Source: Asterionella formosa
Taxonomy: Eukaryota
Assembly (NCBI GenBank): GCA_002256025.1
Contig: NKIB01012745.1
Coordinates: 1 to 64,000 of the forward strand
Reading direction: 5' to 3'
DNA length: 64,000 nt
Shown here piece by piece: positions 1-64,000 of the stretch. The translations under genes and the position numbers were made by a program. The notes beneath the pieces were generated by a model, which saw only the letters and a program-made list of their open reading frames with translations, was not told where the DNA came from and searched no databases. Numbering within the stretch: the stretch's first letter is position 1; the number at the start of each line of letters is the position of its first letter.

Positions 1-580
1 TGTGAACTGAATTACAGAATTAATTGAAGTATTTCAAATAATTATGTGAAGTATTTCAAATAATTATGTGAAGGTGATCACGTAATATAGTGATGATCAG
101 GAATGCATGCATGATACTCTGATCAAATAATGAACGTGATGTATTCACATAATATATAGATATATTCAAGCAAGCATTTTGATGTATTCAACTAATTCAT
201 GTGATCCATTCAAAATCAACTAGGCTTATTTACGTGATGGTCACTTCACGTAATACGCGGCTTCGATGAAGTTGTACATATATTCAACAAATACTACTAC
301 TTCTAGTTAGATACATCACCAGGTAGCTAGTGTACGCGCACCAGTACATTTCTAGAATGCATTTTCAATTATTTTTCCGAGACGCTGGGTCGAACATATG
401 ACACAGGTTGGTTTATTTGAGTATAAAATACTGGTAGGGTAGCCCACATGTACATTCAGTTATGAAGAATCCATATACAAGTAACCAAATTTCTAATGAT
501 TTAAATATTTCAAACGGAATCATCGATATTCAAAATTAGCCCATAAAAGTTCTTAGTTCCAGGGAATTTCGGCAACCCTA
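1..580. mobile_element. Probable right end of a hAT-like DNA transposon (partial, runs off the window start)
   Basis: Ends in GGGAATTTCGGCAACCCTA (reverse complement TAGGGTTGCCGAAATTCCC), a typical hAT-type terminus. AT-rich, no ORF, with recurring GTGAT/TCACGT motifs and a 22-bp tandem duplication at 25-68. The partner TIR is not in the window. Confidence 0.4.
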
Positions 581-1510
581 AAGTAGGGGTTCAAATGCAG
601 GAACCTTAAAATGCAACAAGAAAAATACCGGCATTCATGTATGCAGTAAATGTCGCTTGAAGAAAAATCGCTGTTCTTAGTTAACTACTTTACCAGGTGC
701 TCCGTACAACTCTCATTCCAACGGGACGTTCCGGGGTACCGACGGAATATATATACTACAAAATGAATGTCCACCTCACAGCCACCCGGCGATATTTTAT
801 CTATATTCATGATGGCTTGGAACTCTTGCGGTCATTTGGCAATTATAAGTTGGCAAGAATCATTCTATGTACTGCCTCATTTCCTGGTACTCCTACTCAG
901 CGATAGCTATTTGCGATCTGCTGACACTTATGGCACCAGACTGTATGGTACACTTACATTGCTGTGAGTGGCAGTCCTACCACGGATGCAAGCAACTATA
1001 GAATATGGGTATTGGTTCTTTCTTTCGCAACAAAACCTATGCTCAAGTTAAAGAGGCCAGTCTCGTCTCTCATTTGGAGAGTTTAAAAAAAGGGTATAGC
1101 CTGTTCCTATGCCAGTGCCATACCAGGTCGACCCTGATCTGGATTACCTAGACTTCCCTTACTTTATCTGCGGATCGAACAATGGCGAAGCAAGGAGTCG
1201 CGATCGTACGATGTGCTGTATAAAGAAGCTCAAAGTAGTGTAAAGACCTATATGGTACAGTTGAGCTTGAACAATGACAATACAGACAACATATTTCGCC
1301 TTCAGTCTTTCACTACATGTCAAGCTAACTAAAGATCACCGGAACAACCTACATGACTGTGATCGAAGTTAAGAGTAACACACTCAACATGTTGAATGCA
1401 AATATTTATGTAGTTAAATGATGAAGCTGCGCCGTTCAAACAAGATCGCCACTTTTGTTCGTTCCAAAACAATCCTGCGCCTTGACGATTGTGTGGGCCC
1501 TTTATCTCGC

Positions 1511-2627
1511 TCATGTTCCATTGGAAGTGAATCGATTCATGTTTCCGCCCAAAAGTGCTGCCGTCATTAATCCTTGCGCAGTCATGTGAGCATACGGGTC
1601 CGATTGTGCCAATACATTCTGTTTGTTTTGAAATTGAAATAATGGATTGAACATTCCCATTTGATTAATTTGATGATTCATCTGGTGATTTTGACTTTGC
1701 TGAGCGGCTAACATACCAAGCCCTTGGTTGTTCATCATAGACGCTCCCCCACGAACAGGCAAGTCAGCCTGACCGACGGAGTGAGGAGGCAAACTATAGA
1801 GCTGCTGTTGACGAATTTGCTCGCCTACTTCCTGTCGTGCATGGTCTCTCTCAGTGTCAAATAATATTTTGCGCATCTCGGGAGCACGTTGACGAAGGGC
1901 TTGCGATGTCTTTTCTCGGGCAGCATCGTCACCAATTTCAAACCAAAGGCCCGTCTTTTCGTCACGCTTCAAGAAACGACCATCGTGCCGACGGATTTCC
2001 TTGACAATGGCTCGAGAGATCGAAGGCTTATCATTCTTGCGAGCCTTGAGATAGGCCCGTCGATGAACATTGATGAGATCTCGAAAGAGTCGGTTTCCCC
2101 TGTCAAAAGGATCAAGGCACTTAAATTAGTCACAGATTACGGAGAAATCAGAAAACAAAGCGAGAATCATTTAGAATGCGAACTTACGGGTGCACATTGG
2201 TTCCTCCTCCACGTCCCGATAGAACATCATTGTCGTGAAAGAGACTGAGACCTTCATTAGAAGCTGCAACGGAAGCAGGATCATCGATGTCATCAACTTC
2301 GTCAGTGATGAGAAGTGCAGCGCGTTGCTTCTTCAAGGAAGGCGCGGCTTCAGCGCTGGCAGGATCTTGGACCTTTCGTTTAGCATCACCAGGTTCATCT
2401 CCAGTGTCATCTCCTTTATGACGCGCAAGGACCTCAATAACAGCCCTTTGGGCTGCGTCTTGAGTGGTAAAGGTTAAATTATTGCGCTGCTGATGAGCTT
2501 GATGGATAAGAGTATCGCTCTCCGCAAACAAATCGACATTGTGCATGCCTTCGTCAATATGAATGGATGGATTCCATTCGGGTTGCGCCATTTGGCTCCT
2601 CGGGGCCTCAAAGTTCAGGTTGTTCAT
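1511..2627 (-). CDS. DUF6824-domain protein (diatom-expanded family) with a Q/N/M-rich C-terminus; 2 exons (2627-2188, 2099-1511)
   Basis: Splicing the GTAAG...CAG intron at 2187-2100 gives NDVLSGRGGGTNVHPGNRLFRDLINVHRRAY...GRFLKRDEKTGLWFEIGDDAAREKTSQALR, the DUF6824 signature. Confidence 0.85.
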
Positions 2628-4843
2628 TGTTGTTCTCAGTATTCTGGTACCGCTCTGTGTGCTGCACGCGTAATAGCCATCAAGAAAGCGTATGTATTAT
2701 GTAAGTCTTCGGTTTAATATTTGTTAGACATCAACAAGCCTCGAATGCAGCGAAAGGTATATGTACCGGTATTTGTCATATGTAGGCTTATCAGAAGGAC
2801 ATTTCCCTAAGTCCTGGTACCTGGTACCAAATTTACTGATTCGAACGCATTTGCACCTAATGCAAGACGATATACATACCGGTATATACAAGTATTTGAT
2901 TTCAATCTCAAAATGTCTTTTTCAACTCGACATTTTATGAGAAGCCTTGAAGTTTATAAGAAACGTTAAGATGAAAATCCGTGAAAAGAAGGCGACCTTC
3001 GCATTCAACAGTTAAAATTAAATATCTTAGAATAATCAGCTAGTCTACCGGTATACATGCTACTTGTAGTAACCCTTCTCATTCCCCACGAAAACCAGTC
3101 CCGATTTAAATTTTGTTCCGCATTGGGATTCACTTTGGGTCTTATAAGCGGCCTTTCCGGAACTTGAACTCCGGATTATACGGAGTAACCCTTTGGTGCC
3201 GATCATTTCTCGTCGATAGCATAGTACCACCAGCAGGTATCACATCAGCGTACATCTTGTCCATATTAAGCGAGCCTGAAAATTCGTTGATTCTTCACAA
3301 TACTGCTACCGTGCTAGGTAGTGAGTGTACTTCATCCGGCCTAGCAATCCAGATATAGCAATATTGCTGTACGAAACACTGCTACGGTAACTACTCACTC
3401 TCTTCCGGAATAGTTTCAACATGACTACCGGTAGTATATACCGTATGCAATTTTATTGTATTTTGGTGACCACCGAAGAATTTGCTGCAGCAGCCAATGA
3501 TAAATGTCATTCTTGCACTGTGTAGAATCTACGCAAAATGATCTTCGAAGAAAACTGGTCGTGCTCGTATGTACGTACGCATACATTCATACAATCTCTC
3601 GGACAAGCAACAGGAAAATCGACACTAACAACACACGATAAAATCGGCTTTATAATGTATAAAGAACAGACGAGCGACATGTTCATCATTTTCAATGATA
3701 CATATGTAAGCGGCATGATGGGAAGCATCGATTCTGGAGCATCTTTGCGGAGAAATATCAGGTTCAAGCGATGTTCATTTTCCCTTATAGTGAAGTTGAA
3801 TGAGCACCAAATACCGATACAACAACTACAAAACGGCATGAAAGGACATAATGACCTCACATAGAAAATATACCGGTATGGAATACGCACTCAGTACCGA
3901 TCCACAACCTCAGGTACCCAGATGTAAGCGCATAATGACCTCAATAGATTATGGACCAAATCAACATAACCCAAGCTAAAGAGGAACGTATGTAGGAAGG
4001 AATGCTTCACTGCAATCAGGTCTAAGAGTTGTAATCAATGTTGCCTTTGCTTGTACCAGGTACTGTATACAACTCATGCAGAAACCGAATGCCAAATTAT
4101 TCCAAATCAAATGGTGTGTATCATACACGTTTAAGTACCTGGTACCAGTAGGTCTATGATGGTGCAATGTGTTGCAGCGACAATATGACGTCAGCAAGGA
4201 GTGCCTTAGTTAAAAATTCATTACCGGTAGTAACCTATATATATGGTACAAAATGCTAGCAATACTTTATTAGTACCGGTATGTCCTATTACATGTATGC
4301 ATCGGGTAGCCGACGGCCGTTGGCTACTACAAAATACATATCTTTTATGAATCTGATCGTGATCCTATGTAGAATATATAACTACGGTACCAGGTAGTGC
4401 CGGCCGTAGCACGGATTTTATATGAGAATAGTCTGACGGTGCAATTTTGGTTTCTCTAAGTAACAGTGGTGCAATTGTGTTGCAAATGCCAATGGGCAGT
4501 TGAATTTACGAACAGTTTTCTCTTTTTCAACCCTGTTTGGGAAAAGTCCCAGTATTCTAAAAATAGGTGAACCTGACCTCGATTTTTAGCATGCTTTCTG
4601 TAGAATTGCACCCCAATTGGAATGTTGGCTCAACCAATTGGTGGCAAAGGCTTCAAGCAATGCTACAATCAACAAATCAGCAGGGTTGTGCAATTGAGCC
4701 AGAGAAAAGCGTTTGAGTCAAAATGGCCCAGTAGAAATTTGAATTATCGATGTATCTAATGGTAATATTGGAATGCAGTACCTACTGGTACCCTGCTAGG
4801 CTACTGGGATCAATATACCGCTCCATACTTACTTACTATGAAT

Positions 4844-5585
4844 CATAGGTCAGTGATATTATACTGCAGTAATACTGCATGCTTTTTTTAGAGAAAGACA
4901 GTATACTGGTATACTGTATTCACTTGTCGAACAGTTAAGTATTTCAATATTGAAATGAAAGTATACCAGTGTACTGATACCGCTTCCAAAGCAGTATTCT
5001 TATTGTGACTTGGATGAAATTTTTTCGGCCAATAACAAAGGATGCAGCAGGCAATCATGGCAGCTACTTAAGTGCTTTTGTTCTATCATGTTAATCAACT
5101 TGATCATCATCCATCTCTAATGTGATAGTCCTGCCCATTGCTTTACTGACCACAGCCTCATTCCAGTAATGTCTATTCATTTCTAGAAATGCGATCGCTT
5201 CAAACACAGCAGGTGATGTTGACTTCCTAACACAAGTAAGAATGTGCTTGGCAATGGAAAAGAGCCTTTCACAACTAACATAAGTACCAAGGAGGAGGTC
5301 AAGACAACTATAATTTCTATAGTCTGCCAATTTTTTCTATTTTGGTCTTGCTTAATTGCCCAAGTAGTACTATTGAACGGAATTTCACTCTCCAATTCTA
5401 CAAGACATGCCGGATTTTCTGAAGATTCCTACATAGCAGTATACTGGGAAGCTATACCAGTATACTGGAAATTTTTTGGAACAGTATGGTATTTGGAATA
5501 TAAAATGACAGTATACTGGTATACTGATACTGCGTCTGGAGCAGTATCAGTATCCAATACTGCAGTATACTTTCACCGACCTCAG
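4844..5585 (-). mobile_element. Non-autonomous hAT transposon (internally deleted, 742 bp) retaining the transposase C-terminal dimerisation region
   Basis: Imperfect TIRs (CATAGGTCAGTGATATTATACTGCAGTA vs reverse complement of right end CTGAGGTCGGTGAAAGTATACTGCAGTA). Identical 8-bp TSD CTATGAAT at 4836-4843 and 5586-5593. Minus-strand peptide SCERLFSIAKHILTCVRKSTSPAVFEAIAFLEMNRHYW. CAGTAT/ATACTG subterminal repeats. Confidence 0.85.
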
Positions 5586-6042
5586 CTATGAATGACGATT
5601 GTGCATACGTATGCATACGACTGAATCACATACCGGTATGTACCAACCCAGCGTCCCGCACGACATGATGGAATTGATCTTTCGCTAACAAGAACCATAC
5701 AGATATATTTAAAACTCATACCGGTATATCTAAATTCAATACTCTTTTATTTGTACAGCATACATACAGTACCGGTATTACCTGGCCGGTAGACTACTCC
5801 GAGTTCCGGTACCTGGTACCGGTATCTGGAACCACGTATCACGTTTTCAATAAAGAATGAAGTTAATTTTACAACTCCACCACATTATCATATACCGTAT
5901 GCGTACACTATCGAAAAATCACATCAACGAAGCTGAAATTATTATTACCTCAGTTGCTGGAAAGAACCGATCACTACCGGTATTCGCAAACAGACTAAGC
6001 AGAAGAAAGTAAAGATAACAGAGGAATTAACTACTCATCGAG

Positions 6043-6633
6043 ATGACTAATTATTTGTTTTCTTTGAAGTTCTTGATAAAGTCTATGCTTCTCCATACTG
6101 CCATTTCGTTTGTTCTGACAACTTCATTCGAAAGCAACCGACATGACAAGATCACAAAACCATTGTTTGCATTAAGTGCTGATGATGTAATTGGCCTCGA
6201 CGAAAAATTCATAAGTTTCCCGGACAGCAGCTATAACGGTCTCGATGTCGTGACGGCTTGTATGGAAGCCTTATGTCAGAATTCTCAACCAATTGCAAAT
6301 GCCGGTCTTGAGGTTTGTTGGAATTTTTCGAGTGATCGCTGTCGAGCGGCGCAAGGAGGCTCTCTCGAGCAATTTATTGAATTTGCCGGTAATCCCATCT
6401 TCTCTAGTTTGGTAAATGCCCAAAGTTGGACTATCAAGTCCACAGGACCTATCATTCCTGGCACTCTTACCAGGGGAGCAATGCAAACGGTTCTTATTGA
6501 AGTATCGCCGCAGAAAGGTCGAATGCGAGAATTTCTGTGGACCGTTCAGTGTGAGCGCAGGCCTCCAAGGCAAGACTGTTGGTTAGTCCATGAATGCATA
6601 TTTAAAGATAATGCTTGGTCACAAACATTGTAA
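6043..6633 (+). CDS. Uncharacterised protein with N-terminal signal/transit-like region (possibly plastid; DUF4864-like)
   Basis: 196-aa intronless ORF with a hydrophobic N-terminus and a conserved-looking core (GLEVCWNFSSDRCRAAQGGSLEQF...FLWTVQCERRPPRQDCWLV). Family assignment is tentative. Confidence 0.65.
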   Translation: MTNYLFSLKFLIKSMLLHTAISFVLTTSFESNRHDKITKPLFALSADDVIGLDEKFISFPDSSYNGLDVVTACMEALCQNSQPIANAGLEVCWNFSSDRCRAAQGGSLEQFIEFAGNPIFSSLVNAQSWTIKSTGPIIPGTLTRGAMQTVLIEVSPQKGRMREFLWTVQCERRPPRQDCWLVHECIFKDNAWSQTL

Positions 6634-6684
6634 ACAACAACAACACGAATCCTGTTTCTTCACACGACGCCAGCTGCTTTCTAG

Positions 6685-6814
6685 TTGGCTGGGTTCCCGT
6701 TGTTTCTCTATTATCAAAATTAAATCGATCTTTTTGTGAGCATGCTTTTTTGGCTGGGTTCCCGTTGTTTCTCTATTATCAAAATTAAATCGATCTTTTT
6801 GTGAGCATGCTTTT
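6685..6814. repeat. Exact 65-bp tandem duplication (2 copies) between convergent 3' ends
   Basis: TTGGCTGGGTTCCCGTTG...GTGAGCATGCTTTT occurs at 6685 and again at 6750. Confidence 0.9.
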
Positions 6815-6869
6815 TGCAAGTGCTGCCAAATACAAACAGGTTTATACGGTATTTCTTAGTGGCGAGCTT

Positions 6870-7886
6870 TTAGCGAAACGTGTCCTTGAACAATGCGTAC
6901 GATGCAACTACTGTCATTGCAGCAGTTTCGGCTCGAAGCACATGCGGGCCAAGCGAGACACAGCGTATTGACTTGCAATCAACGATGTCGAAGTATGATT
7001 CTTCTTCTGAGCTCCATCCTCCTTCCGGTCCAACTAGAAAAGAAATTCCAGACTGCATCTCATCCATCATCGATAGAGCTAGCAATACGGGCGTAGCAGA
7101 AGTGCGTTCCCGGCAAACCAACAAATGGCCAGAGCGTTCCTTGTGTGCATCCAGGAGGCTTTTTACAGATCCCTCCTCTAACGAGAACAATGCAGGAACA
7201 GTTAGTCTCTCGCATTGTTCGGAAGCTTCTGTGATTTGAATGGCCAACCTGTCGAGTTCTTGACAATCGCGCTTTGACAATGGATCTGTCCGATCAGTAG
7301 CAAGTATGGTAAATCCACCGACACCCAATTCGGTGCACTTTTCAAGTATCATTTTCATTCGCACTTTCTTGAGAGGAGCAAGATACAACCAGGGGAGGTC
7401 TTCATGGCTAGTAGGTTGTGGACGTAGCTGTTTCAAGCATGTGGCAAATACCGATGCGTCAGAACGCTTGCGTTTCCGGCTGTCATCCGTTTCCTCCAGC
7501 AATACTTCGGCCAACCATTCACCATGAGCTCCATCAAATATTCGAATCCGATTCTTGTTTGAGGCTTGCTTTCCACCTATTCTCATAACTTTTGTCACGT
7601 AGTGTGCATGCTCGGGCGATAACGCAATTCTGGTTCCAATATTGAGAGTTATAGTCGACGCGGAAGGACAGATTGGTGAAGGACCAATGTAAAGTCTAGG
7701 AAGCGTTGTATACTTTGTCTTTGCATGCTGCTGACTTGGCAAATCTTCGTCCTCGCCAGAAAGCTTTGTCATTAGCCTCGTCCATCGAATGGCACGGATT
7801 GCCCATGGGCGAACGAAGGATTCTGTGTCGCATAGGAGTAGAAGGTAAGTTGCGAGTACGAATACCTTGTTCCTTGCTTCTTTCAT
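6870..7886 (-). CDS. rsmE: 16S rRNA m3U1498 methyltransferase RsmE (SPOUT), probably plastid-targeted
   Basis: Motifs HYVTKVMR, RIFDG, EKCTELGV, EASEQCER, VGPEGGWS, SLGPHVLRAETAA; signal peptide ending TES|F. Confidence 0.9.
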   Translation of the reverse strand: MKEARNKVFVLATYLLLLCDTESFVRPWAIRAIRWTRLMTKLSGEDEDLPSQQHAKTKYTTLPRLYIGPSPICPSASTITLNIGTRIALSPEHAHYVTKVMRIGGKQASNKNRIRIFDGAHGEWLAEVLLEETDDSRKRKRSDASVFATCLKQLRPQPTSHEDLPWLYLAPLKKVRMKMILEKCTELGVGGFTILATDRTDPLSKRDCQELDRLAIQITEASEQCERLTVPALFSLEEGSVKSLLDAHKERSGHLLVCRERTSATPVLLALSMMDEMQSGISFLVGPEGGWSSEEESYFDIVDCKSIRCVSLGPHVLRAETAAMTVVASYALFKDTFR

Positions 7887-8141
7887 TTAAAATTCGCAGC
7901 CGGTTACCTGAATGTTCATTTAATTTTTATATGAATAACATTGCAGCATGTTAACACATGTATGTATATACCGGTATTATAACACATGGAACAAATGATG
8001 GAATAAAAATTCCAGCATGCATGCTACGACCGGGTACATAAACCGGTACCGGTATACTGGCTGGTCGGATGTCTTTGTACATATACCGGTATGTAATGCT
8101 GGTGTGCTGGTGGTACCATACCAGGGTACCAGGTACTGTTA

Positions 8142-8236
8142 CCGCAAGTTACGGTCATTTGGCTTAAACAAACAATTTAATACTAGATAAAGATAGCTAA
8201 ATTTTTGTTTCAGTACAATTACCACAACTTGCTTGG
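8142..8236 (+). mobile_element. ~90-bp MITE, copy 1
   Basis: TIR GCAAGTT(G/A)CGGT...ACC(G/A)CAACTTGC; conserved AT-rich core; six copies in the window. Confidence 0.8.
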
Positions 8237-8278
8237 TCTCGAGTACCGGGTAACAGGGGTGGTACCAGGTAGCAGATA

Positions 8279-8375
8279 CCAGGCAAGTTGCGGTCATTTT
8301 GCTTAAATCAACAATTTAATCTGAGATAAAAATAGCTAAATCTTTAGTTCAGCAAAATTACCGCAACTTGCAAGG
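8279..8375 (+). mobile_element. ~90-bp MITE, copy 2
   Basis: TA|CCAGGCAAGTTGCGGTCATTTTGCT...AGCAAAATTACCGCAACTTGCAAGG|TA; TA on both sides. Confidence 0.85.
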
Positions 8376-8877
8376 TACCAAGTTATCCACTGGTACCTGG
8401 TACTCAGTACCAGATACTACTGGTACCAGGTACACAGTGGTGTGTGTCTTAAAGAAGCGAAGACCGTTTTCCTGACCGCTTTACCTTTTAGAAGGTGGAA
8501 TTCTACTGGTTCTTAGTACAAGTCCATTCCTTGGAGGTACCAGGTACAAGGGGTATCAGTCGACGTCATTTTGCTAATCACGTAGGGGTGTCCTAGTCCA
8601 GATAGTACTGGTAGTCGTTCTATTTATTATTAGATTATGAAATACCGGCCGGTCCAACAGGGTACCAGGGTACCAGGTACCATGTAATACCGGTATACAT
8701 ATGTATAACTGGTACTAACACGCACTCCCATTATTGTCTCCATGTTGTTCGATATGGAGCACCTGGTGGTAACCTAGATTTAACGACTTTAACGTCACTA
8801 GGCTGGCTTTTCTTAGAAAAATATCCGTTCGCCATATTTTTCTTCACTTGTTGCCATTGAACCCATTTAACATCACC

Positions 8878-9454
8878 ATGCAATCTGGAACTGGAATCCA
8901 AGAGCTCATGGCCGCCGAACAGCGTGCCTCTCAAATTGTTGCCGAGGCTCGAGTTGGTGAGTAACTGATATCGTTGACCATGGCACATCCTATGGAAAAG
9001 GAACCAATGGCCGTCATTGTGTGTCCACTCTGTCCTGGTACATAACCAACGTAGCTCATACGGAAATCGCCAATTCCAAGGATTTCACAGCAAATCTTAA
9101 AAATCCTCTTGCTATGATACTCACCCTGCTTTTCGTTGATCCTTCTCAGGCCGTGGGGACCGCATGAAACAAGCCAAGGTTGAGGCACAGGAGCTCATTG
9201 CGACCTACAGAGCTGAGAAGCAAGAGGAATTCAATAACATGGTGCTTGCTAAGGGAGGATCCGGATCAAGTGCTTCCCAGAAGCTTCAGGCCGAGACCAA
9301 CGCTGATATCCAAAACATGCAGGGATATTTCCAGAGAAATGCCCAGAAAGCTGTTGATGTTTTGCTATCCAAGTGCTGTGAAGTTTCTTTGGAGGTCCCA
9401 ACTGCTCGTGTCCGTTCGACCCAAAAGAAGTATGGCGTTGTCAGTACGTTTTAA
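8878..9454 (+). CDS. VMA10: V-type H+-ATPase subunit G; 2 exons (8878-8956, 9150-9454)
   Basis: MQSGTGIQELMAAEQRASQIVAEARVG/RGDRMKQAKVEAQELIATYRAEKQ after removing the GTGAGT...CAG intron 8957-9149. Confidence 0.92.
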
Positions 9455-9670
9455 ATAATGAAATTGCTCAACTCCCACATGCATTGGACCTGGCAATTTG
9501 CAACTACATAAAAAAGAAGGAATCACTTGTGGACCCAATAGGAGCGATGCACTAATTATAGTTTTTAGAGTGTGTATGAAGCATCATTTGAGTTACGTTT
9601 CCCTTGGCGAGTAGAAAGGCGACACAAAGCCATAAATCTTGGTCTAGAGTTTTAAGACCAACATCATTCA

Positions 9671-12600
9671 CTACTCTAGTTTATCTTTGATGGACTTGAG
9701 CATGCCGTGAAACGAAACCAGAGAACCAATTCCTTTTTGTTCTGCATCGTTGACATGGACTTCTCGCATCATCTTTTGCGTCAGCGCCTCGCGATAAGCT
9801 TCTTTGTACTTTCCGCCATTGTTGACCTTCTTCTCTATCTTTACCAAGCTCACTAGCAATTTCAGCACCTTTTCTTCAACAGAAGACGCCAGGGTTAACA
9901 TTTTTTCCAACCACTGCGGTGATGGAATATCAGAAACAAAGAATGCGTTTGCAGTGTCAAGACACCTGCTCAATGCCTTAAACAAGCATTCCTCGCCAGA
10001 TACAACAGCGTACAAATTAGATAAATCCAGGCATAAAAGAACGAAAGTGGGTTCGTTGCCAGTGGGAGCGTGACTGAAAAATGAATGGGCAGCACTGAAA
10101 TGATGGAAGGCCGAAGCAAGCTTCGCTCGAGTTTTCGCCTCATCTCGTTGACATGTCCATACCTTCGAATAGTAGAGAGCTAGTTGGTAATGTACTGCAG
10201 CTGCTTGGTGACTATTTCCGAGTTCCTCATAAATATGCAGTGCCTTCTCCATGGGATCAATTATTGATCGTTCCTTGCCGGGGTTGATCCGTAACGCTTC
10301 CATGATCACAGGTGTAGTTCCACCGCCAAGGAGACCTTGACGTCTACGAACGCCGAGAACCAAGAACGTTGCTGCCAACTCTTGACTGACCATATCCCAT
10401 GTGATTGGATCGATGTCTCGCTGACACAGGGCCTCGTGAGCTTTTTGGAGGTGCTCGGCCCCACATTGAAGGCAAACCTCAGCGTGTGAAGATGCATCGG
10501 AGTTAGATTTTGGCTTTGCAAAAGTTGAATTTGCGCGAATTTTGCTGCATTGGCATAAGTTGCATCGTAGTAAAGCTATATTTCGCGAGTCATTGCAGAT
10601 GTTGAATGTGGTGAGACCTTCGGTGAACCAAAATTCCGCAGAAAAGAGAAGGATGTCGGCCACTACGTGAATTCCATCGTCAGTCAATCTTGTTGGCTCC
10701 CTATTGAGAACAAAACGCATTTCATCGAGTAGTATTTTGCCAATTTCGTTGCATGCATCTCCGAGGCGCTGACGTAGCAAGGAGAGTGCTGCCGGAGGGG
10801 AGGAATTCTTTTCTAGCATTGAGTCTGTGTTCTCCGAATGACGAGGCAGATACCGGACGTCTTTTCCAAGTAAAACCTCGAACATATCAATGCATCGACT
10901 ATAGCAAACACAGGATGCCACTAAAACCCTTCGCTTGTCTCGCTGAATCGTTTTTTGCTGATCCAGTAGGTTCGAAGTTATTGTCATTGCAGGGGATTGT
11001 TCGATATATTTCGTTCCAGTGGAGTAATTCTCAGAGATAATTGACTCGTCAACAAGGGAAGAACAGTTTCTAAGGGAAACCAAACCTTTCGTCTTCGATG
11101 AGAGCAATGCTGGATCAAGGACAAAGTGAAAACAGGAATTCTTCAAATGTACTGCGCCGAAAGCGGCTTCGACATCACCCAACACACTAATTACGTCATC
11201 ACCACAAGCGTGTCCTCGATCGCGCCACAAATTGTCAGCAGCAAATGATCGGGCAAAATGGCCACAATGTTCCCACAACCAAGTATACTGATATTTCAAA
11301 CTCACTTCAAACCTTTCCTGTTCATTGCTGTCATTCGAAATCAATTCGACAAGTGAAATGGCGTCGGCAATCTTCCTCGCCGCCGTTCGAAGCGATTGCA
11401 TTGCACTTGATGACCAATAGTTCTTCAGATGGTGTTCGGCAAGGCGGAGAGAAACATTGATTAGCTTGTGATGAAGGCCAAAGAGTTGAGAAGCGATGCA
11501 GTGTGTTTCAATTGAAGACATCTCGTCGTTTTCCTCATCGTCAGAACTACTGCATCCTTCATTCTGAACATTTACAACATGCGGCTTCTCTTGTCTTTTT
11601 TTACTTTGGTTTTCCTTAGCCTCATCCAGAAGGGGCCAGAGCTGCTTGATTCCGTAGACTATATGATCTTGAGCTTTGCTAAGTGCGTCAACCGAAATGT
11701 TTGCATACGGCGGAGAGGCTACTGCGGAAGGTCGCTCCATGTCGTCCATTTTGTGTTTCGACTCAGAAAGATCCTCTTCGACATTCAAAAAAGTGTCAGC
11801 CAAGTTCTCACTAACACTCGATCGCAGAGTTTCGTGTTGACCGCCATCCATATCAGCTAAGTCTTCCAAGAGGTTCAAAGCGTTTTGAAGGAGAGATCGT
11901 TGCCGTGCCCGAAAGTCTCGCTTTAGAGAAGCCTTTTCTTCTGGATTTCGTGCCAGTTGGCTTAATCGATGAGCGAATCGATATGACATCATACTTAACC
12001 ACCATATCCATTTGCGTTGGCGTTGAGCCGATATGGAACTAATATCATACAGTTGTATATTCGTTTCACCAGCATCTTTTCTCAATAAATATGTCGAGTT
12101 GTCTCGAGTGCAGTTGGCCTTCAAAAATCTCAAAAGAGTGGCGGCGTTCATTTCCATAATATGGGGCGAAAATAATGGATCTCCCGCTAATGTAGTGTCA
12201 ATGTAGCTCCAAGCAATGTTGCTGTCCAAGGTCTGTGCATTAATCAATTTGGATGGGATATCCTTAGTTTCCATCAATTTGACGGACTGAATCAAGCCCT
12301 TCTCCTGTAAGCAAAGCGCTAATTGTGGAACATTCGCCATAAGGTTGTCAAGGTAAACATCCAATACGGTGCAGATAGGTGTGGAGATTTGTGAAGACTG
12401 CGATGACAGCATACTTCCTAGCGGATGACGAATAGGCGGAACAATACACGTCTGTAACTGCACCTGATCCAAATTGGGAGCTGTAAACGATGCAGAGGAT
12501 GTTGTTGTTGATACGACCCTTTTTCGACTCAGAGCACTTGCGTAGCTTGGCTTGCCAGCTTGTTGAAGCTCTGCTAGTTGGTGATCAGCAATAAATTCTC

Positions 12601-13237
12601 CTCTGGCTACCATTTCTTCGTGTCGTTTCAAGAGCTGATCCATACGAGCAGTTTCTTCAATTCGAACAGCTAAAGAGCAGTTGTCTGCGCGATAGAGTAA
12701 TGAATCCGACCCAACAAGCAACTGAAGTTCACGAAAATGCCATCGTAGGTACTCCTTATGTTCTGTAGGAAGCGAAACCGGTGCATAGTGCTCAGGAGGA
12801 TGCAACGGCAGAGTTGATAGCTCTTCGCCACAGTGACTCTTGTCGCTATCGACTCGTATATTGTCTAACATCGAAGTAATGACAGCGAGCGCTTCGTTGG
12901 GAGAAGAATTGTCAGGCAAAACGGACTGGGGTTTCTGCGACGGTCTTTGGCGCTTCCTATGAAATCTTGAAGGGGAACGTTGGACAGGAGCTTCATCTTC
13001 GAGATTAGCAGCATCGATCAAAAGCGTGCCACCCATATTATGGACAGCAACATAGACTCCTTGTCCAGTCAAGTAAGGAACCGAAAATAGCGACTTCACG
13101 GCTTGGCTGGGCCCAATGAAGTCCAGAGAATTTGATGTTGACTTGGGAGGTTGCTGTCCCTGACTTTCAGCGGTTTTCAAGTTGGATGGCGGGGTTGCAA
13201 CCACAGAAACAATACGGGTCGGTTGTTGGCAACTCAT
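9671..13237 (-). CDS. EDRF1: Erythroid differentiation-related factor 1 (EDRF1)-like protein, TPR-like C-terminus
   Basis: 1188-aa ORF with LLVGSD, LDVYLDNLMANVPQLALC, LLRFLKANCTRDNSTYLL, QLYDIS and LGDACNEIG, which are EDRF1-family motifs. Confidence 0.75.
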   Translation of the reverse strand: MSCQQPTRIVSVVATPPSNLKTAESQGQQPPKSTSNSLDFIGPSQAVKSLFSVPYLTGQGVYVAVHNMGGTLLIDAANLEDEAPVQRSPSRFHRKRQRPSQKPQSVLPDNSSPNEALAVITSMLDNIRVDSDKSHCGEELSTLPLHPPEHYAPVSLPTEHKEYLRWHFRELQLLVGSDSLLYRADNCSLAVRIEETARMDQLLKRHEEMVARGEFIADHQLAELQQAGKPSYASALSRKRVVSTTTSSASFTAPNLDQVQLQTCIVPPIRHPLGSMLSSQSSQISTPICTVLDVYLDNLMANVPQLALCLQEKGLIQSVKLMETKDIPSKLINAQTLDSNIAWSYIDTTLAGDPLFSPHIMEMNAATLLRFLKANCTRDNSTYLLRKDAGETNIQLYDISSISAQRQRKWIWWLSMMSYRFAHRLSQLARNPEEKASLKRDFRARQRSLLQNALNLLEDLADMDGGQHETLRSSVSENLADTFLNVEEDLSESKHKMDDMERPSAVASPPYANISVDALSKAQDHIVYGIKQLWPLLDEAKENQSKKRQEKPHVVNVQNEGCSSSDDEENDEMSSIETHCIASQLFGLHHKLINVSLRLAEHHLKNYWSSSAMQSLRTAARKIADAISLVELISNDSNEQERFEVSLKYQYTWLWEHCGHFARSFAADNLWRDRGHACGDDVISVLGDVEAAFGAVHLKNSCFHFVLDPALLSSKTKGLVSLRNCSSLVDESIISENYSTGTKYIEQSPAMTITSNLLDQQKTIQRDKRRVLVASCVCYSRCIDMFEVLLGKDVRYLPRHSENTDSMLEKNSSPPAALSLLRQRLGDACNEIGKILLDEMRFVLNREPTRLTDDGIHVVADILLFSAEFWFTEGLTTFNICNDSRNIALLRCNLCQCSKIRANSTFAKPKSNSDASSHAEVCLQCGAEHLQKAHEALCQRDIDPITWDMVSQELAATFLVLGVRRRQGLLGGGTTPVIMEALRINPGKERSIIDPMEKALHIYEELGNSHQAAAVHYQLALYYSKVWTCQRDEAKTRAKLASAFHHFSAAHSFFSHAPTGNEPTFVLLCLDLSNLYAVVSGEECLFKALSRCLDTANAFFVSDIPSPQWLEKMLTLASSVEEKVLKLLVSLVKIEKKVNNGGKYKEAYREALTQKMMREVHVNDAEQKGIGSLVSFHGMLKSIKDKLE

Positions 13238-13660
13238 GATGGTGAAGAAAATGAAAAGTTGATTGAATTGCTTTCTAGCCCTTTTCCGCTTTGGCTCTTC
13301 CGTGTCGCGACCGGATGCACCTTTTATCGGCTCCTTGCAATCGAATGCAAAATCCTAAATAGCAAATTGGACGGAAAGGCATATACCGGTGCTAGACCAC
13401 ACACAAATGCTTCCGATTGTGGACTTCCTGTTTCCAGGGAACTAGTACTGGTACCCCTAGTACCTCGTCGATGATGAAGAAAGTTGAGCCAGTTATTGCT
13501 TCTATAGAGCTCTTTCAAAGTAAGCAAGCATCAGACACGGATAAAATGTACTCTTATTTGTACTGAGTACCAGGTACTGGTATATGCTGGCATATCTGTA
13601 ACGGAAATGTATTATGCCTGGTACCAGGTAGTACCTGGTACCAGGTACCAGGTGACCAGG

Positions 13661-14099
13661 TGTCAAGATTTAGTACATGTACTGCGTGCATACCAGCTCA
13701 GTCGAACAAATCTATCTTGAATAATATTCCAGCCAAAATCCTGTTTTGAAATGCTGTGAGAATTTGAACAGCATTGATTGCCAAGAACTATATCAGCAAA
13801 CCAAGGTAAATATTCGAATGGAGAATGTTCTAAGTAATCAATATTTCAATGAAGGAAAGGTATATATGCAATGCAGATAGCATTGAATGTTCACAATTGT
13901 TCTACTACTAGCTAAGTGAGTGGAGTTGAGTTGTCAGTTGAGAATTGAATGTCTAACAACACAATGAATATCTATAAACAAACTTGAGAAGAGAACCTTA
14001 ATAATTGGTCATGTGAACGATTAAAAGATAAATCAAATAAGCTCACAATAAGGTGGAATTAGAACAGAAGTTTTAATACACTGAGCTTGTCTAGAAAGA
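13661..14099 (+). repeat. ~440-bp dispersed repeat, copy A (unclassified TE end; starts TGTCAAGA)
   Basis: Aligns by eye along its whole length with the reverse complement of 48846-49283 (shared AACAGCATTGATTGCCAAGAAC, AAACCAAGGTAAATATTCGAATGGAGAATGTTCTAAG, CAAATAAGCTCACAATAAGG). Confidence 0.85.
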
Positions 14100-17000
14100 G
14101 CTAGCATTGCAGTCAGACTATAGAAGAATTTAACAACCAGGAACCGTACTAAGAATTTGTAGTACCTGCTACATCATACCATTACACAAACTGTCTAGAT
14201 ACACCATTACAAATAATATCATATGTACATACACACTCTACAACAATAGATGCTGTTGAAGTTGCTTTGATGATGATTTTACTTAACGCGCGCCAGAAGC
14301 AGTTTTAGAAACCTGCAATGTAATACCGGTACTCCATAGAAGAATGGCTGAAATAGGCAGGTATACACAGCCAGAGGTATGGCCATGGTAGATCTGGTAT
14401 GCAATTCTTTGCTTTCAGTTGGATGTATACATTCCATCATGTCATTGCGCTTGCTTCATTCCTTCCAACAATGATGATGAATATCTCCAGATCTGCTTTA
14501 ACTCTCACATGCACCAATAACCATTGCATCTGACCATCATGAGCCATAGGTATATCAATGCACCTTTTACATTGACTTTTTTCTAGCAGGCTGCCATAAT
14601 CAAGTATGCACTTCACGGCCAATGGCCACCAGCAGTGCAATTGCAGTTATACATACATCTGAAATATACAATTGAGGATGTAGCATAGTTGTTTAATTTG
14701 GCTACATGATGAGTGGGGTGGTCAACAAAGTACTCCTCTCATGAGTTCTGGAGATTCCAGATGGCCAACAAGTGTAGTAGCTATACAGGCATTCCTTCCA
14801 AAATTGGAAGCATCACGATTTCTTCTTTGTTATAAACAAGTTAGAAGTCGCTCCTACCCTCCCTTTGCAGTTGAGAGTGTCATCATGGGAGCAAGAGTGT
14901 CATATAGACAAAGCTTTCTGTTAGCAACCAGTCAGAGCAAGCTATTCTTATCAACAAATAGTTCTGAATAAGAAATTATAATGGTAAATGTTGCTATCAA
15001 CAACTGCAACGCAGATGGATTGAATGAGCTAAAAAGCAAACAAGTAAGGAGCAGTCAATTATAACAAGTCCTCCTGAACATCACCAGATGAAGACAATGC
15101 TGATATTTGTTGGGATCCCAAAGATTCTAACAAGTAATTTTCTCCAACAAAGAATGTACATGGGATGGTGCAGATGTCTGTCAAATTATCCTTGAAATAA
15201 TAGAGATTATGAGCACGTTAAAAATCATTGTAACAACTCGAGAAAAGGGGGTTTATGGTGGTGACTTGAATATTTCGGTTTGAAAATCACTTTTAAAATG
15301 ATTGGAAAGACCTCATAGTTACGCATGGCTCTTCATAGTATGGTCTGACAAAAAGACCTGTGCTTCCCTAGCTTTGCTAGCGCAGGTGATTCCCAATTGT
15401 CTAGCCGCAACCTACCTGCAGTCTAGTAGTCTAGCTGCTCACTATTGTAATGAACCAACAACACAAATCAGTTTGTGCATAAATGACATTTGATACTTCT
15501 TATTTCCTGTCGCTGAACTAACCCCAGTGCAAAATTTTTGTCCAAGAACAATCTATACTAAAACCTTTCTGGCTATTGTACAATTATTACACACAAGATA
15601 TGACTTCTAAAAAGGCAATTCATCGTAATGATCAAAGCCACTCCTGTAGTCGACAGGAAAGTGAATGAGGGCGAAATTAATTTATTCTCACTGATGACGA
15701 CTCTCCTAAACAAAAAAATTACAAACAATCGACTATCAAACAAAAAACCACCAAATCCTAACAGTCTGGCCAAAATCAAGAGAACAAATCACAGATCTAA
15801 AAACTCAAGCAGTCTTATCATTCATATCTACATTCAACGTCTGCAAATTGAAAGGATCATATTTACAAGATCACAGGTACCATTCACTAACTGGCACAGA
15901 ATTGCTCGCCACATGATACTTATTCCGTTATATGGATGATAAATGCATAATATAAGTATATGATATAATGTCAAGCATATAAATAATACACAACAAACCA
16001 TATAATTATCGAAAAATTATCATATTATGTAGTAAATTCTTTCATCATATATCTACCTTAACATGATCGTAATTCTAATCTTTCAAATATGGTGAAATAG
16101 AATGTATGTTTACTCTAATTAGAAATCATTAATATCTTTCAACCTGCTAACCGCCTTTTCGCCATTTTTACATGCCGCCTTTTCTTATTCTTTGATTCCT
16201 GATGCATGATGGCGACGCCTCTCGTTGACTGAGCCTTTCCCTTGCTTCCTAAACTTCTCACGTCGATGGCAGAAAAACCAACTGTACAAATTTTCACTCA
16301 ACTTTTCAAGAAATTGTTTGCAAATCACTCATCTACCTTTTTCTACTTGCCCTCACATCAATTTTTGCAAACTTGTCTTCTTGCCTCAGTTTTACATTTT
16401 CTTTGCTTGCCCCTTTGCTTTTCCATTTGTCCTACCGAAATAAGATGCCGATCCATTTACAATTCGTTTTGATATCCCAATCATAGTGACAATTAGAAGC
16501 AGCAAGTTGTTTGTTATGTTTTGCTCGTTTATACCACAACAAGCGCTTCCTATTCAGGATTGAATTTTACCAATTATTGATTTATTTGAAATTGTGTTGT
16601 TGCGTCACTTCAGTGTTTCTTGTCATGTGGCTGACTTGATCTGCCTTTCATTTCAGGATTTTATGCATGACAAGGAACATTTGAACATGATTTTAAATGT
16701 GTTAGCCATGAAAAAATTTATACAATTTGTAACAAATTAATATATATATACAGTTGAACACTTTCATAGTTCAAAGACACACTGGTGTGGTGCATCGCAC
16801 ATCATATGTATACTAACTTACGCTTATACATAATTCAAATATACACAAGCAATGCATGAGGATATCATTGTTTTCCACGACCTGACGCACTGTTTTTGGA
16901 ATTTTTGGATATTTTCAGATCAATTTTTGTACCTACAAGTCAGTGAATTAATTAAGCCCCTCAATTAGCTAGCGGGAGTCATACAACATTTTTCATATGT

Positions 17001-19880
17001 ATGGTATAAATCATATAATAATTAGATGATTCATTTTCTTATATAATTGACACCTTTAATCATATGAAAAATATACTTGGATCAAATGTGTACGAGGATA
17101 TATGAATCAAATTTTTTCAATTACAGTTCTGGTTAGAAATGATTGCCAAAAATATTAGATCACGGATGACAATATTTAGCTCCTTTGATCTTCCTTTTAA
17201 CATCAATATATCCTATGACTTAGTACAATAAATTTTGATCATTCATTTTTTACATTTATGACATCATTTATCAGATGATGAATTTGGTTTTATCGAATGT
17301 ATAGGATATGAAAACAAAATTATCCATATAGTCCAGGTATGCATACATAGCCTCCATCACCTAATGATACCAATGCTGGCGGGTTGTTTCTACGTGATCA
17401 AGTTATTGCCTAGTCTCTATCACCTAAAGATGCTGGGTTGTTTCTATTTGATCGTGTTATTTAGCCTAGTCTCCATCATCGACAGATACCAACAATGTTG
17501 GGTTGTTTCTTCATGATCGTGTTATTTCCTAGTCTCCATCACCTATAGATACCAATGCTGGGTTATTTCTATGTGATCATATTACTAATTGATACCTACC
17601 TATAAATAGTAGTTGTAGGTTGTATCAATGTGACCATGATATTGGTGTTCCAGCAATAGTTGTTTCCATGTCAATGTAACAATCACATCATTGTTGGTCT
17701 GGCAATTGTTTCCATGTGAATGTTATCATAAAATTATCTCTGTTTCTACCGATTTTCGTTTGTGTTGAGCTCACAAATCATCATGGAGAACGAGCTTTTT
17801 GATCATCAAAGCGACAAGGAATGGAACGCAAAGACGTTTTGCGCCCACCAGACAACCTCTCCTTCGTTGCTGAGGCTGGTCATCTGCTCCTGTATTTCCA
17901 AAGAACATTACTAAGGTCCCTTTTTTCGTGGACAACAATGTGACAAATCGATTTTCAGTGGGCGCAAGAAGACATAGAGAAGGAGCTGGAAAATCGTGTG
18001 CGTGATGAATGAAGTGACACAACGGATCGATTAGATTTGTTCAGGAGGAAAAGGATGATACAAAGTGGAGGACATGACAACAGGGTCTAGAATATTGAAT
18101 TTGATAAATGAATAATCTTGGTGTCATCGAAGCATCCTCCACATTGATGACCTTGGATGAGATGGAATCAAAGGCTTCTTGTACACAATATACAAGATGG
18201 TGTCTTTTGCAAGTCTACAATCAATAAAGATAAGCAGCCCCCACCATTCTTTGAAGCCAATTCAGATGCCATGAACGCTTTCGAGCAATTTCGATTCCCT
18301 AATCCTCCATTTGCTTTATTTACGTATTTCCTTGGGTACTGGGTGGTGAGGTAGACAACAAGCAGGTCTAAGGCCCTCTGGGGGGCAAAGTACAACTTCA
18401 CAACCTCCATGATTGTCTAGTTTAAAAAAATTGCGTACTATAAAATTTACTTAATAATTCTTTTATACTTAAAATTTTATCTATGTTCAAATCAGTCTTT
18501 TTATCAGACAATCATTGATTTCTTCTTGGCTGTGTCTACGTTGAAAACAGAGTGACTGATGATGATGAACAAAGAAAACCCATTGCTTTCGCTGGCACAT
18601 CATGAAAACAATGCATATAATACCAGTAGTTGCATATGCATAGTCCAAAAAGGGCCTATTTAATTTATAACAATAATTACAATAAATTTAAGATAACATA
18701 TTGAAATTATATGATCACATCAGCATAAGATGCATCACAAAACAAGATGTTTTCTTTTGCAGACGAAGATTGTATTCTCAGTGAAGGCAGGGGTTACTTA
18801 AGAGTCCTAATAGTAGCAACAGGTGGTATTTTGAAAAGCAAAAGTCAAACAGAAGTCACTAACTGAACCAATTAAAAGCTTCAAGACTCTGGACAAACAT
18901 CATTGAATAAGAGAAAAACTAAAGGAATGTTGAGAACACTTCAGTTAACACGCATCATATAAAGCAACCATCAGTGGAAGTACACATTGCAAACTACCAT
19001 TACCCAAAGCAAAATGTAACATGATAATTGTGATTTCAAAAACCGGAAAATGCTCCACCAGCAACTCCTGCAGGATGCGAATCAAACCAGGCCTTCTTGA
19101 ATTGCTCCAGATTTAACTACATGAAGAAATCAGAAAATCAAAAGTGAAACCAGCAAATGATTTGAAGAAAACAAAGTCACACCACTCTTTACTTAATATT
19201 TGTGCAATCAAAGCTAAATCACCAACACAACGCAAACCACCTCATGTGGCTGCAAACAACATGAATCATGGTAAGCACGGTTGTTCAAGACTAGTAATGA
19301 CACCAACAAATACAGTTTAACCAACAGACTCCTTTTTCTTGGAATATTGCAAATAGGACGGGAGATTTCTTTGTAGGCAAGCCCACAAAAGCTATCAAGA
19401 ATTGTTTTAAATGCCTTCTCTTGAGAACATTTATCCCACAATACTCCCATGCTACACTGAAACAGGTGGTATCATGTAAGTTGGGTGATCCTTGTCACAA
19501 ATGTCAAAGTGGATTTTTAAGTTTTCTAAAATGATATTATTTCTAGACTATCTCCAGACTAATATAGCACCATCAGGTAGTCTCCCTAAAACTATTTTAC
19601 CAGTAGCTGAAATACATGGTAATGTTTCCAGGTACTGGTATAGTCTTTGGATCATCACAAGAAAAATGGACAATCTGCTGCAGAAAGCAACAGAATTTGT
19701 TGACTCAAAACATTGATGCTCACGGCAATCAACCTGATCACACACCCCTCTGCATCTACATCTCCTGGTATCCACACCAATTAGTGCTAAACTTAGGCCA
19801 CATCATCCAAGCTATTTACAACCTTCCCCTTCCCTAGTTACTCGAGTTTTGCGACATTGCACGAACGCTGCAATTATCCT
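14100..19880. other. Gene-free, AT-rich region of degenerate transposon-like debris (unclassified)
   Basis: Only short stop-riddled ORFs and no spliceable gene. Fragments near 17770-18410 and 19200-19880 look like decayed TE coding sequence, but the family cannot be assigned by eye. Confidence 0.5.
17348..17600. repeat. Degenerate minisatellite, about 4 units of 56-63 bp
   Basis: Unit approx. TAGTCTCCATCACCTA-AGATACCAATGCTGGGTTGTTTCTA-GTGATC-TGTTATT-CC, followed by further decayed units to about 17730. Confidence 0.85.
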
Positions 19881-19894
19881 CAGTTCCCCCCCAG

Positions 19895-22800
19895 TTAGGT
19901 TAGTCCCGCATTTATGGGCTTGGCCAACTGCATCAATCCTCCTTCGCTTACAGGGAGCCGACGCTTCTCCTGTAAGTCAGCTTCATCTTCGGCTGCTTCC
20001 CGTTCAGCAATCGCTTTCTTTCTAGCTTCCGCCTCTCGGTAATCCTGTGCAATTCTTTCATCGAACTCCTTTCGCTCTTGCGCTCGATTCTTTGAAGCAA
20101 GCTCCGGCGAAAAAGGTTCTACCAGCTTCTTTGTGACCTTGGGAGTGATTGGTTTATAATTTTGAGTTTGGGAGAGGCCTTGCCTTCGGCGTGGAAAGTG
20201 TGCGGCGTTCGCTTTCCAATGACATTCGCTCACGCCTTTCCTTCTCGCAAAAATTATCATGAAGGATAAGGCTCTTTAACCGGAACGGTTGAGCGCTCGT
20301 CAAAGGCCTTTGCGATTGAATCTTTTGCGGAGGTGGAGTGAGTTTAAGAGGTCTTGCATGAAAGGATCGCAAGCATTTCTCAGCTTCTAACTCAGTCTGA
20401 CGCTTTATTTCCAACCGATGCTGAGAGATTCCGTGGCGTAGTGTGCTTGACAGCTGAAATGGTTTTGCTTCAGTTGGTGTTGTTGGTGAGAACATATGAG
20501 CATTGGCCATTTCTTGTAGATGCTTTTCATGTTGTTTTCTCAATTTCATCCGTTCTTTTTGTTTTGTGATCATTTCTGCGTTTTTCCTCGACGCTTCTTT
20601 CGACGCCATGCGTATCTCAGTTCTACCGGAAGTCGCCAACCTTGGGGGTTGACTGATTGGATTCGCCTTAGTTACAATTGTCATAGGAACGCCGTCTGCG
20701 TTTAGCCTTTGTGGCGGACCCACGAATGTTGAACGTGGAAGCGGAATCGCCCTGAACTGTTTATTCATCTCAATTTCGTCTGGTGTGGCTTGGCGAGGCT
20801 GCGCCTTCAGTCTTCTTTCGTCGGTTGCCAATCGAAATGGTTCTGGGGTAGTTACCACTTTTGGTCTGACAGCCTCTGGATTCGAATTAGAGCGATACGA
20901 CAAATCAGGTAGAGGTCGAGCATGAAACTGCTTTTTACATTCTTCCAAATCAACCTTTGATCGATATTCCTCAGTCGCTGCAAGGGATGCCTTCGACAAA
21001 GTAGCACGTTGGTCACATTTTAGGTGAAAAGGCTCTGCGATTGTAAGCTTCCTTTTCTTTGCCTTCGGAACACCAACGTCACCTTTGCTAGAACTCAACG
21101 AAATTTTCATTTGCGAAGCCTTAAATGGGTGCGTATTGTAGTACTCCATCATCTCTTCCTCTTTCTCCGATGTACTCTTGGGCACTGCTCGTTTCGGAAG
21201 AGGTGTAAAATTCGGAGACTTTGGGATTGTAAGAGTCATTTCGCGATCCAAGCTCGTAACCGGTATGTCCTCGCGTAAGCCTTTTTCCCAGAAATAATTC
21301 ATACTTTCCGCAAGACTTCGCTCTTCCTTGTCTTTTGACGGAGCTATTCTTGTTACCTTGGATTCGTGGAAATTGAAAGGCTCTGGCGTAGTGAGGTTGA
21401 GGTTGGTAGTGGTGTTCATGATGTTCGAGATTACATTCTCTGGCACTTTCGGTTTTTCTTTCCAGTGAGTAGGAGGTGGTTTATTTCCATATTTTGCTTG
21501 CGTTGACAGTTTTGGAGACCTTGGCACTGTGAGAGACCTCGTCTCACTTACAACGCGAACAGGAGTTTTTCCGGAGGACGAATTTTTCTCATAAATTGAT
21601 GGAGTGATCTTTTCGCCGTACTTTGTACTCATCGACAGCCGTGGCCCCTTCGGTATAGTAACATGATTTTTAGACAATCTACTAGTTGAAGATTCACGAG
21701 TTGATGTTGCAGGGACTTCATCACTCGGAGGAACAAACTTTCTTGTTGAAGGGTTCGATTTCAAATTTCCTTCTACTTTCTCACCACTTGTAGAGTATGC
21801 CCCCATCGCTCGAGAAGACTTCGCTACTGGCTTAACACGTTCGCTGATTACCATGCGTCGCAATTTTCCTTCGGCCTCGTTTGCCCCATCCCGCAATTGC
21901 TGCTGTTTTACACGCTCACGAGCACGGGCCCGCCCTTCATCAGCACTTATTGCCTTGTCACGTACGCTAGTTTTAGTGGATACGGCATGCCGCTCGGCGA
22001 AGTCGTCTGATTGAGATTGCTTCTGTTTTTCTAGCAGCTGATGTTGCCTGATTCTGGATCGAGCCTTTGCAATTTCGTCGTCGGAATTGAAAAGTGGCTT
22101 TTCTCTTGATATCACCGCAACTTCCTTGATACTTGTCGAACTAGAAGTCAAACTGTTCGAGACAGGAGTCGAAACAATTTTCCTTTGCTGAAGCGGCTGT
22201 GTTTTGGGTACTGGTACGACAGGGATGTTTGTGTGTGTGGTCGGTAACGATGAAGACCCACCTGATGGCCTGGAAACAGAGAGTTTCACATTTGGAGGTT
22301 TTACTTGACGTTTTTGAGTGTTGAAACTACTTGGAACTTTTCGGGCAATGCTCTCCCCTTTTTCAGGAACAACTGAGAGGATAGGAGGTCTCGCATTCGG
22401 AAGGAATGCTCTGTCCTCAGAAATCTTATCCTCCAGTGATCGTAGCAGAAAAGCATTATGTTTGATGAGACTGCATTGTGTTGTCCCCTTCACATTTACA
22501 TCTGGACACAGTGTAGAGACTTCCGAATCACCTTTGGGTGCCAGACTTATCGGGACACTTTCGTCGGCAAATGATGCAGCTAAAGCGCTAAACCGGGGAG
22601 ATGCGTCTTCATTCGATTGCTTTGTTGAATCAATAAGTCTTTCGTCAAAAGACGCCTGTCGTTCAGAACTACGGGGCGTAACATGCCCATTCACATGAAT
22701 ATTGGGCGGCGTTCTTGCTGGCGAGGGATTTGTTTTCGACCATGATTCCTGAGTCCTCGGAGATAGTGCTTTTGCTGGAGTGTTTGAAGTTGAAGGAATT

Positions 22801-23891
22801 ATTTGAAACTTTGGTTTTGATAGCCGATCATAAAAATCCTCCTTCTGAGCGGTATGGCTTGGACCATTGCTTGCTGGTGAGCTTTTATGTGACTTCGACA
22901 GTGATTCGGCCGTCATTTCTACCGACAAAGACGGCGTAAAAGCCTGATGAACAAGCGCTGATTCCCGAGGAGACGCCGTTCGCGGAATTTTCATGGGGAA
23001 GACTGTATCATCTAATTTTCTCAATAGGGTCTGTTTCTTTTCCGATCTTGTCGACGTGGGGTCTGATGTTGACTCAGTAGAGGGCTCGATATCTGAAAGA
23101 AAAGATTCATCTACTCCTCGTGTATTTGACATATACGGCGGTGTGGCCTGAGGAGCTGGATCAGCAGCTTGAACTAATTGATGAGATCCACTGCCGAATG
23201 GAGTTTCTACTGAACCCTCCCGTTTTGTGTCTAAGCGCGACTCAAGCTCCTCTTGTTTACTACTCGAAGGAGAAGTCACTACTTCTGAAGTTTGGACTTC
23301 TTGAGGCATTCTAACCATGGAAGTGGTTTCAATTGATTTTTCTCCTTGCGTGCTTCGAACCCAAGTGTCTAATACCAACTCAGGCTCCTCATGGTGCTTC
23401 GTGGCAGACGCGAACTCTTCATCAGCCAATAGTAGTTCATTTCCTTGGAGCTGTGCAAATGCAGAGATCGTGAACAGCTCTTCTGACTGATCATCCATAT
23501 GAGGAGTTGATTTCGACGGACTGGTAATAGAAATTCCAGAAATATTCATTTTAGTGGGCGAAATCATCACATCGCTCTTGGGAGAAAACATCTGAGCCCC
23601 TTTGAATTTACCCATAACTTCGTCCCGTAATAGTCGATCGTCGTCATCTTCGAGCATATTATTGTACTTTGGAGTTGTACTGTCATCATCGTCGCAGATT
23701 GTTGATGACCTTGAAGGGGAATCCAAATGCCCCCGCAAGCTCATCTGAGTTGCTCGTAGCGTTGCCTTGGCTTCATCGATGAAGGCAGCTAATGAATCCG
23801 GAACAAAGTCCTCCGTTTCAGTAGAGAGAAAGTCTTCAAAGGTTTCTTGCCCTTCCAACTTGTCGCAAAACAGCGAGGCGAAAGAATCCAT
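19895..23891 (-). CDS. TPX2: TPX2-like microtubule-associated protein; C-terminal end lies in a second frame (apparent 1-bp frameshift near 20160)
   Basis: Repeated TPX2-type motifs LTVPRSPKL, TTPEPFNF, LTIPKSPNF, HPFKA, LTIAEPFHL, FHARPLP, TTPEPFRLATDER. ORF 19895-20260 supplies the terminal VEPFSPELASKNRAQERKEFDERI. Confidence 0.75.
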
Positions 23892-25044
23892 CGTTGCTTA
23901 GAGTATTGTGAGTAAAAGTAAAAAATATGCTGATCGCAACGCCACAATCGATCCTGGTTGGTAGCAATGCTATCCTTCGGATGATTGCGACGAAAGCAAT
24001 GCTCGATTCGTGATGATTTCCCGTCAAAGTCTTAGGTTCATTTATATTCAATACGAAATATACGGTTTACAATAGAGTATATAATGATACCTATGTATGA
24101 CCTATTGACACAATACCACCAGATGCTGGGTACCAGGTACCAGTACCAGGTACCTGGTACCCTGGTCCTGGTACCACCCAGGTAGACTGCTTGCTAGCCA
24201 AGAATGCTGGTTCACTCCTTAGCATCATGGCGTTCATGTTTGCGTACCGGTACGATGTCTACATATTCATTTGGATGCACAGACCGATGTACAAAGAAGA
24301 AGATTTTTTCAACGGCTGCTTTTTCAAAGGTTGCTATGCCATGTATGCTACATACCGGTATACCGGTACCAGATACCAAGGGTACCCTGGTAGCATTCAT
24401 CAAACTACTTACGGTACCTGGTACCAGGTACTGGTATATACGCCTGTTTTATTTACCGCTAGACTAAGACATACCGGTAGTATTATCTCTTATCACTATT
24501 ATACTGCGGTATGATTCCTAGTATCCTCAGCTTTTGAAACCAGGAACTACCGGTAGGTAATCTAGTGACCGGTATTGCATTGCTCATCAATCTTTACTGC
24601 TTGCTTTCAATTCGTCTACCGGTACATTCTACATACCGGTAGTCTTCTATACAGTTCTTTGGGATCATGAACTGCTAGACGAGGCTAGCACGTGCAAAGT
24701 GGTCGTATTACCCGGGACAGGACCTGGTACCAGGGGTACCAGGCAGTTTTACCAAGTGGTATACCGGGATACCAGATACGATTGATATCGAGAAGGATAC
24801 CAGTGTACATGTATATAATGTATGTAGGGTTCGGATTTTGTTTTCTCCCGTGCGTCGTTAATTAATACCGGGTAATTAGCTAATACAGTACCAGGTACCG
24901 TCGGATTTTCTTGCTTTTTCGGCGTAATAACTTCACGAGCGAACTACCACAATTTGAAAGAAAAAGCGACCACATGCATGAGGTGTCAAATGCATGTCAT
25001 AATAATGTTGGAATCGACCTAATAGCAAGAAAAGAAACAGCCTG

Positions 25045-26511
25045 ATGCATACGCCATTCTTTTCCATCTTCGTTGCAATCACTATAGTTCCTGAAGTTGT
25101 GAAAGCATGGCTCGCTACGTCTTCCCCTTGCCATCGTCGAGGTGCACGATTGAGTGGAACAACGATGAATGCACAAGCACATTCACCCAAAAGTGTAGTC
25201 ATTGTGGGTGGAGGGATCGGAGGCTTATCGTCCGCCTATGATGCTCGTCATATTTTACACCCGACTGACAAGGTTACAGTGGTTAGCGCCAATGATCTGT
25301 TTCAGTTTACTCCAAGTAATCCCTGGGTCGCGATCCGCAAGCGTTCTGCCGACGACATTAGTCTGCCACTGCACAGAATTTTGCCAAAGTATAAGATTGA
25401 TTTTATACACGGTACAGCTGTCAAGCTTGACCCGAAAGAACAACTTCTGACACTCCAAGATGGAAAAATAGTCTCATATGATTATTTGATCATTGCCACG
25501 GGCCCAAAGTTGGGGTTTGACGAAGTTCCTGGCATGAGGGAGTGGTCAGCTTCCATTTGCACAACACCTCATGCTGCTTCGACTGCCGAAGCCTTGGATA
25601 GAATCGTCAAAGAACCTGGTCCAATCGTAATTGGCGCCACTCAGGGAGCTTCTTGCTTTGGACCTGCCTACGAATTTGCACTGTTGGTCCATTTTGAATT
25701 GCAACGCCGTGGAGGAAATGCCCTCTTGGATCAATGCAAAATAACATTTGTTACTCCCGAACCATATATTGGTCACCTGGGTTTGGGCGGGGCGGGTAAG
25801 TCTAAGGAGATTCTTGAGCGTTCCCTTAAAGCAAGGAATATCGACTATATTACGAACTGCCGAGTGAACCGCGTCTCGTCTGACAGTGTAACAATTGAAC
25901 ATTATACTGGTAATAAAAATGCGACAGAACAGAAAACCCTTAGCAGCAAATTCACAATGCTTATTCCACCCTTTCGAGGCCATTCTGTTTGGGCATCTGT
26001 GCCCGGGCTGACAGACAAGAATGGCATGATTGCTGTTAATGCGCAGCAACAATCTCGAGCATTTCCTACTATTTTTGGTGTGGGTGTCTGTGTTAGCTTT
26101 CCACCTCTGGAGAAGACTATGGTTCCCACGGGGGTTCCAAAGACAGGTTACATGATTGAGAGCATGGGGACAGCAGCGGTAAAGAATATCAAGTTTCTGA
26201 TAAATGATTCCCCAACGAATGAATTTGTTGCTCTTCCACATATCCCCACATTGAATGGACTCTGTATCACTGATTTTGGAGAGGACGGAGCAATCTTTCT
26301 GACCCTCCCACAAATTCCCCCCCGTCGCCTCGACGTGACGTTGAATGGCAAAGTAGCAACGCTTGGCAAGATTGCCTTTGAAAGATATTTTTTGCACAAG
26401 ATTGAAAGCGGAGATACAGACCCTTACTACGAGAAATACTTGCTTCATTTGATTGGAATTGACCGAACCTTGACGCAACCCTCCACTCTTTCCGAGGGAC
26501 AACCGGCTTAA
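25045..26511 (+). CDS. sqr: Sulfide:quinone oxidoreductase, bacterial type I (SqrA)-like, with putative bipartite plastid presequence
   Basis: FAD-binding VGGGIGG; FTPSNPWVA; YDYLIIATGP; SICTTPHA; GASCFGPAYEF; VPTGVPKTGYMIESM; CITDFG; LPQIPPR; KIAFERYFLHK...DPYYEK. Intronless, with a ~45-aa N-terminal extension. Confidence 0.92.
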   Translation: MHTPFFSIFVAITIVPEVVKAWLATSSPCHRRGARLSGTTMNAQAHSPKSVVIVGGGIGGLSSAYDARHILHPTDKVTVVSANDLFQFTPSNPWVAIRKRSADDISLPLHRILPKYKIDFIHGTAVKLDPKEQLLTLQDGKIVSYDYLIIATGPKLGFDEVPGMREWSASICTTPHAASTAEALDRIVKEPGPIVIGATQGASCFGPAYEFALLVHFELQRRGGNALLDQCKITFVTPEPYIGHLGLGGAGKSKEILERSLKARNIDYITNCRVNRVSSDSVTIEHYTGNKNATEQKTLSSKFTMLIPPFRGHSVWASVPGLTDKNGMIAVNAQQQSRAFPTIFGVGVCVSFPPLEKTMVPTGVPKTGYMIESMGTAAVKNIKFLINDSPTNEFVALPHIPTLNGLCITDFGEDGAIFLTLPQIPPRRLDVTLNGKVATLGKIAFERYFLHKIESGDTDPYYEKYLLHLIGIDRTLTQPSTLSEGQPA

Positions 26512-26847
26512 GGGATCCCATGCTTTTATTTTTGGTTAGCAAATACAACATTACAAGAAATTCCAAGGCAATACAATGCGAAATATGACAGGATACTTAC
26601 ATAGTTATATGCTATTATGTTTACAATGCGAAAGATACGACAGGATACTTGCATGGGTATATGCCATTATGTTTACACTTCTCACTCTCATTCATTGATT
26701 TATCAAATATTCGTACCCATCTTGTATAATATATATATACATTTAAATGCTTATAGACATACCGGTATGTTTACAACAGACCACGACTGGAAGTGTAACC
26801 ATTTGCTTTTACTTTATGCGATATGAGTTCCTCATAAACACAAAAAT

Positions 26848-27624
26848 TCACCAAGATGAAAGCTGCATGTTCATTGGCGGATCCCCACCTATCGTCGTGT
26901 AGACATCATTAGCCGTCATGGGATCAAAGGATAGCATATACAACAAACAAAGCTGGCTAAGGGCCACAATGGCCAAGACGGCAACAGCTCCAAATGAAAA
27001 ACCCTCTTGTCGTGTTTCATTTCCCGTGGAATCTGTACTTAAATCGATTCCCAAAAATTGCTTTGCAGCTCGGATATCCTCTTGTGACGAGGAGACAGGG
27101 CCATTCGGAGCCACAATTCGGATCCCTGGAATGATTGTCCTGAGAGACTCCTCGTTGGAAAGGGACGTTTCGTAACATTGTAATGCCTGTTGGATTTGTT
27201 CCGAAGTTGGTCGATCTTTGCCTTCAGAAGATAATTCGCTTGACTTGATCCTGCGTAACTCAGTAAGCGCTTCCTTCCGACGCACGGATGCTTCATTGAC
27301 TTGAGATATCCGGATTTGAAGCAACGAAAAGACCACGACAATCAAAAGGAAGGACCCCAATGCTGGCATGTTGATAACAGGTTCAAAAACTTGGGCTGAT
27401 TATTATGTTAGATTCTCGAATGCGTACATAAATCGGCAACATCCTGAGCATAACTCACCTCCAAGCTGCGATGGATCTTCAAACGATGCACTGAGGGCAC
27501 TGGCCAAAGATCTAGAGAGGTCGTTATTATCAACATACCTAATTCTGAGATTGCACGACGATCTAGGTGCTGTCGATTTCAGGGCATTCGCGAATGCGAG
27601 AGGTGGACGAAGATGAACGGTCAT
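26848..27624 (-). CDS. Uncharacterised two-TM membrane protein; 2 exons (27624-27459, 27395-26848)
   Basis: A GTGAGT...CAG intron 27458-27396 joins the ORFs in frame (…SQLG/AQVFEPVINMPALGSFLL…); two hydrophobic segments. True start is uncertain. Confidence 0.7.
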
Positions 27625-28139
27625 GAAAGTAGAACAAAGTTAGGCAAAGAACAATAATTCGACTTTATTTCTTTCCGTGAGCCCCAAAATTCATCCATCA
27701 GCAAGTGTCTACTTTTTCTTTATTGAAATACCGGGTATGTACGGTAACTGGTGGTACCAGGGGTACCAGGTACTGTGGATACGATCGCTCGTTGCCGAAA
27801 CGGGAATACCGGTAATGAGAAGTTTACACACATACCATACCGTATCATGTTGGAGCTATTTACCGGTAGACTACATGGTACCCGTAACGTACTCTATCAT
27901 CGCTCCACAGCAAAGCAAGGGAGTTAATTAAAAGACTCCATAACACTTCATAGTACCGTGCCGGTAGGTACAAGGTAACATATACATATTATATACGGAG
28001 TAATAGAAATAGCATACCGGCATACATGTTGGTTCTTGATGTTCTGCCTTGCTGCCTTCGCTTTTATTAATTACTACGATGGAGAATTGACAAGGGGTAA
28101 CGGTAATATTATACGATTATAGTTCACAACGAAGTCACC

Positions 28140-28811
28140 ATGGCTGGACGACGATCCAACGCAGTCTCAGCCACTCAGACAAAGCCTTTAGTACCTGCCA
28201 GCGAGGATCAGGGTAAAAGTCAGGGATTGGCAGCGAGAAACAAGAACAATAAGGACTTTGATCCAAAACTCATTTTCAGCCAAATCGTGGCCATTCAGAG
28301 TTTCCATTATCTCTTTCTTGGGTTTATCTTTCAAGTCAATCATGTCATCTTCAATACGACCGTGACCATTGATAGATTATTCACTGGAAAATACTTGAAT
28401 TTGTGGTCGATGAAAGGATGGGCAGATAATGCAGCGATCCTCCTTTCCTATCTATTTGGGTAGGTCATCGACACTGTCGCCTTTCAACACGTCCCATGTT
28501 CGCCGTTTCGATTCAACAACTCTCTTCAAAGAACTCACACATAACTTATGCCTCGCTTCACAAACAATTTATGTACCACCAGGGCCATGTTACTTAACGT
28601 GATTGTTGAAAAATCAAAAAAGTGTTTGGACTTCTCCGTGACACTGTTCGTGATTCACTTGGTGTCCTGCATTTGGTACGCTGGAATTCCAAACAATTGG
28701 GACTGGTGGATAGTCCACATCCTTGGAACAATTGTCATGATTCTTTTGGGGGAATATCTCTGTTCGTTGAGGGAGCTGAGTGAAATTCCCCTGTTGGAAC
28801 TTCCGATTTGA
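28140..28811 (+). CDS. SYS1: Golgi integral membrane protein Sys1; 2 exons (28140-28459, 28583-28811)
   Basis: FDPKLIFSQIVAIQSFHY, IVEKSKKCLDFSVT, WDWW, LGEYLCSLRELSEIP; intron 28460-28582. Confidence 0.92.
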
Positions 28812-28926
28812 AGCAAGTTTCGCACTACATACCTTTTACCATTATGTGCACATTAGTTACTGTTATAGAATCTAGACGACTAGAAAATCATGGGAAGCAT
28901 CACCCAAAACTCGTACATTTTATGGT

Positions 28927-30243
28927 CTAGGGCGAGTTCTCCCCTCGCTTCCACATTTTATATTTTCTCCAAATGTAGGCACATTCTTCATGGACAATGG
29001 CGTGTCGTCGGGCCAACGCTTCTACATCTTTGTCATAGCCACCACCAACAACAGCGGCAACAGGCAAGCCTGCTGTCACACAGCGTTCCAAGATCCATCG
29101 ATCCCTCCTTCGGATACCGGCCTCTGAAACATTCAGGCGTCCCAACGTGTCACCTGCATAAACGTCAACGCCGGCGTCGTATAGGACAAAGGTGGGGTCA
29201 ACCTCTGATATGGCTTTGTTCACACTTGCTTCGAGTACCTCCATGTATTCGTCGTCTTCACATCCATCACGCAATCCAATATCGTAGGTCGAATGAGCTT
29301 TCAATTGAGGATAATTGGACGCACAATGTATACTAAGTGTCGATAATCGTTTATTTCCAAGATCACCAAACTTGGCGGTCCCATCTCCTTGGTGCACATC
29401 ACAATCTATCACCAACACACGACTGATTCCCATCACTGATCCACCATTAAGAGTTTCGTCAGTGAGAAAGTTAGCCGCAACCGCCAAATCGTTCAGAATG
29501 GTATACCCTGCCCCCATGTCACGATGTGCGTGATGCGTCCCGCCTGCAGCATTCGACGCGATACCGTACCGAGCCGCCAATTGAGCTGCCAATACAGTCC
29601 CAGCTACCTCCAAGACAGTTCGCTCTATGAGTTCCGGCCGGTCGGTTTGCTCCCGAAAGCCAATGTACCGCTTTTGTTCATATGTTAGGCCACTAGTCAG
29701 GAATCGGTCGAGAAAATCAGGGTTGATGGGACCGGTCGGTTCCGCTAACCAGGTGCGAGGGACGTCCGACATGTCAAGAGGCCTGAAAAAATCGTTTTCC
29801 TTTCGGACTAGCGGTCTGGATAGTGTCGAGCGACTTGGGAATGTTTTTGAACAAGTCGTTTGTAATGCAAGAGCGAGACGAGAAAACTTGTCCATGGGAA
29901 AGGTGTGCTTCTCGGGCCAGTCAGGAAATGAATAGTGTTCGTGATAGACAATTGGAGCATGGAATTGATTGAGGCAAGGATCAAGTCCAAGCCGCGACAC
30001 CGCTAGATCCCTCGATTCAACCGATATTTCCGCAGATAGCGATGAGAACTGGCGACGTCGCGAACCATTTTGAGCGTCGATTTGAGTTCGCCTGCTATGG
30101 ATTGTTATGGTTCCTCGCTCTGTTCTGGGGAATCGAACTGAGCTTGTAGACAGGATTGATATGTGCCGAATGGTAAGATTCAATCCACTTGCTAATGTGA
30201 TGGGCATGTTGCAAAGAAGAAAAGGAATCCAATTTCTGGACAT
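28927..30243 (-). CDS. Histone deacetylase superfamily protein (class IV/HDAC11- or AcuC-like) with N-terminal extension
   Basis: HTFPMDKF, GGTHHA, DCDVHQGDG, YDAGVD...D-LG, GGGY zinc-binding/catalytic motifs. Confidence 0.9.
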   Translation of the reverse strand: MSRNWIPFLLCNMPITLASGLNLTIRHISILSTSSVRFPRTERGTITIHSRRTQIDAQNGSRRRQFSSLSAEISVESRDLAVSRLGLDPCLNQFHAPIVYHEHYSFPDWPEKHTFPMDKFSRLALALQTTCSKTFPSRSTLSRPLVRKENDFFRPLDMSDVPRTWLAEPTGPINPDFLDRFLTSGLTYEQKRYIGFREQTDRPELIERTVLEVAGTVLAAQLAARYGIASNAAGGTHHAHRDMGAGYTILNDLAVAANFLTDETLNGGSVMGISRVLVIDCDVHQGDGTAKFGDLGNKRLSTLSIHCASNYPQLKAHSTYDIGLRDGCEDDEYMEVLEASVNKAISEVDPTFVLYDAGVDVYAGDTLGRLNVSEAGIRRRDRWILERCVTAGLPVAAVVGGGYDKDVEALARRHAIVHEECAYIWRKYKMWKRGENSP

Positions 30244-30689
30244 GAAAGGCTGGTCTCAACAATAGGGGCTTGCGATCATGCCTCTCCGTATGAGCTCTCG
30301 TACATCAACAGCTATTCGCAATCTCCTTCCTTCTCATGATCGAGCTTCACAGGGTATTAGCTATGGGTAAGAAGGGATTGACCTGTGAATAACGAGAGGA
30401 ATGGCTGAGTCATGACCATTAATTTTTGTCATGGTTGCTTCGTCTGCGATTGGCATGATTATCACAACGTGGTGCGGCACCCTATTGTATTGCCAGTTGA
30501 ACTTGTACTATGAAGGACCTTGTACCTGGTACCGGTCACGACTGTATTGATTAACGATAGATACCGGTAGTCTACGTAGTGGTATCGGTATTCATCAAGT
30601 ATGCCGGTAGTTGGTAGATGCTAGGAATCTTCAGCCCTCACTCAGTAAAAATTGGGAGAAAAAATGTTTGTACTCAAATGGTTTGTTTT

Positions 30690-31300
30690 ATTACCGTTAC
30701 TTTGTTTGCTAATGCTTTTATAAAAGTGTGTGGTTAATGTAACTGTAAAATTGAATGTATAATTTTGAAACTTCCAAGCATCATGCATGTTTCAAAAAAA
30801 GGTGATCTTTGGAGGTGAGGTTCATTTGTGTTCCCAGCTTGAACTAAGAATAAACTAAATCCTCTTCCTAAATACACATATGTCTCATCTTGACCTAGTA
30901 CTAGCTATCTCAACTAAGGCCAGATGCTGTTTGATCAAAGACTGCTTACAGAATGATCCTGTTAATCATAACTAGATCATATCTAATTTGCTTCTTTAAT
31001 GTTCCTTGATTTTGCGTACACATCGTCTGTAATTGTCTAGTCATGCATTCATTTGTTCATTTGTTGGCCTCTAGGTCTGATCGCCTTCTAGAGTCAACAT
31101 AAAGGTTAGAAAGAACTTCTACTGAAAATTCCTCTCTTAACAGTGGCATTTTGCACACAACATTCAACCACCATGTGTCCTTGAATAAAAATCTAATGGA
31201 TTGTGCTACATGTTCCTAGTCAGGTCGCTCACTAGAGATGGAAAAATATTGACATTTTCATAACCTGATCTAGAATCAGGAATCTCTATGTGTTTGCACT
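30690..31300 (-). repeat. Diverged dispersed repeat, copy A (possibly a decayed non-LTR retrotransposon 3' end)
   Basis: Collinear similarity to 60480-61050 (TAATTTTGAAA, CATGTTTC, TTGGAGG-GAGGTTC, ATCCTCTTCCT, GAATCAGGAATC). The class assignment is a guess. Confidence 0.45.
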
Positions 31301-31349
31301 TATTTTTTGCACTTAGATCCCATGCTATTTTAGATTTAGTATGCCTGTA

Positions 31350-31426
31350 CTGCAAGATGCGGTAATTTTGCTATCTTTATCCCATATTAAATTGTTTACT
31401 TGAGCAAAATGACCGCAACTTGCTGG
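31350..31426 (-). mobile_element. ~90-bp MITE, copy 3 (internally deleted)
   Basis: TA|CTGCAAGATGCGGTAATTTTGCT...GCAAAATGACCGCAACTTGCTGG|TA. Confidence 0.8.
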
Positions 31427-31439
31427 TATTGGTACTAGA

Positions 31440-32850
31440 AAGTTTCTGTTAGGCTGTTGCTGCCTCGAAGTGGAAAGAACTACTCACCAAGAAAGCAGAC
31501 CAACGTCAGGAATTCTCACTCATTAAAGTTGGAATTGTCAGAATAGTAAGCACTGCATGGGATGAATCATTTGCTCAAGTTGCCTCCAACATGACTGCAA
31601 TCGCCAACCAAGGATGGGTCCCACTCAACTATAAATTTCTCAATCACCTTGAAATACAACTTACGAAGACAACATCGCAAAATGGCACCTAAAACAACAA
31701 CAAAGCAATGTTACTTCGCCTAAAGATTTAAATCTGTCAGATGGATATGCTGGCACTCTAGTTGACCATGTTGTTGAACACAGGAGTTATAAAGATGCTC
31801 GAAATGGAATCAACTTTGATGCCCAAGCCCATCATCGCAAGGAAAATGCCCAAAACCCATCTCATCTTCCACAAAAAAATCTCTGTCGGCCTCTTGGTAT
31901 CTGCTGGCATTCATGGACAAAATGTGCTTTCAACCGCAATGGTGAGAAAGAGAAAGGCAGGAGAGTAACTGGTTTCTGAGCGTCAAAAAAGTCAACATGA
32001 GAATTTATGAAGCTACTGATCAAATTTATGGCTCTACGCGCAGCCAACAAGGCTGAGAAAATGCTTTCAGTTCCTGAAATAAAGATCCTTTTGCAATGCT
32101 TTCGACGCAATGGAGATTTGCCGGTAGTACCACAAACAAGACAAGCCCTACTTACCCGCTAGGTTGAGACCTCACCTCGAGGAGACCATCAGGCGCCACA
32201 AGAGATCACAACTGTTGCTCTGAGTCCCATCCCCCCTATTCTATTCTCCCTCAGCCTGTGGTTGCCAATAGGGCTGAAACAGAACAAGGGGGAAATTGAC
32301 ATTCCAGCACTGCCTTGCTTCGAATACAGTTGCTGGAGATCGAGGAAGAATATGAAGGGTGAGAGGAGGAGAAAGAGAAGGAGGTGGAGGTGGAGGTGGA
32401 GAAACAAACAAACAAACAAACAAACAGAATGTTCTTGGTGACATCAGTCATGATATTACCACACCGGTAGCCTGATGTAAGCAGAACACTACTAGTGATA
32501 AACGTAAATAATTGCTAAATAATCTATATCAAACCATCATAGAAACGAACAAAAGCAAGATTATTGACACAAAAAACAAAATAATATTGGAGTTAAAAGG
32601 CAAACGCAACATTACTTAAGGGTTAAAAATGAAACAATTAAAATTAGATGGGAAAAGAACAAGATGCAATGGACAATTATAATTTGTGGCAGGAAACATT
32701 TTAGATTCAACAACAATAGGGTAATCAAAACAGAATTTGAATATAAATTTATCTTCAGGTACTTGTAAAAATATGTATTGATAGTCATACAAAATGGCCA
32801 AAATTAGTATAGCAGATGAATATTGCAGCATACTACTTGGTAGCATCATT
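31440..32850 (+). pseudogene. C-terminal remnant of a pogo/DDE_1-like transposase plus subterminal sequence
   Basis: Frame at ~31522 reads IKVGIVRIVSTAWDESFAQVASNMTAIANQGWVPLNYKFLNHLEI (pogo-type AW...G.P tail), with stops and shifts. 32750-32810 matches the subterminal block at 57488-57550 and the reverse complement of 58045-58090. Confidence 0.6.
32402..32426. repeat. (AAAC)6 microsatellite
   Basis: Read directly from the sequence. Confidence 0.9.
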
Positions 32851-32949
32851 CAATGGTGAACGTGAAAAGTAGTATGCTGGAAGATACAGATGTCCAATAT
32901 AAATATGTCAGAACTTGAATATATGGATTCATGACTGACAGACAGCCCA

Positions 32950-33043
32950 CTGCAAGTTGCGGAAATTTTGCTGAACTAAAGTTTAAGCTATCTTTATCCA
33001 AGATTTAATTGGTAATTTAAGCAAAATGACCACAACTTGCTGC
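32950..33043 (-). mobile_element. ~90-bp MITE, copy 4
   Basis: CTGCAAGTTGCGGAAATTTTGCTG...GCAAAATGACCACAACTTGCTGC|TA. Confidence 0.8.
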
Positions 33044-33788
33044 TATCAGCAGTATGCAGGTCCAAAATGGTATGCAATAAATTTATAGAGCACACATTAG
33101 TTGAAGTAAACAATTGATAACTGTTTTTCTATGTGTCCAGTGGCATATCTTATGCTTTTGTCATGATATGTTCAGCTCTTGTTTACATTTTGCTTACTGA
33201 TGTCGATGGCTGTCTGAAGGCTTGATGCAGCAGTACAGCAAGCAGTACTGTCCCAGGTACCGGTATGCTGAATGGAAAGAATAGCTACTACCTGGTACTC
33301 CTACCAGGTACCGGTAAACGCACAGACTAATTCTCCGAGCGGATTGTGCTTGACGATCCGACATAAAAATCGACAGTGATGTGCGTACTGGTATTACAGG
33401 GTTGTATGTACTGTAGTTGTTTTTTACATGTTGCTTAAAGGATCAAGCGCACATGTCGCGCAAACTGAAAGAGTCCTCGTCCACCACTCCACCAAGCAAA
33501 ACCAACCGCTCGCTTGCTGTTGCGGACCTTTTTTCACTTCTTGAATTGCTCACATCAGCATCCATCATCATCATGATGCCGGCCCGATTTGCTTTAGATT
33601 TTTGCATACAAGCCACCGGACCGGTTATGTAACAGCTTCCGGGTAAGAAATATAATATATTTTAGACATCGTCATTTCCCCATTAAATATAACAGCGACC
33701 ATCTCCATTATTTCCCACCACCATAATCGATCAAGGAAACCATTAAAGGAGTCGGACCATTATATAGTACAGTGTAGACCTGTTCACC

Positions 33789-36152
33789 ATGGCGAAAAAG
33801 AAGGTGGACAAGAAAAAGGGACCAAAGGGAAAGAAGGCGAGGGCGGCGGCCAAGCTTGATCGACAATGGGGAGAGCACTTGGACGAAAATGCTGTGCAAG
33901 CAGCAAAATATCGACGTGGAAAGAGTCGACTGACGAAGGTGGAAAATCGAATGGATGAACCAGATGAAGAACAAGTTCCAATGAAGGGTGGTAGCGTTAC
34001 TGTTGAAGAAGGTGGCTCAGAAGGTAGTGACGACGAGGAACATGAACCTCAAGCGAATGCCTTGCAACTTCTACTGACTAGCATTAAAACGACTTCGAAG
34101 CGGGTAAAATCTGACATTGACGACGAACAAGATGGATCGTTTCTTCAAGAAGAATCCGACGAAGAAGACAGTATCATGGAGGGGGATCAGGCTGAAGACA
34201 CAGAAGAATCTGATATAGAATTAGAAGATACAATTGAGAAACATGACGATGGTCCACAAGATCAAGATGTTGACTCATACTCGGAACATTTTAATCGAGA
34301 GCCATTACCGGAGAACGAAAAGGAAATATCTGAGCTCATGTCCAGTCTCCAAAAATTTCATAAAATACCAACACATTGCCTTCAAGATTCGTTCGATCTT
34401 CAAATATCTGGTTCAGTTGTGCTCAGTCAGCTAAAATCAGCTAATATTATGGCTGCGAAAGAAAGCCCTGGAAAATCGCAAAATGCATGGAAAAAAGTTT
34501 CAGATTCCTTATTCGCCTGTAATCGCAAGGTGTTGAAAGAATTATGGAAGAAAAATAACAAACGAGTGCTCAAGTCGGACCCCGGTGGTCATGGGAGTGT
34601 ACAGGGAGCCAAATTTTCGTCTCTTCAGAGTTGCATATACCCATCCCTAGCTAATTACAATGACATTCTCTTGACTACAGAATCAGAAAAGAATCGAGAT
34701 TCTATTAATAGCGTTATTTCGCTTCATTTGCTCAATCATGTTCTGACTACACGCGGTCGTATCCAACGAAATAACAAGCGAGTCAAGGAAGCAGAGAATT
34801 CTGACGAAGCAATTGACGACACGGAAAAGTACCGTGACCAGGGGTATACGCGACCAACTGTATTGGTGCTGCTCCCAACAAGAGGAAGTTGTCACTCTTT
34901 CTTTCATGACATGATGAGACTGCTCGGGAACTCCGCTTCACAGATTGAAAATTTGGATCGATTTAATGAAGAGTATGGTCCCATTGCTCTCGAGGACGAC
35001 CCCGACGAGGATGACGCAACCAAGCGACGACGACAAGCGATCCAAGAAGCCAAAGGGGTCGAGTGGAATGCTCTATTCGGAGACGAAGTGAATGCCGACG
35101 ACGACTTTAAGTTCGGCTTCTCCATGACGCCCAAGGTCGCTGGAGGAAAAGGTGAAAGCGGTGGCGTTGCAGTAAAAATGTACACGAATTTCTACAGAAG
35201 TGACATAATTTTGGCATCTCCTCTTGCCCTGAAATTGGCAATCGACTCGGAAGACGAAGATGGGAAAACTGATTCAGACTTTTTGTCCAGCATTGAAATT
35301 TGTCTCGTGGCACGTGCGGACGTTCTCTACATGCAAAATTGGGACCATGTTCACAATGTGCTTGATGTCTTGAACCAGCAACCCAAAAAGAACAATGGTA
35401 CCGACTTTGGGAGAGTGCGACAGTATCTATTGGCAGGTCAAGCGAAGTACTGGAGGCAAACCATTGTTACATCGTCCTTCAGTGCTCCCATGGTTCTATC
35501 CACTTTCAAGCGCCATGCGCAAAGCATGGAAGGCGCATTAAAGCTGCGACTTCGTGTTCCAACAGATGACTCTAGGTTAAATGACATCATTGTTAGAGCA
35601 AAGCAGGTGTTTCAAAAAATCCATTGCTTGTCCTTTACAAATCAAGGAAATGACCTATTGAAATACTTTGCAGATCAAGTCCTTCCCCAAATCTTGCAAT
35701 CTAAGCAGAAGCACACCATGATTTTCATTCCTTCTTACTTTGACTTTGTCTCGGTAAGAAACCTTTTACTAAAGAAAGAAGCTGACTTCGTGAGCGTGAC
35801 GGAGTATGCACGGGTCAGTGAAGTGAGTCGAGGACGTGCTCGATTCCTCCAAGGTCGCAAACCACTGATGTTGTACACTGGTCGTGCTCATTACTTTTCT
35901 CGTCACGCCATTAAGGGTGTTCGGCATTTGATATTCTTCGGACTACCAGAGCGAGCTGACTTTTATTCGGGATTGGTCAATGAGCTCAACAAAGGGCTCG
36001 ACCGAGACGGCGATCAAGAGGGCAACGCTCCGGCCAGTGTGCTTGCGTTGTTTACGAAGTTCGAGGCTCATTCGTTGGAACGTGTCGTTGGAAAGCAGCA
36101 TTGTGATCGGATGATAAAAGGTGAAAAGCAAACCTATATGTTTGTTTGCTAG
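33789..36152 (+). CDS. UTP25: U3 snoRNA-associated protein 25 (Utp25/DEF)
   Basis: RDQGYTRPTVLVLLP, DDFKFG, FYRSDIILASPLALK, DFLSSIE, MQNWDH, FIPSYFDFV, LYTGRAHYF; 787 aa, acidic N-terminus. Confidence 0.95.
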   Translation: MAKKKVDKKKGPKGKKARAAAKLDRQWGEHLDENAVQAAKYRRGKSRLTKVENRMDEPDEEQVPMKGGSVTVEEGGSEGSDDEEHEPQANALQLLLTSIKTTSKRVKSDIDDEQDGSFLQEESDEEDSIMEGDQAEDTEESDIELEDTIEKHDDGPQDQDVDSYSEHFNREPLPENEKEISELMSSLQKFHKIPTHCLQDSFDLQISGSVVLSQLKSANIMAAKESPGKSQNAWKKVSDSLFACNRKVLKELWKKNNKRVLKSDPGGHGSVQGAKFSSLQSCIYPSLANYNDILLTTESEKNRDSINSVISLHLLNHVLTTRGRIQRNNKRVKEAENSDEAIDDTEKYRDQGYTRPTVLVLLPTRGSCHSFFHDMMRLLGNSASQIENLDRFNEEYGPIALEDDPDEDDATKRRRQAIQEAKGVEWNALFGDEVNADDDFKFGFSMTPKVAGGKGESGGVAVKMYTNFYRSDIILASPLALKLAIDSEDEDGKTDSDFLSSIEICLVARADVLYMQNWDHVHNVLDVLNQQPKKNNGTDFGRVRQYLLAGQAKYWRQTIVTSSFSAPMVLSTFKRHAQSMEGALKLRLRVPTDDSRLNDIIVRAKQVFQKIHCLSFTNQGNDLLKYFADQVLPQILQSKQKHTMIFIPSYFDFVSVRNLLLKKEADFVSVTEYARVSEVSRGRARFLQGRKPLMLYTGRAHYFSRHAIKGVRHLIFFGLPERADFYSGLVNELNKGLDRDGDQEGNAPASVLALFTKFEAHSLERVVGKQHCDRMIKGEKQTYMFVC

Positions 36153-36210
36153 TAAAAATATGTTATAGATATACAAAGGGAATTTCTTGTCAATGCAGTC
36201 GCTCTGATGC

Positions 36211-36891
36211 CTATCCAAAAGTGTTGGGCCAGCCACCTCCATTGTGTCGATACAGGAACGAATTTAAGGCAACGCATGCATTCATGGAAGGTACATGCTT
36301 GCTTTCAAACTGCACCTCCTCCCATATTTCAGGTTCATTTTTCGCTCTTTCTTTCGCTTCTTCGACGGTCAACCTATCCTCCACGTAACATAGTAGATTG
36401 AATGGTCTCGTTTCTTCGTCCCCTTGATAATTCCTTACAATTTGACGCATGGAATCGCGAACATTATTAAGATAATGTTCTGTTTGGTTGAATTTATCGA
36501 ACTCATTTGTTTTCATTGGCAACGCCAGCGCCACCGCTCCCAGGTCCCTGTACCCAAGCGAATTCAGAAGCTTGTCCTGCGTCTCAGGAAGGTTTGTCCA
36601 GGTAATTTGTTGCTGTTGCTGAATTCCTTCAGGTATTTCATCCCTCTTTGGTCCAGATACGTGAAGCTCAAAGGCTGTTAGCCCTTGAACTGGATAAATA
36701 GGTATGGCATGAGCAAGATATGGATCGCTGACGGCAAAACCAATTTCAAAATGATGCGCATCGTCCGTGAACGACTTCGGAACGGGGCACATGCAAAGGA
36801 TTCTTTTCATTGGCGAAACCCTCGAAATCAAGGACGCCCCGGTCAACATGTCGAGTTGGAATGGAAGGAATATCTTCGGACCAGCAGTCAA
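36211..36891 (-). CDS. Uncharacterised protein, possibly SPOUT/SpoU-like C-terminus; 5' end unresolved
   Basis: 226-aa open frame ending VPSMNACVALNSFLY, similar to the SpoU 'SLN-s-A' motif. No clear in-frame ATG upstream of the core. Confidence 0.5.
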   Translation of the reverse strand: MTAGPKIFLPFQLDMLTGASLISRVSPMKRILCMCPVPKSFTDDAHHFEIGFAVSDPYLAHAIPIYPVQGLTAFELHVSGPKRDEIPEGIQQQQQITWTNLPETQDKLLNSLGYRDLGAVALALPMKTNEFDKFNQTEHYLNNVRDSMRQIVRNYQGDEETRPFNLLCYVEDRLTVEEAKERAKNEPEIWEEVQFESKHVPSMNACVALNSFLYRHNGGGWPNTFG

Positions 36892-37233
36892 GAACTTTTG
36901 GTAAATGGGAAATTGAAGATATTTGATTAAAAAACAGAAAAAAGTGATGACTAAAACACATTTGCTTAGCTTGCGAATTTTTTTTGTATCTTTCTTTTGG
37001 CTTTCGTGCGGTTTGGGATGACGCCGTCGTCACAGATAAAAAGAAAGATGTTTCGTAGCTCCGACATGCTGAACCGGAGGGATACCATGGCCTGATTTGA
37101 TTTGCTTCTTTGCAACGGTCATCGAATACGGTACAGGTACAAAAGATGATACCCTGGTTGGCACCTGATACCAAATTTTTGTATCATCGTTTTCTTTCAT
37201 GCTGTCGAGCGTACAAATGTAGAAATACATTGA

Positions 37234-37266
<33 letters not shown>
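37234..37266. repeat. (GAT)11 microsatellite in a divergent promoter region
   Basis: Read directly from the sequence. Confidence 0.9.
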
Positions 37267-37399
37267 ATTATGTTGGCGGTAAGGTTTCGAAGAAGCAAAA
37301 TAGAAGAATGAGCTCCACGTGGTGAAGAATATGGAGCTCGAACCTAATCAACCCTTACTACCGGTATCGTGGTTGCAGCGAAAGGCCACAATTCCGACC

Positions 37400-38324
37400 A
37401 TGGTGAAACTAGCCGCGGCCGCTCTTTGCCTAGCTTTGGCTAGCACAGCAGACGCATTTAAACCCACTGCTTTTGTTTCCAAGAAGATATCAACACCTAG
37501 TCTCAGCAATGATTGGAGACCGGGAATGAAAATGGTTGCTGGTGGCGCAGAAAGGGCGTACGGCGATGATTACTATGAGGGTAAGCTTCCTCGTAGCTTG
37601 TTGCGAGCTACAACTCGGAGGACTTGTATTACAAATGAGCTAAGCTGTTACATGTAGGCCATCCTTGGTTCGGCCTTTCTCACCCCAACCTATCCGTTCC
37701 AAAACAGGTGTCCGCATTGGACCTCCTCCTGACCTCCCTTCCCTCTTATTGCACAACCGGATTGTTTACATTGGAATGCCTTTGGTCCCTGCCGTGACAG
37801 AGTTGATCATTGCAGAGCTGCTTTACCTCAACTATGAATCCACCACTGACCCTATCACTATGTACATCAATTCCAGTGGAACCACAACAGCCAACGGCCA
37901 AGCCGTCGGTTTTGAAACAGAAGCTTTTGCTATCGCTGATGTCATGAAGTATGTTCGTCCCCCGGTCCACACAGTCGCTCTTGGACAAGCATTTGGAGCT
38001 GCAGCCATGTTGTTGTCCCAGGGAAAACGAGGACACCGGTATTCCTTGCCCAATGCCACTATCATGCTCAACCAACCGAAATCCCAAGCTCGTGGGCAGG
38101 CTTCAGATATTGCTATCAAGGCCCGGGAAGTGGCACACAACCGGAGAACAACTTGTCAACTCATTGCGACGGCATGCGGCAAGCCTATCCAGACTGTTAT
38201 CGACGACTGCGCGCGTGTCAAGTATTTGCAACCCGAGGAAGCGGTTGCGTATGGTTTGATTGATAAGGTGATCAGAGATGAAGGTGCTCTTGCTGTCAAG
38301 CCTTCCTTCCTGGCTTCTCTATAA
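37400..38324 (+). CDS. clpR: Plastid Clp protease non-catalytic subunit ClpR; 2 exons (37400-37580, 37708-38324)
   Basis: Signal peptide MVKLAAAALCLALASTADA|F; PPPDLPSLLLHNRIVYIGMPLVPAVTELIIAELLYL; catalytic Ser and His positions replaced (GQAFGAAA, LNQP); GTAAG...CAG intron 37581-37707. Confidence 0.9.
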
Positions 38325-38559
38325 TCATGTTGGTTGTGGAAAGACATTTAATTATCTATTAATCAACTACCGATACTGGGAGGCAACGGATTTAGGGTCG
38401 CCTTACTTATACTCTTAATTTTCATTCTCCGTTGGACGCAATGAATAGAACTGATAGTGGCGAAAAGCTAACGGGTACGTTATTAAACACAGCTTTTTAA
38501 GTTCAAATAATGTTATTGGACTTATTTTCTACACGGCGCTATTTACGCTTTTTCCTCAA

Positions 38560-39702
38560 TTACACCACCATCTTTGGCTTGCCAGTTTCGTCAAACTGGA
38601 ACATGTAATTTTCGTTCTTGCAGACAGTGTTCATCTTGGCAACAATGGAAGCTCGCAGGGCAAGGGATTCAGCCTTGTCGTCCACTTTGGCAGCTGCAGC
38701 ACCAGTATCCTTGAAGAACTTGATAAAAGTAGCCGAGACGGGATCTTCGCCCGGCTTGGCAGTGCCCTTGATTTTGGCAATGGCGGCGTCAAGAGCAGAT
38801 TTCTTCAGTTCCTTGCTTTCCTTGAATTGAGCAGTAACGGACGCAGTAGCAGCAGCCATAAGAACAGCCTTGGCGCCTTCGGCAACCCGAGTTTCTTCAG
38901 CGGCAATCAAGGCGACTACTTTCTCCATTTGTGCCTTGAGGTCATGTTGAGGTTTGACCAAACCAGCAGCGTTCAGATCCGCATAAGCCTTTGCTCTGAT
39001 TTGGTTAATGGCTTCAAAGTCTTCCACCTTGTTTCCTTGAGCCTTGTAGAACAGAAGCTCTTGTTCTAAGGATTCAATGAGTTTTTGTTCCACCTCGTTC
39101 TGCTCCTTGAGAATTTCCAATCCAGGTTCAGTCATGGCCTTGTATAGCATGTCCCCAGCACCGTAGTACACGGAAACACAGAACGCAATGAAACAAGCAG
39201 CAAGCTGAGTTTCCTCGTTGACGACATACCATTCGTATGTGAGCATTGGAACAGCTGCGGCAATACCGATGGGAAGGGCAAACCATGCTTTGGAGACAAC
39301 CACTTGAGATTCAGCAGGCTTCACTTCGCTCTCTCGTCGGGCGGATGCATGGAAGTGAACACGAGGAGCTTCGCAGGCGACGACTCTGCGATAAGGAACA
39401 AATAAGAACAAAGCACAAACAAGTGAGAATCTTTAACGCTGATCCATTGATGTACCATTTTCAAAAGTGTAAAAAACATGTTCCAAACACCATAGAAAAA
39501 ATCAAGATTTCCAGTCGAGTAACTCGACTGCAAATGGATCAACGTAGATTTGAGTACAAATCGCCAATGGCGTTTGACGGGCCTTTTTGTCTGTTTCATC
39601 GAGGTTCTTTCTTCCGTTGTCCTTCATAACACCTAAAACGTACCCTCGTGAAGAAGAGAGAATAGTTCTCTTGGCAAAATTAGAAGTCGCAACACGCAAC
39701 AT
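38560..39702 (-). CDS. ATP4: Mitochondrial ATP synthase F0 subunit b; 2 exons (39702-39644, 39385-38560)
   Basis: Mitochondrial-type presequence MLRVATSNFAKRTILSSSR...FHASARR; EWYVVNEETQLAACF TM signature then coiled coil; GTACG...CAG intron 39643-39386. Confidence 0.8.
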
Positions 39703-40035
39703 GGTGAATCAAGGGGCACAACAAATACCGCGGGCACCACCGTTATGTTACCTTTGCTGCTTACGTTTGCAGCTGCTTTCTTGTCTGTTTGGCTGTTTCT
39801 CAAAATGTATTCTTTGATGCATGCCGTATGTACATTCGTATAGAAGACGTACATAGTCCATGCATTAAAGACCTTGCTCCTGGTGTTCTGCTACACCAGG
39901 TACCTGGTACCCTGCTACCTGGTACTGGTAGCTAGATGAGATGATACTGGTATCATATCATCCTCACATCTATCATCTACCGGGTACTGGTACTATACCA
40001 TACCGTACCAGTAAGTAGACTGCCGGTACCAGGTA

Positions 40036-40118
40036 CCTCCCAGTTGCGGTCATTTTGCTTAAATCAACAATTTGATCTGGGATAAACAAAGCTAAAACTT
40101 TAGTTTACCGCCACTTGG
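40036..40118 (+). mobile_element. ~90-bp MITE, copy 5 (degenerate)
   Basis: CAGTTGCGGTCATTTTGCTTAAATCAACAATTTGATCTGGGATAAA...TTACCGCCACTTGG. Confidence 0.75.
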
Positions 40119-40713
40119 TCATCATCGTCTCTTGTCCAGCTCTACGTGAAAATAAGAGGGCCCGACAGGAACAATCGATGAAAAGATCTGCATAGCATAA
40201 AGAAGCCGCACACCATATCATATTTTGCTTGTTGTTCTTTTGTTAGCTTGCTTTTTACACTGTTCATCCATAGTACCTGTTATGTACTGCAAATAAGGCG
40301 AGAAACACCAGACGTTGCCTTGCGTTCCTATGAAGACTACATACTTCTATGTACCGGTATGTATGCCACAACTACCGGTATGCGTGCTGGCTGTTGATTC
40401 TCGCAGAAGTGGCATGTCGCCTCATCATGCAGCGAGCACAAAACATACCGGTATACTGCAAATCCACTCGTCTCGATTTCATCATCATAGCACGACTTGC
40501 TCTGCTTCACAGCGTACATCAGGTGAACCGCCTGTCATACTCAGTACTCAGTGCTGTACCGGTAGAACACTTGAGAGACGCTCCTCACGATAGAGAAGTT
40601 CCAACGAGACCACGCCCAGAACAGATCCTTCCACACAACTCGTGGAGAGTCACAATCAGTCTTATCGTCCTTCTATCTTGGTTTGAATCCTTGTTTGTCC
40701 TGGCATTTACAAA

Positions 40714-43700
40714 ATGCAGGGATACAACAACGGCGACGGGCAATCGACGAGTGGAGACACTGGCTTTGGTGGTAGTACCATGGGTGGAAGTTACGGGGAC
40801 AGTTACGTTGCTTCACCATCGAATCCTCCGCCGCCGCCTCCATCATCATCAACAACAATTCCGCCCATGACACCTACAGCTCCTGGCAGTATTACTCAGT
40901 TTGCCACTCCACCCCCACAGCCTCAGTATATTCCTCATCAGCAGCAATACGTGCCTCAGCCTCAGCAGTATTTGACTCCGCAACAACAGATATATGGCCA
41001 ACAACCGGTCATGCCTCAGCAACAGTATGCCCAGCTGCCGGTTGTTCAGACACAACCAGTCATGCAGCAGCAGTATATGCAGGCCACACCAGCTCAGAAC
41101 GCATATCATCCACAACAGCCGCAGCGAACACCTACTCCACAGCAGCCTCCAGTTCAGTCCAATGCTGCAGAAGGATCGTTTGCAGCTAGATCAGCAGCTG
41201 CCTATGCTGTTGTTGGCTTAGCGCCACAGCAACCTTCAATTATCGTACCGCAGCAGCAAGCGTGCATGGTACAGCAATCGATTGCGCCAGCTGTTCCGAC
41301 AATCTCCACAACAGCACAAGCGGTTGGGGAGTCACCAGCTCTACAGGCACAACAAAACAGAATCTTGACAGATTGCACTCGTAAGGTTCAAGAGCACGCC
41401 TATTACATGAAGCAAGCCATGGAAAAAGATGATCTGCCAACGGTTCTGGAGAGGGCAGTTAGCATGCTTGGAGAATTGGGTGATGGCACATCTTCTCAGT
41501 TGACACCCAAGAATTACTATGAACTACACATGCGTGCTTTGGATGACATGCCAAATTTGGAAGAATTTCTTATCGCGGTCACGTCGTCGGGCAAACAAAA
41601 AATGCGAGAGTTATACGATCAAGTGCAGTACTGTCCGCGCGTCTTGCCTCGCTTGTACCTCCAGATTTGCGCAGGCTCGGCCTTGATTCGATCCAAAGAA
41701 GAATCCGCCAAGTGGGTCTTGGCAGACCTCATTGATGGTGTCAAATGTGTGCAGAATCCAGTCCGTGGTTTGTTCCTTAGGCACTTTTTGTTGCAAGTGA
41801 CTCGGGACAAGTTGCCCTACTCGGAAGATGTCAAGGATGCGTACGAATTTGTCTTGACGAATTTCATCGAAATGAACAAATTGTGGGTCCGTATTCAGCA
41901 CTTACCAGGTGATGGTAAGACTAAGGATCAACGTAAGCGACGAGAGCGCGAGCGAAATGAATTGAGAATCTTGGTCGGAACAAACTTGGTGCGACTCTCT
42001 CAGCTCGAAGGAGTGTCTTCGCAGATTTATGGAGAACAAATCTTACCCAAGATTTTGGAACAAATAACTGTTTGTGGTGACCCCTTAGCGCAAGCGTATT
42101 TGATTGATTGTATTATTCAGGTATTTCCAGATGAGTATCACATAGAGACGCTTCCAGTCTTGCTGGCAGTTTGTCCTAAGCTCCGTGACAAGGTCAATAT
42201 TCGTACCATTCTTCAAAGTCTAATGGACCGATTGGCCAATTATTATGCTGAGGAGGAGCTCCTAGATGAAGTTGATACGAACCAAGTGAAAAAATCCATG
42301 GCAAAAGACTCTTTCCCCATGTTTGAAGAGTGCGTCCAGAAAGTTTACAATGCTCGAGGGCCCAAGTTGGTAGCCAAGGAAGTGATTAGACTCCAAACCG
42401 CTTTGTTGAACTTTTCACTCAAGTGCAACAAGGACAATATGGAACAAGTCAGCCGTTGCCTGAGAGTTTGCGACCAATTCGTTCGTCAGGCCGGAAATGC
42501 GGCATCCAACTATTCAACTGGTGCTACCCCAGATCCAGGTATGACAGCATTGGACGATGCATCCGTCGTTGAATTGGAGAAGATGCTTTCCATTCCGCTC
42601 GAATCGCTCGCGTTGAAGGTTTTGGAGTTGGACCAGTATTCGGGTCTACTCCAATTCCTTCCATGGAACAACCGTAGAGATGTTGGCATCACCATGCTTA
42701 GGGCTATTGATACATCTGGAGGCATTCCCCAAACAATGCAACAGATTGAGGAACTCTTCGCGATCATAGCACCCGTCATTCGAGAAGAAAGTTCTTCGAT
42801 CGTAGATCAGGTGGGCAAAATGAAAGTTTCGCCGGGATTAGAACAGGCGGAGAGGTCAAGGGACGTCCAAGAGGAAATCACCTTGTTGTCGAAACTTGTT
42901 CATTCGCTTAACAGTGAAGACGATGAGCTGGCCTTCGAAATGCTGTCTGTTGCTCGTAACCATTTGAGCACAGGCGGTCCTAATCGAGTAAGTAGCACTC
43001 TTGTCCCAATTGTGTTTTCGGCATTGCAATTGGCCACAAGGATGCACGGTGCTGAGCGAAAAGCAATAGAGGAATTCAAGAACCAGAATACAAAAGCTAT
43101 CATTCGTGTGGAAGATGACTCGGCGATTGGAATCACTCATGGTGCTGTGTCTGAGGCGATTGATGAGAAAACCGTGGCCATCCAGCAGTCTGCTGGTGAA
43201 GGTGAAGAATTGATAATTAAGGAAACAAAATTGACCACTGAAGAAACGGAATTGACAACTGGAGAAGGGGAGTTGACAACTGAAGAAAAGGAATCGACAG
43301 CCGATTTTTCCATCGACGCAACTAAGAAAATTGAGGAACCATGCATTACTACCCTCGTTCCTCAGGCCATGGAACAGAGTGCCGAAGAAAACAAAGAAGT
43401 GTTGCCTGTTTCTATCATTGAAGCAACTCAAGAAATGGAAGGACCAGAAGGTGTTGTTCCTACAGAACCATCAAAATCCGTGAGGTACGCAAAGAAAGTA
43501 ACCATAATGTCGTTATCGGATTGTCAGTGGCAATTCTAACCTTTTTCCTTCTCCGTCATAGCTGTAGGAAGATTTTTGTATTTCTACAATCCACCGTTGC
43601 CATGGTGGCCAAAGGGCATCCCGAACTTGGTGTTAATCTCTACATCGATCTCGCGCTTGCCGCTGACGGTCTAGCCGTACACGACAAGGGCAGAAACGAC

Positions 43701-44383
43701 AGTAATACTTTCACTCAAATTGCATATGAGCTCATGACGCAAGGCATTCTTCTCCACGAAGAGGATATTAGTGATGCGAAAAGTCAGGAACGAAGCATCA
43801 TCAAGATTATTGGCGCCCTTATTGCCTTTGAAACACTGAGCAACGACGAGTACGAACGTCTCATTACGAAGGCAGCACAGTTCTCTGCCAAATTAGTGAG
43901 GAAACAAGAACAGTGCCGTATGGTTGCACTGTGTGCTCATTTGTTCTATCCTGGTGTAAGTTTCGGCATCGATTCCATTCCGAAACTTTCTTGCATGATT
44001 TCTAACCTCGTTTGCATCAATATTTCGCGTAGGAGGGTAAATCCTACCAGAACCCACCACGTAGTCTTGAATGTCTACAGCGGGCATTGAAACTTGCGGA
44101 TTCGAGTACCTGTGCCTCGGCTGGAAATGTTTACTTGTTCGTGGAGTTGCTGGATCACTATGTATGTTTTTTCGAGGAGAGGAACCCTGTTGTTTCTGAA
44201 GTATACATTACTGGTCTTGTTGCTCTTATCAGGGAGCATCTGGACACTGTCATTCCCATCACAGCTCCAGATATTTCTGCAGTGTCAGATGCAAAAGCAC
44301 ATTTCAGTGAAGTTCTCCAGCACATCAAGAGAAAGAAGAACGCCTCGGAAACAGCAGAGCGGTTCACCAAAATCACATTATAG
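40714..44383 (+). CDS. VPS35: Retromer subunit VPS35 with long P/Q-rich N-terminal extension; 3 exons (40714-43484, 43562-43955, 44033-44383)
   Basis: LTPKNYYELHM, LYDQVQY...LPRLYL, VQNPVRGLFLRHFL, NFIEMNKLWVR, ERNELRILVGTNLVRLS, QVFPDEYH, ECLQRALKLAD; introns 43485-43561 and 43956-44032. Confidence 0.95.
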
Positions 44384-45067
44384 TCGTAGATTGAAATATC
44401 GGGATTGTTTTATTTGATATTATTATGTTTGAGTAGTGAACAATTTTGCTCGAAGGACGTCAATGCCGCCATCAGTTCACTATTAGTTACTTTGACTTTT
44501 AGATTTTTTTTCTCAAAAATTTGAAGCGACCACTGGATCGATGGTAGGTGAAAATTGGTATGTTCACGACAGTTGGTATTTCCCCTCCATGGGTGATTCT
44601 ATCGATTCCATTCCCAGTACTTGAAAAGAATTCCTTCATCTTACAAAATTGCAAACTCAACAGTCCGTTACGAAACAAGTTGACTTTGTTGCTAGTCAAT
44701 GCGAGTGAATTTAGAAACCTTGTGATAAGGAATCACCTTCGGTCCTCACTTTGTGCTCACTGGCAGTTGAAACTGTCATCGAAGCAGTCGAAAACTTGAT
44801 TGCCACAACAACACCTCTTATGATGGCCGACCATATTCTAGTAACATGCAGATAATGCATTTTATTCTGCCGTCCCACAATCGATGATGAGAACAATCAG
44901 CGAGAAAAAGATTCCCACGAAGCCACATAAGCATCGCAAACGGTTCAATTTGCACACAAACTTGGTCTACACTCGAAAGTACCGAGAAAAGATGAAAAGA
45001 GTAACGAAAGTGGATTTTTTCTTGTACGACGATGACAAACTTGCCAAAATGTCAGATTAGTTGTATA

Positions 45068-45163
45068 GGAAGTCATCATAAATTCCATTCGTATCCACTC
45101 CATGTCTAAATATTCGGAAGTCATCATAAATTCCATTCGTATCCACTCCATGTCTAAATATTC
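45068..45163. repeat. Exact 48-bp tandem duplication (2 copies) downstream of the beta-propeller gene
   Basis: GGAAGTCATCATAAATTCCATTCGTATCCACTCCATGTCTAAATATTC x2. Confidence 0.9.
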
Positions 45164-45209
45164 ATTGAGTTGACTGAGGTCCTCGAATCTTGTATTTAAA
45201 ATTTTTGGC

Positions 45210-46652
45210 TCACAAGAAAGTTATTGTAGCTTGCTCTCTTTCCCATTTGTCAAGCCCTCCACCTATTTCTAGTTTCGCCACACCAATAGCAGTGCTTCCA
45301 TCTGTACCTTGCCCAGTGTAGTACATTCTCGATGTTCCGTCGTCAAGTCTGAGCATTGCAAAGGTTGAGACATTGTATGTAAATTCATAACCTTTCGTTT
45401 CATGGAATACATACCTGATTACATGCGGCGAGCCAACCCCACCGTGGTCCCAAGAATCGTCCGTTTCCCCAACATCGAACGCTACTCCACATTTGGACCA
45501 TTTTCGGCCATCCGTACTTTCTGCCATGAATATACGATGCTTGCTATCTTCTGGAGACACGCCCTCGTAGAACATGACCCAACCTTCTGTTGTTTTCCAA
45601 GTTCTAGTATCGGGATCATAGGATGCCTGTTGTATCACATTGCATCTGGCACAACCGCCAGCATCGAGGCCATCAACATCCGGCACTAACACGTTCCCAC
45701 GCTTCATCCACCGGAACCCATCAGTAGAGACAGCCAATGCAATGCATTTTTGCTTGTCCTTTTTTCTCATTGTGCTGTAGTACATGAAGAAACTAGGTTT
45801 TTCCTTGCCCATGTTCATCTTTTCTTCCCCCTCTGGAACGATTTTGACTGCCACTTCAGGCCAGCCACAGTACAACTCTTCTTCAAGGTTGAGGAGCGAA
45901 TCATCGTCATCTCTCTGGGAAGCCACAGACTTCATGTTTGGATCGGACGCATCGTATGGGGCGATACAAGCACCACTAGCATCGTCACCTTCAACTCTCC
46001 CCCATGATGTCCCGTCCTGTGAGATTGCAACACCAATCTTCATCTTCATCCCCTTTATCTTTGCATCGGCAGCTGCTTCTGGCACATCATGCAGGTAGTC
46101 CTTGACGGGTGTGTCCTCAAAAGATCCTCCCATATAGTACATGAGATAGACGCCACCTTCCGAAATGATAGCAGGTGTAGTCATGGGTAGCAAGACTTGT
46201 CCCAGTCCAACGTGAGCCGTATCGAAGCCCCACCAGGCCTCGTTGTTGCGTCCCAGGCTAACATCTGGTGCATCTTCTGAAGCACTCCCCTCCACCAGCT
46301 TGTTCCAAATTAATCCATTGCGACTACTAGCCCTGCCTATTCTTCCCGTGCTCAAGGGCGGCAAATTGCTGTCTGCGTCAAACGTCGTCGACCGCCCGTG
46401 GTACCACATGACATATTCCGCATCGTTCATGTCCGGTCCGTCTCGAATGTAGCGATGCACACGAGCACCTCCAATCTTGAAGTTGTCAAAGGCTTGTGGA
46501 TCTGTGGAAGGCCGCAAAACAATGTTGTTGTTGTTGGCAGCGTGAAGGGCCGACAGCGACAATCTGGTTCGATCATTGGACCATGCGTTCGAGTTATGAG
46601 CCGCTATCATCAAGCTCAACAAGATGGTGAGAGCGGATCGAGGAATCGCCAT
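45210..46652 (-). CDS. Five-bladed beta-propeller glycosyl hydrolase-like protein (GH32/43/130 fold), probably plastid-targeted; 66-bp intron 45414-45349
   Basis: Repeated blades MWYHG...IGRASSRNGLIW, YLMYYMGG...IGVAISQDGTSW, FMYYS...LAVSTDGFRW, MFYEG...AESTDGRKW, WDHGGVGSP; signal peptide ending SNA|W. Confidence 0.8.
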   Translation of the reverse strand: MAIPRSALTILLSLMIAAHNSNAWSNDRTRLSLSALHAANNNNIVLRPSTDPQAFDNFKIGGARVHRYIRDGPDMNDAEYVMWYHGRSTTFDADSNLPPLSTGRIGRASSRNGLIWNKLVEGSASEDAPDVSLGRNNEAWWGFDTAHVGLGQVLLPMTTPAIISEGGVYLMYYMGGSFEDTPVKDYLHDVPEAAADAKIKGMKMKIGVAISQDGTSWGRVEGDDASGACIAPYDASDPNMKSVASQRDDDDSLLNLEEELYCGWPEVAVKIVPEGEEKMNMGKEKPSFFMYYSTMRKKDKQKCIALAVSTDGFRWMKRGNVLVPDVDGLDAGGCARCNVIQQASYDPDTRTWKTTEGWVMFYEGVSPEDSKHRIFMAESTDGRKWSKCGVAFDVGETDDSWDHGGVGSPHVIRYVFHETKGYEFTYNVSTFAMLRLDDGTSRMYYTGQGTDGSTAIGVAKLEIGGGLDKWEREQATITFL

Positions 46653-47305
46653 GTTTGTCAAGTTGAAGTGGCGGTGCGTGAGGAAAATGGGAAATGTCGA
46701 CACCGGTCTTGAAATGTAACATATGTATTATACGGCCTCTATCGTATAAGAACCGGGTTGTATATCTTGGCAGTCGATGAAAGGGAGTGGGAGTGTATGC
46801 TGATGCTGATGCTGACATCACGATCTTTCCGCCACGAGCAAGAACTACTGTACATACCTACCGGTAGAAGAAATTTTTTCTGGATTTGACTATTGCGACT
46901 AAAAAGTTCGGACTCCATCGACTACATTTCGCATTTCGTTGACTTACCTCTTACTCGATCGTTGCTCGAAAAAAGTGCCACCCACGCAGCAACTTGTTCC
47001 ATCTTTTGTTTTCGTTCGGTGAGTGGTCGACCATGGCGCTGTCTTCGTGGAATAAATCAAGATCCGTGAGAATGCTTCCATCGTGTTCAGTGTAGCTCAT
47101 AGGAGAGCGTGTAGGTTGAAGAATAGACATTGGTTGCACAACAAAGCCCAGAAGCGCTGCGATAGTGCGAAGGAGCTAGCGCTACCCCATATCCTGTTTG
47201 GCTTCATGATTTGTTGAATTCTCACAGTATGATGTGCTTTGTTGCGGTACGTCGTATTCCCTGCTAACCTTGTTAGCTCCCCCCTTTAGCTTTTCATATT
47301 TCAAA

Positions 47306-47704
47306 ATGGTGTTCAAGCGATACGTGGAGGTTGGCCGAGTTGTCCTCATCAACTTTGGTCCAGATGCCGGAAAGTTGGCTACCATTATTGATGTTGTCGA
47401 CCAGAACAAGTGCATGGTCGACGGACCAGAAGAAATTACTGGAGTCGCCAGACAGGTTATCTCTTACAAGAGTATTGCCCTGACTGACTTGACGGTCAAG
47501 GTTCAACGAAGTGCGAGAGCCAAGACTCTGGTCAAGGCGTGGGAGGCAGGTGAGACTCTGGCGACATGGGAAAAGTCATCATGGGCCAAGAAGCTGTCGG
47601 CAAAGAAGAAGCGTGCAGGTCTTGGAGATTTCGATAGATTCAAGGCGATGGTTGCCAAGAAGCAAAAGGCAGCTATTATTGCAAAGAAAATGGCAGAGCT
47701 TTAA
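47306..47704 (+). CDS. RPL14: 60S ribosomal protein L14 (eL14)
   Basis: MVFKRYVEVGRVVLINFGPDAGKLATIIDVVDQNKCMVDGP...WAKKL...DFDRFKAM. Confidence 0.95.
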   Translation: MVFKRYVEVGRVVLINFGPDAGKLATIIDVVDQNKCMVDGPEEITGVARQVISYKSIALTDLTVKVQRSARAKTLVKAWEAGETLATWEKSSWAKKLSAKKKRAGLGDFDRFKAMVAKKQKAAIIAKKMAEL

Positions 47705-48845
47705 GAACTAGACTTTGGAAAATACACTCTTCCCGCCTGCTTGGATTGATATTTGAAATTTCCAAATCATATACTTTCTTGACATAGACGTTGATTTGTT
47801 TCTTCTAGTGTAGAACTACTTTGGGTGTTGGGCGCATTACTAATGGTAGTCCACGTTGTGTAACAGTCTTTGCGATGGGCATACTACATATGGCTGAATC
47901 TCTATTTTGCTGCGTCTAGTACTATCTACTAATAGTACCACTACTATGTTGTATTGTAAGGGAGGATCCACATCTACCACTGACAACCAAAATGCTGTGT
48001 CGTGACAGTAGTAGGAATAGGACATGTTCTCGGAGTAATCTATTAGTCTACCGGTAGTTGATTGATTATAACCACAGGTACCGGTACCTGGTAAACGTAC
48101 TGAGTAATATTGTCTAGTGCATTTGTTTTGTGTTTCTGTGATATAGCACCACCCTCACTATTGCTTAACTGTTATTGTTGCTTGTCAGCAAATTTGGTCA
48201 TGGAGCAATGAGTACCTGGTACTTGTGGTCTAGTAGCTCCTGGATTAAATGTATTTTGAAAGGGTAGAAATATTGTCTACCATTTATAGTCACACATGGG
48301 AGCTGATGCTGTCTATGCATACAAAGGAAATAGTTCTTTGCACCTGCTTCTGACTTCCTTCCAGATTGATTACCTGCAATGAATATCAAAGCTATGTCAG
48401 CAATTGTTGTTTCACTACTTGCTAGCAACACTTGTATTCTATCTATAAAGTGTTGAGCAGTCATACAGAATTCCCTATTAATATTCATGCATGATTTTAT
48501 CCTGGTTATAATGGTTATGGGTTTTTTTATGTTCAATTCATTGTATAATGTGTAGAGCATGCTTGTAATGTTTGTTCATATGTACAGCGATTTGCACTTG
48601 AATGAAATGAATTGTATGAAATGCATGTGAACTTGGAGAGTTCTGGAATAAGGAATCTTGACACTCAGCACAGTTGAGATTTGGGGAAATCCCCAATTTA
48701 GGAGCAAACTACCAATCACAGCAAGGTTTGAAAAAATCAATTGTCAGAAATATTTCTTTAAACTTGATTTCTACACTGTATATTGAAAATTAATTAGGCC
48801 TGTAAGAAACCATCAGATATTAAGTGTAGATGTAATTTTTTAAAA

Positions 48846-49283
48846 TCTTTCAAGACAAACTCGGTGTACTAAAACCCTCTGTTCTAATCCCTCCTTATTG
48901 TGAGCTTATTTGTTCTATCTTGTAATCATTCATACAACCAATTGTTAAGGTTCTCTTCCGAAATTTGTTTATAGATATTCATTGTGCTGTTAGACATTCA
49001 ACTCTCAACTGACAACTCGCTCAACTCCACCTACTTAGTAGTAGAACAATTGTGAACATTCAATGCTTTCTGCATTGCATATGTATCTTTCCTTCAGTGA
49101 AATGTTGATTTCTTAGAACATTCTCCATTCGAATATTTACCTTGGTTTGCTGGTAAAGTTCTTGGCAATCAATGCTGTTCAAATTGTCACAGCATTTCAA
49201 TACGGGATTTTGGCTTGAATGTTACTCATGATTGATTAGTTCGACTGAACTAAAATGCATGCAGCACTACATAGATCTTGACA
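48846..49283 (-). repeat. ~440-bp dispersed repeat, copy B (inverted relative to 13661-14099)
   Basis: Reverse complement aligns with 13661-14099; ends in TCTTGACA. Confidence 0.85.
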
Positions 49284-49944
49284 GACTACCAGTACCAAGG
49301 AGACCTGCCGGTAATTTTACAGGGTAAGTGTTCGAGTTGAAAATTGAGTGTCAAGTCCGCCTGGCACGACGTTGTCGTTAAGGTGTGACCAGGTACCTGG
49401 TACAGAGGGTTCCTTGGTACCTGGTAGTACCAGGTACAGCACGAGCACCAGCGCTCGTTACAGGTACCTGGTACCTGGTATGTAACTTTTACTCAGTACG
49501 TACCTGGTACGTGGCTGGTACTGATGATAGCTTGCGACTGGCAATCTCGTCATGAGCGATGATGGCTGATAATAGGGTACCTGGTACCGTACTGGTGTAA
49601 AATAGATGGATCACCGTACCGGTAGCCATGATTTTTCTTGTTTGTCTGCCTTCACCTGCTTGGTTATTGTCAAAGTACCTGGTACCAATCACCAGGAGGT
49701 ACCTGTTACCTGTAATCCAAATGCCGTTTACGGCACGCACAATACATACCGGCACGAACATGGAGTACCACTACAATACTATTTGCTCGAGGCCACCGGT
49801 AATGATGGAGACCATGAACACAATATCCAAACCCTCCTTCTTTGTAATTGCTTGGATTATTGTTTGAACAAACCTTGAAGGAGTGCCTGTAAAATACTCA
49901 GCCTCCTTGAAAAACACAAAGTCTTAACGCTCTCATTGTTCGCT

Positions 49945-51480
49945 ATGACATCAATTCCGTACCCCACCTTTATTTATCAACTCCCAATCGATGTCGAAAA
50001 TGGTCGAGCGGCCTTACCGTCAGTAGGCAAGTGCCGCATCCATCCAGCAACATGCACAGCAAACACGTCAGAGTTTCGCGCAATTGTTGCCAAAAACGCG
50101 GAGCAAGCGGCTGTCAGTACCACGTTCCAGAACAAAAGCGAAGAGGATGCTGCCAAGGCCCTCAAGAAAAAATTTATGAAGCAGGGCGTTGCCATGGCCA
50201 CTGCGTACTTGACGGAAACTCTCAAGTTAGATGTCTCCGTGGTGAACGTTGAAATTTTCCTTTCCTCCGAGGATCTCGTGAATACAGATGGCTGCATCGC
50301 GGCCTGCTTTTTGGATGCTGGATGTGCAGCCATTGTTGCGGATGGATTGAATTTGGAAGCTCTGGATATTGCCAAGATTCCGAAAAATCGAATGGTGGCT
50401 CACTTTCAACATCCATTTGCGTCGTCCTCATATGCAACTAGCGACTCAGATGTTTGTACTAAAGGAATGAAGGACGGCATTACATTAGCTGCAGAGCTTG
50501 CCAGCATAGTCTCTGTTGAACTTTCGAAGAGTGACAATCCCGACGCCGAAAGCATAGTCGAAATTCTCAGATTTGAAGCTCAGAAGCAGGAGGAGCTTGG
50601 GTTTCAGTTGATAGTTCAGTTCAACCCTGCTGATTGCAATTACGATTCAGACGAAGATTTGGCAGCCATGGTTGCTGCCATCTCTAAAGCATGCAAGGAT
50701 GGACATGGAAACATATCAATCGTGGACCCTACCGCAAACCAGCTAGGGTTGAGTTTTGCTGCGTGCATGAAAACTGATCGCCAAGATGGCTTGTTTACGA
50801 CGGTTGTGTGTACGCGATCGGGAGAAGCTCTGGGTCTCGTCTATTCATCCAAGGTAAATACCTGTTGTTATTAGTTGATACCATTTGTTTATGCTACAGC
50901 ATCTAAATGCAGACCATCACAGGAATCCATTGTGGCGGCCTTGGAGTGTGGTCGCGGTGTGTACTACTCTCGTTCCCGGAAGGGCCTTTGGCGGAAGGGA
51001 GATACATCTGGACATTTTCAGACGCTTCACAGACTCGATGTTGATTGCGATGGCGATGCTCTTCGATTCACTGTAACGCAACGAGGAAATGATTGCGCTG
51101 CTTTCTGCCATTTGAATACTTTGACTTGCTGGGGAGAAACTTGCGGTCTTCGCCAATTAGAAGGTGTAATGCAGGAGCGTCTCAAGTCTGCCCCAGAAGG
51201 TTCGTATACAAAGCGCCTATTTGAGGACCCAGAGCTCTTACGTGACAAATTGGTGGAAGAAGCACAAGAGTTGGCTGAAGCAGTAGAGAAAGATGATGTG
51301 GCTGCCGAATTCGCAGATGTACTTTACTTTGCAATGGCGCGAGCAGCTAAGGCTGGAGTGAGCATTGATGACGCTGTTGCCGAGCTGGACCGACGGGCTC
51401 GCAAGGTGACGCGACGACAGGGTGATAGCAAGACATTTAGAATTGAGGCTGGGCAAGCGATTCTTGATAAGTCAAAGTAG
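49945..51480 (+). CDS. hisIE: Histidine biosynthesis bifunctional PR-AMP cyclohydrolase / PR-ATP pyrophosphohydrolase (HisIE) with a His4-like N-terminal domain; 2 exons (49945-50853, 50923-51480)
   Basis: TDRQDGLFTTVV, LGLVYSS, YYSRSRKGLWRKGDTSGHFQ, DCDGDAL, FCH...TCW, GSYTKRLF, KLVEEAQEL, EFADVLYF, KVTRRQGD; intron 50854-50922. Confidence 0.92.
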
Positions 51481-52103
51481 AATTCTAAGTTTTCAAGTCT
51501 GATGTAATATTAGGTTATAACAAACCTTTATTGGCAAGATGAAATAAGATTCAGTTTTAATGAAATGCATCTTGAGCAAAGTTGATAAAAACCTCGCATT
51601 TGGAGTGCGAGCAATGCCATTTGAAGGTGACATTCCTGTCATGCCTCCACCTCATACAAGTGTTGGCTCATCAACTTTATTCATGGTACCACAGTGGTAT
51701 CAGTGGTGGTCTACTGAGCCCCCATGCATTCACTCCCTACAATGCTCAAGCCACCATTCATTCAATCAATGGCTAGTGGGCAACAGTTTTGCCTACAACA
51801 GTCCCTGGTCAAGTCAATGATATGTGGCAGGCTTACTTTGCAAAATGCAACTGCTGTGATGTTAATACACATTGCATTTCCCCCTCAAGTAGTGCAAGAT
51901 TTGAATGAACATAATATAATCAGTAACATTCAAGTTGAAGAGGATTCATGTTTAAAACAGCAGTTTTTTATATTTTGAACTACTGGACAAGCCCCAATCA
52001 AACTATTTCAGTCAGGATGGAGCAATTATGAATTTCCTTTCATGAACGGGAATACATTAATTTGATGATTTGAATTACCTGAATACCGGTTGTTGCTTTC
52101 GCT

Positions 52104-52199
52104 CCTGAAAGTTGCGGTAATAGGCTGAAACTGAACATTTAGCTATCTTTATCCCATATTAAATTGTTTATTTAAGCAAAAATGACCGCAACTTGCTGA
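52104..52199 (-). mobile_element. ~90-bp MITE, copy 6
   Basis: CCTGAAAGTTGCGGTAAT...AGCTATCTTTATCCCATATTAAATTG...AATGACCGCAACTTGCTG. Confidence 0.78.
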
Positions 52200-52580
52200 T
52201 GTTTGAGTTGATTTTTCTAAAACACATGTACTTTCAGTCCCATATTTGATAAATCATGAAACCCTCAAAACTGGCAGACTACCCAGTAATTAAGAGCGTC
52301 TTGCCATGGGCACCGGCACTGGTAGGCTACGACCGGTATGTATGTAGAGATCATCGTACCAGTACCTGGTACCGGTAGGCAGTCTTTGTCTATGTATCCC
52401 ACATACGGATTAGTATTCTTGTCCCGAATCCGCCCAAAGTCGGTTGTTGACACGTCAGCCGATTTGGAAACTCTGATGTCTATCATCATGATTTCGGGAA
52501 AGCAGTGACAAAGCTGTGCAGCGTGATGGTCGTGAATAAAACAAACTAAAAATACCGTTTCTATTTTGCATGTAGCCATC

Positions 52581-53029
52581 ATGTCAAACGGTGAACTGAG
52601 TTATCCCAATCTCGCTGGTTGCAAGGTTGTAGTGCAGAGCTCAATTGCTCCATCGAGGCTACCAGTGCATTTATCGCGAGAGTGTTGGGATGCAGCAAAT
52701 ATTTCGATAGAGCCATTGTACGCGTTTACTTTGGGTAAGAACGATTTCCTTCTGGGACTGGCTGGGACTTGCCCTATTCGGTTTCATCCCCAGTATTTAC
52801 TTACAGTTTTTGTATTGCAAACGCAGAAAAGTCTGTTTTAGAGAAGAAGAAAGAAAAGGATTTGGAGTTATCAATGGTTTCGACTGGAAGCCGAGAGGAT
52901 ATGCAGCGATCCATGTTGATTAAAATGAAAAGTGTTACGAATGCCAATGAAGATCTCTGCATTTCAATACTTGAGAGCAATGGTTACGACCTAAAATCAT
53001 CCATTGAAGCCTACTTTCAGGCGAACTAA
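52581..53029 (+). CDS. Small protein with C-terminal UBA-like domain; 2 exons (52581-52717, 52807-53029)
   Basis: A GTACGC...CAG intron 52718-52806 joins the frames (…ISIEPF/FCIANAEK…). C-terminus MKSVTNANEDLCISILESNGYDLKSSIEAYF is UBA-like. Confidence 0.7.
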
Positions 53030-54455
53030 GAGGGGCGCGTATTCATATTTCCCAGATGAAATGCTTACCTTGTTTGTCTCGATGCAAATCACACGCGAAA
53101 GCGCTGGAGTATGTAAAAGAATTTGGACACCATGCTCTTGACTCAATGAACAACACGCAAAATCAATGCATCCGACATGCTGAGAATAATGCTTCGATAT
53201 GGATAATATTCAATGAAGAGAATTCATTTCACTGACAAAAGTGCGTTCATAACCAGAATAGTAAAACTTTACAAGTTTAAGACCGAGATTTTGTTCAATT
53301 GACAGAATGTGTTTGCAGGGTACAGGAAACGCAGTTTACCACTATGCAATGAGTATTTAAAAATTATATAGATTGTCTCCTATCTTGAAACCAAAATGGT
53401 TGAGTACTTTTCTGTGAGGCTGGCATGTCTGTTTAATTTTTGGACGTCAAAGGATCACATCATTGCAGCAGGACAAATGTACCACATGTAACTTGCTTTG
53501 CAACAGTGTGAAAAATTCGGCCTTGTATATCACTACTAGAGGAGGAAAACAATGTCGAGTGTCGATGCCCTACTGGAGCATCCAGCTCCTGCCTTGAGAT
53601 GGCGCATTCTTGAGATAAAATACGCCCTTGCCTATGTAGCTCAGTATAGTTTTAAATCATAGCCTTATCAAAGGCACCTTGCTAAAACGAGGAGGGAGTA
53701 CCAGGTACATCTTGTTAGACAGAGGCAGAAAAAGGATATGATGACAACCAAATGCCCATATTGTTTTCTACTTTTATGGCCCTCAAACACGACTACTGGT
53801 AGTTACCGGAATATGTTTTGGTATGGCCATAACCAGGTACAGTAGAAAAACAGTATACAGTACTTGAAAGTGTTATGGAAACTGTATATATTTGAAGATT
53901 AGTAACTAAAATGAAGGCTTGTCGACTCTATGTTTTGGAATAAAGTGAGCTAAATGTTAAAGGATAAAGTAGCTAGAAGCAAGCTAGGAGTTGTCACCAG
54001 CCAGTTGACAACAGTCAATTTGCAGAGACAGGAAATGATTATTAGTGGAGTAACCACCAAAGACAGGACTGTTGTGGGACAGGAAATTAGTAATAACACT
54101 AGCCCTGGCAGGACTTTTGAGAGACAAGAAGTTAGTAAAAGTGGAATAGCCACAATGGGCCAGTAGACCAGTGACCAAAAAGGTCATGTGGGAACCACAT
54201 TGCCGGAGAGATCTGCCGGCAACTCGTTATTTAACTACGGTATACGGTATGCTTGTGTAAATACCGGTACCAGGTACCAGATCATACATGTCATATGCCG
54301 GTATTACCGGTAGTTGTATTGCTTCATGGAAACTGAACATCAACATGCCGGTATGCATAATAGAAGATCATCATTTTTACCCGTCCTGATATTGTTTGGC
54401 ATTTCCTTCTCTCTGCAATCACTTCCAGAACCAACACATCTGCTGTGAGACGATC

Positions 54456-55453
54456 ATGTCGGTATCTGCAAACGATACGCGAGCAGCCACTTGGAGTGGG
54501 TCCATACCGGTAGTCCTGAGTTTGGCTCCAACGTCCCTTTCATCTCCAACAATGCCCGCTCCGATCCACATGTTGGTTTCCAGGCACACTTATCTCCACG
54601 TTGGACTCCGTTCAGCAACGAGACGCTTCCACAAGTTTGCCCCACCTGTAATATCCTTTCCAATTACTCGGAATGAACCCAATCCAGGCGAAACATCGGA
54701 AGAAAAAGTGCCTGAAAAGCCAACAGCCGAAGAGTCGTACCCAATTTGTTGGTTCGAAGACGAACAGACGCAAATTGCTCTGCGATGGCACCTGTTTGCT
54801 GGTATACTATGGGATATGAAAAAAGAACCGAAAAGTTTTCCTTGGAGAATAAAACTGCACTTCAACAACTACCCTTCAAACCAGGTCCTGCCTATGGAAG
54901 GATCTGAAGTATTATCAGTGGTAGAGCGAACATTCAAAAACTCGCTGAAACAGGCATTGTTTCTTCAGCAAGGGACATCAAAAGTGGCCATGAACATGAG
55001 CAAGCAGTCCCATGGTATACTTTGGGAATCCATAATGACATCTAATTATAAGCTCTATCAGGAAGTGGACTGTGACTTGCAAAATACAAGCCAACTTCTC
55101 CCAGTGCGACTGATGATTGATTCCAAACCTCCAATACAAAGACCTATTCGCGTCCAAGGTAAGCACAGCTGAGCTGAAAAGAGCAGCTACGCATTTCTTG
55201 ATACGGCAACACTTAATTTATTTCTCATCCTTTAAATAAAGACAACAATGATGCTACATTGGGACAAGTGTTGAATGATTGGGCGCCTAACCTTTTCCAA
55301 TCCGGCGAGAACAACTCTATATGCCCAACATCATCCACTATTAGAATAACAATTCAGGGTATCGATGTATCTCTATCATCCAAAGTCATCGACCTTTGCG
55401 AGGCGTTGACCCATCCAGATCACTTTTTGTACATCATAGTGACAACACCATGA
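54456..55453 (+). CDS. ATG5: Autophagy protein 5; 2 exons (54456-55158, 55242-55453)
   Basis: WSGSIPV, CWFED...ALRWHLFAGILWD, PWRIKLHF..YP, FKNSLKQA, LPVRL, IQGID, HPDHFLYI; intron GTAAG...AAG 55159-55241. Confidence 0.92.
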
Positions 55454-57319
55454 ATGATGACACTCCATTTTGCACTTATTCTCGTTTTCTTCCCTTCACT
55501 TTCCCATTTTGTATGTTTCCCTTATCTCTAGCTCCTCAATCACATCTCCATCCACTTATTTGGATGTAGTACAATATCTGCTAGCTTCCTTTTTTCTGTA
55601 TGTGACTGTCACAGTCTAGATTCAACACTAGCCATTATACCTTCAGCACATCAGATAACAAAAGGAGATAATTTCTCAATGACTGATTTGACTCCAGGTT
55701 TGAATTGATGATTTCGAACTAGTTGCCATTGTTGAAAATTGTTTATATACTCCTTCAGATTAAATCTATCTTGGTGCAATTCACTTGGCTCATCCTCCCA
55801 AGGAACAAGGCAAAATGATGAACAAATGGCAGCACCAAACAATGTAGGAGGGACTTGTTGACCAATTTTCATCATTATAATGATGGGCACACACATGTTT
55901 ACATTCGAAATTAATTTGCGCATGGGGGAAGGGGGGGAATACAGAATCAAACCATGCACAACAGGAAGGCCCAGTAGTGCACATTTTATGCACACTTTTT
56001 CAGTTTCAATTCACTCCCAATGATTCATCCCATACCTACTGGATGAGATAGGCTGGCTTTCCATTCCTAATTCTCTTAAGTACTTTTCTATGATGTTAAA
56101 TAATCATTCATTAAATCCAAGTCATGTTCTGATCATCAAAATCATGTTCACCAACATCTACTGGTAATGGTATTTAGATTTTACTTATACAGTTCACCAA
56201 ATCTGGTAGTATCATCATTGTTCTAAATTGTGCATCTAAAAATTACATGATAAAATGAGATGTCGGCGACTGCCATTTTCGATGTCAGTATGAGTGTTAT
56301 TGAAATAATTCCTTTGCAATTGTATTTTCTATGTCTTGCTTAAAATATGTACCAAATAGCAAACTGTCATTCTCATTTTTCACGGAGATATTCATTAATT
56401 TTGTCATAGTCAAGGTTGAGATGACGACATGATGCAGTATTCTCCAGCAGCCGCTCACAACAACGACTACAAGAATGTAGTGTTCTGCCCCCTATGTACA
56501 TAGAAAAAAATTGAAACATCTAGTCTAAATGATTATATAAAATTATACTTTGGGTACTCTGAGCATATCATATATCCTAGCCAAAGTATGTGATACTATG
56601 TGATATGTACTGTGATACTGCAAGAATAGCGGTAGGCTGTTGCATCAGGCGTTATAATCATGGCTGTGACCAGCAATGCATATAGATACAATGATATGTA
56701 TGTTTATAGTATTGACTAGGCTATCAAGTGGTAGTGGTTGTGTCTGTTCATGTATATATTTCATAGGCATAAGGGTCATTCAGAAAATCTATTTATATTT
56801 GCAAGTTCTAGTTCTTGTTGTCACTAAATTCTAGTCATTTTTTGTCAGCAAGTTCTCAACGTAGAAAGAGATGATTCCTATTTGTTTTCCGAAGCTACTA
56901 CCAGAAGATGGTTTGCTGATCCGGTTCATCAGTCAGCAATAAGAGCTGTGTTCAGAGATTGATTCTGCAAATTGTCATCGGTCAATAAGAATAACATTTT
57001 CCGCTTATCTCGTCTGGTGGGCATGGGACAAATTATTGGCAATGAGTCGAAACTGAAAAGGTGCGCATAAAACGTGCGCTTCCGGACCTTCCAGCCCAGA
57101 GAAGCTTACTCAAATCCTTTGTAAATTACTGTTGCCATTCAGACGCACATCATCGATAGAAACTACATGTATTCACTTCTACTATGGAATATTTTCTATG
57201 ATGCATTGAATGTTACTCCCTCTAGCTGGGCGAAAACCATTGCTTGCATCAATTTGTAGCAACGCCAGTGCCATGATGCAGCTTATATATTTAGGATGAA
57301 TTATGATTGATAGGTAAAA

Positions 57320-57792
57320 ATAAAATGAGAGGTAAAAGGCAAAATGAATATTATTAGAGGGTTAAAGGATGAAAGCGAATGATAATAAATGGGTAGAGTA
57401 TGATAGACAAATAATATCAGTAAGGACAGGAAAAAATTTTAGAGTCAACAAAAGGGGAACCAAAACCAGAAATCGAATATAGAATCATCTTCAGGTACAT
57501 AATAGTAAAAATATGTATTGATAGTCATCCAAAAGGACCATATTAGTCATCAGCTTCTTTAAAACCTGAACCTTTTGAATTACCAGCAGGACGCTTCTTT
57601 ACAAATTAATTGACCAAACGAAAGCTGAGAGCCTCATCTCCATTTACTGGAGTTGTTACGTATTCCTCGGAGCACCGGTACTTGATTTGTTGTCATGGTG
57701 AAATTTGACTATCGGTACCTGGTACCGGAATATTTTGAGTCGAAACATGATGGGGAAAATTTACCGGTATATGACTCTCAGTTTTTAGGTGG
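57320..57792 (+). mobile_element. Isolated terminal fragment of the pogo-like family, tail-to-tail with the element at 57850
   Basis: Ends TATGACTCTCAGTTTTTAGGTGG|TA; 57500-57792 is an inverted copy of 57850-58090. Confidence 0.75.
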
Positions 57793-57849
57793 TACCTACT
57801 GGTACTATACTTGGTAATGAATGCAAGGTAGACTACCTGATACCAGGTA

Positions 57850-60335
57850 ACACCTAAAAACTGAGAGTCATATAAAGTTTACCCCATGGTTCGACTCAAA
57901 CTATTTTAGTCCTATTTCATGATGACAACAAATCAAGTACGTAGCTAGCTAAATGTAGAAAAGGCTCTCCGCTTTCAATAGGTCTGTTTAATTAGTAAGC
58001 AATGAGGCTTCATAATTCAAGAGATATGAAGTTCTTAAAGTTGATGATTATGGTCGTTTTGTATGACTATCAATACATATTTTTTAGGTACCCGCAAGTT
58101 TTCTTTCCACTGTTCGCTAACAAGTTGTTTTCATCTACCACCCACTATGCAAATGGATCAAGACCAAATACCCATTCATCTTCAAGAGTCTTAGCAGCAA
58201 AAATAGTGGCACACATAATTGGATTCCCATTTGCAGCTGTAAACCCAAGACCGGTAAAGTGTGCATCCTCTTTATGTGCCGATCTTTGCTGTGGTCGCTC
58301 ACCCTTTCCACAGAGAAATAACTCTCCCCCCACATTGCCATCTTAAGTTTGAGATGCGTTTGATCCCACCTCGTCAACAAAGAGCAGCCGGTCAAGACAA
58401 ATCAAATTATTCTTTGTCAGGAGTCCCAATGCATCCTTTTCCTCTACTCCTTCTTTATTCAACCATTCCTTATTTGGGAATTCAACAGCAATCCCTCCCG
58501 CAACCATCTCCTTGTACACTTGCTCATACATTGCTTCAAAATTATTGTAAGTGCACCAATCGGCTCTCTTGCTTTCAAATTTGACACCTCGTTGAGCGGT
58601 CCCTAACTTTTTCTTTGTTCCTTTTCATGAACCCTCTACAGTAACCCACTCCAAGTTTCGGATTTTTATTAGATCGGTATGCAGAAGAATGAGTTTGTCT
58701 CCATGAATTGACGCTGTCTCCTATTTTAGTTCCAGATATTAAGGAGTTGGCAAGTCGAAGACCATCACTGACAGATATAGGATTTCGCATTCAGGCAAGT
58801 TGATGAATCAATTCCACCATGTACGGTTCTATTGCAAGCATTGGGCTTACCCTTCCATCATGTCAGTGCCCCATTTCTTTTGAGACTCTGTTGACAATTG
58901 TGCTTCTATTCATGAAAGTTTCTTCTGGCAGCCCATTCCTTGCCTTTGCTTCTGTTATGATCATCGCAAGTGTTCCATTTTTTACTCGCCTATTGGCATC
59001 TTTGAAATTTTCTTGAGCAACAGCATACAAATCACATATTTCCCTCATGGCAATTTCATGTCGTTGCCCAACATCTCGTACAGCAGCTGCAGCGGCACCC
59101 TTTGGTCTTCCTCCGGTTATTGTGCTGGTTGTTTGTTGACTAACACTGCCTTCTGCATCTGCTTTTCTCATCTCGCCCTCACCAAAATTCTCACAGGTAT
59201 GTTTAATATTGTGTTTGTCATTCTACTCTGCGCTTGTCAGCTCATTTAGCTGGGTTTCAAATGATATCTCAACACCACCCTCCTCTTCGTTCTGCTGTGT
59301 TTGAAACAAATAAAATAAATCAATTGCTGGGGTGGTTGCTGGTGCTACTGGTGAGGAAACATAATTGGTGGTGATGGCGGGGGCAAGATTCCTAGGAGCA
59401 TTAAAGTCACTGGTCGACATTGTGGAAAGGGAAGCAAAAGTCAGAGAGGATGAGGCGGCATTACCCATATCAGCTGAGAACGTGCTGGTCGATGTACTAG
59501 TAGTACTAGAGTAAATCTCATTAAATAATTTCTTGTTCTTCTTCATCTGGTACTTGACATGGTTAATTGATAGCTATGGGAGCAATCTTTTCCTAGCCTC
59601 CACCACTTTAGAAATAAGCCCATATGGCATTTTATCTCCGTTGTTAGCCTTGATAGCTTCTAACTCTCGAATTACATTGTTGAGGTTTAGCTGCTCAATT
59701 TTCGTTTCATGAGGAGTTAGCATTCCTTGGTCTGCCAACATGATAACTATAGTGTCTCAACGATGACTTTGCAAATAATTGTATATTGCTTGTGAGACTT
59801 ATAAGTTGGATTTGTAGGCTTGTTTTTATGTCATGCATACCAGCCGCAATGCTGGTTTACTAGTCGTCTATCTTGCCAGTACCAGGTACCACTAGGTTAT
59901 AATATTTATTTATTGGCGCACCAGCACTTAAACAACTCTAAATAAACAAGTTATTATGGCGCACAACTTAATTGCAATGGCGCAAACATGCCATAGTAAT
60001 GATGCGGAAAAGTCTTGAAACAAGCTCATTATTTATATAGCTTCAGCTTCTCCTATGTGTTGAAAAAGTCATGCAGGCTCAATGGGTTAAAACTGATTTG
60101 GACCAAAAACCGTCGACAGCCAATTTTGGGCTACTATAACTAAAGAACTAATACGAGATTGCAGTGTTCAAGTACGAACAATGCTGTTCCTTATATGCAC
60201 AGGAAGAACTTTGTCTAATCAAGATTTATAATAATACAAATATTCGTCTCAAACCGTGTGATTACCCCGTTTTGTTATGACTATCCGTACAAAGTACAAA
60301 ACTGAAAGTTTGTATGACTCTCAGTTTTTCGGTGG
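57850..60335 (-). mobile_element. Pogo-like (Tc1/mariner superfamily) DNA transposon, internally deleted, with pseudogenised transposase (~59740-58100)
   Basis: TIRs (A/C)CACCTAAAAACTGAGAGTCATA and TATGACTCTCAGTTTTTCGGTGG, each flanked by TA (57848-49, 60336-37). Minus-strand peptides GGRPKG, DGLRLANSLISGT, LGVGYCRGFMKRN, LLFVDEVGSN, HFTGLGFTAANGNPIMCATIF (HTH plus the start of DDE_1), with several stop codons. Confidence 0.85.
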
Positions 60336-60479
60336 TACCAGGTACCTGGAAGTACAAGGTCCTACAGACTACTGAGTACCTGGTACCCTGGAGTTAAAAT
60401 TAATCAACTCGGTGAGTAGTATGAGTACGGAGAACAATTTACGATTTAATATTCTGTTGACAATCTTACCGGCAGTAGT

Positions 60480-61050
60480 TTCACTTGTGTGCTTTCTAAA
60501 AGAGTGAGCTTAAACTAAAATGTAATTTTGAAATGTAGTTTCGATTGAAACATGGCAACTCCTACATGTTTCTGAAAATTAATTGCTTTTTGTTCCTTGG
60601 AGGCGAGGTTCTTCATAGTTCCTACAGCTGTAGTGAAGTAGATTACATCCTCTTCCTTGCTTGTAGCAGCCAAACATATATCCATCTAGCCTAGGGAGAT
60701 TTTAGGACATAGATGCTCCTTTACTGAGATACTTCTTTCAGGTATCTGCGCTATGATGATTGGATTGTTCCTCAATCCTTTAATAGTATGATTCTATTGT
60801 TCTTCAATCCTTTGGACAGAACGGATTTGTCTCTCCAATCATTTGTAGTTTAGGGTTTACCAAACTTGTTTGGTAAACATAGGGAAAACTTGATAGAATT
60901 CGCCCTTCGACGTTGTTCTTTATAAAATGTCTGAAGGGGGTTATTAATCTTGGTACCTAATTGTGCATTGTTCCATCAAACACAACAGCTAGTAGGGAAA
61001 TGTTGTCTTCACACAAAAGTGGAGACCCAACTGGGAATCAGGAATCAAGA
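60480..61050 (-). repeat. Diverged dispersed repeat, copy B (related to 30690-31300)
   Basis: Collinear shared blocks with 30690-31300. Confidence 0.45.
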
Positions 61051-61289
61051 ATTCTTCTGTGTTTCAACTCCTGGTACCGGTATGGGTAATGTGTAGTCTA
61101 ATATGTTCCGGTATAATCACAGCATAATGTAGTCTGCCGGTACCTGGTACGGTAATTGCGACGGTCTCGAAACATCACAGGAGGCCTCAAAAATCTCAAC
61201 CACAATTATGCACTCGAGGATTACCGGTAGCTATTTTTCCTTTTTCTCTGGAACAACTCTTGATTTATTTGCTTTCTGTGCTCTTCATT

Positions 61290-62175
61290 ATGCCTCCCTC
61301 TGCTGCTTCCCAATTATTTAGCGTTGTCGGAAAGAATGTATTGGTTACTGGGGGATCACGAGGAATCGGTTTGATGATAGCAAAAGGTTTTGTGTCTGGA
61401 GGCGCCAACGTGCTCTTGACATCACGAGACGAAAAAGCTTGTGCAGAAGCAGCTCAATCAATTCAATGTCAACATGTTGCTTCCAATGTATCAACACGAG
61501 AAGGTTGCAAAGCTTTGGCGGATCATGTTTCAAAAGTCTTTGATGGAAAACTACATGTCCTTATCAACAACGCTGGTACGTCCTGGGGTGAGCCTCTTGA
61601 GCGCGAGTCTGGACGAGTCAACTGGGGGTGGGACAAAGTTTTGGATCTCAACGTCAAGGGTGTCTTTTATTTAACACGTGAATGCATACCCATGTTGGAA
61701 AAATCTGGCTCCTTACAAGATCCAAGCCGCGTTATAGTAAGTAGTGTTGTGCATTTTGGGACGTAGTTGGGCTTGGTCAGCTAAACAACTTCCTCGTTCT
61801 CCAAAACAGAACATTGGATCTGTTACGGGTATTGTCCCCCAAGATGCTCCGACCCATGCATATGATATTTCTAAAGCCGCTGTTCATCAACTTACCAAGA
61901 AGCTGTCGTCGGATTTAGCCAAGAAGAACATCACAGTGAACGCTGTAGCACCAGGCTTTGTTCCATCACGAATGAGTGATGGACTTGCAACTTGGGGTGC
62001 AACCAGCGAACAAATTGCGTCCAAGATCCCCCTGGGTCGTATGGGAAGCGATGATGACATGGCCGGTGCTTGTATCTATTTCGCGAGTCGAGCCGGTTCA
62101 TGGTGTACGGGTGTAATTCTCAACGTCGATGGTGGTACAATTGGTGCCATGCAAATACCACTTTCCAGTTTGTAA
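61290..62175 (+). CDS. Short-chain dehydrogenase/reductase (RhlG/FabG-like); 2 exons (61290-61736, 61810-62175)
   Basis: TGGSRGIG, LINNAG, INIGS, YDISK (YxxxK), NAVAPG, IPLGR, VDGG; GTAAG...CAG intron 61737-61809. Confidence 0.92.
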
Positions 62176-63246
62176 ATTTGTTTACTAGATACGTTGGGAT
62201 TAAAGGTCCAAAATGGCTCGAAATTCGCTCAGTCTTCATACAAATAGATCACTAATTCATTTTTATTCATACAACTAACAAGTCTGAGCTGCGGGATCCG
62301 ATTTCAGTAATGTTGTTGTACAGCTAGTAATTGAAGTTTTGATTGGGAATCGCCCTCTACGCGAGACACGATCATGTATCTCGAATTACAAGAAAACGGT
62401 AGGAAGAAGATAAATGAATATTCACAATGACATTGGCCGATTCAAGTTCCTTGCGATCACCTTCCTACACGGAATTTCTTTAGAGCTCAATGTATCAATT
62501 GTTTAAGAAGACACAGGCAAGTTGGTAACATACCAAAACCATGAACTTTTTTGGATGACTTTAAGCCCATCTACGACTGCTCAAATGATAGTCGAAATAG
62601 AATCTTTTAGATTGATCAACTATTTCACAAATTTCAATACTATCTATGACATTTCATTTGCGACTTTCCACCGCAATCGGTTTCCGGCTAAACTTCAGTG
62701 TAGAAAACCCAGGAGGAGCGGTAGCTGTCGTCGCAGTTATGTTATACATCTTGGCTTGTTTTCTCAGCTGCATTTAGTATACGAGGAAGAAAGTCCCGCG
62801 GTTCACCCAGGATTGGAACATAATCTTCATGGAGGCCCTGTGTCCTAAGCCCGGGCCAAGAATCGATGCAAATTCTTTTCTTGAGGAGAGAATCTCATAG
62901 GCATCAAGTTAATGACAGATAACCGAGCAAAAGGGGCGTGGTTCTGCTTTCTAGCTATGTAGGGAATGAATATTTGAATTCTAGCTTCCTACTAAAAGTT
63001 CCTTGATACTATGGTGTCGAATAGCACATTTCAAAAAGCACATGATCGATCATCCCTCTCCCTTCAGGTTCACTGTTGTAGCAATCTTCATATTAGATTT
63101 TCTACTTATTGGATATAAACAATCGCAAGAGAACATATCAACTCGTAATCGATCACTCCGTCTGAGGTTAATTCTCGTCGTCACCCGATGATTCCATGCT
63201 ACCTTTTTTTGAATGATTATAATGTGAATCAATTCACTAAATGAAA

Positions 63247-64000
63247 TCATTGGTTCCCCATAGCGACTTTTTGGTCTTTTTCGGTTGTTGCAGCAAAAAG
63301 AGGCCTGGAAGATTCACATCCATCACCTGATTCGTTTTCGACGAAACTGTCACTCGACAAACCCTTGTCGTCCAATTCAGAGTCAAGCAAGGGAGAATGA
63401 GCCCATGGCGAGAAAAATTCAGCAAACATTTGATCGTCTCCGACAATGATCATTGATGCGAGACGAGCAACAACCAATTTCAGTCCATGAACGAACCAAT
63501 CACGGTCTTCCGGTGTGGCTGCTTCGAAGACATAGCGAGCATTCGAGTTCGTCAGAATAGAAAAACTGCTATGAACTTTAGCAAATGGATAAACTTCTCT
63601 GTCAAGAGTTTCCGGGGTCAAAACACGAACCACGGATAGGAGGTCGATTGAATCGGGGGTTCGACAAGACATACCCAATTTACGATGGTTGAGATGTGGC
63701 TGATACGTTTCACGCCACATGAACTTGGGATGAACTACAGTAGATTGCAATCTCGATCCCATCTCAAACCAACCCTGGACAGAAACAGGAGATTTCGACG
63801 TGACAGAACTCTGATCGGTTCCACCACCTTGAACATCGTCCGCATTTGAAGGGTGCCAAATAAGTGTGACAGTTCCCAAAGTAAGTTCCTGTAAAATGAA
63901 AAGTGAAGTGATTGAGATGCGATAGCTCCTCGACTTGTATTCACTACATGAACTTGACTTACCTTCAAGAACTCTTCCACCGCCACATCATCTCGAAAGT
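63247..64000 (-). CDS. Uncharacterised protein with a PH-like region, 5'-partial; intron 63962-63889
   Basis: Spliced frame …EEFLK/ELTLGTVTLIWHP…SIDLLSVVRV…SFSI…YVFEAATPEDRDWFVHGLKLVVARLAS, resembling a PH-domain C-terminal helix. Confidence 0.7.

Follow-up and report, generated by a model that had tools for sequence, protein, structure and literature searches.

A protein of 488 residues encoded by the diatom Asterionella formosa is, judged from its sequence, probably the precursor of a type I sulfide:quinone oxidoreductase (SQR) that is made in the cytosol/ER, imported into the complex plastid and used mainly for the control of sulfide. The gene lies on contig NKIB01012745.1 (assembly GCA_002256025.1), of which the first 64,000 nucleotides, here called the window, were analysed. 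The features discussed in this paper are listed below by their positions in the window.

24129..24894 (no strand): upstream intergenic stretch with 20 GGTACC/ACCGGT words, which are over-represented window-wide
24948..25044 (+): 5' leader, with RNA contigs reaching 24948, 24989 and 25033 and with short upstream ORFs inside
25045..26511 (+): complete intronless coding sequence of the type I-like SQR precursor, 488 codons plus stop, based on the ORF list, the PDB match and RNA contigs
25045..25107 (+): signal-peptide-like segment, residues 1-21, h-region FFSIFVAITIV, predicted cut after VKA
25108..25194 (+): transit-peptide-like segment, residues 22-50, opening with Trp22 (aromatic +1); orthologues have the same design
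25165..25167 (+): internal Met41 codon (MNAQAHS), a rival start chosen by a prokaryote-style gene call; the Atlas protein begins there
25195..25224 (+): VVIVGGGIGG, residues 51-60, first Rossmann strand and GxGxxG FAD-binding motif, with G55, G57 and G60 invariant
25558..25560 (+): Cys172 codon (SICT), aligned to the first conserved SQR cysteine; Cys in 73/73 eukA and 45/45 bacterial sequences
25654..25656 (+): Cys204 codon (GASCFGP), redox-active cysteine, kept in 72/73 eukA
26263..26265 (+): Cys407 codon (GLCITDFG), redox-active cysteine, kept in 72/73 eukA
26350..26466 (+): conserved C-terminal segment KIAFERYF...PYYEKYLLHLIGIDR, residues 436-474, from the alignment to solved type I SQRs

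The reading frame opens with an ATG and is closed upstream by two in-frame stops at 25000-25005; therefore, 25045 is the first in-frame ATG. The RNA contigs are colinear with the DNA and contain 0 joints, from which it follows that the gene is intronless. The coordinates given in an earlier, sequence-only reading of this DNA were exact. The stretch was found in 13 sequencing runs (11 of them recorded as RNA) belonging to 10 studies, with poly(A) libraries among them. Contig X1 covers 25046-26900 with 0 differences to the DNA, X4 covers 24948-26900, X2 covers 24989-25097 and X7 covers 25033-25907. Polyadenylated RNA is made from the ORF and takes in the N-terminal extension. The source libraries of the RNA include lake-water and freshwater metatranscriptomes. 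Inside the leader, an upstream ORF starting at 24974 ends with a TGA at 25043-25045, in a one-base overlap with the main ATG, and such ORFs in the longer leader could lower the use of the 25045 start.

The best PDB matches of the protein in phmmer, both over residues 50-476, were 3sz0 (E 2.8e-115, 389 bits) and 3hyv (E 8e-110, 371 bits), which we take to be the type I SQRs of Acidithiobacillus ferrooxidans (also 3kpk) and Aquifex aeolicus, respectively. Weaker matches were 3h8i (9e-24, 87 bits) and the mitochondrial SQOR 6oi5 (~1e-12, 51 bits), and a Pyr_redox_2 domain was detected at residues 50-350 (E 2.8e-16). All motifs quoted in the sequence-only reading were found in the protein, namely SICT (from residue 170), GASCFGP (201), PKTGYMIESM (365), GLCITDFG (405), KIAFERYF (442), PYYEK (460) and MNAQAHS. 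The three motif cysteines align with cysteines 131, 163 and 359 of the 3sz0 chain (tag offset 3), presumably Cys128/160/356 of the protein itself. In the conservation alignment, composed of 73 eukA, 14 eukB and 45 bacterial sequences, H176 and H244 are present in every row that has a letter at the column (H176 is gapped in 2 of the 14 eukB rows). F445 is kept in 70 of the 73 eukA sequences, and E446, Y448 and F449 are conserved as well. The C-terminus of 3sz0 is matched by residues 436-476 in an ungapped alignment, a part that in the solved type I SQRs presumably forms amphipathic membrane-binding helices and a portion of the quinone site (Phe445). The predicted Atlas model, which starts from residue 41, superposes on a Pseudomonadota cluster named 'Sulfide-quinone reductase' with a TM of 0.93. 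The clusters obtained from the Atlas were all Pseudomonadota SQRs.

Judged by these alignments, the mature part (residues ~50-476) is a full-length homologue of the crystallised type I SQRs, and similarity together with tree position supports a type I-like (SqrA-like) SQR with predicted activity. The eukaryote clade falls inside the group that named cyanobacterial type I SQRs and Pseudomonadota SQRs delimit, in a tree without named references for types III-VI. With the Pseudomonadota and Aquificota enzymes it has in common the three cysteines, the two histidines, the FAD motif, the quinone-site Phe and the C-terminal segment. The diatom protein differs from them in being encoded in the nucleus, in carrying a 50-residue presequence in place of 3 residues, and in small insertions specific to eukaryotes, one example of which precedes the third cysteine. 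The type II SQR of mitochondria (SQOR/SQRDL; animals, fungi and other eukaryotes) catalyses the same reaction and belongs to the same flavoprotein superfamily, but it aligns over residues 50-368 only, about 100 orders of magnitude more weakly than type I, and differs in targeting signal and type membership. The earlier claim of a type I enzyme was thus borne out, and the grouping with eukaryotic type II SQRs that had been named as speaking against it was not found, the match to these being partial.

A phylogeny, a check that the sequence-only reading had suggested, placed about 70 eukaryote-type homologues and a second algal group in one clade (SH-aLRT 99), which is sister to the Pseudomonadota-type SQRs and lies outside the cyanobacterial type I enzymes; P0134 was labelled by means of tblastn against plasmids. 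A forced common clade of eukaryote and cyanobacterial SQRs was disfavoured (AU p 0.026). On this evidence, the gene family is old and widely shared among algae rather than peculiar to the A. formosa genome. Of the horizontal acquisition proposed earlier, the bacterial-type origin, distinct from the mitochondrial type II line, stands, while a special acquisition by this diatom does not. The naming of a donor lineage was rejected: in the sequences sampled, the eukaryote clade stands beside the Pseudomonadota-type clade as its sister instead of branching within it. An endosymbiotic, cyanobacterial origin was likewise disfavoured: since the cyanobacterial clade falls outside the eukaryote plus Pseudomonadota grouping, the diatom gene was apparently not inherited from the cyanobacterium that gave rise to the plastid. 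No homology match bore the name Phaeodactylum or Thalassiosira among proteins of which about one quarter carry names, which is a lead only. Diatoms with the gene include Cyclotella, Nitzschia and Amphora. The SQR family is already present in sequence databases under generic names.

The case for plastid import comes from the N-terminal extension. An extension of about 45 residues before the Rossmann fold had been noticed earlier; its presence was confirmed, and its length is corrected to 50 residues because the first Rossmann strand begins at residue 51. The best Kyte-Doolittle 9-residue mean is 2.78 (from residue 7), and cleavage is predicted between EVVKA and WLATS (VKA and Trp at residues 19-22), with Ala at -1 and Val at -3. 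The 29-residue tail that follows contains 8 S/T, 4 R/K and 0 D/E. The n-region (MHTP) is without a basic residue and the c-region has a P-E. Only 3 residues (MAH-type) precede the Rossmann fold in bacterial homologues where the motif pattern found it, whereas eukaryotic homologues have 26-126 extra N-terminal residues. The extension amounts to at least 25 residues in 55 eukaryotic homologues, and 51 of these reach a 9-mer hydropathy of 2.0 or higher. At the predicted +1 position, the 55 homologues have F in 34 cases, L in 7, W in 5 and Y in 1 (F/W/Y/L in 47/55); F or W stands there in 39 of the 55, against 16% of shuffled tails, under a crude hydropathy and (-3,-1) rule that favours F/W among several allowed sites in real and shuffled tails alike. 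The second algal clade shows F or L right after a predicted signal peptide in 10/10 full-length members. In diatoms, stromal cargo is told apart from periplastidial or secretory cargo by F, W, Y or L at +1, as Kilian and Kroth in 2005 and Gruber et al. in 2015 are reported to have described. The predicted import into the plastid is well supported by these comparisons, because the extensions are eukaryote-only, because 51/55 have a signal-like core and because 47/55 have F/W/Y/L at +1. In its form the extension corresponds to a bipartite diatom plastid presequence, a plastid presequence having been proposed earlier, and this form returns in most orthologues and in the second algal clade.

Seven eukaryote-type homologues (P0003, P0004, P0008, P0011, P0029, P0033 and P0048) have just 8-15 residues before the Rossmann fold and may be truncated gene calls or true presequence-free forms; only one relative is closer to the window protein than P0003. 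Very short transit-like tails of 5-10 residues occur in P0006, P0023, P0052 and P0055.

Based on these features, the following mechanism is proposed. The signal peptide would bring the precursor into the chloroplast ER and be cut off after Ala21, upon which the exposed Trp22 and the transit-peptide-like tail would direct the protein through the inner plastid membranes to the stroma. There the mature flavoprotein would be bound monotopically to the thylakoid or the inner envelope membrane, on its stromal side; because a periplasmic site of action occurs in some bacterial type I SQRs, homology does not fix the orientation in the plastid. H2S/HS- would be oxidised to sulfane sulfur on the Cys204/Cys407 pair, and two electrons would pass via FAD to plastoquinone. 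The resulting plastoquinol would give up its electrons to cytochrome b6f and PSI in the light, or else to a plastid terminal oxidase. The closest analogue among oxygenic phototrophs is the cyanobacterial type I SQR (Synechocystis 6803 pSYSM, Picosynechococcus PCC 7002 pAQ7, Geitlerinema sqr1), an enzyme of the same type, although the diatom protein is only 37% identical to that of PCC 7002. By analogy, the diatom enzyme most likely works like its cyanobacterial counterparts and acts on plastoquinone. PMC7042703 and PMC5061849 describe cyanobacterial type I SQRs as reducing plastoquinone, detoxifying sulfide and oxidising endogenous sulfide, the last two being the roles shown in PCC 7002 (PMC7042703). 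The likeliest roles in the diatom would be the shielding of PSII from exogenous sulfide and the control of plastid sulfide arising from assimilatory sulfite reduction, the latter a role also shown for the PCC 7002 enzyme. Electron supply to PSI would be a by-product, which could matter under sulfidic, low-oxygen conditions.

Other explanations of the gene and its start were also considered. An intronless gene whose nearest non-eukaryotic relatives are bacterial might be taken for bacterial contamination or for a transfer that is very recent and not expressed, yet this is extremely improbable. On the same contig the gene is flanked on both sides by eukaryote-only genes (TPX2, UTP25), the neighbours carrying TPX2, UTP25 and histone-deacetylase Pfam domains, and all organism-named relatives of the UTP25 neighbour are diatoms. 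Its GC3 is 0.426, compared with 0.41-0.46 in the neighbours, and its RSCU correlation (r) is 0.58, compared with 0.44-0.57 for the neighbours among themselves. Because of these flanks with their diatom relatives and the matching codon usage, contamination was rejected, in agreement with the earlier view of a nuclear, diatom-encoded gene. The same view had rested in part on footprint words shared with the rest of the window, and indeed the GGTACC and ACCGGT words upstream of the gene recur throughout (75 and 63 copies, against about 11 expected of each). The gene also occurs in poly(A) RNA libraries, and none of the bacterial proteins found exceeds 50% identity to its product, compared with 55-68% for many diatom proteins. 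A further explanation holds that translation starts mainly at Met41 and yields an enzyme that lacks a presequence and stays in the cytosol, the 40 codons before it being a leader that is open by chance. A gene caller picked this start, uORFs lie in the longer leader and seven homologues lack the extension; moreover, contig X1 goes no further upstream than 25046, and part of the transcripts might therefore begin later and be translated from Met41. Contig ends as such do not mark transcript starts. RNA contigs from three runs of two studies, however, extend 12-97 bases upstream of 25045, and extensions of the same design are found in 51-55 homologues whose mature parts are just 50-70% identical and whose extensions cannot be aligned, which is expected of a functional targeting peptide and not of a chance open leader. 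A start mainly at Met41 is therefore very unlikely.

With the gene and its start placed in this way, the compartment and the purpose of the enzyme have to be weighed. It is unlikely that the protein oxidises sulfide elsewhere in the cell, either in the mitochondrion or in the ER, periplastidial space or secretory pathway, where it might be kept, even though the eukaryotic SQRs described so far are mitochondrial (Theissen et al. 2003, as cited in a passage of PMC5061849). The very short transit-like tails of some orthologues and the atypical n-region of the window protein's signal peptide are consistent with such a location. Against it stand the strongly hydrophobic N-terminal core, which is foreign to mitochondrial presequences, the +1 residues of the homologues and of the second clade, and an enzyme of type I rather than of the mitochondrial type II line. 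About equally unlikely is a role of the same plastid enzyme that lies mainly in photosynthetic electron transport driven by sulfide and independent of PSII, which would amount to anoxygenic photosynthesis in the plastid of a eukaryote and which the sequence-only reading had raised as a possibility. Passages of PMC5061849 and PMC12658273 describe how type I SQR feeds plastoquinone in the sulfide-dependent anoxygenic photosynthesis of cyanobacteria, and both the plastid-type presequence and the catalytic residues are conserved, the latter strongly. The eukaryote clade, though, does not come from the cyanobacterial clade that performs this process (AU p 0.026), the RNA in lake-water and freshwater libraries, which are without oxygen or sulfide records, fits a housekeeping role, and the PCC 7002 enzyme serves the two roles given above. 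Sulfide-fed photosynthesis may be conjectured as one of several possible roles, and it is no more likely than detoxification or the handling of sulfide that the plastid itself makes.

In the full-text literature on SQR in connection with diatoms, stramenopiles and plastids, no such enzyme was found described; supplementary tables and subscription journals may list one. The portions covered of PMC13384644, PMC8651085, PMC11736642 and PMC5061849 treat SQR in bacteria, cyanobacteria and a foraminifer and contain none as a diatom or plastid protein, and the same holds for the portions covered of bioRxiv 10.1101/2023.01.30.526236, PMC11304991 and PMC12658273. Dorrell et al. 2017 (PMC5462543), whose supplementary tables may list the protein, use none of the words 'sulfide', 'sulphide' and 'quinone' in their main text. 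Within the parts of the literature covered, the eukaryotic SQRs named are mitochondrial type II only, and sulfide-to-plastoquinone transfer is described only in cyanobacteria.

If the enzyme is located in the plastid, the sulfur cycle would be coupled directly to the quinone pool of photosynthesis in major primary producers. This would bear on how well benthic and mat-dwelling diatoms tolerate sulfide, on the control of sulfide from plastid sulfate assimilation, on persulfide signalling, and on the remodelling of complex plastids by bacterial genes. A bolder and rather improbable proposal is that the plastid type I SQR of diatoms and a related algal lineage runs the thylakoid chain on sulfide while PSII is inhibited. 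If true, this would be a eukaryotic sulfide-dependent (anoxygenic or mixed) photosynthesis based on a bacterial acquisition independent of the plastid's cyanobacterial ancestor, and it could help to explain the persistence of diatoms in sulfidic sediments and microbial mats, and also as donors of kleptoplasts.

The open reading frame that encodes the putative sulfide:quinone oxidoreductase (SQR) was found as the sequence-only reading had described it, with every quoted motif in place within a 488-codon frame. Because a double in-frame stop at 25000-25005 closes the frame upstream, position 25045 is the first in-frame ATG.

Features of the window SQR gene
25045-26511, plus strand: open reading frame, 488 codons, ATG start
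Met41 (25165): internal MNAQAHS
Residue 51: start of the Rossmann strand VVIVGGGIGG
Cys172: SICT motif
Cys204: GASCFGP motif
Residue 365: PKTGYMIESM
Cys407: GLCITDFG motif
Residue 442: KIAFERYF
Residue 460: PYYEK

Pfam recognised the generic Pyr_redox_2 domain alone (E 2.8e-16), and NCBIfam, which contains no type I SQR model, returned as best match a type III selenoprotein model at 79 bits against a cut-off of 525 bits. The comparison with solved structures is decisive for the predicted type I identity: residues 50-476 matched the full chain length of the "sulfide-quinone reductase" entries 3sz0/3kpk (E 2.8e-115) and 3hyv (E 8e-110), which we take to be the type I SQRs of Acidithiobacillus ferrooxidans and Aquifex aeolicus, respectively, against E values of 9e-24 for 3h8i, about 1e-12 for mitochondrial SQOR (residues 50-368 only) and about 1e-9 for flavocytochrome c sulfide dehydrogenases. 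The three cysteines align with 3sz0 chain positions 131, 163 and 359, presumably Cys128, Cys160 and Cys356 after a 3-residue tag offset, and His176, His244 and Phe445 (AFEKYF segment) are aligned as well. When superposed on a Pseudomonadota SQR cluster, the ESM Atlas model of the protein (pTM 0.91) reaches a TM of 0.93. An alignment of 73 sequences from the main eukaryotic clade, 14 from a second algal clade and 45 from bacteria revealed Cys172 in all 73 main-clade proteins, and Cys204 and Cys407 in 72 of 73 each, serine replacing the former in P0041 (Nitzschia inconspicua) and the latter in P0069; in the second clade, Cys407 was present in 13 of 14, with arginine in P0277. These three cysteine-losing members are possibly sequencing errors or functionally diverged paralogues. 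His176 and His244 occur in all aligned rows with a letter there; at His176, 2 of the 14 second-clade rows show a gap. As judged from the alignment, this is how an enzyme looks when selection maintains the SQR reaction. The identity first proposed from motifs was therefore corroborated, and by sequence, residues and phylogeny the predicted protein is assigned to type I and not to mitochondrial type II SQR.

The gene is embedded among eukaryotic neighbours. Three ORFs accompany it: one of 1247 aa with a TPX2 domain, one of the histone-deacetylase family and one in which both UTP25 domains are present. Of these, TPX2 and UTP25 are specific to eukaryotes, and all organism-named relatives of the UTP25 neighbour are diatoms at 40-51% identity (Stephanodiscus, Thalassiosira, Chaetoceros, Seminavis, Nitzschia, Cyclostephanos, Cylindrotheca and Mayamaea). 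The GC3 of the SQR gene (0.426) lies inside the 0.41-0.46 of the neighbours, and in synonymous-codon usage it agrees with the pooled neighbours (r 0.58) as closely as the neighbours do with one another (0.44-0.57). The window contains GGTACC 75 times and ACCGGT 63 times, where about 11 copies of each would be expected, and 20 of these sites are located at 24129-24894, directly upstream of the gene. Since neighbours, GC3, codon usage and intergenic words all tie the SQR to this genome, the earlier argument against contamination stands. The two palindromes and the overlapping TACCGG/CCGGTA, with 63-75 copies each, are clustered in intergenic bins, and GGTACC/ACCGGT resembles a repeat or regulatory word peculiar to the intergenic DNA of this genome. 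The TPX2 neighbour (20154-23897, minus strand) is uninterrupted, rich in Ser/Thr/Pro/Lys and contains just one TPX2_importin domain (E 1.3e-7); it is likely a spindle-associated protein of unusual length.

The SQR stretch is contained in 13 public runs, 11 of which are recorded as RNA (10 studies, poly(A)-selected libraries among them), and the window SQR is a transcribed nuclear gene. Contigs of four runs from three studies were compared with the window DNA.

RNA contigs at the SQR locus
25046-26900: X1 contig, poly(A), 0 differences from the window DNA
24948-26900: X4 contig, poly(A)
24989-25097 and onward: X2 contigs
25033-25907 and 25945-26718: X7 contigs, slightly different strain

No joints were observed in these contigs, and the gene is therefore intronless in RNA, as had been read from the DNA. 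The extension-coding part is present in RNA. The sequence-only reading had named a downstream transcript start as counting against the presequence; contigs of X4, X2 and X7 reach upstream of 25045, but that of X1 ends one base past the A of the ATG, and contigs do not mark transcript starts, so that some shorter transcripts may use Met41 as start. The longer leader carries short upstream ORFs, one of which (24974-25047, 23 codons, in leader sequence covered by RNA) terminates with a TGA whose A is also the first base of the main ATG (TGATG), an arrangement compatible with termination-reinitiation; others begin at 24978, 24990 and 25005. The X1 and X4 contigs extend 389 and 831 bases past 26900 into a convergent ORF (26848-27399, minus strand; 183 aa, without Pfam match), which suggests overlapping 3' ends or read-through.

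The mature part is preceded by an extension of 50 residues rather than the approximately 45 proposed earlier, while bacterial homologues with a recognised Rossmann motif all start 3 residues ahead of it (MAH, MSH and similar), and the few missed by the motif pattern likewise start with MAH- or MAN-type leads. Counting only proteins with an M start and a recognisable Rossmann motif, fragments and motif-less rows being left out, 55 of 120 listed proteins carry at least 25 residues ahead of the motif, and all 55 are eukaryote-type. A mean hydropathy of at least 2.0 over a 9-residue window was found in 51 of these 55. Diatom plastid presequences are reportedly bipartite: a signal peptide is followed, from a +1 position occupied by Leu or an aromatic residue, by a basic tail that is rich in hydroxylated residues and poor in acidic ones. 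A crude cleavage rule (A/G/S/C at -1, a small or aliphatic residue at -3, a site near the hydrophobic-core end) predicted F in 34, W in 5, L in 7 and Y in 1 of the 55 at +1; the rule favours F/W where several sites qualify. F or W was obtained in 39 of the 55, compared with 16% of tail-shuffled controls scored likewise. The predicted junction of the window protein is EVVKA/WLATS, AKA/W or KA/W recurs in P0014 and P0043, and all 10 full-length second-clade members have the same design (e.g., CADG/F, CVDA/F and VNA/F) with tails of 10-15 residues. The extensions are unalignable across species and the mature parts are 50-70% identical, as is usual in the evolution of targeting peptides. Seven eukaryote-type proteins (P0003, P0004, P0008, P0011, P0029, P0033 and P0048) have only 8-15 residues before the fold, some transit-like tails comprise just 5-10 residues, and the n-region of the window protein contains no Lys or Arg. 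The plastid-type presequence originally proposed was nevertheless upheld as a prediction: the extension is eukaryote-only, with a design conserved across two deep clades. The ESM Atlas copy of the protein starts at Met41, which indicates that prokaryote-style metagenome gene calling strips the presequence; database copies of the family may systematically hide the targeting signal.

In a word-indexed search, about 70 eukaryote-type homologues were found among the matches listed (47-68% identity, mostly 430-570 residues), with named sources in Cyclotella atomus, Cyclotella cf. meneghiniana, N. inconspicua, a Bacillariaceae MAG, Amphora coffeiformis and MMETSP/EukProt transcriptomes; bacterial SQRs ranked next (422-432 residues, 44-50%). 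A second eukaryote-like group, sister to the main clade, consists of P0123 and P0267-P0279, one MMETSP transcript included. The family is widely shared among algae. An exhaustive search of 1.84 billion cluster representatives yielded 4344 relatives at E <= 0.001, of which 166 reach E <= 1e-30. Among species-representative prokaryote genomes, 569 loci were confirmed, the best 80 of which (40-50% identity) belong to Pseudomonadota except for one Pseudobdellovibrionaceae MAG and include no cyanobacterial locus. P0059, labelled as coming from an Alexandrium tamarense scaffold, is almost identical, internal deletion aside, to the diatom-clade MMETSP/JGI protein P0012 (tree distance about 0.006); rather than being a dinoflagellate gene, it probably reflects cross-contamination or an incorrectly assigned dataset. 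Database names within the family are already generic or automatic ("sulfide:quinone oxidoreductase", "FAD-dependent pyridine nucleotide-disulfide oxidoreductase").

A FastTree analysis of 158 rows (62 eukaryote-type proteins with a minimum length of 430 aa, 55 representatives no shorter than 385 aa and every other one of the 79 named bacterial loci) placed all eukaryote-type SQRs in a single clade with local support of 99. A quick IQ-TREE search (LG+C20+F+G4) was run on 74 hand-picked rows: the window protein, 26 of the 62 main-clade and 8 second-clade proteins, 18 of the 79 bacterial loci, 15 representatives and 6 more distant outgroup rows. It joined both eukaryotic groups in one clade (SH-aLRT 99), sister to a clade with all named Pseudomonadota loci (union support 96). 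Inheritance from the cyanobacterial ancestor of plastids was considered with three named cyanobacterial SQRs added and P0134 labelled by tblastn against plasmids (best matches: Synechocystis 6803 pSYSM, 58.7%; Picosynechococcus PCC 7002 pAQ7, 55.1%). These four formed a clade (support 100) outside the group of an Aquificota-like pair plus Pseudomonadota-type and eukaryotic SQRs, the union of the latter two being supported at 98, and the window protein shares 37% identity with the PCC 7002 enzyme. Forcing eukaryotes with cyanobacteria cost 42.5 log-likelihood units (p-AU 0.026, for a biological and prior hypothesis, but with the free tree seen before the test), and the trees rule against such inheritance. 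We read them as pointing to algae with complex plastids having acquired a bacterial type I SQR long ago, either once or in a small number of linked events, from a donor that present sampling does not identify. Of the horizontal acquisition proposed for this diatom, the bacterial, non-mitochondrial and non-cyanobacterial character was retained; the gene belongs to an old shared family and is not special to this genome.

A diatom-encoded or plastid-located SQR was not found described in full-text literature searches, although subscription journals or supplementary tables may mention one, and the main text of an ochrophyte plastid-proteome paper mentions neither sulfide nor quinone (PMC5462543). 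In the trees, the algal proteins make up one monophyletic branch of type I SQR, equipped with a presequence of plastid type. The type I catalytic apparatus is intact. The precursor would enter the chloroplast ER co-translationally, its signal peptide would be cut after Ala21, and passage over the inner membranes would rely on Trp22 and the transit-like tail. The C-terminal helices would anchor the mature enzyme monotopically on the stromal side of either the thylakoid or the inner envelope membrane, where Cys204/Cys407 would convert sulfide to sulfane sulfur and two electrons would pass via FAD to plastoquinone; either cytochrome b6f and PSI or a terminal oxidase would re-oxidise the resulting plastoquinol. 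Assimilatory sulfite reduction is located in plastids, and a plastid SQR would therefore sit at the sulfide source. By analogy, the enzyme would work most like cyanobacterial type I SQR, although it lies outside that clade, and the closest experimentally studied analogue is that of the oxygenic cyanobacterium PCC 7002. The PCC 7002 enzyme detoxifies external sulfide and oxidises endogenous sulfide to sulfane sulfur, which is required for normal photosynthesis-gene expression (PMC7042703). Sulfide-driven electron flow to PSI is described for Geitlerinema (PMC5061849), and the same flow, with the same enzyme type, is possible in the diatom plastid. Plastid detoxification or sulfide homeostasis is more likely to be the role of the diatom SQR than the hypothesised sulfide-fed photosynthesis.
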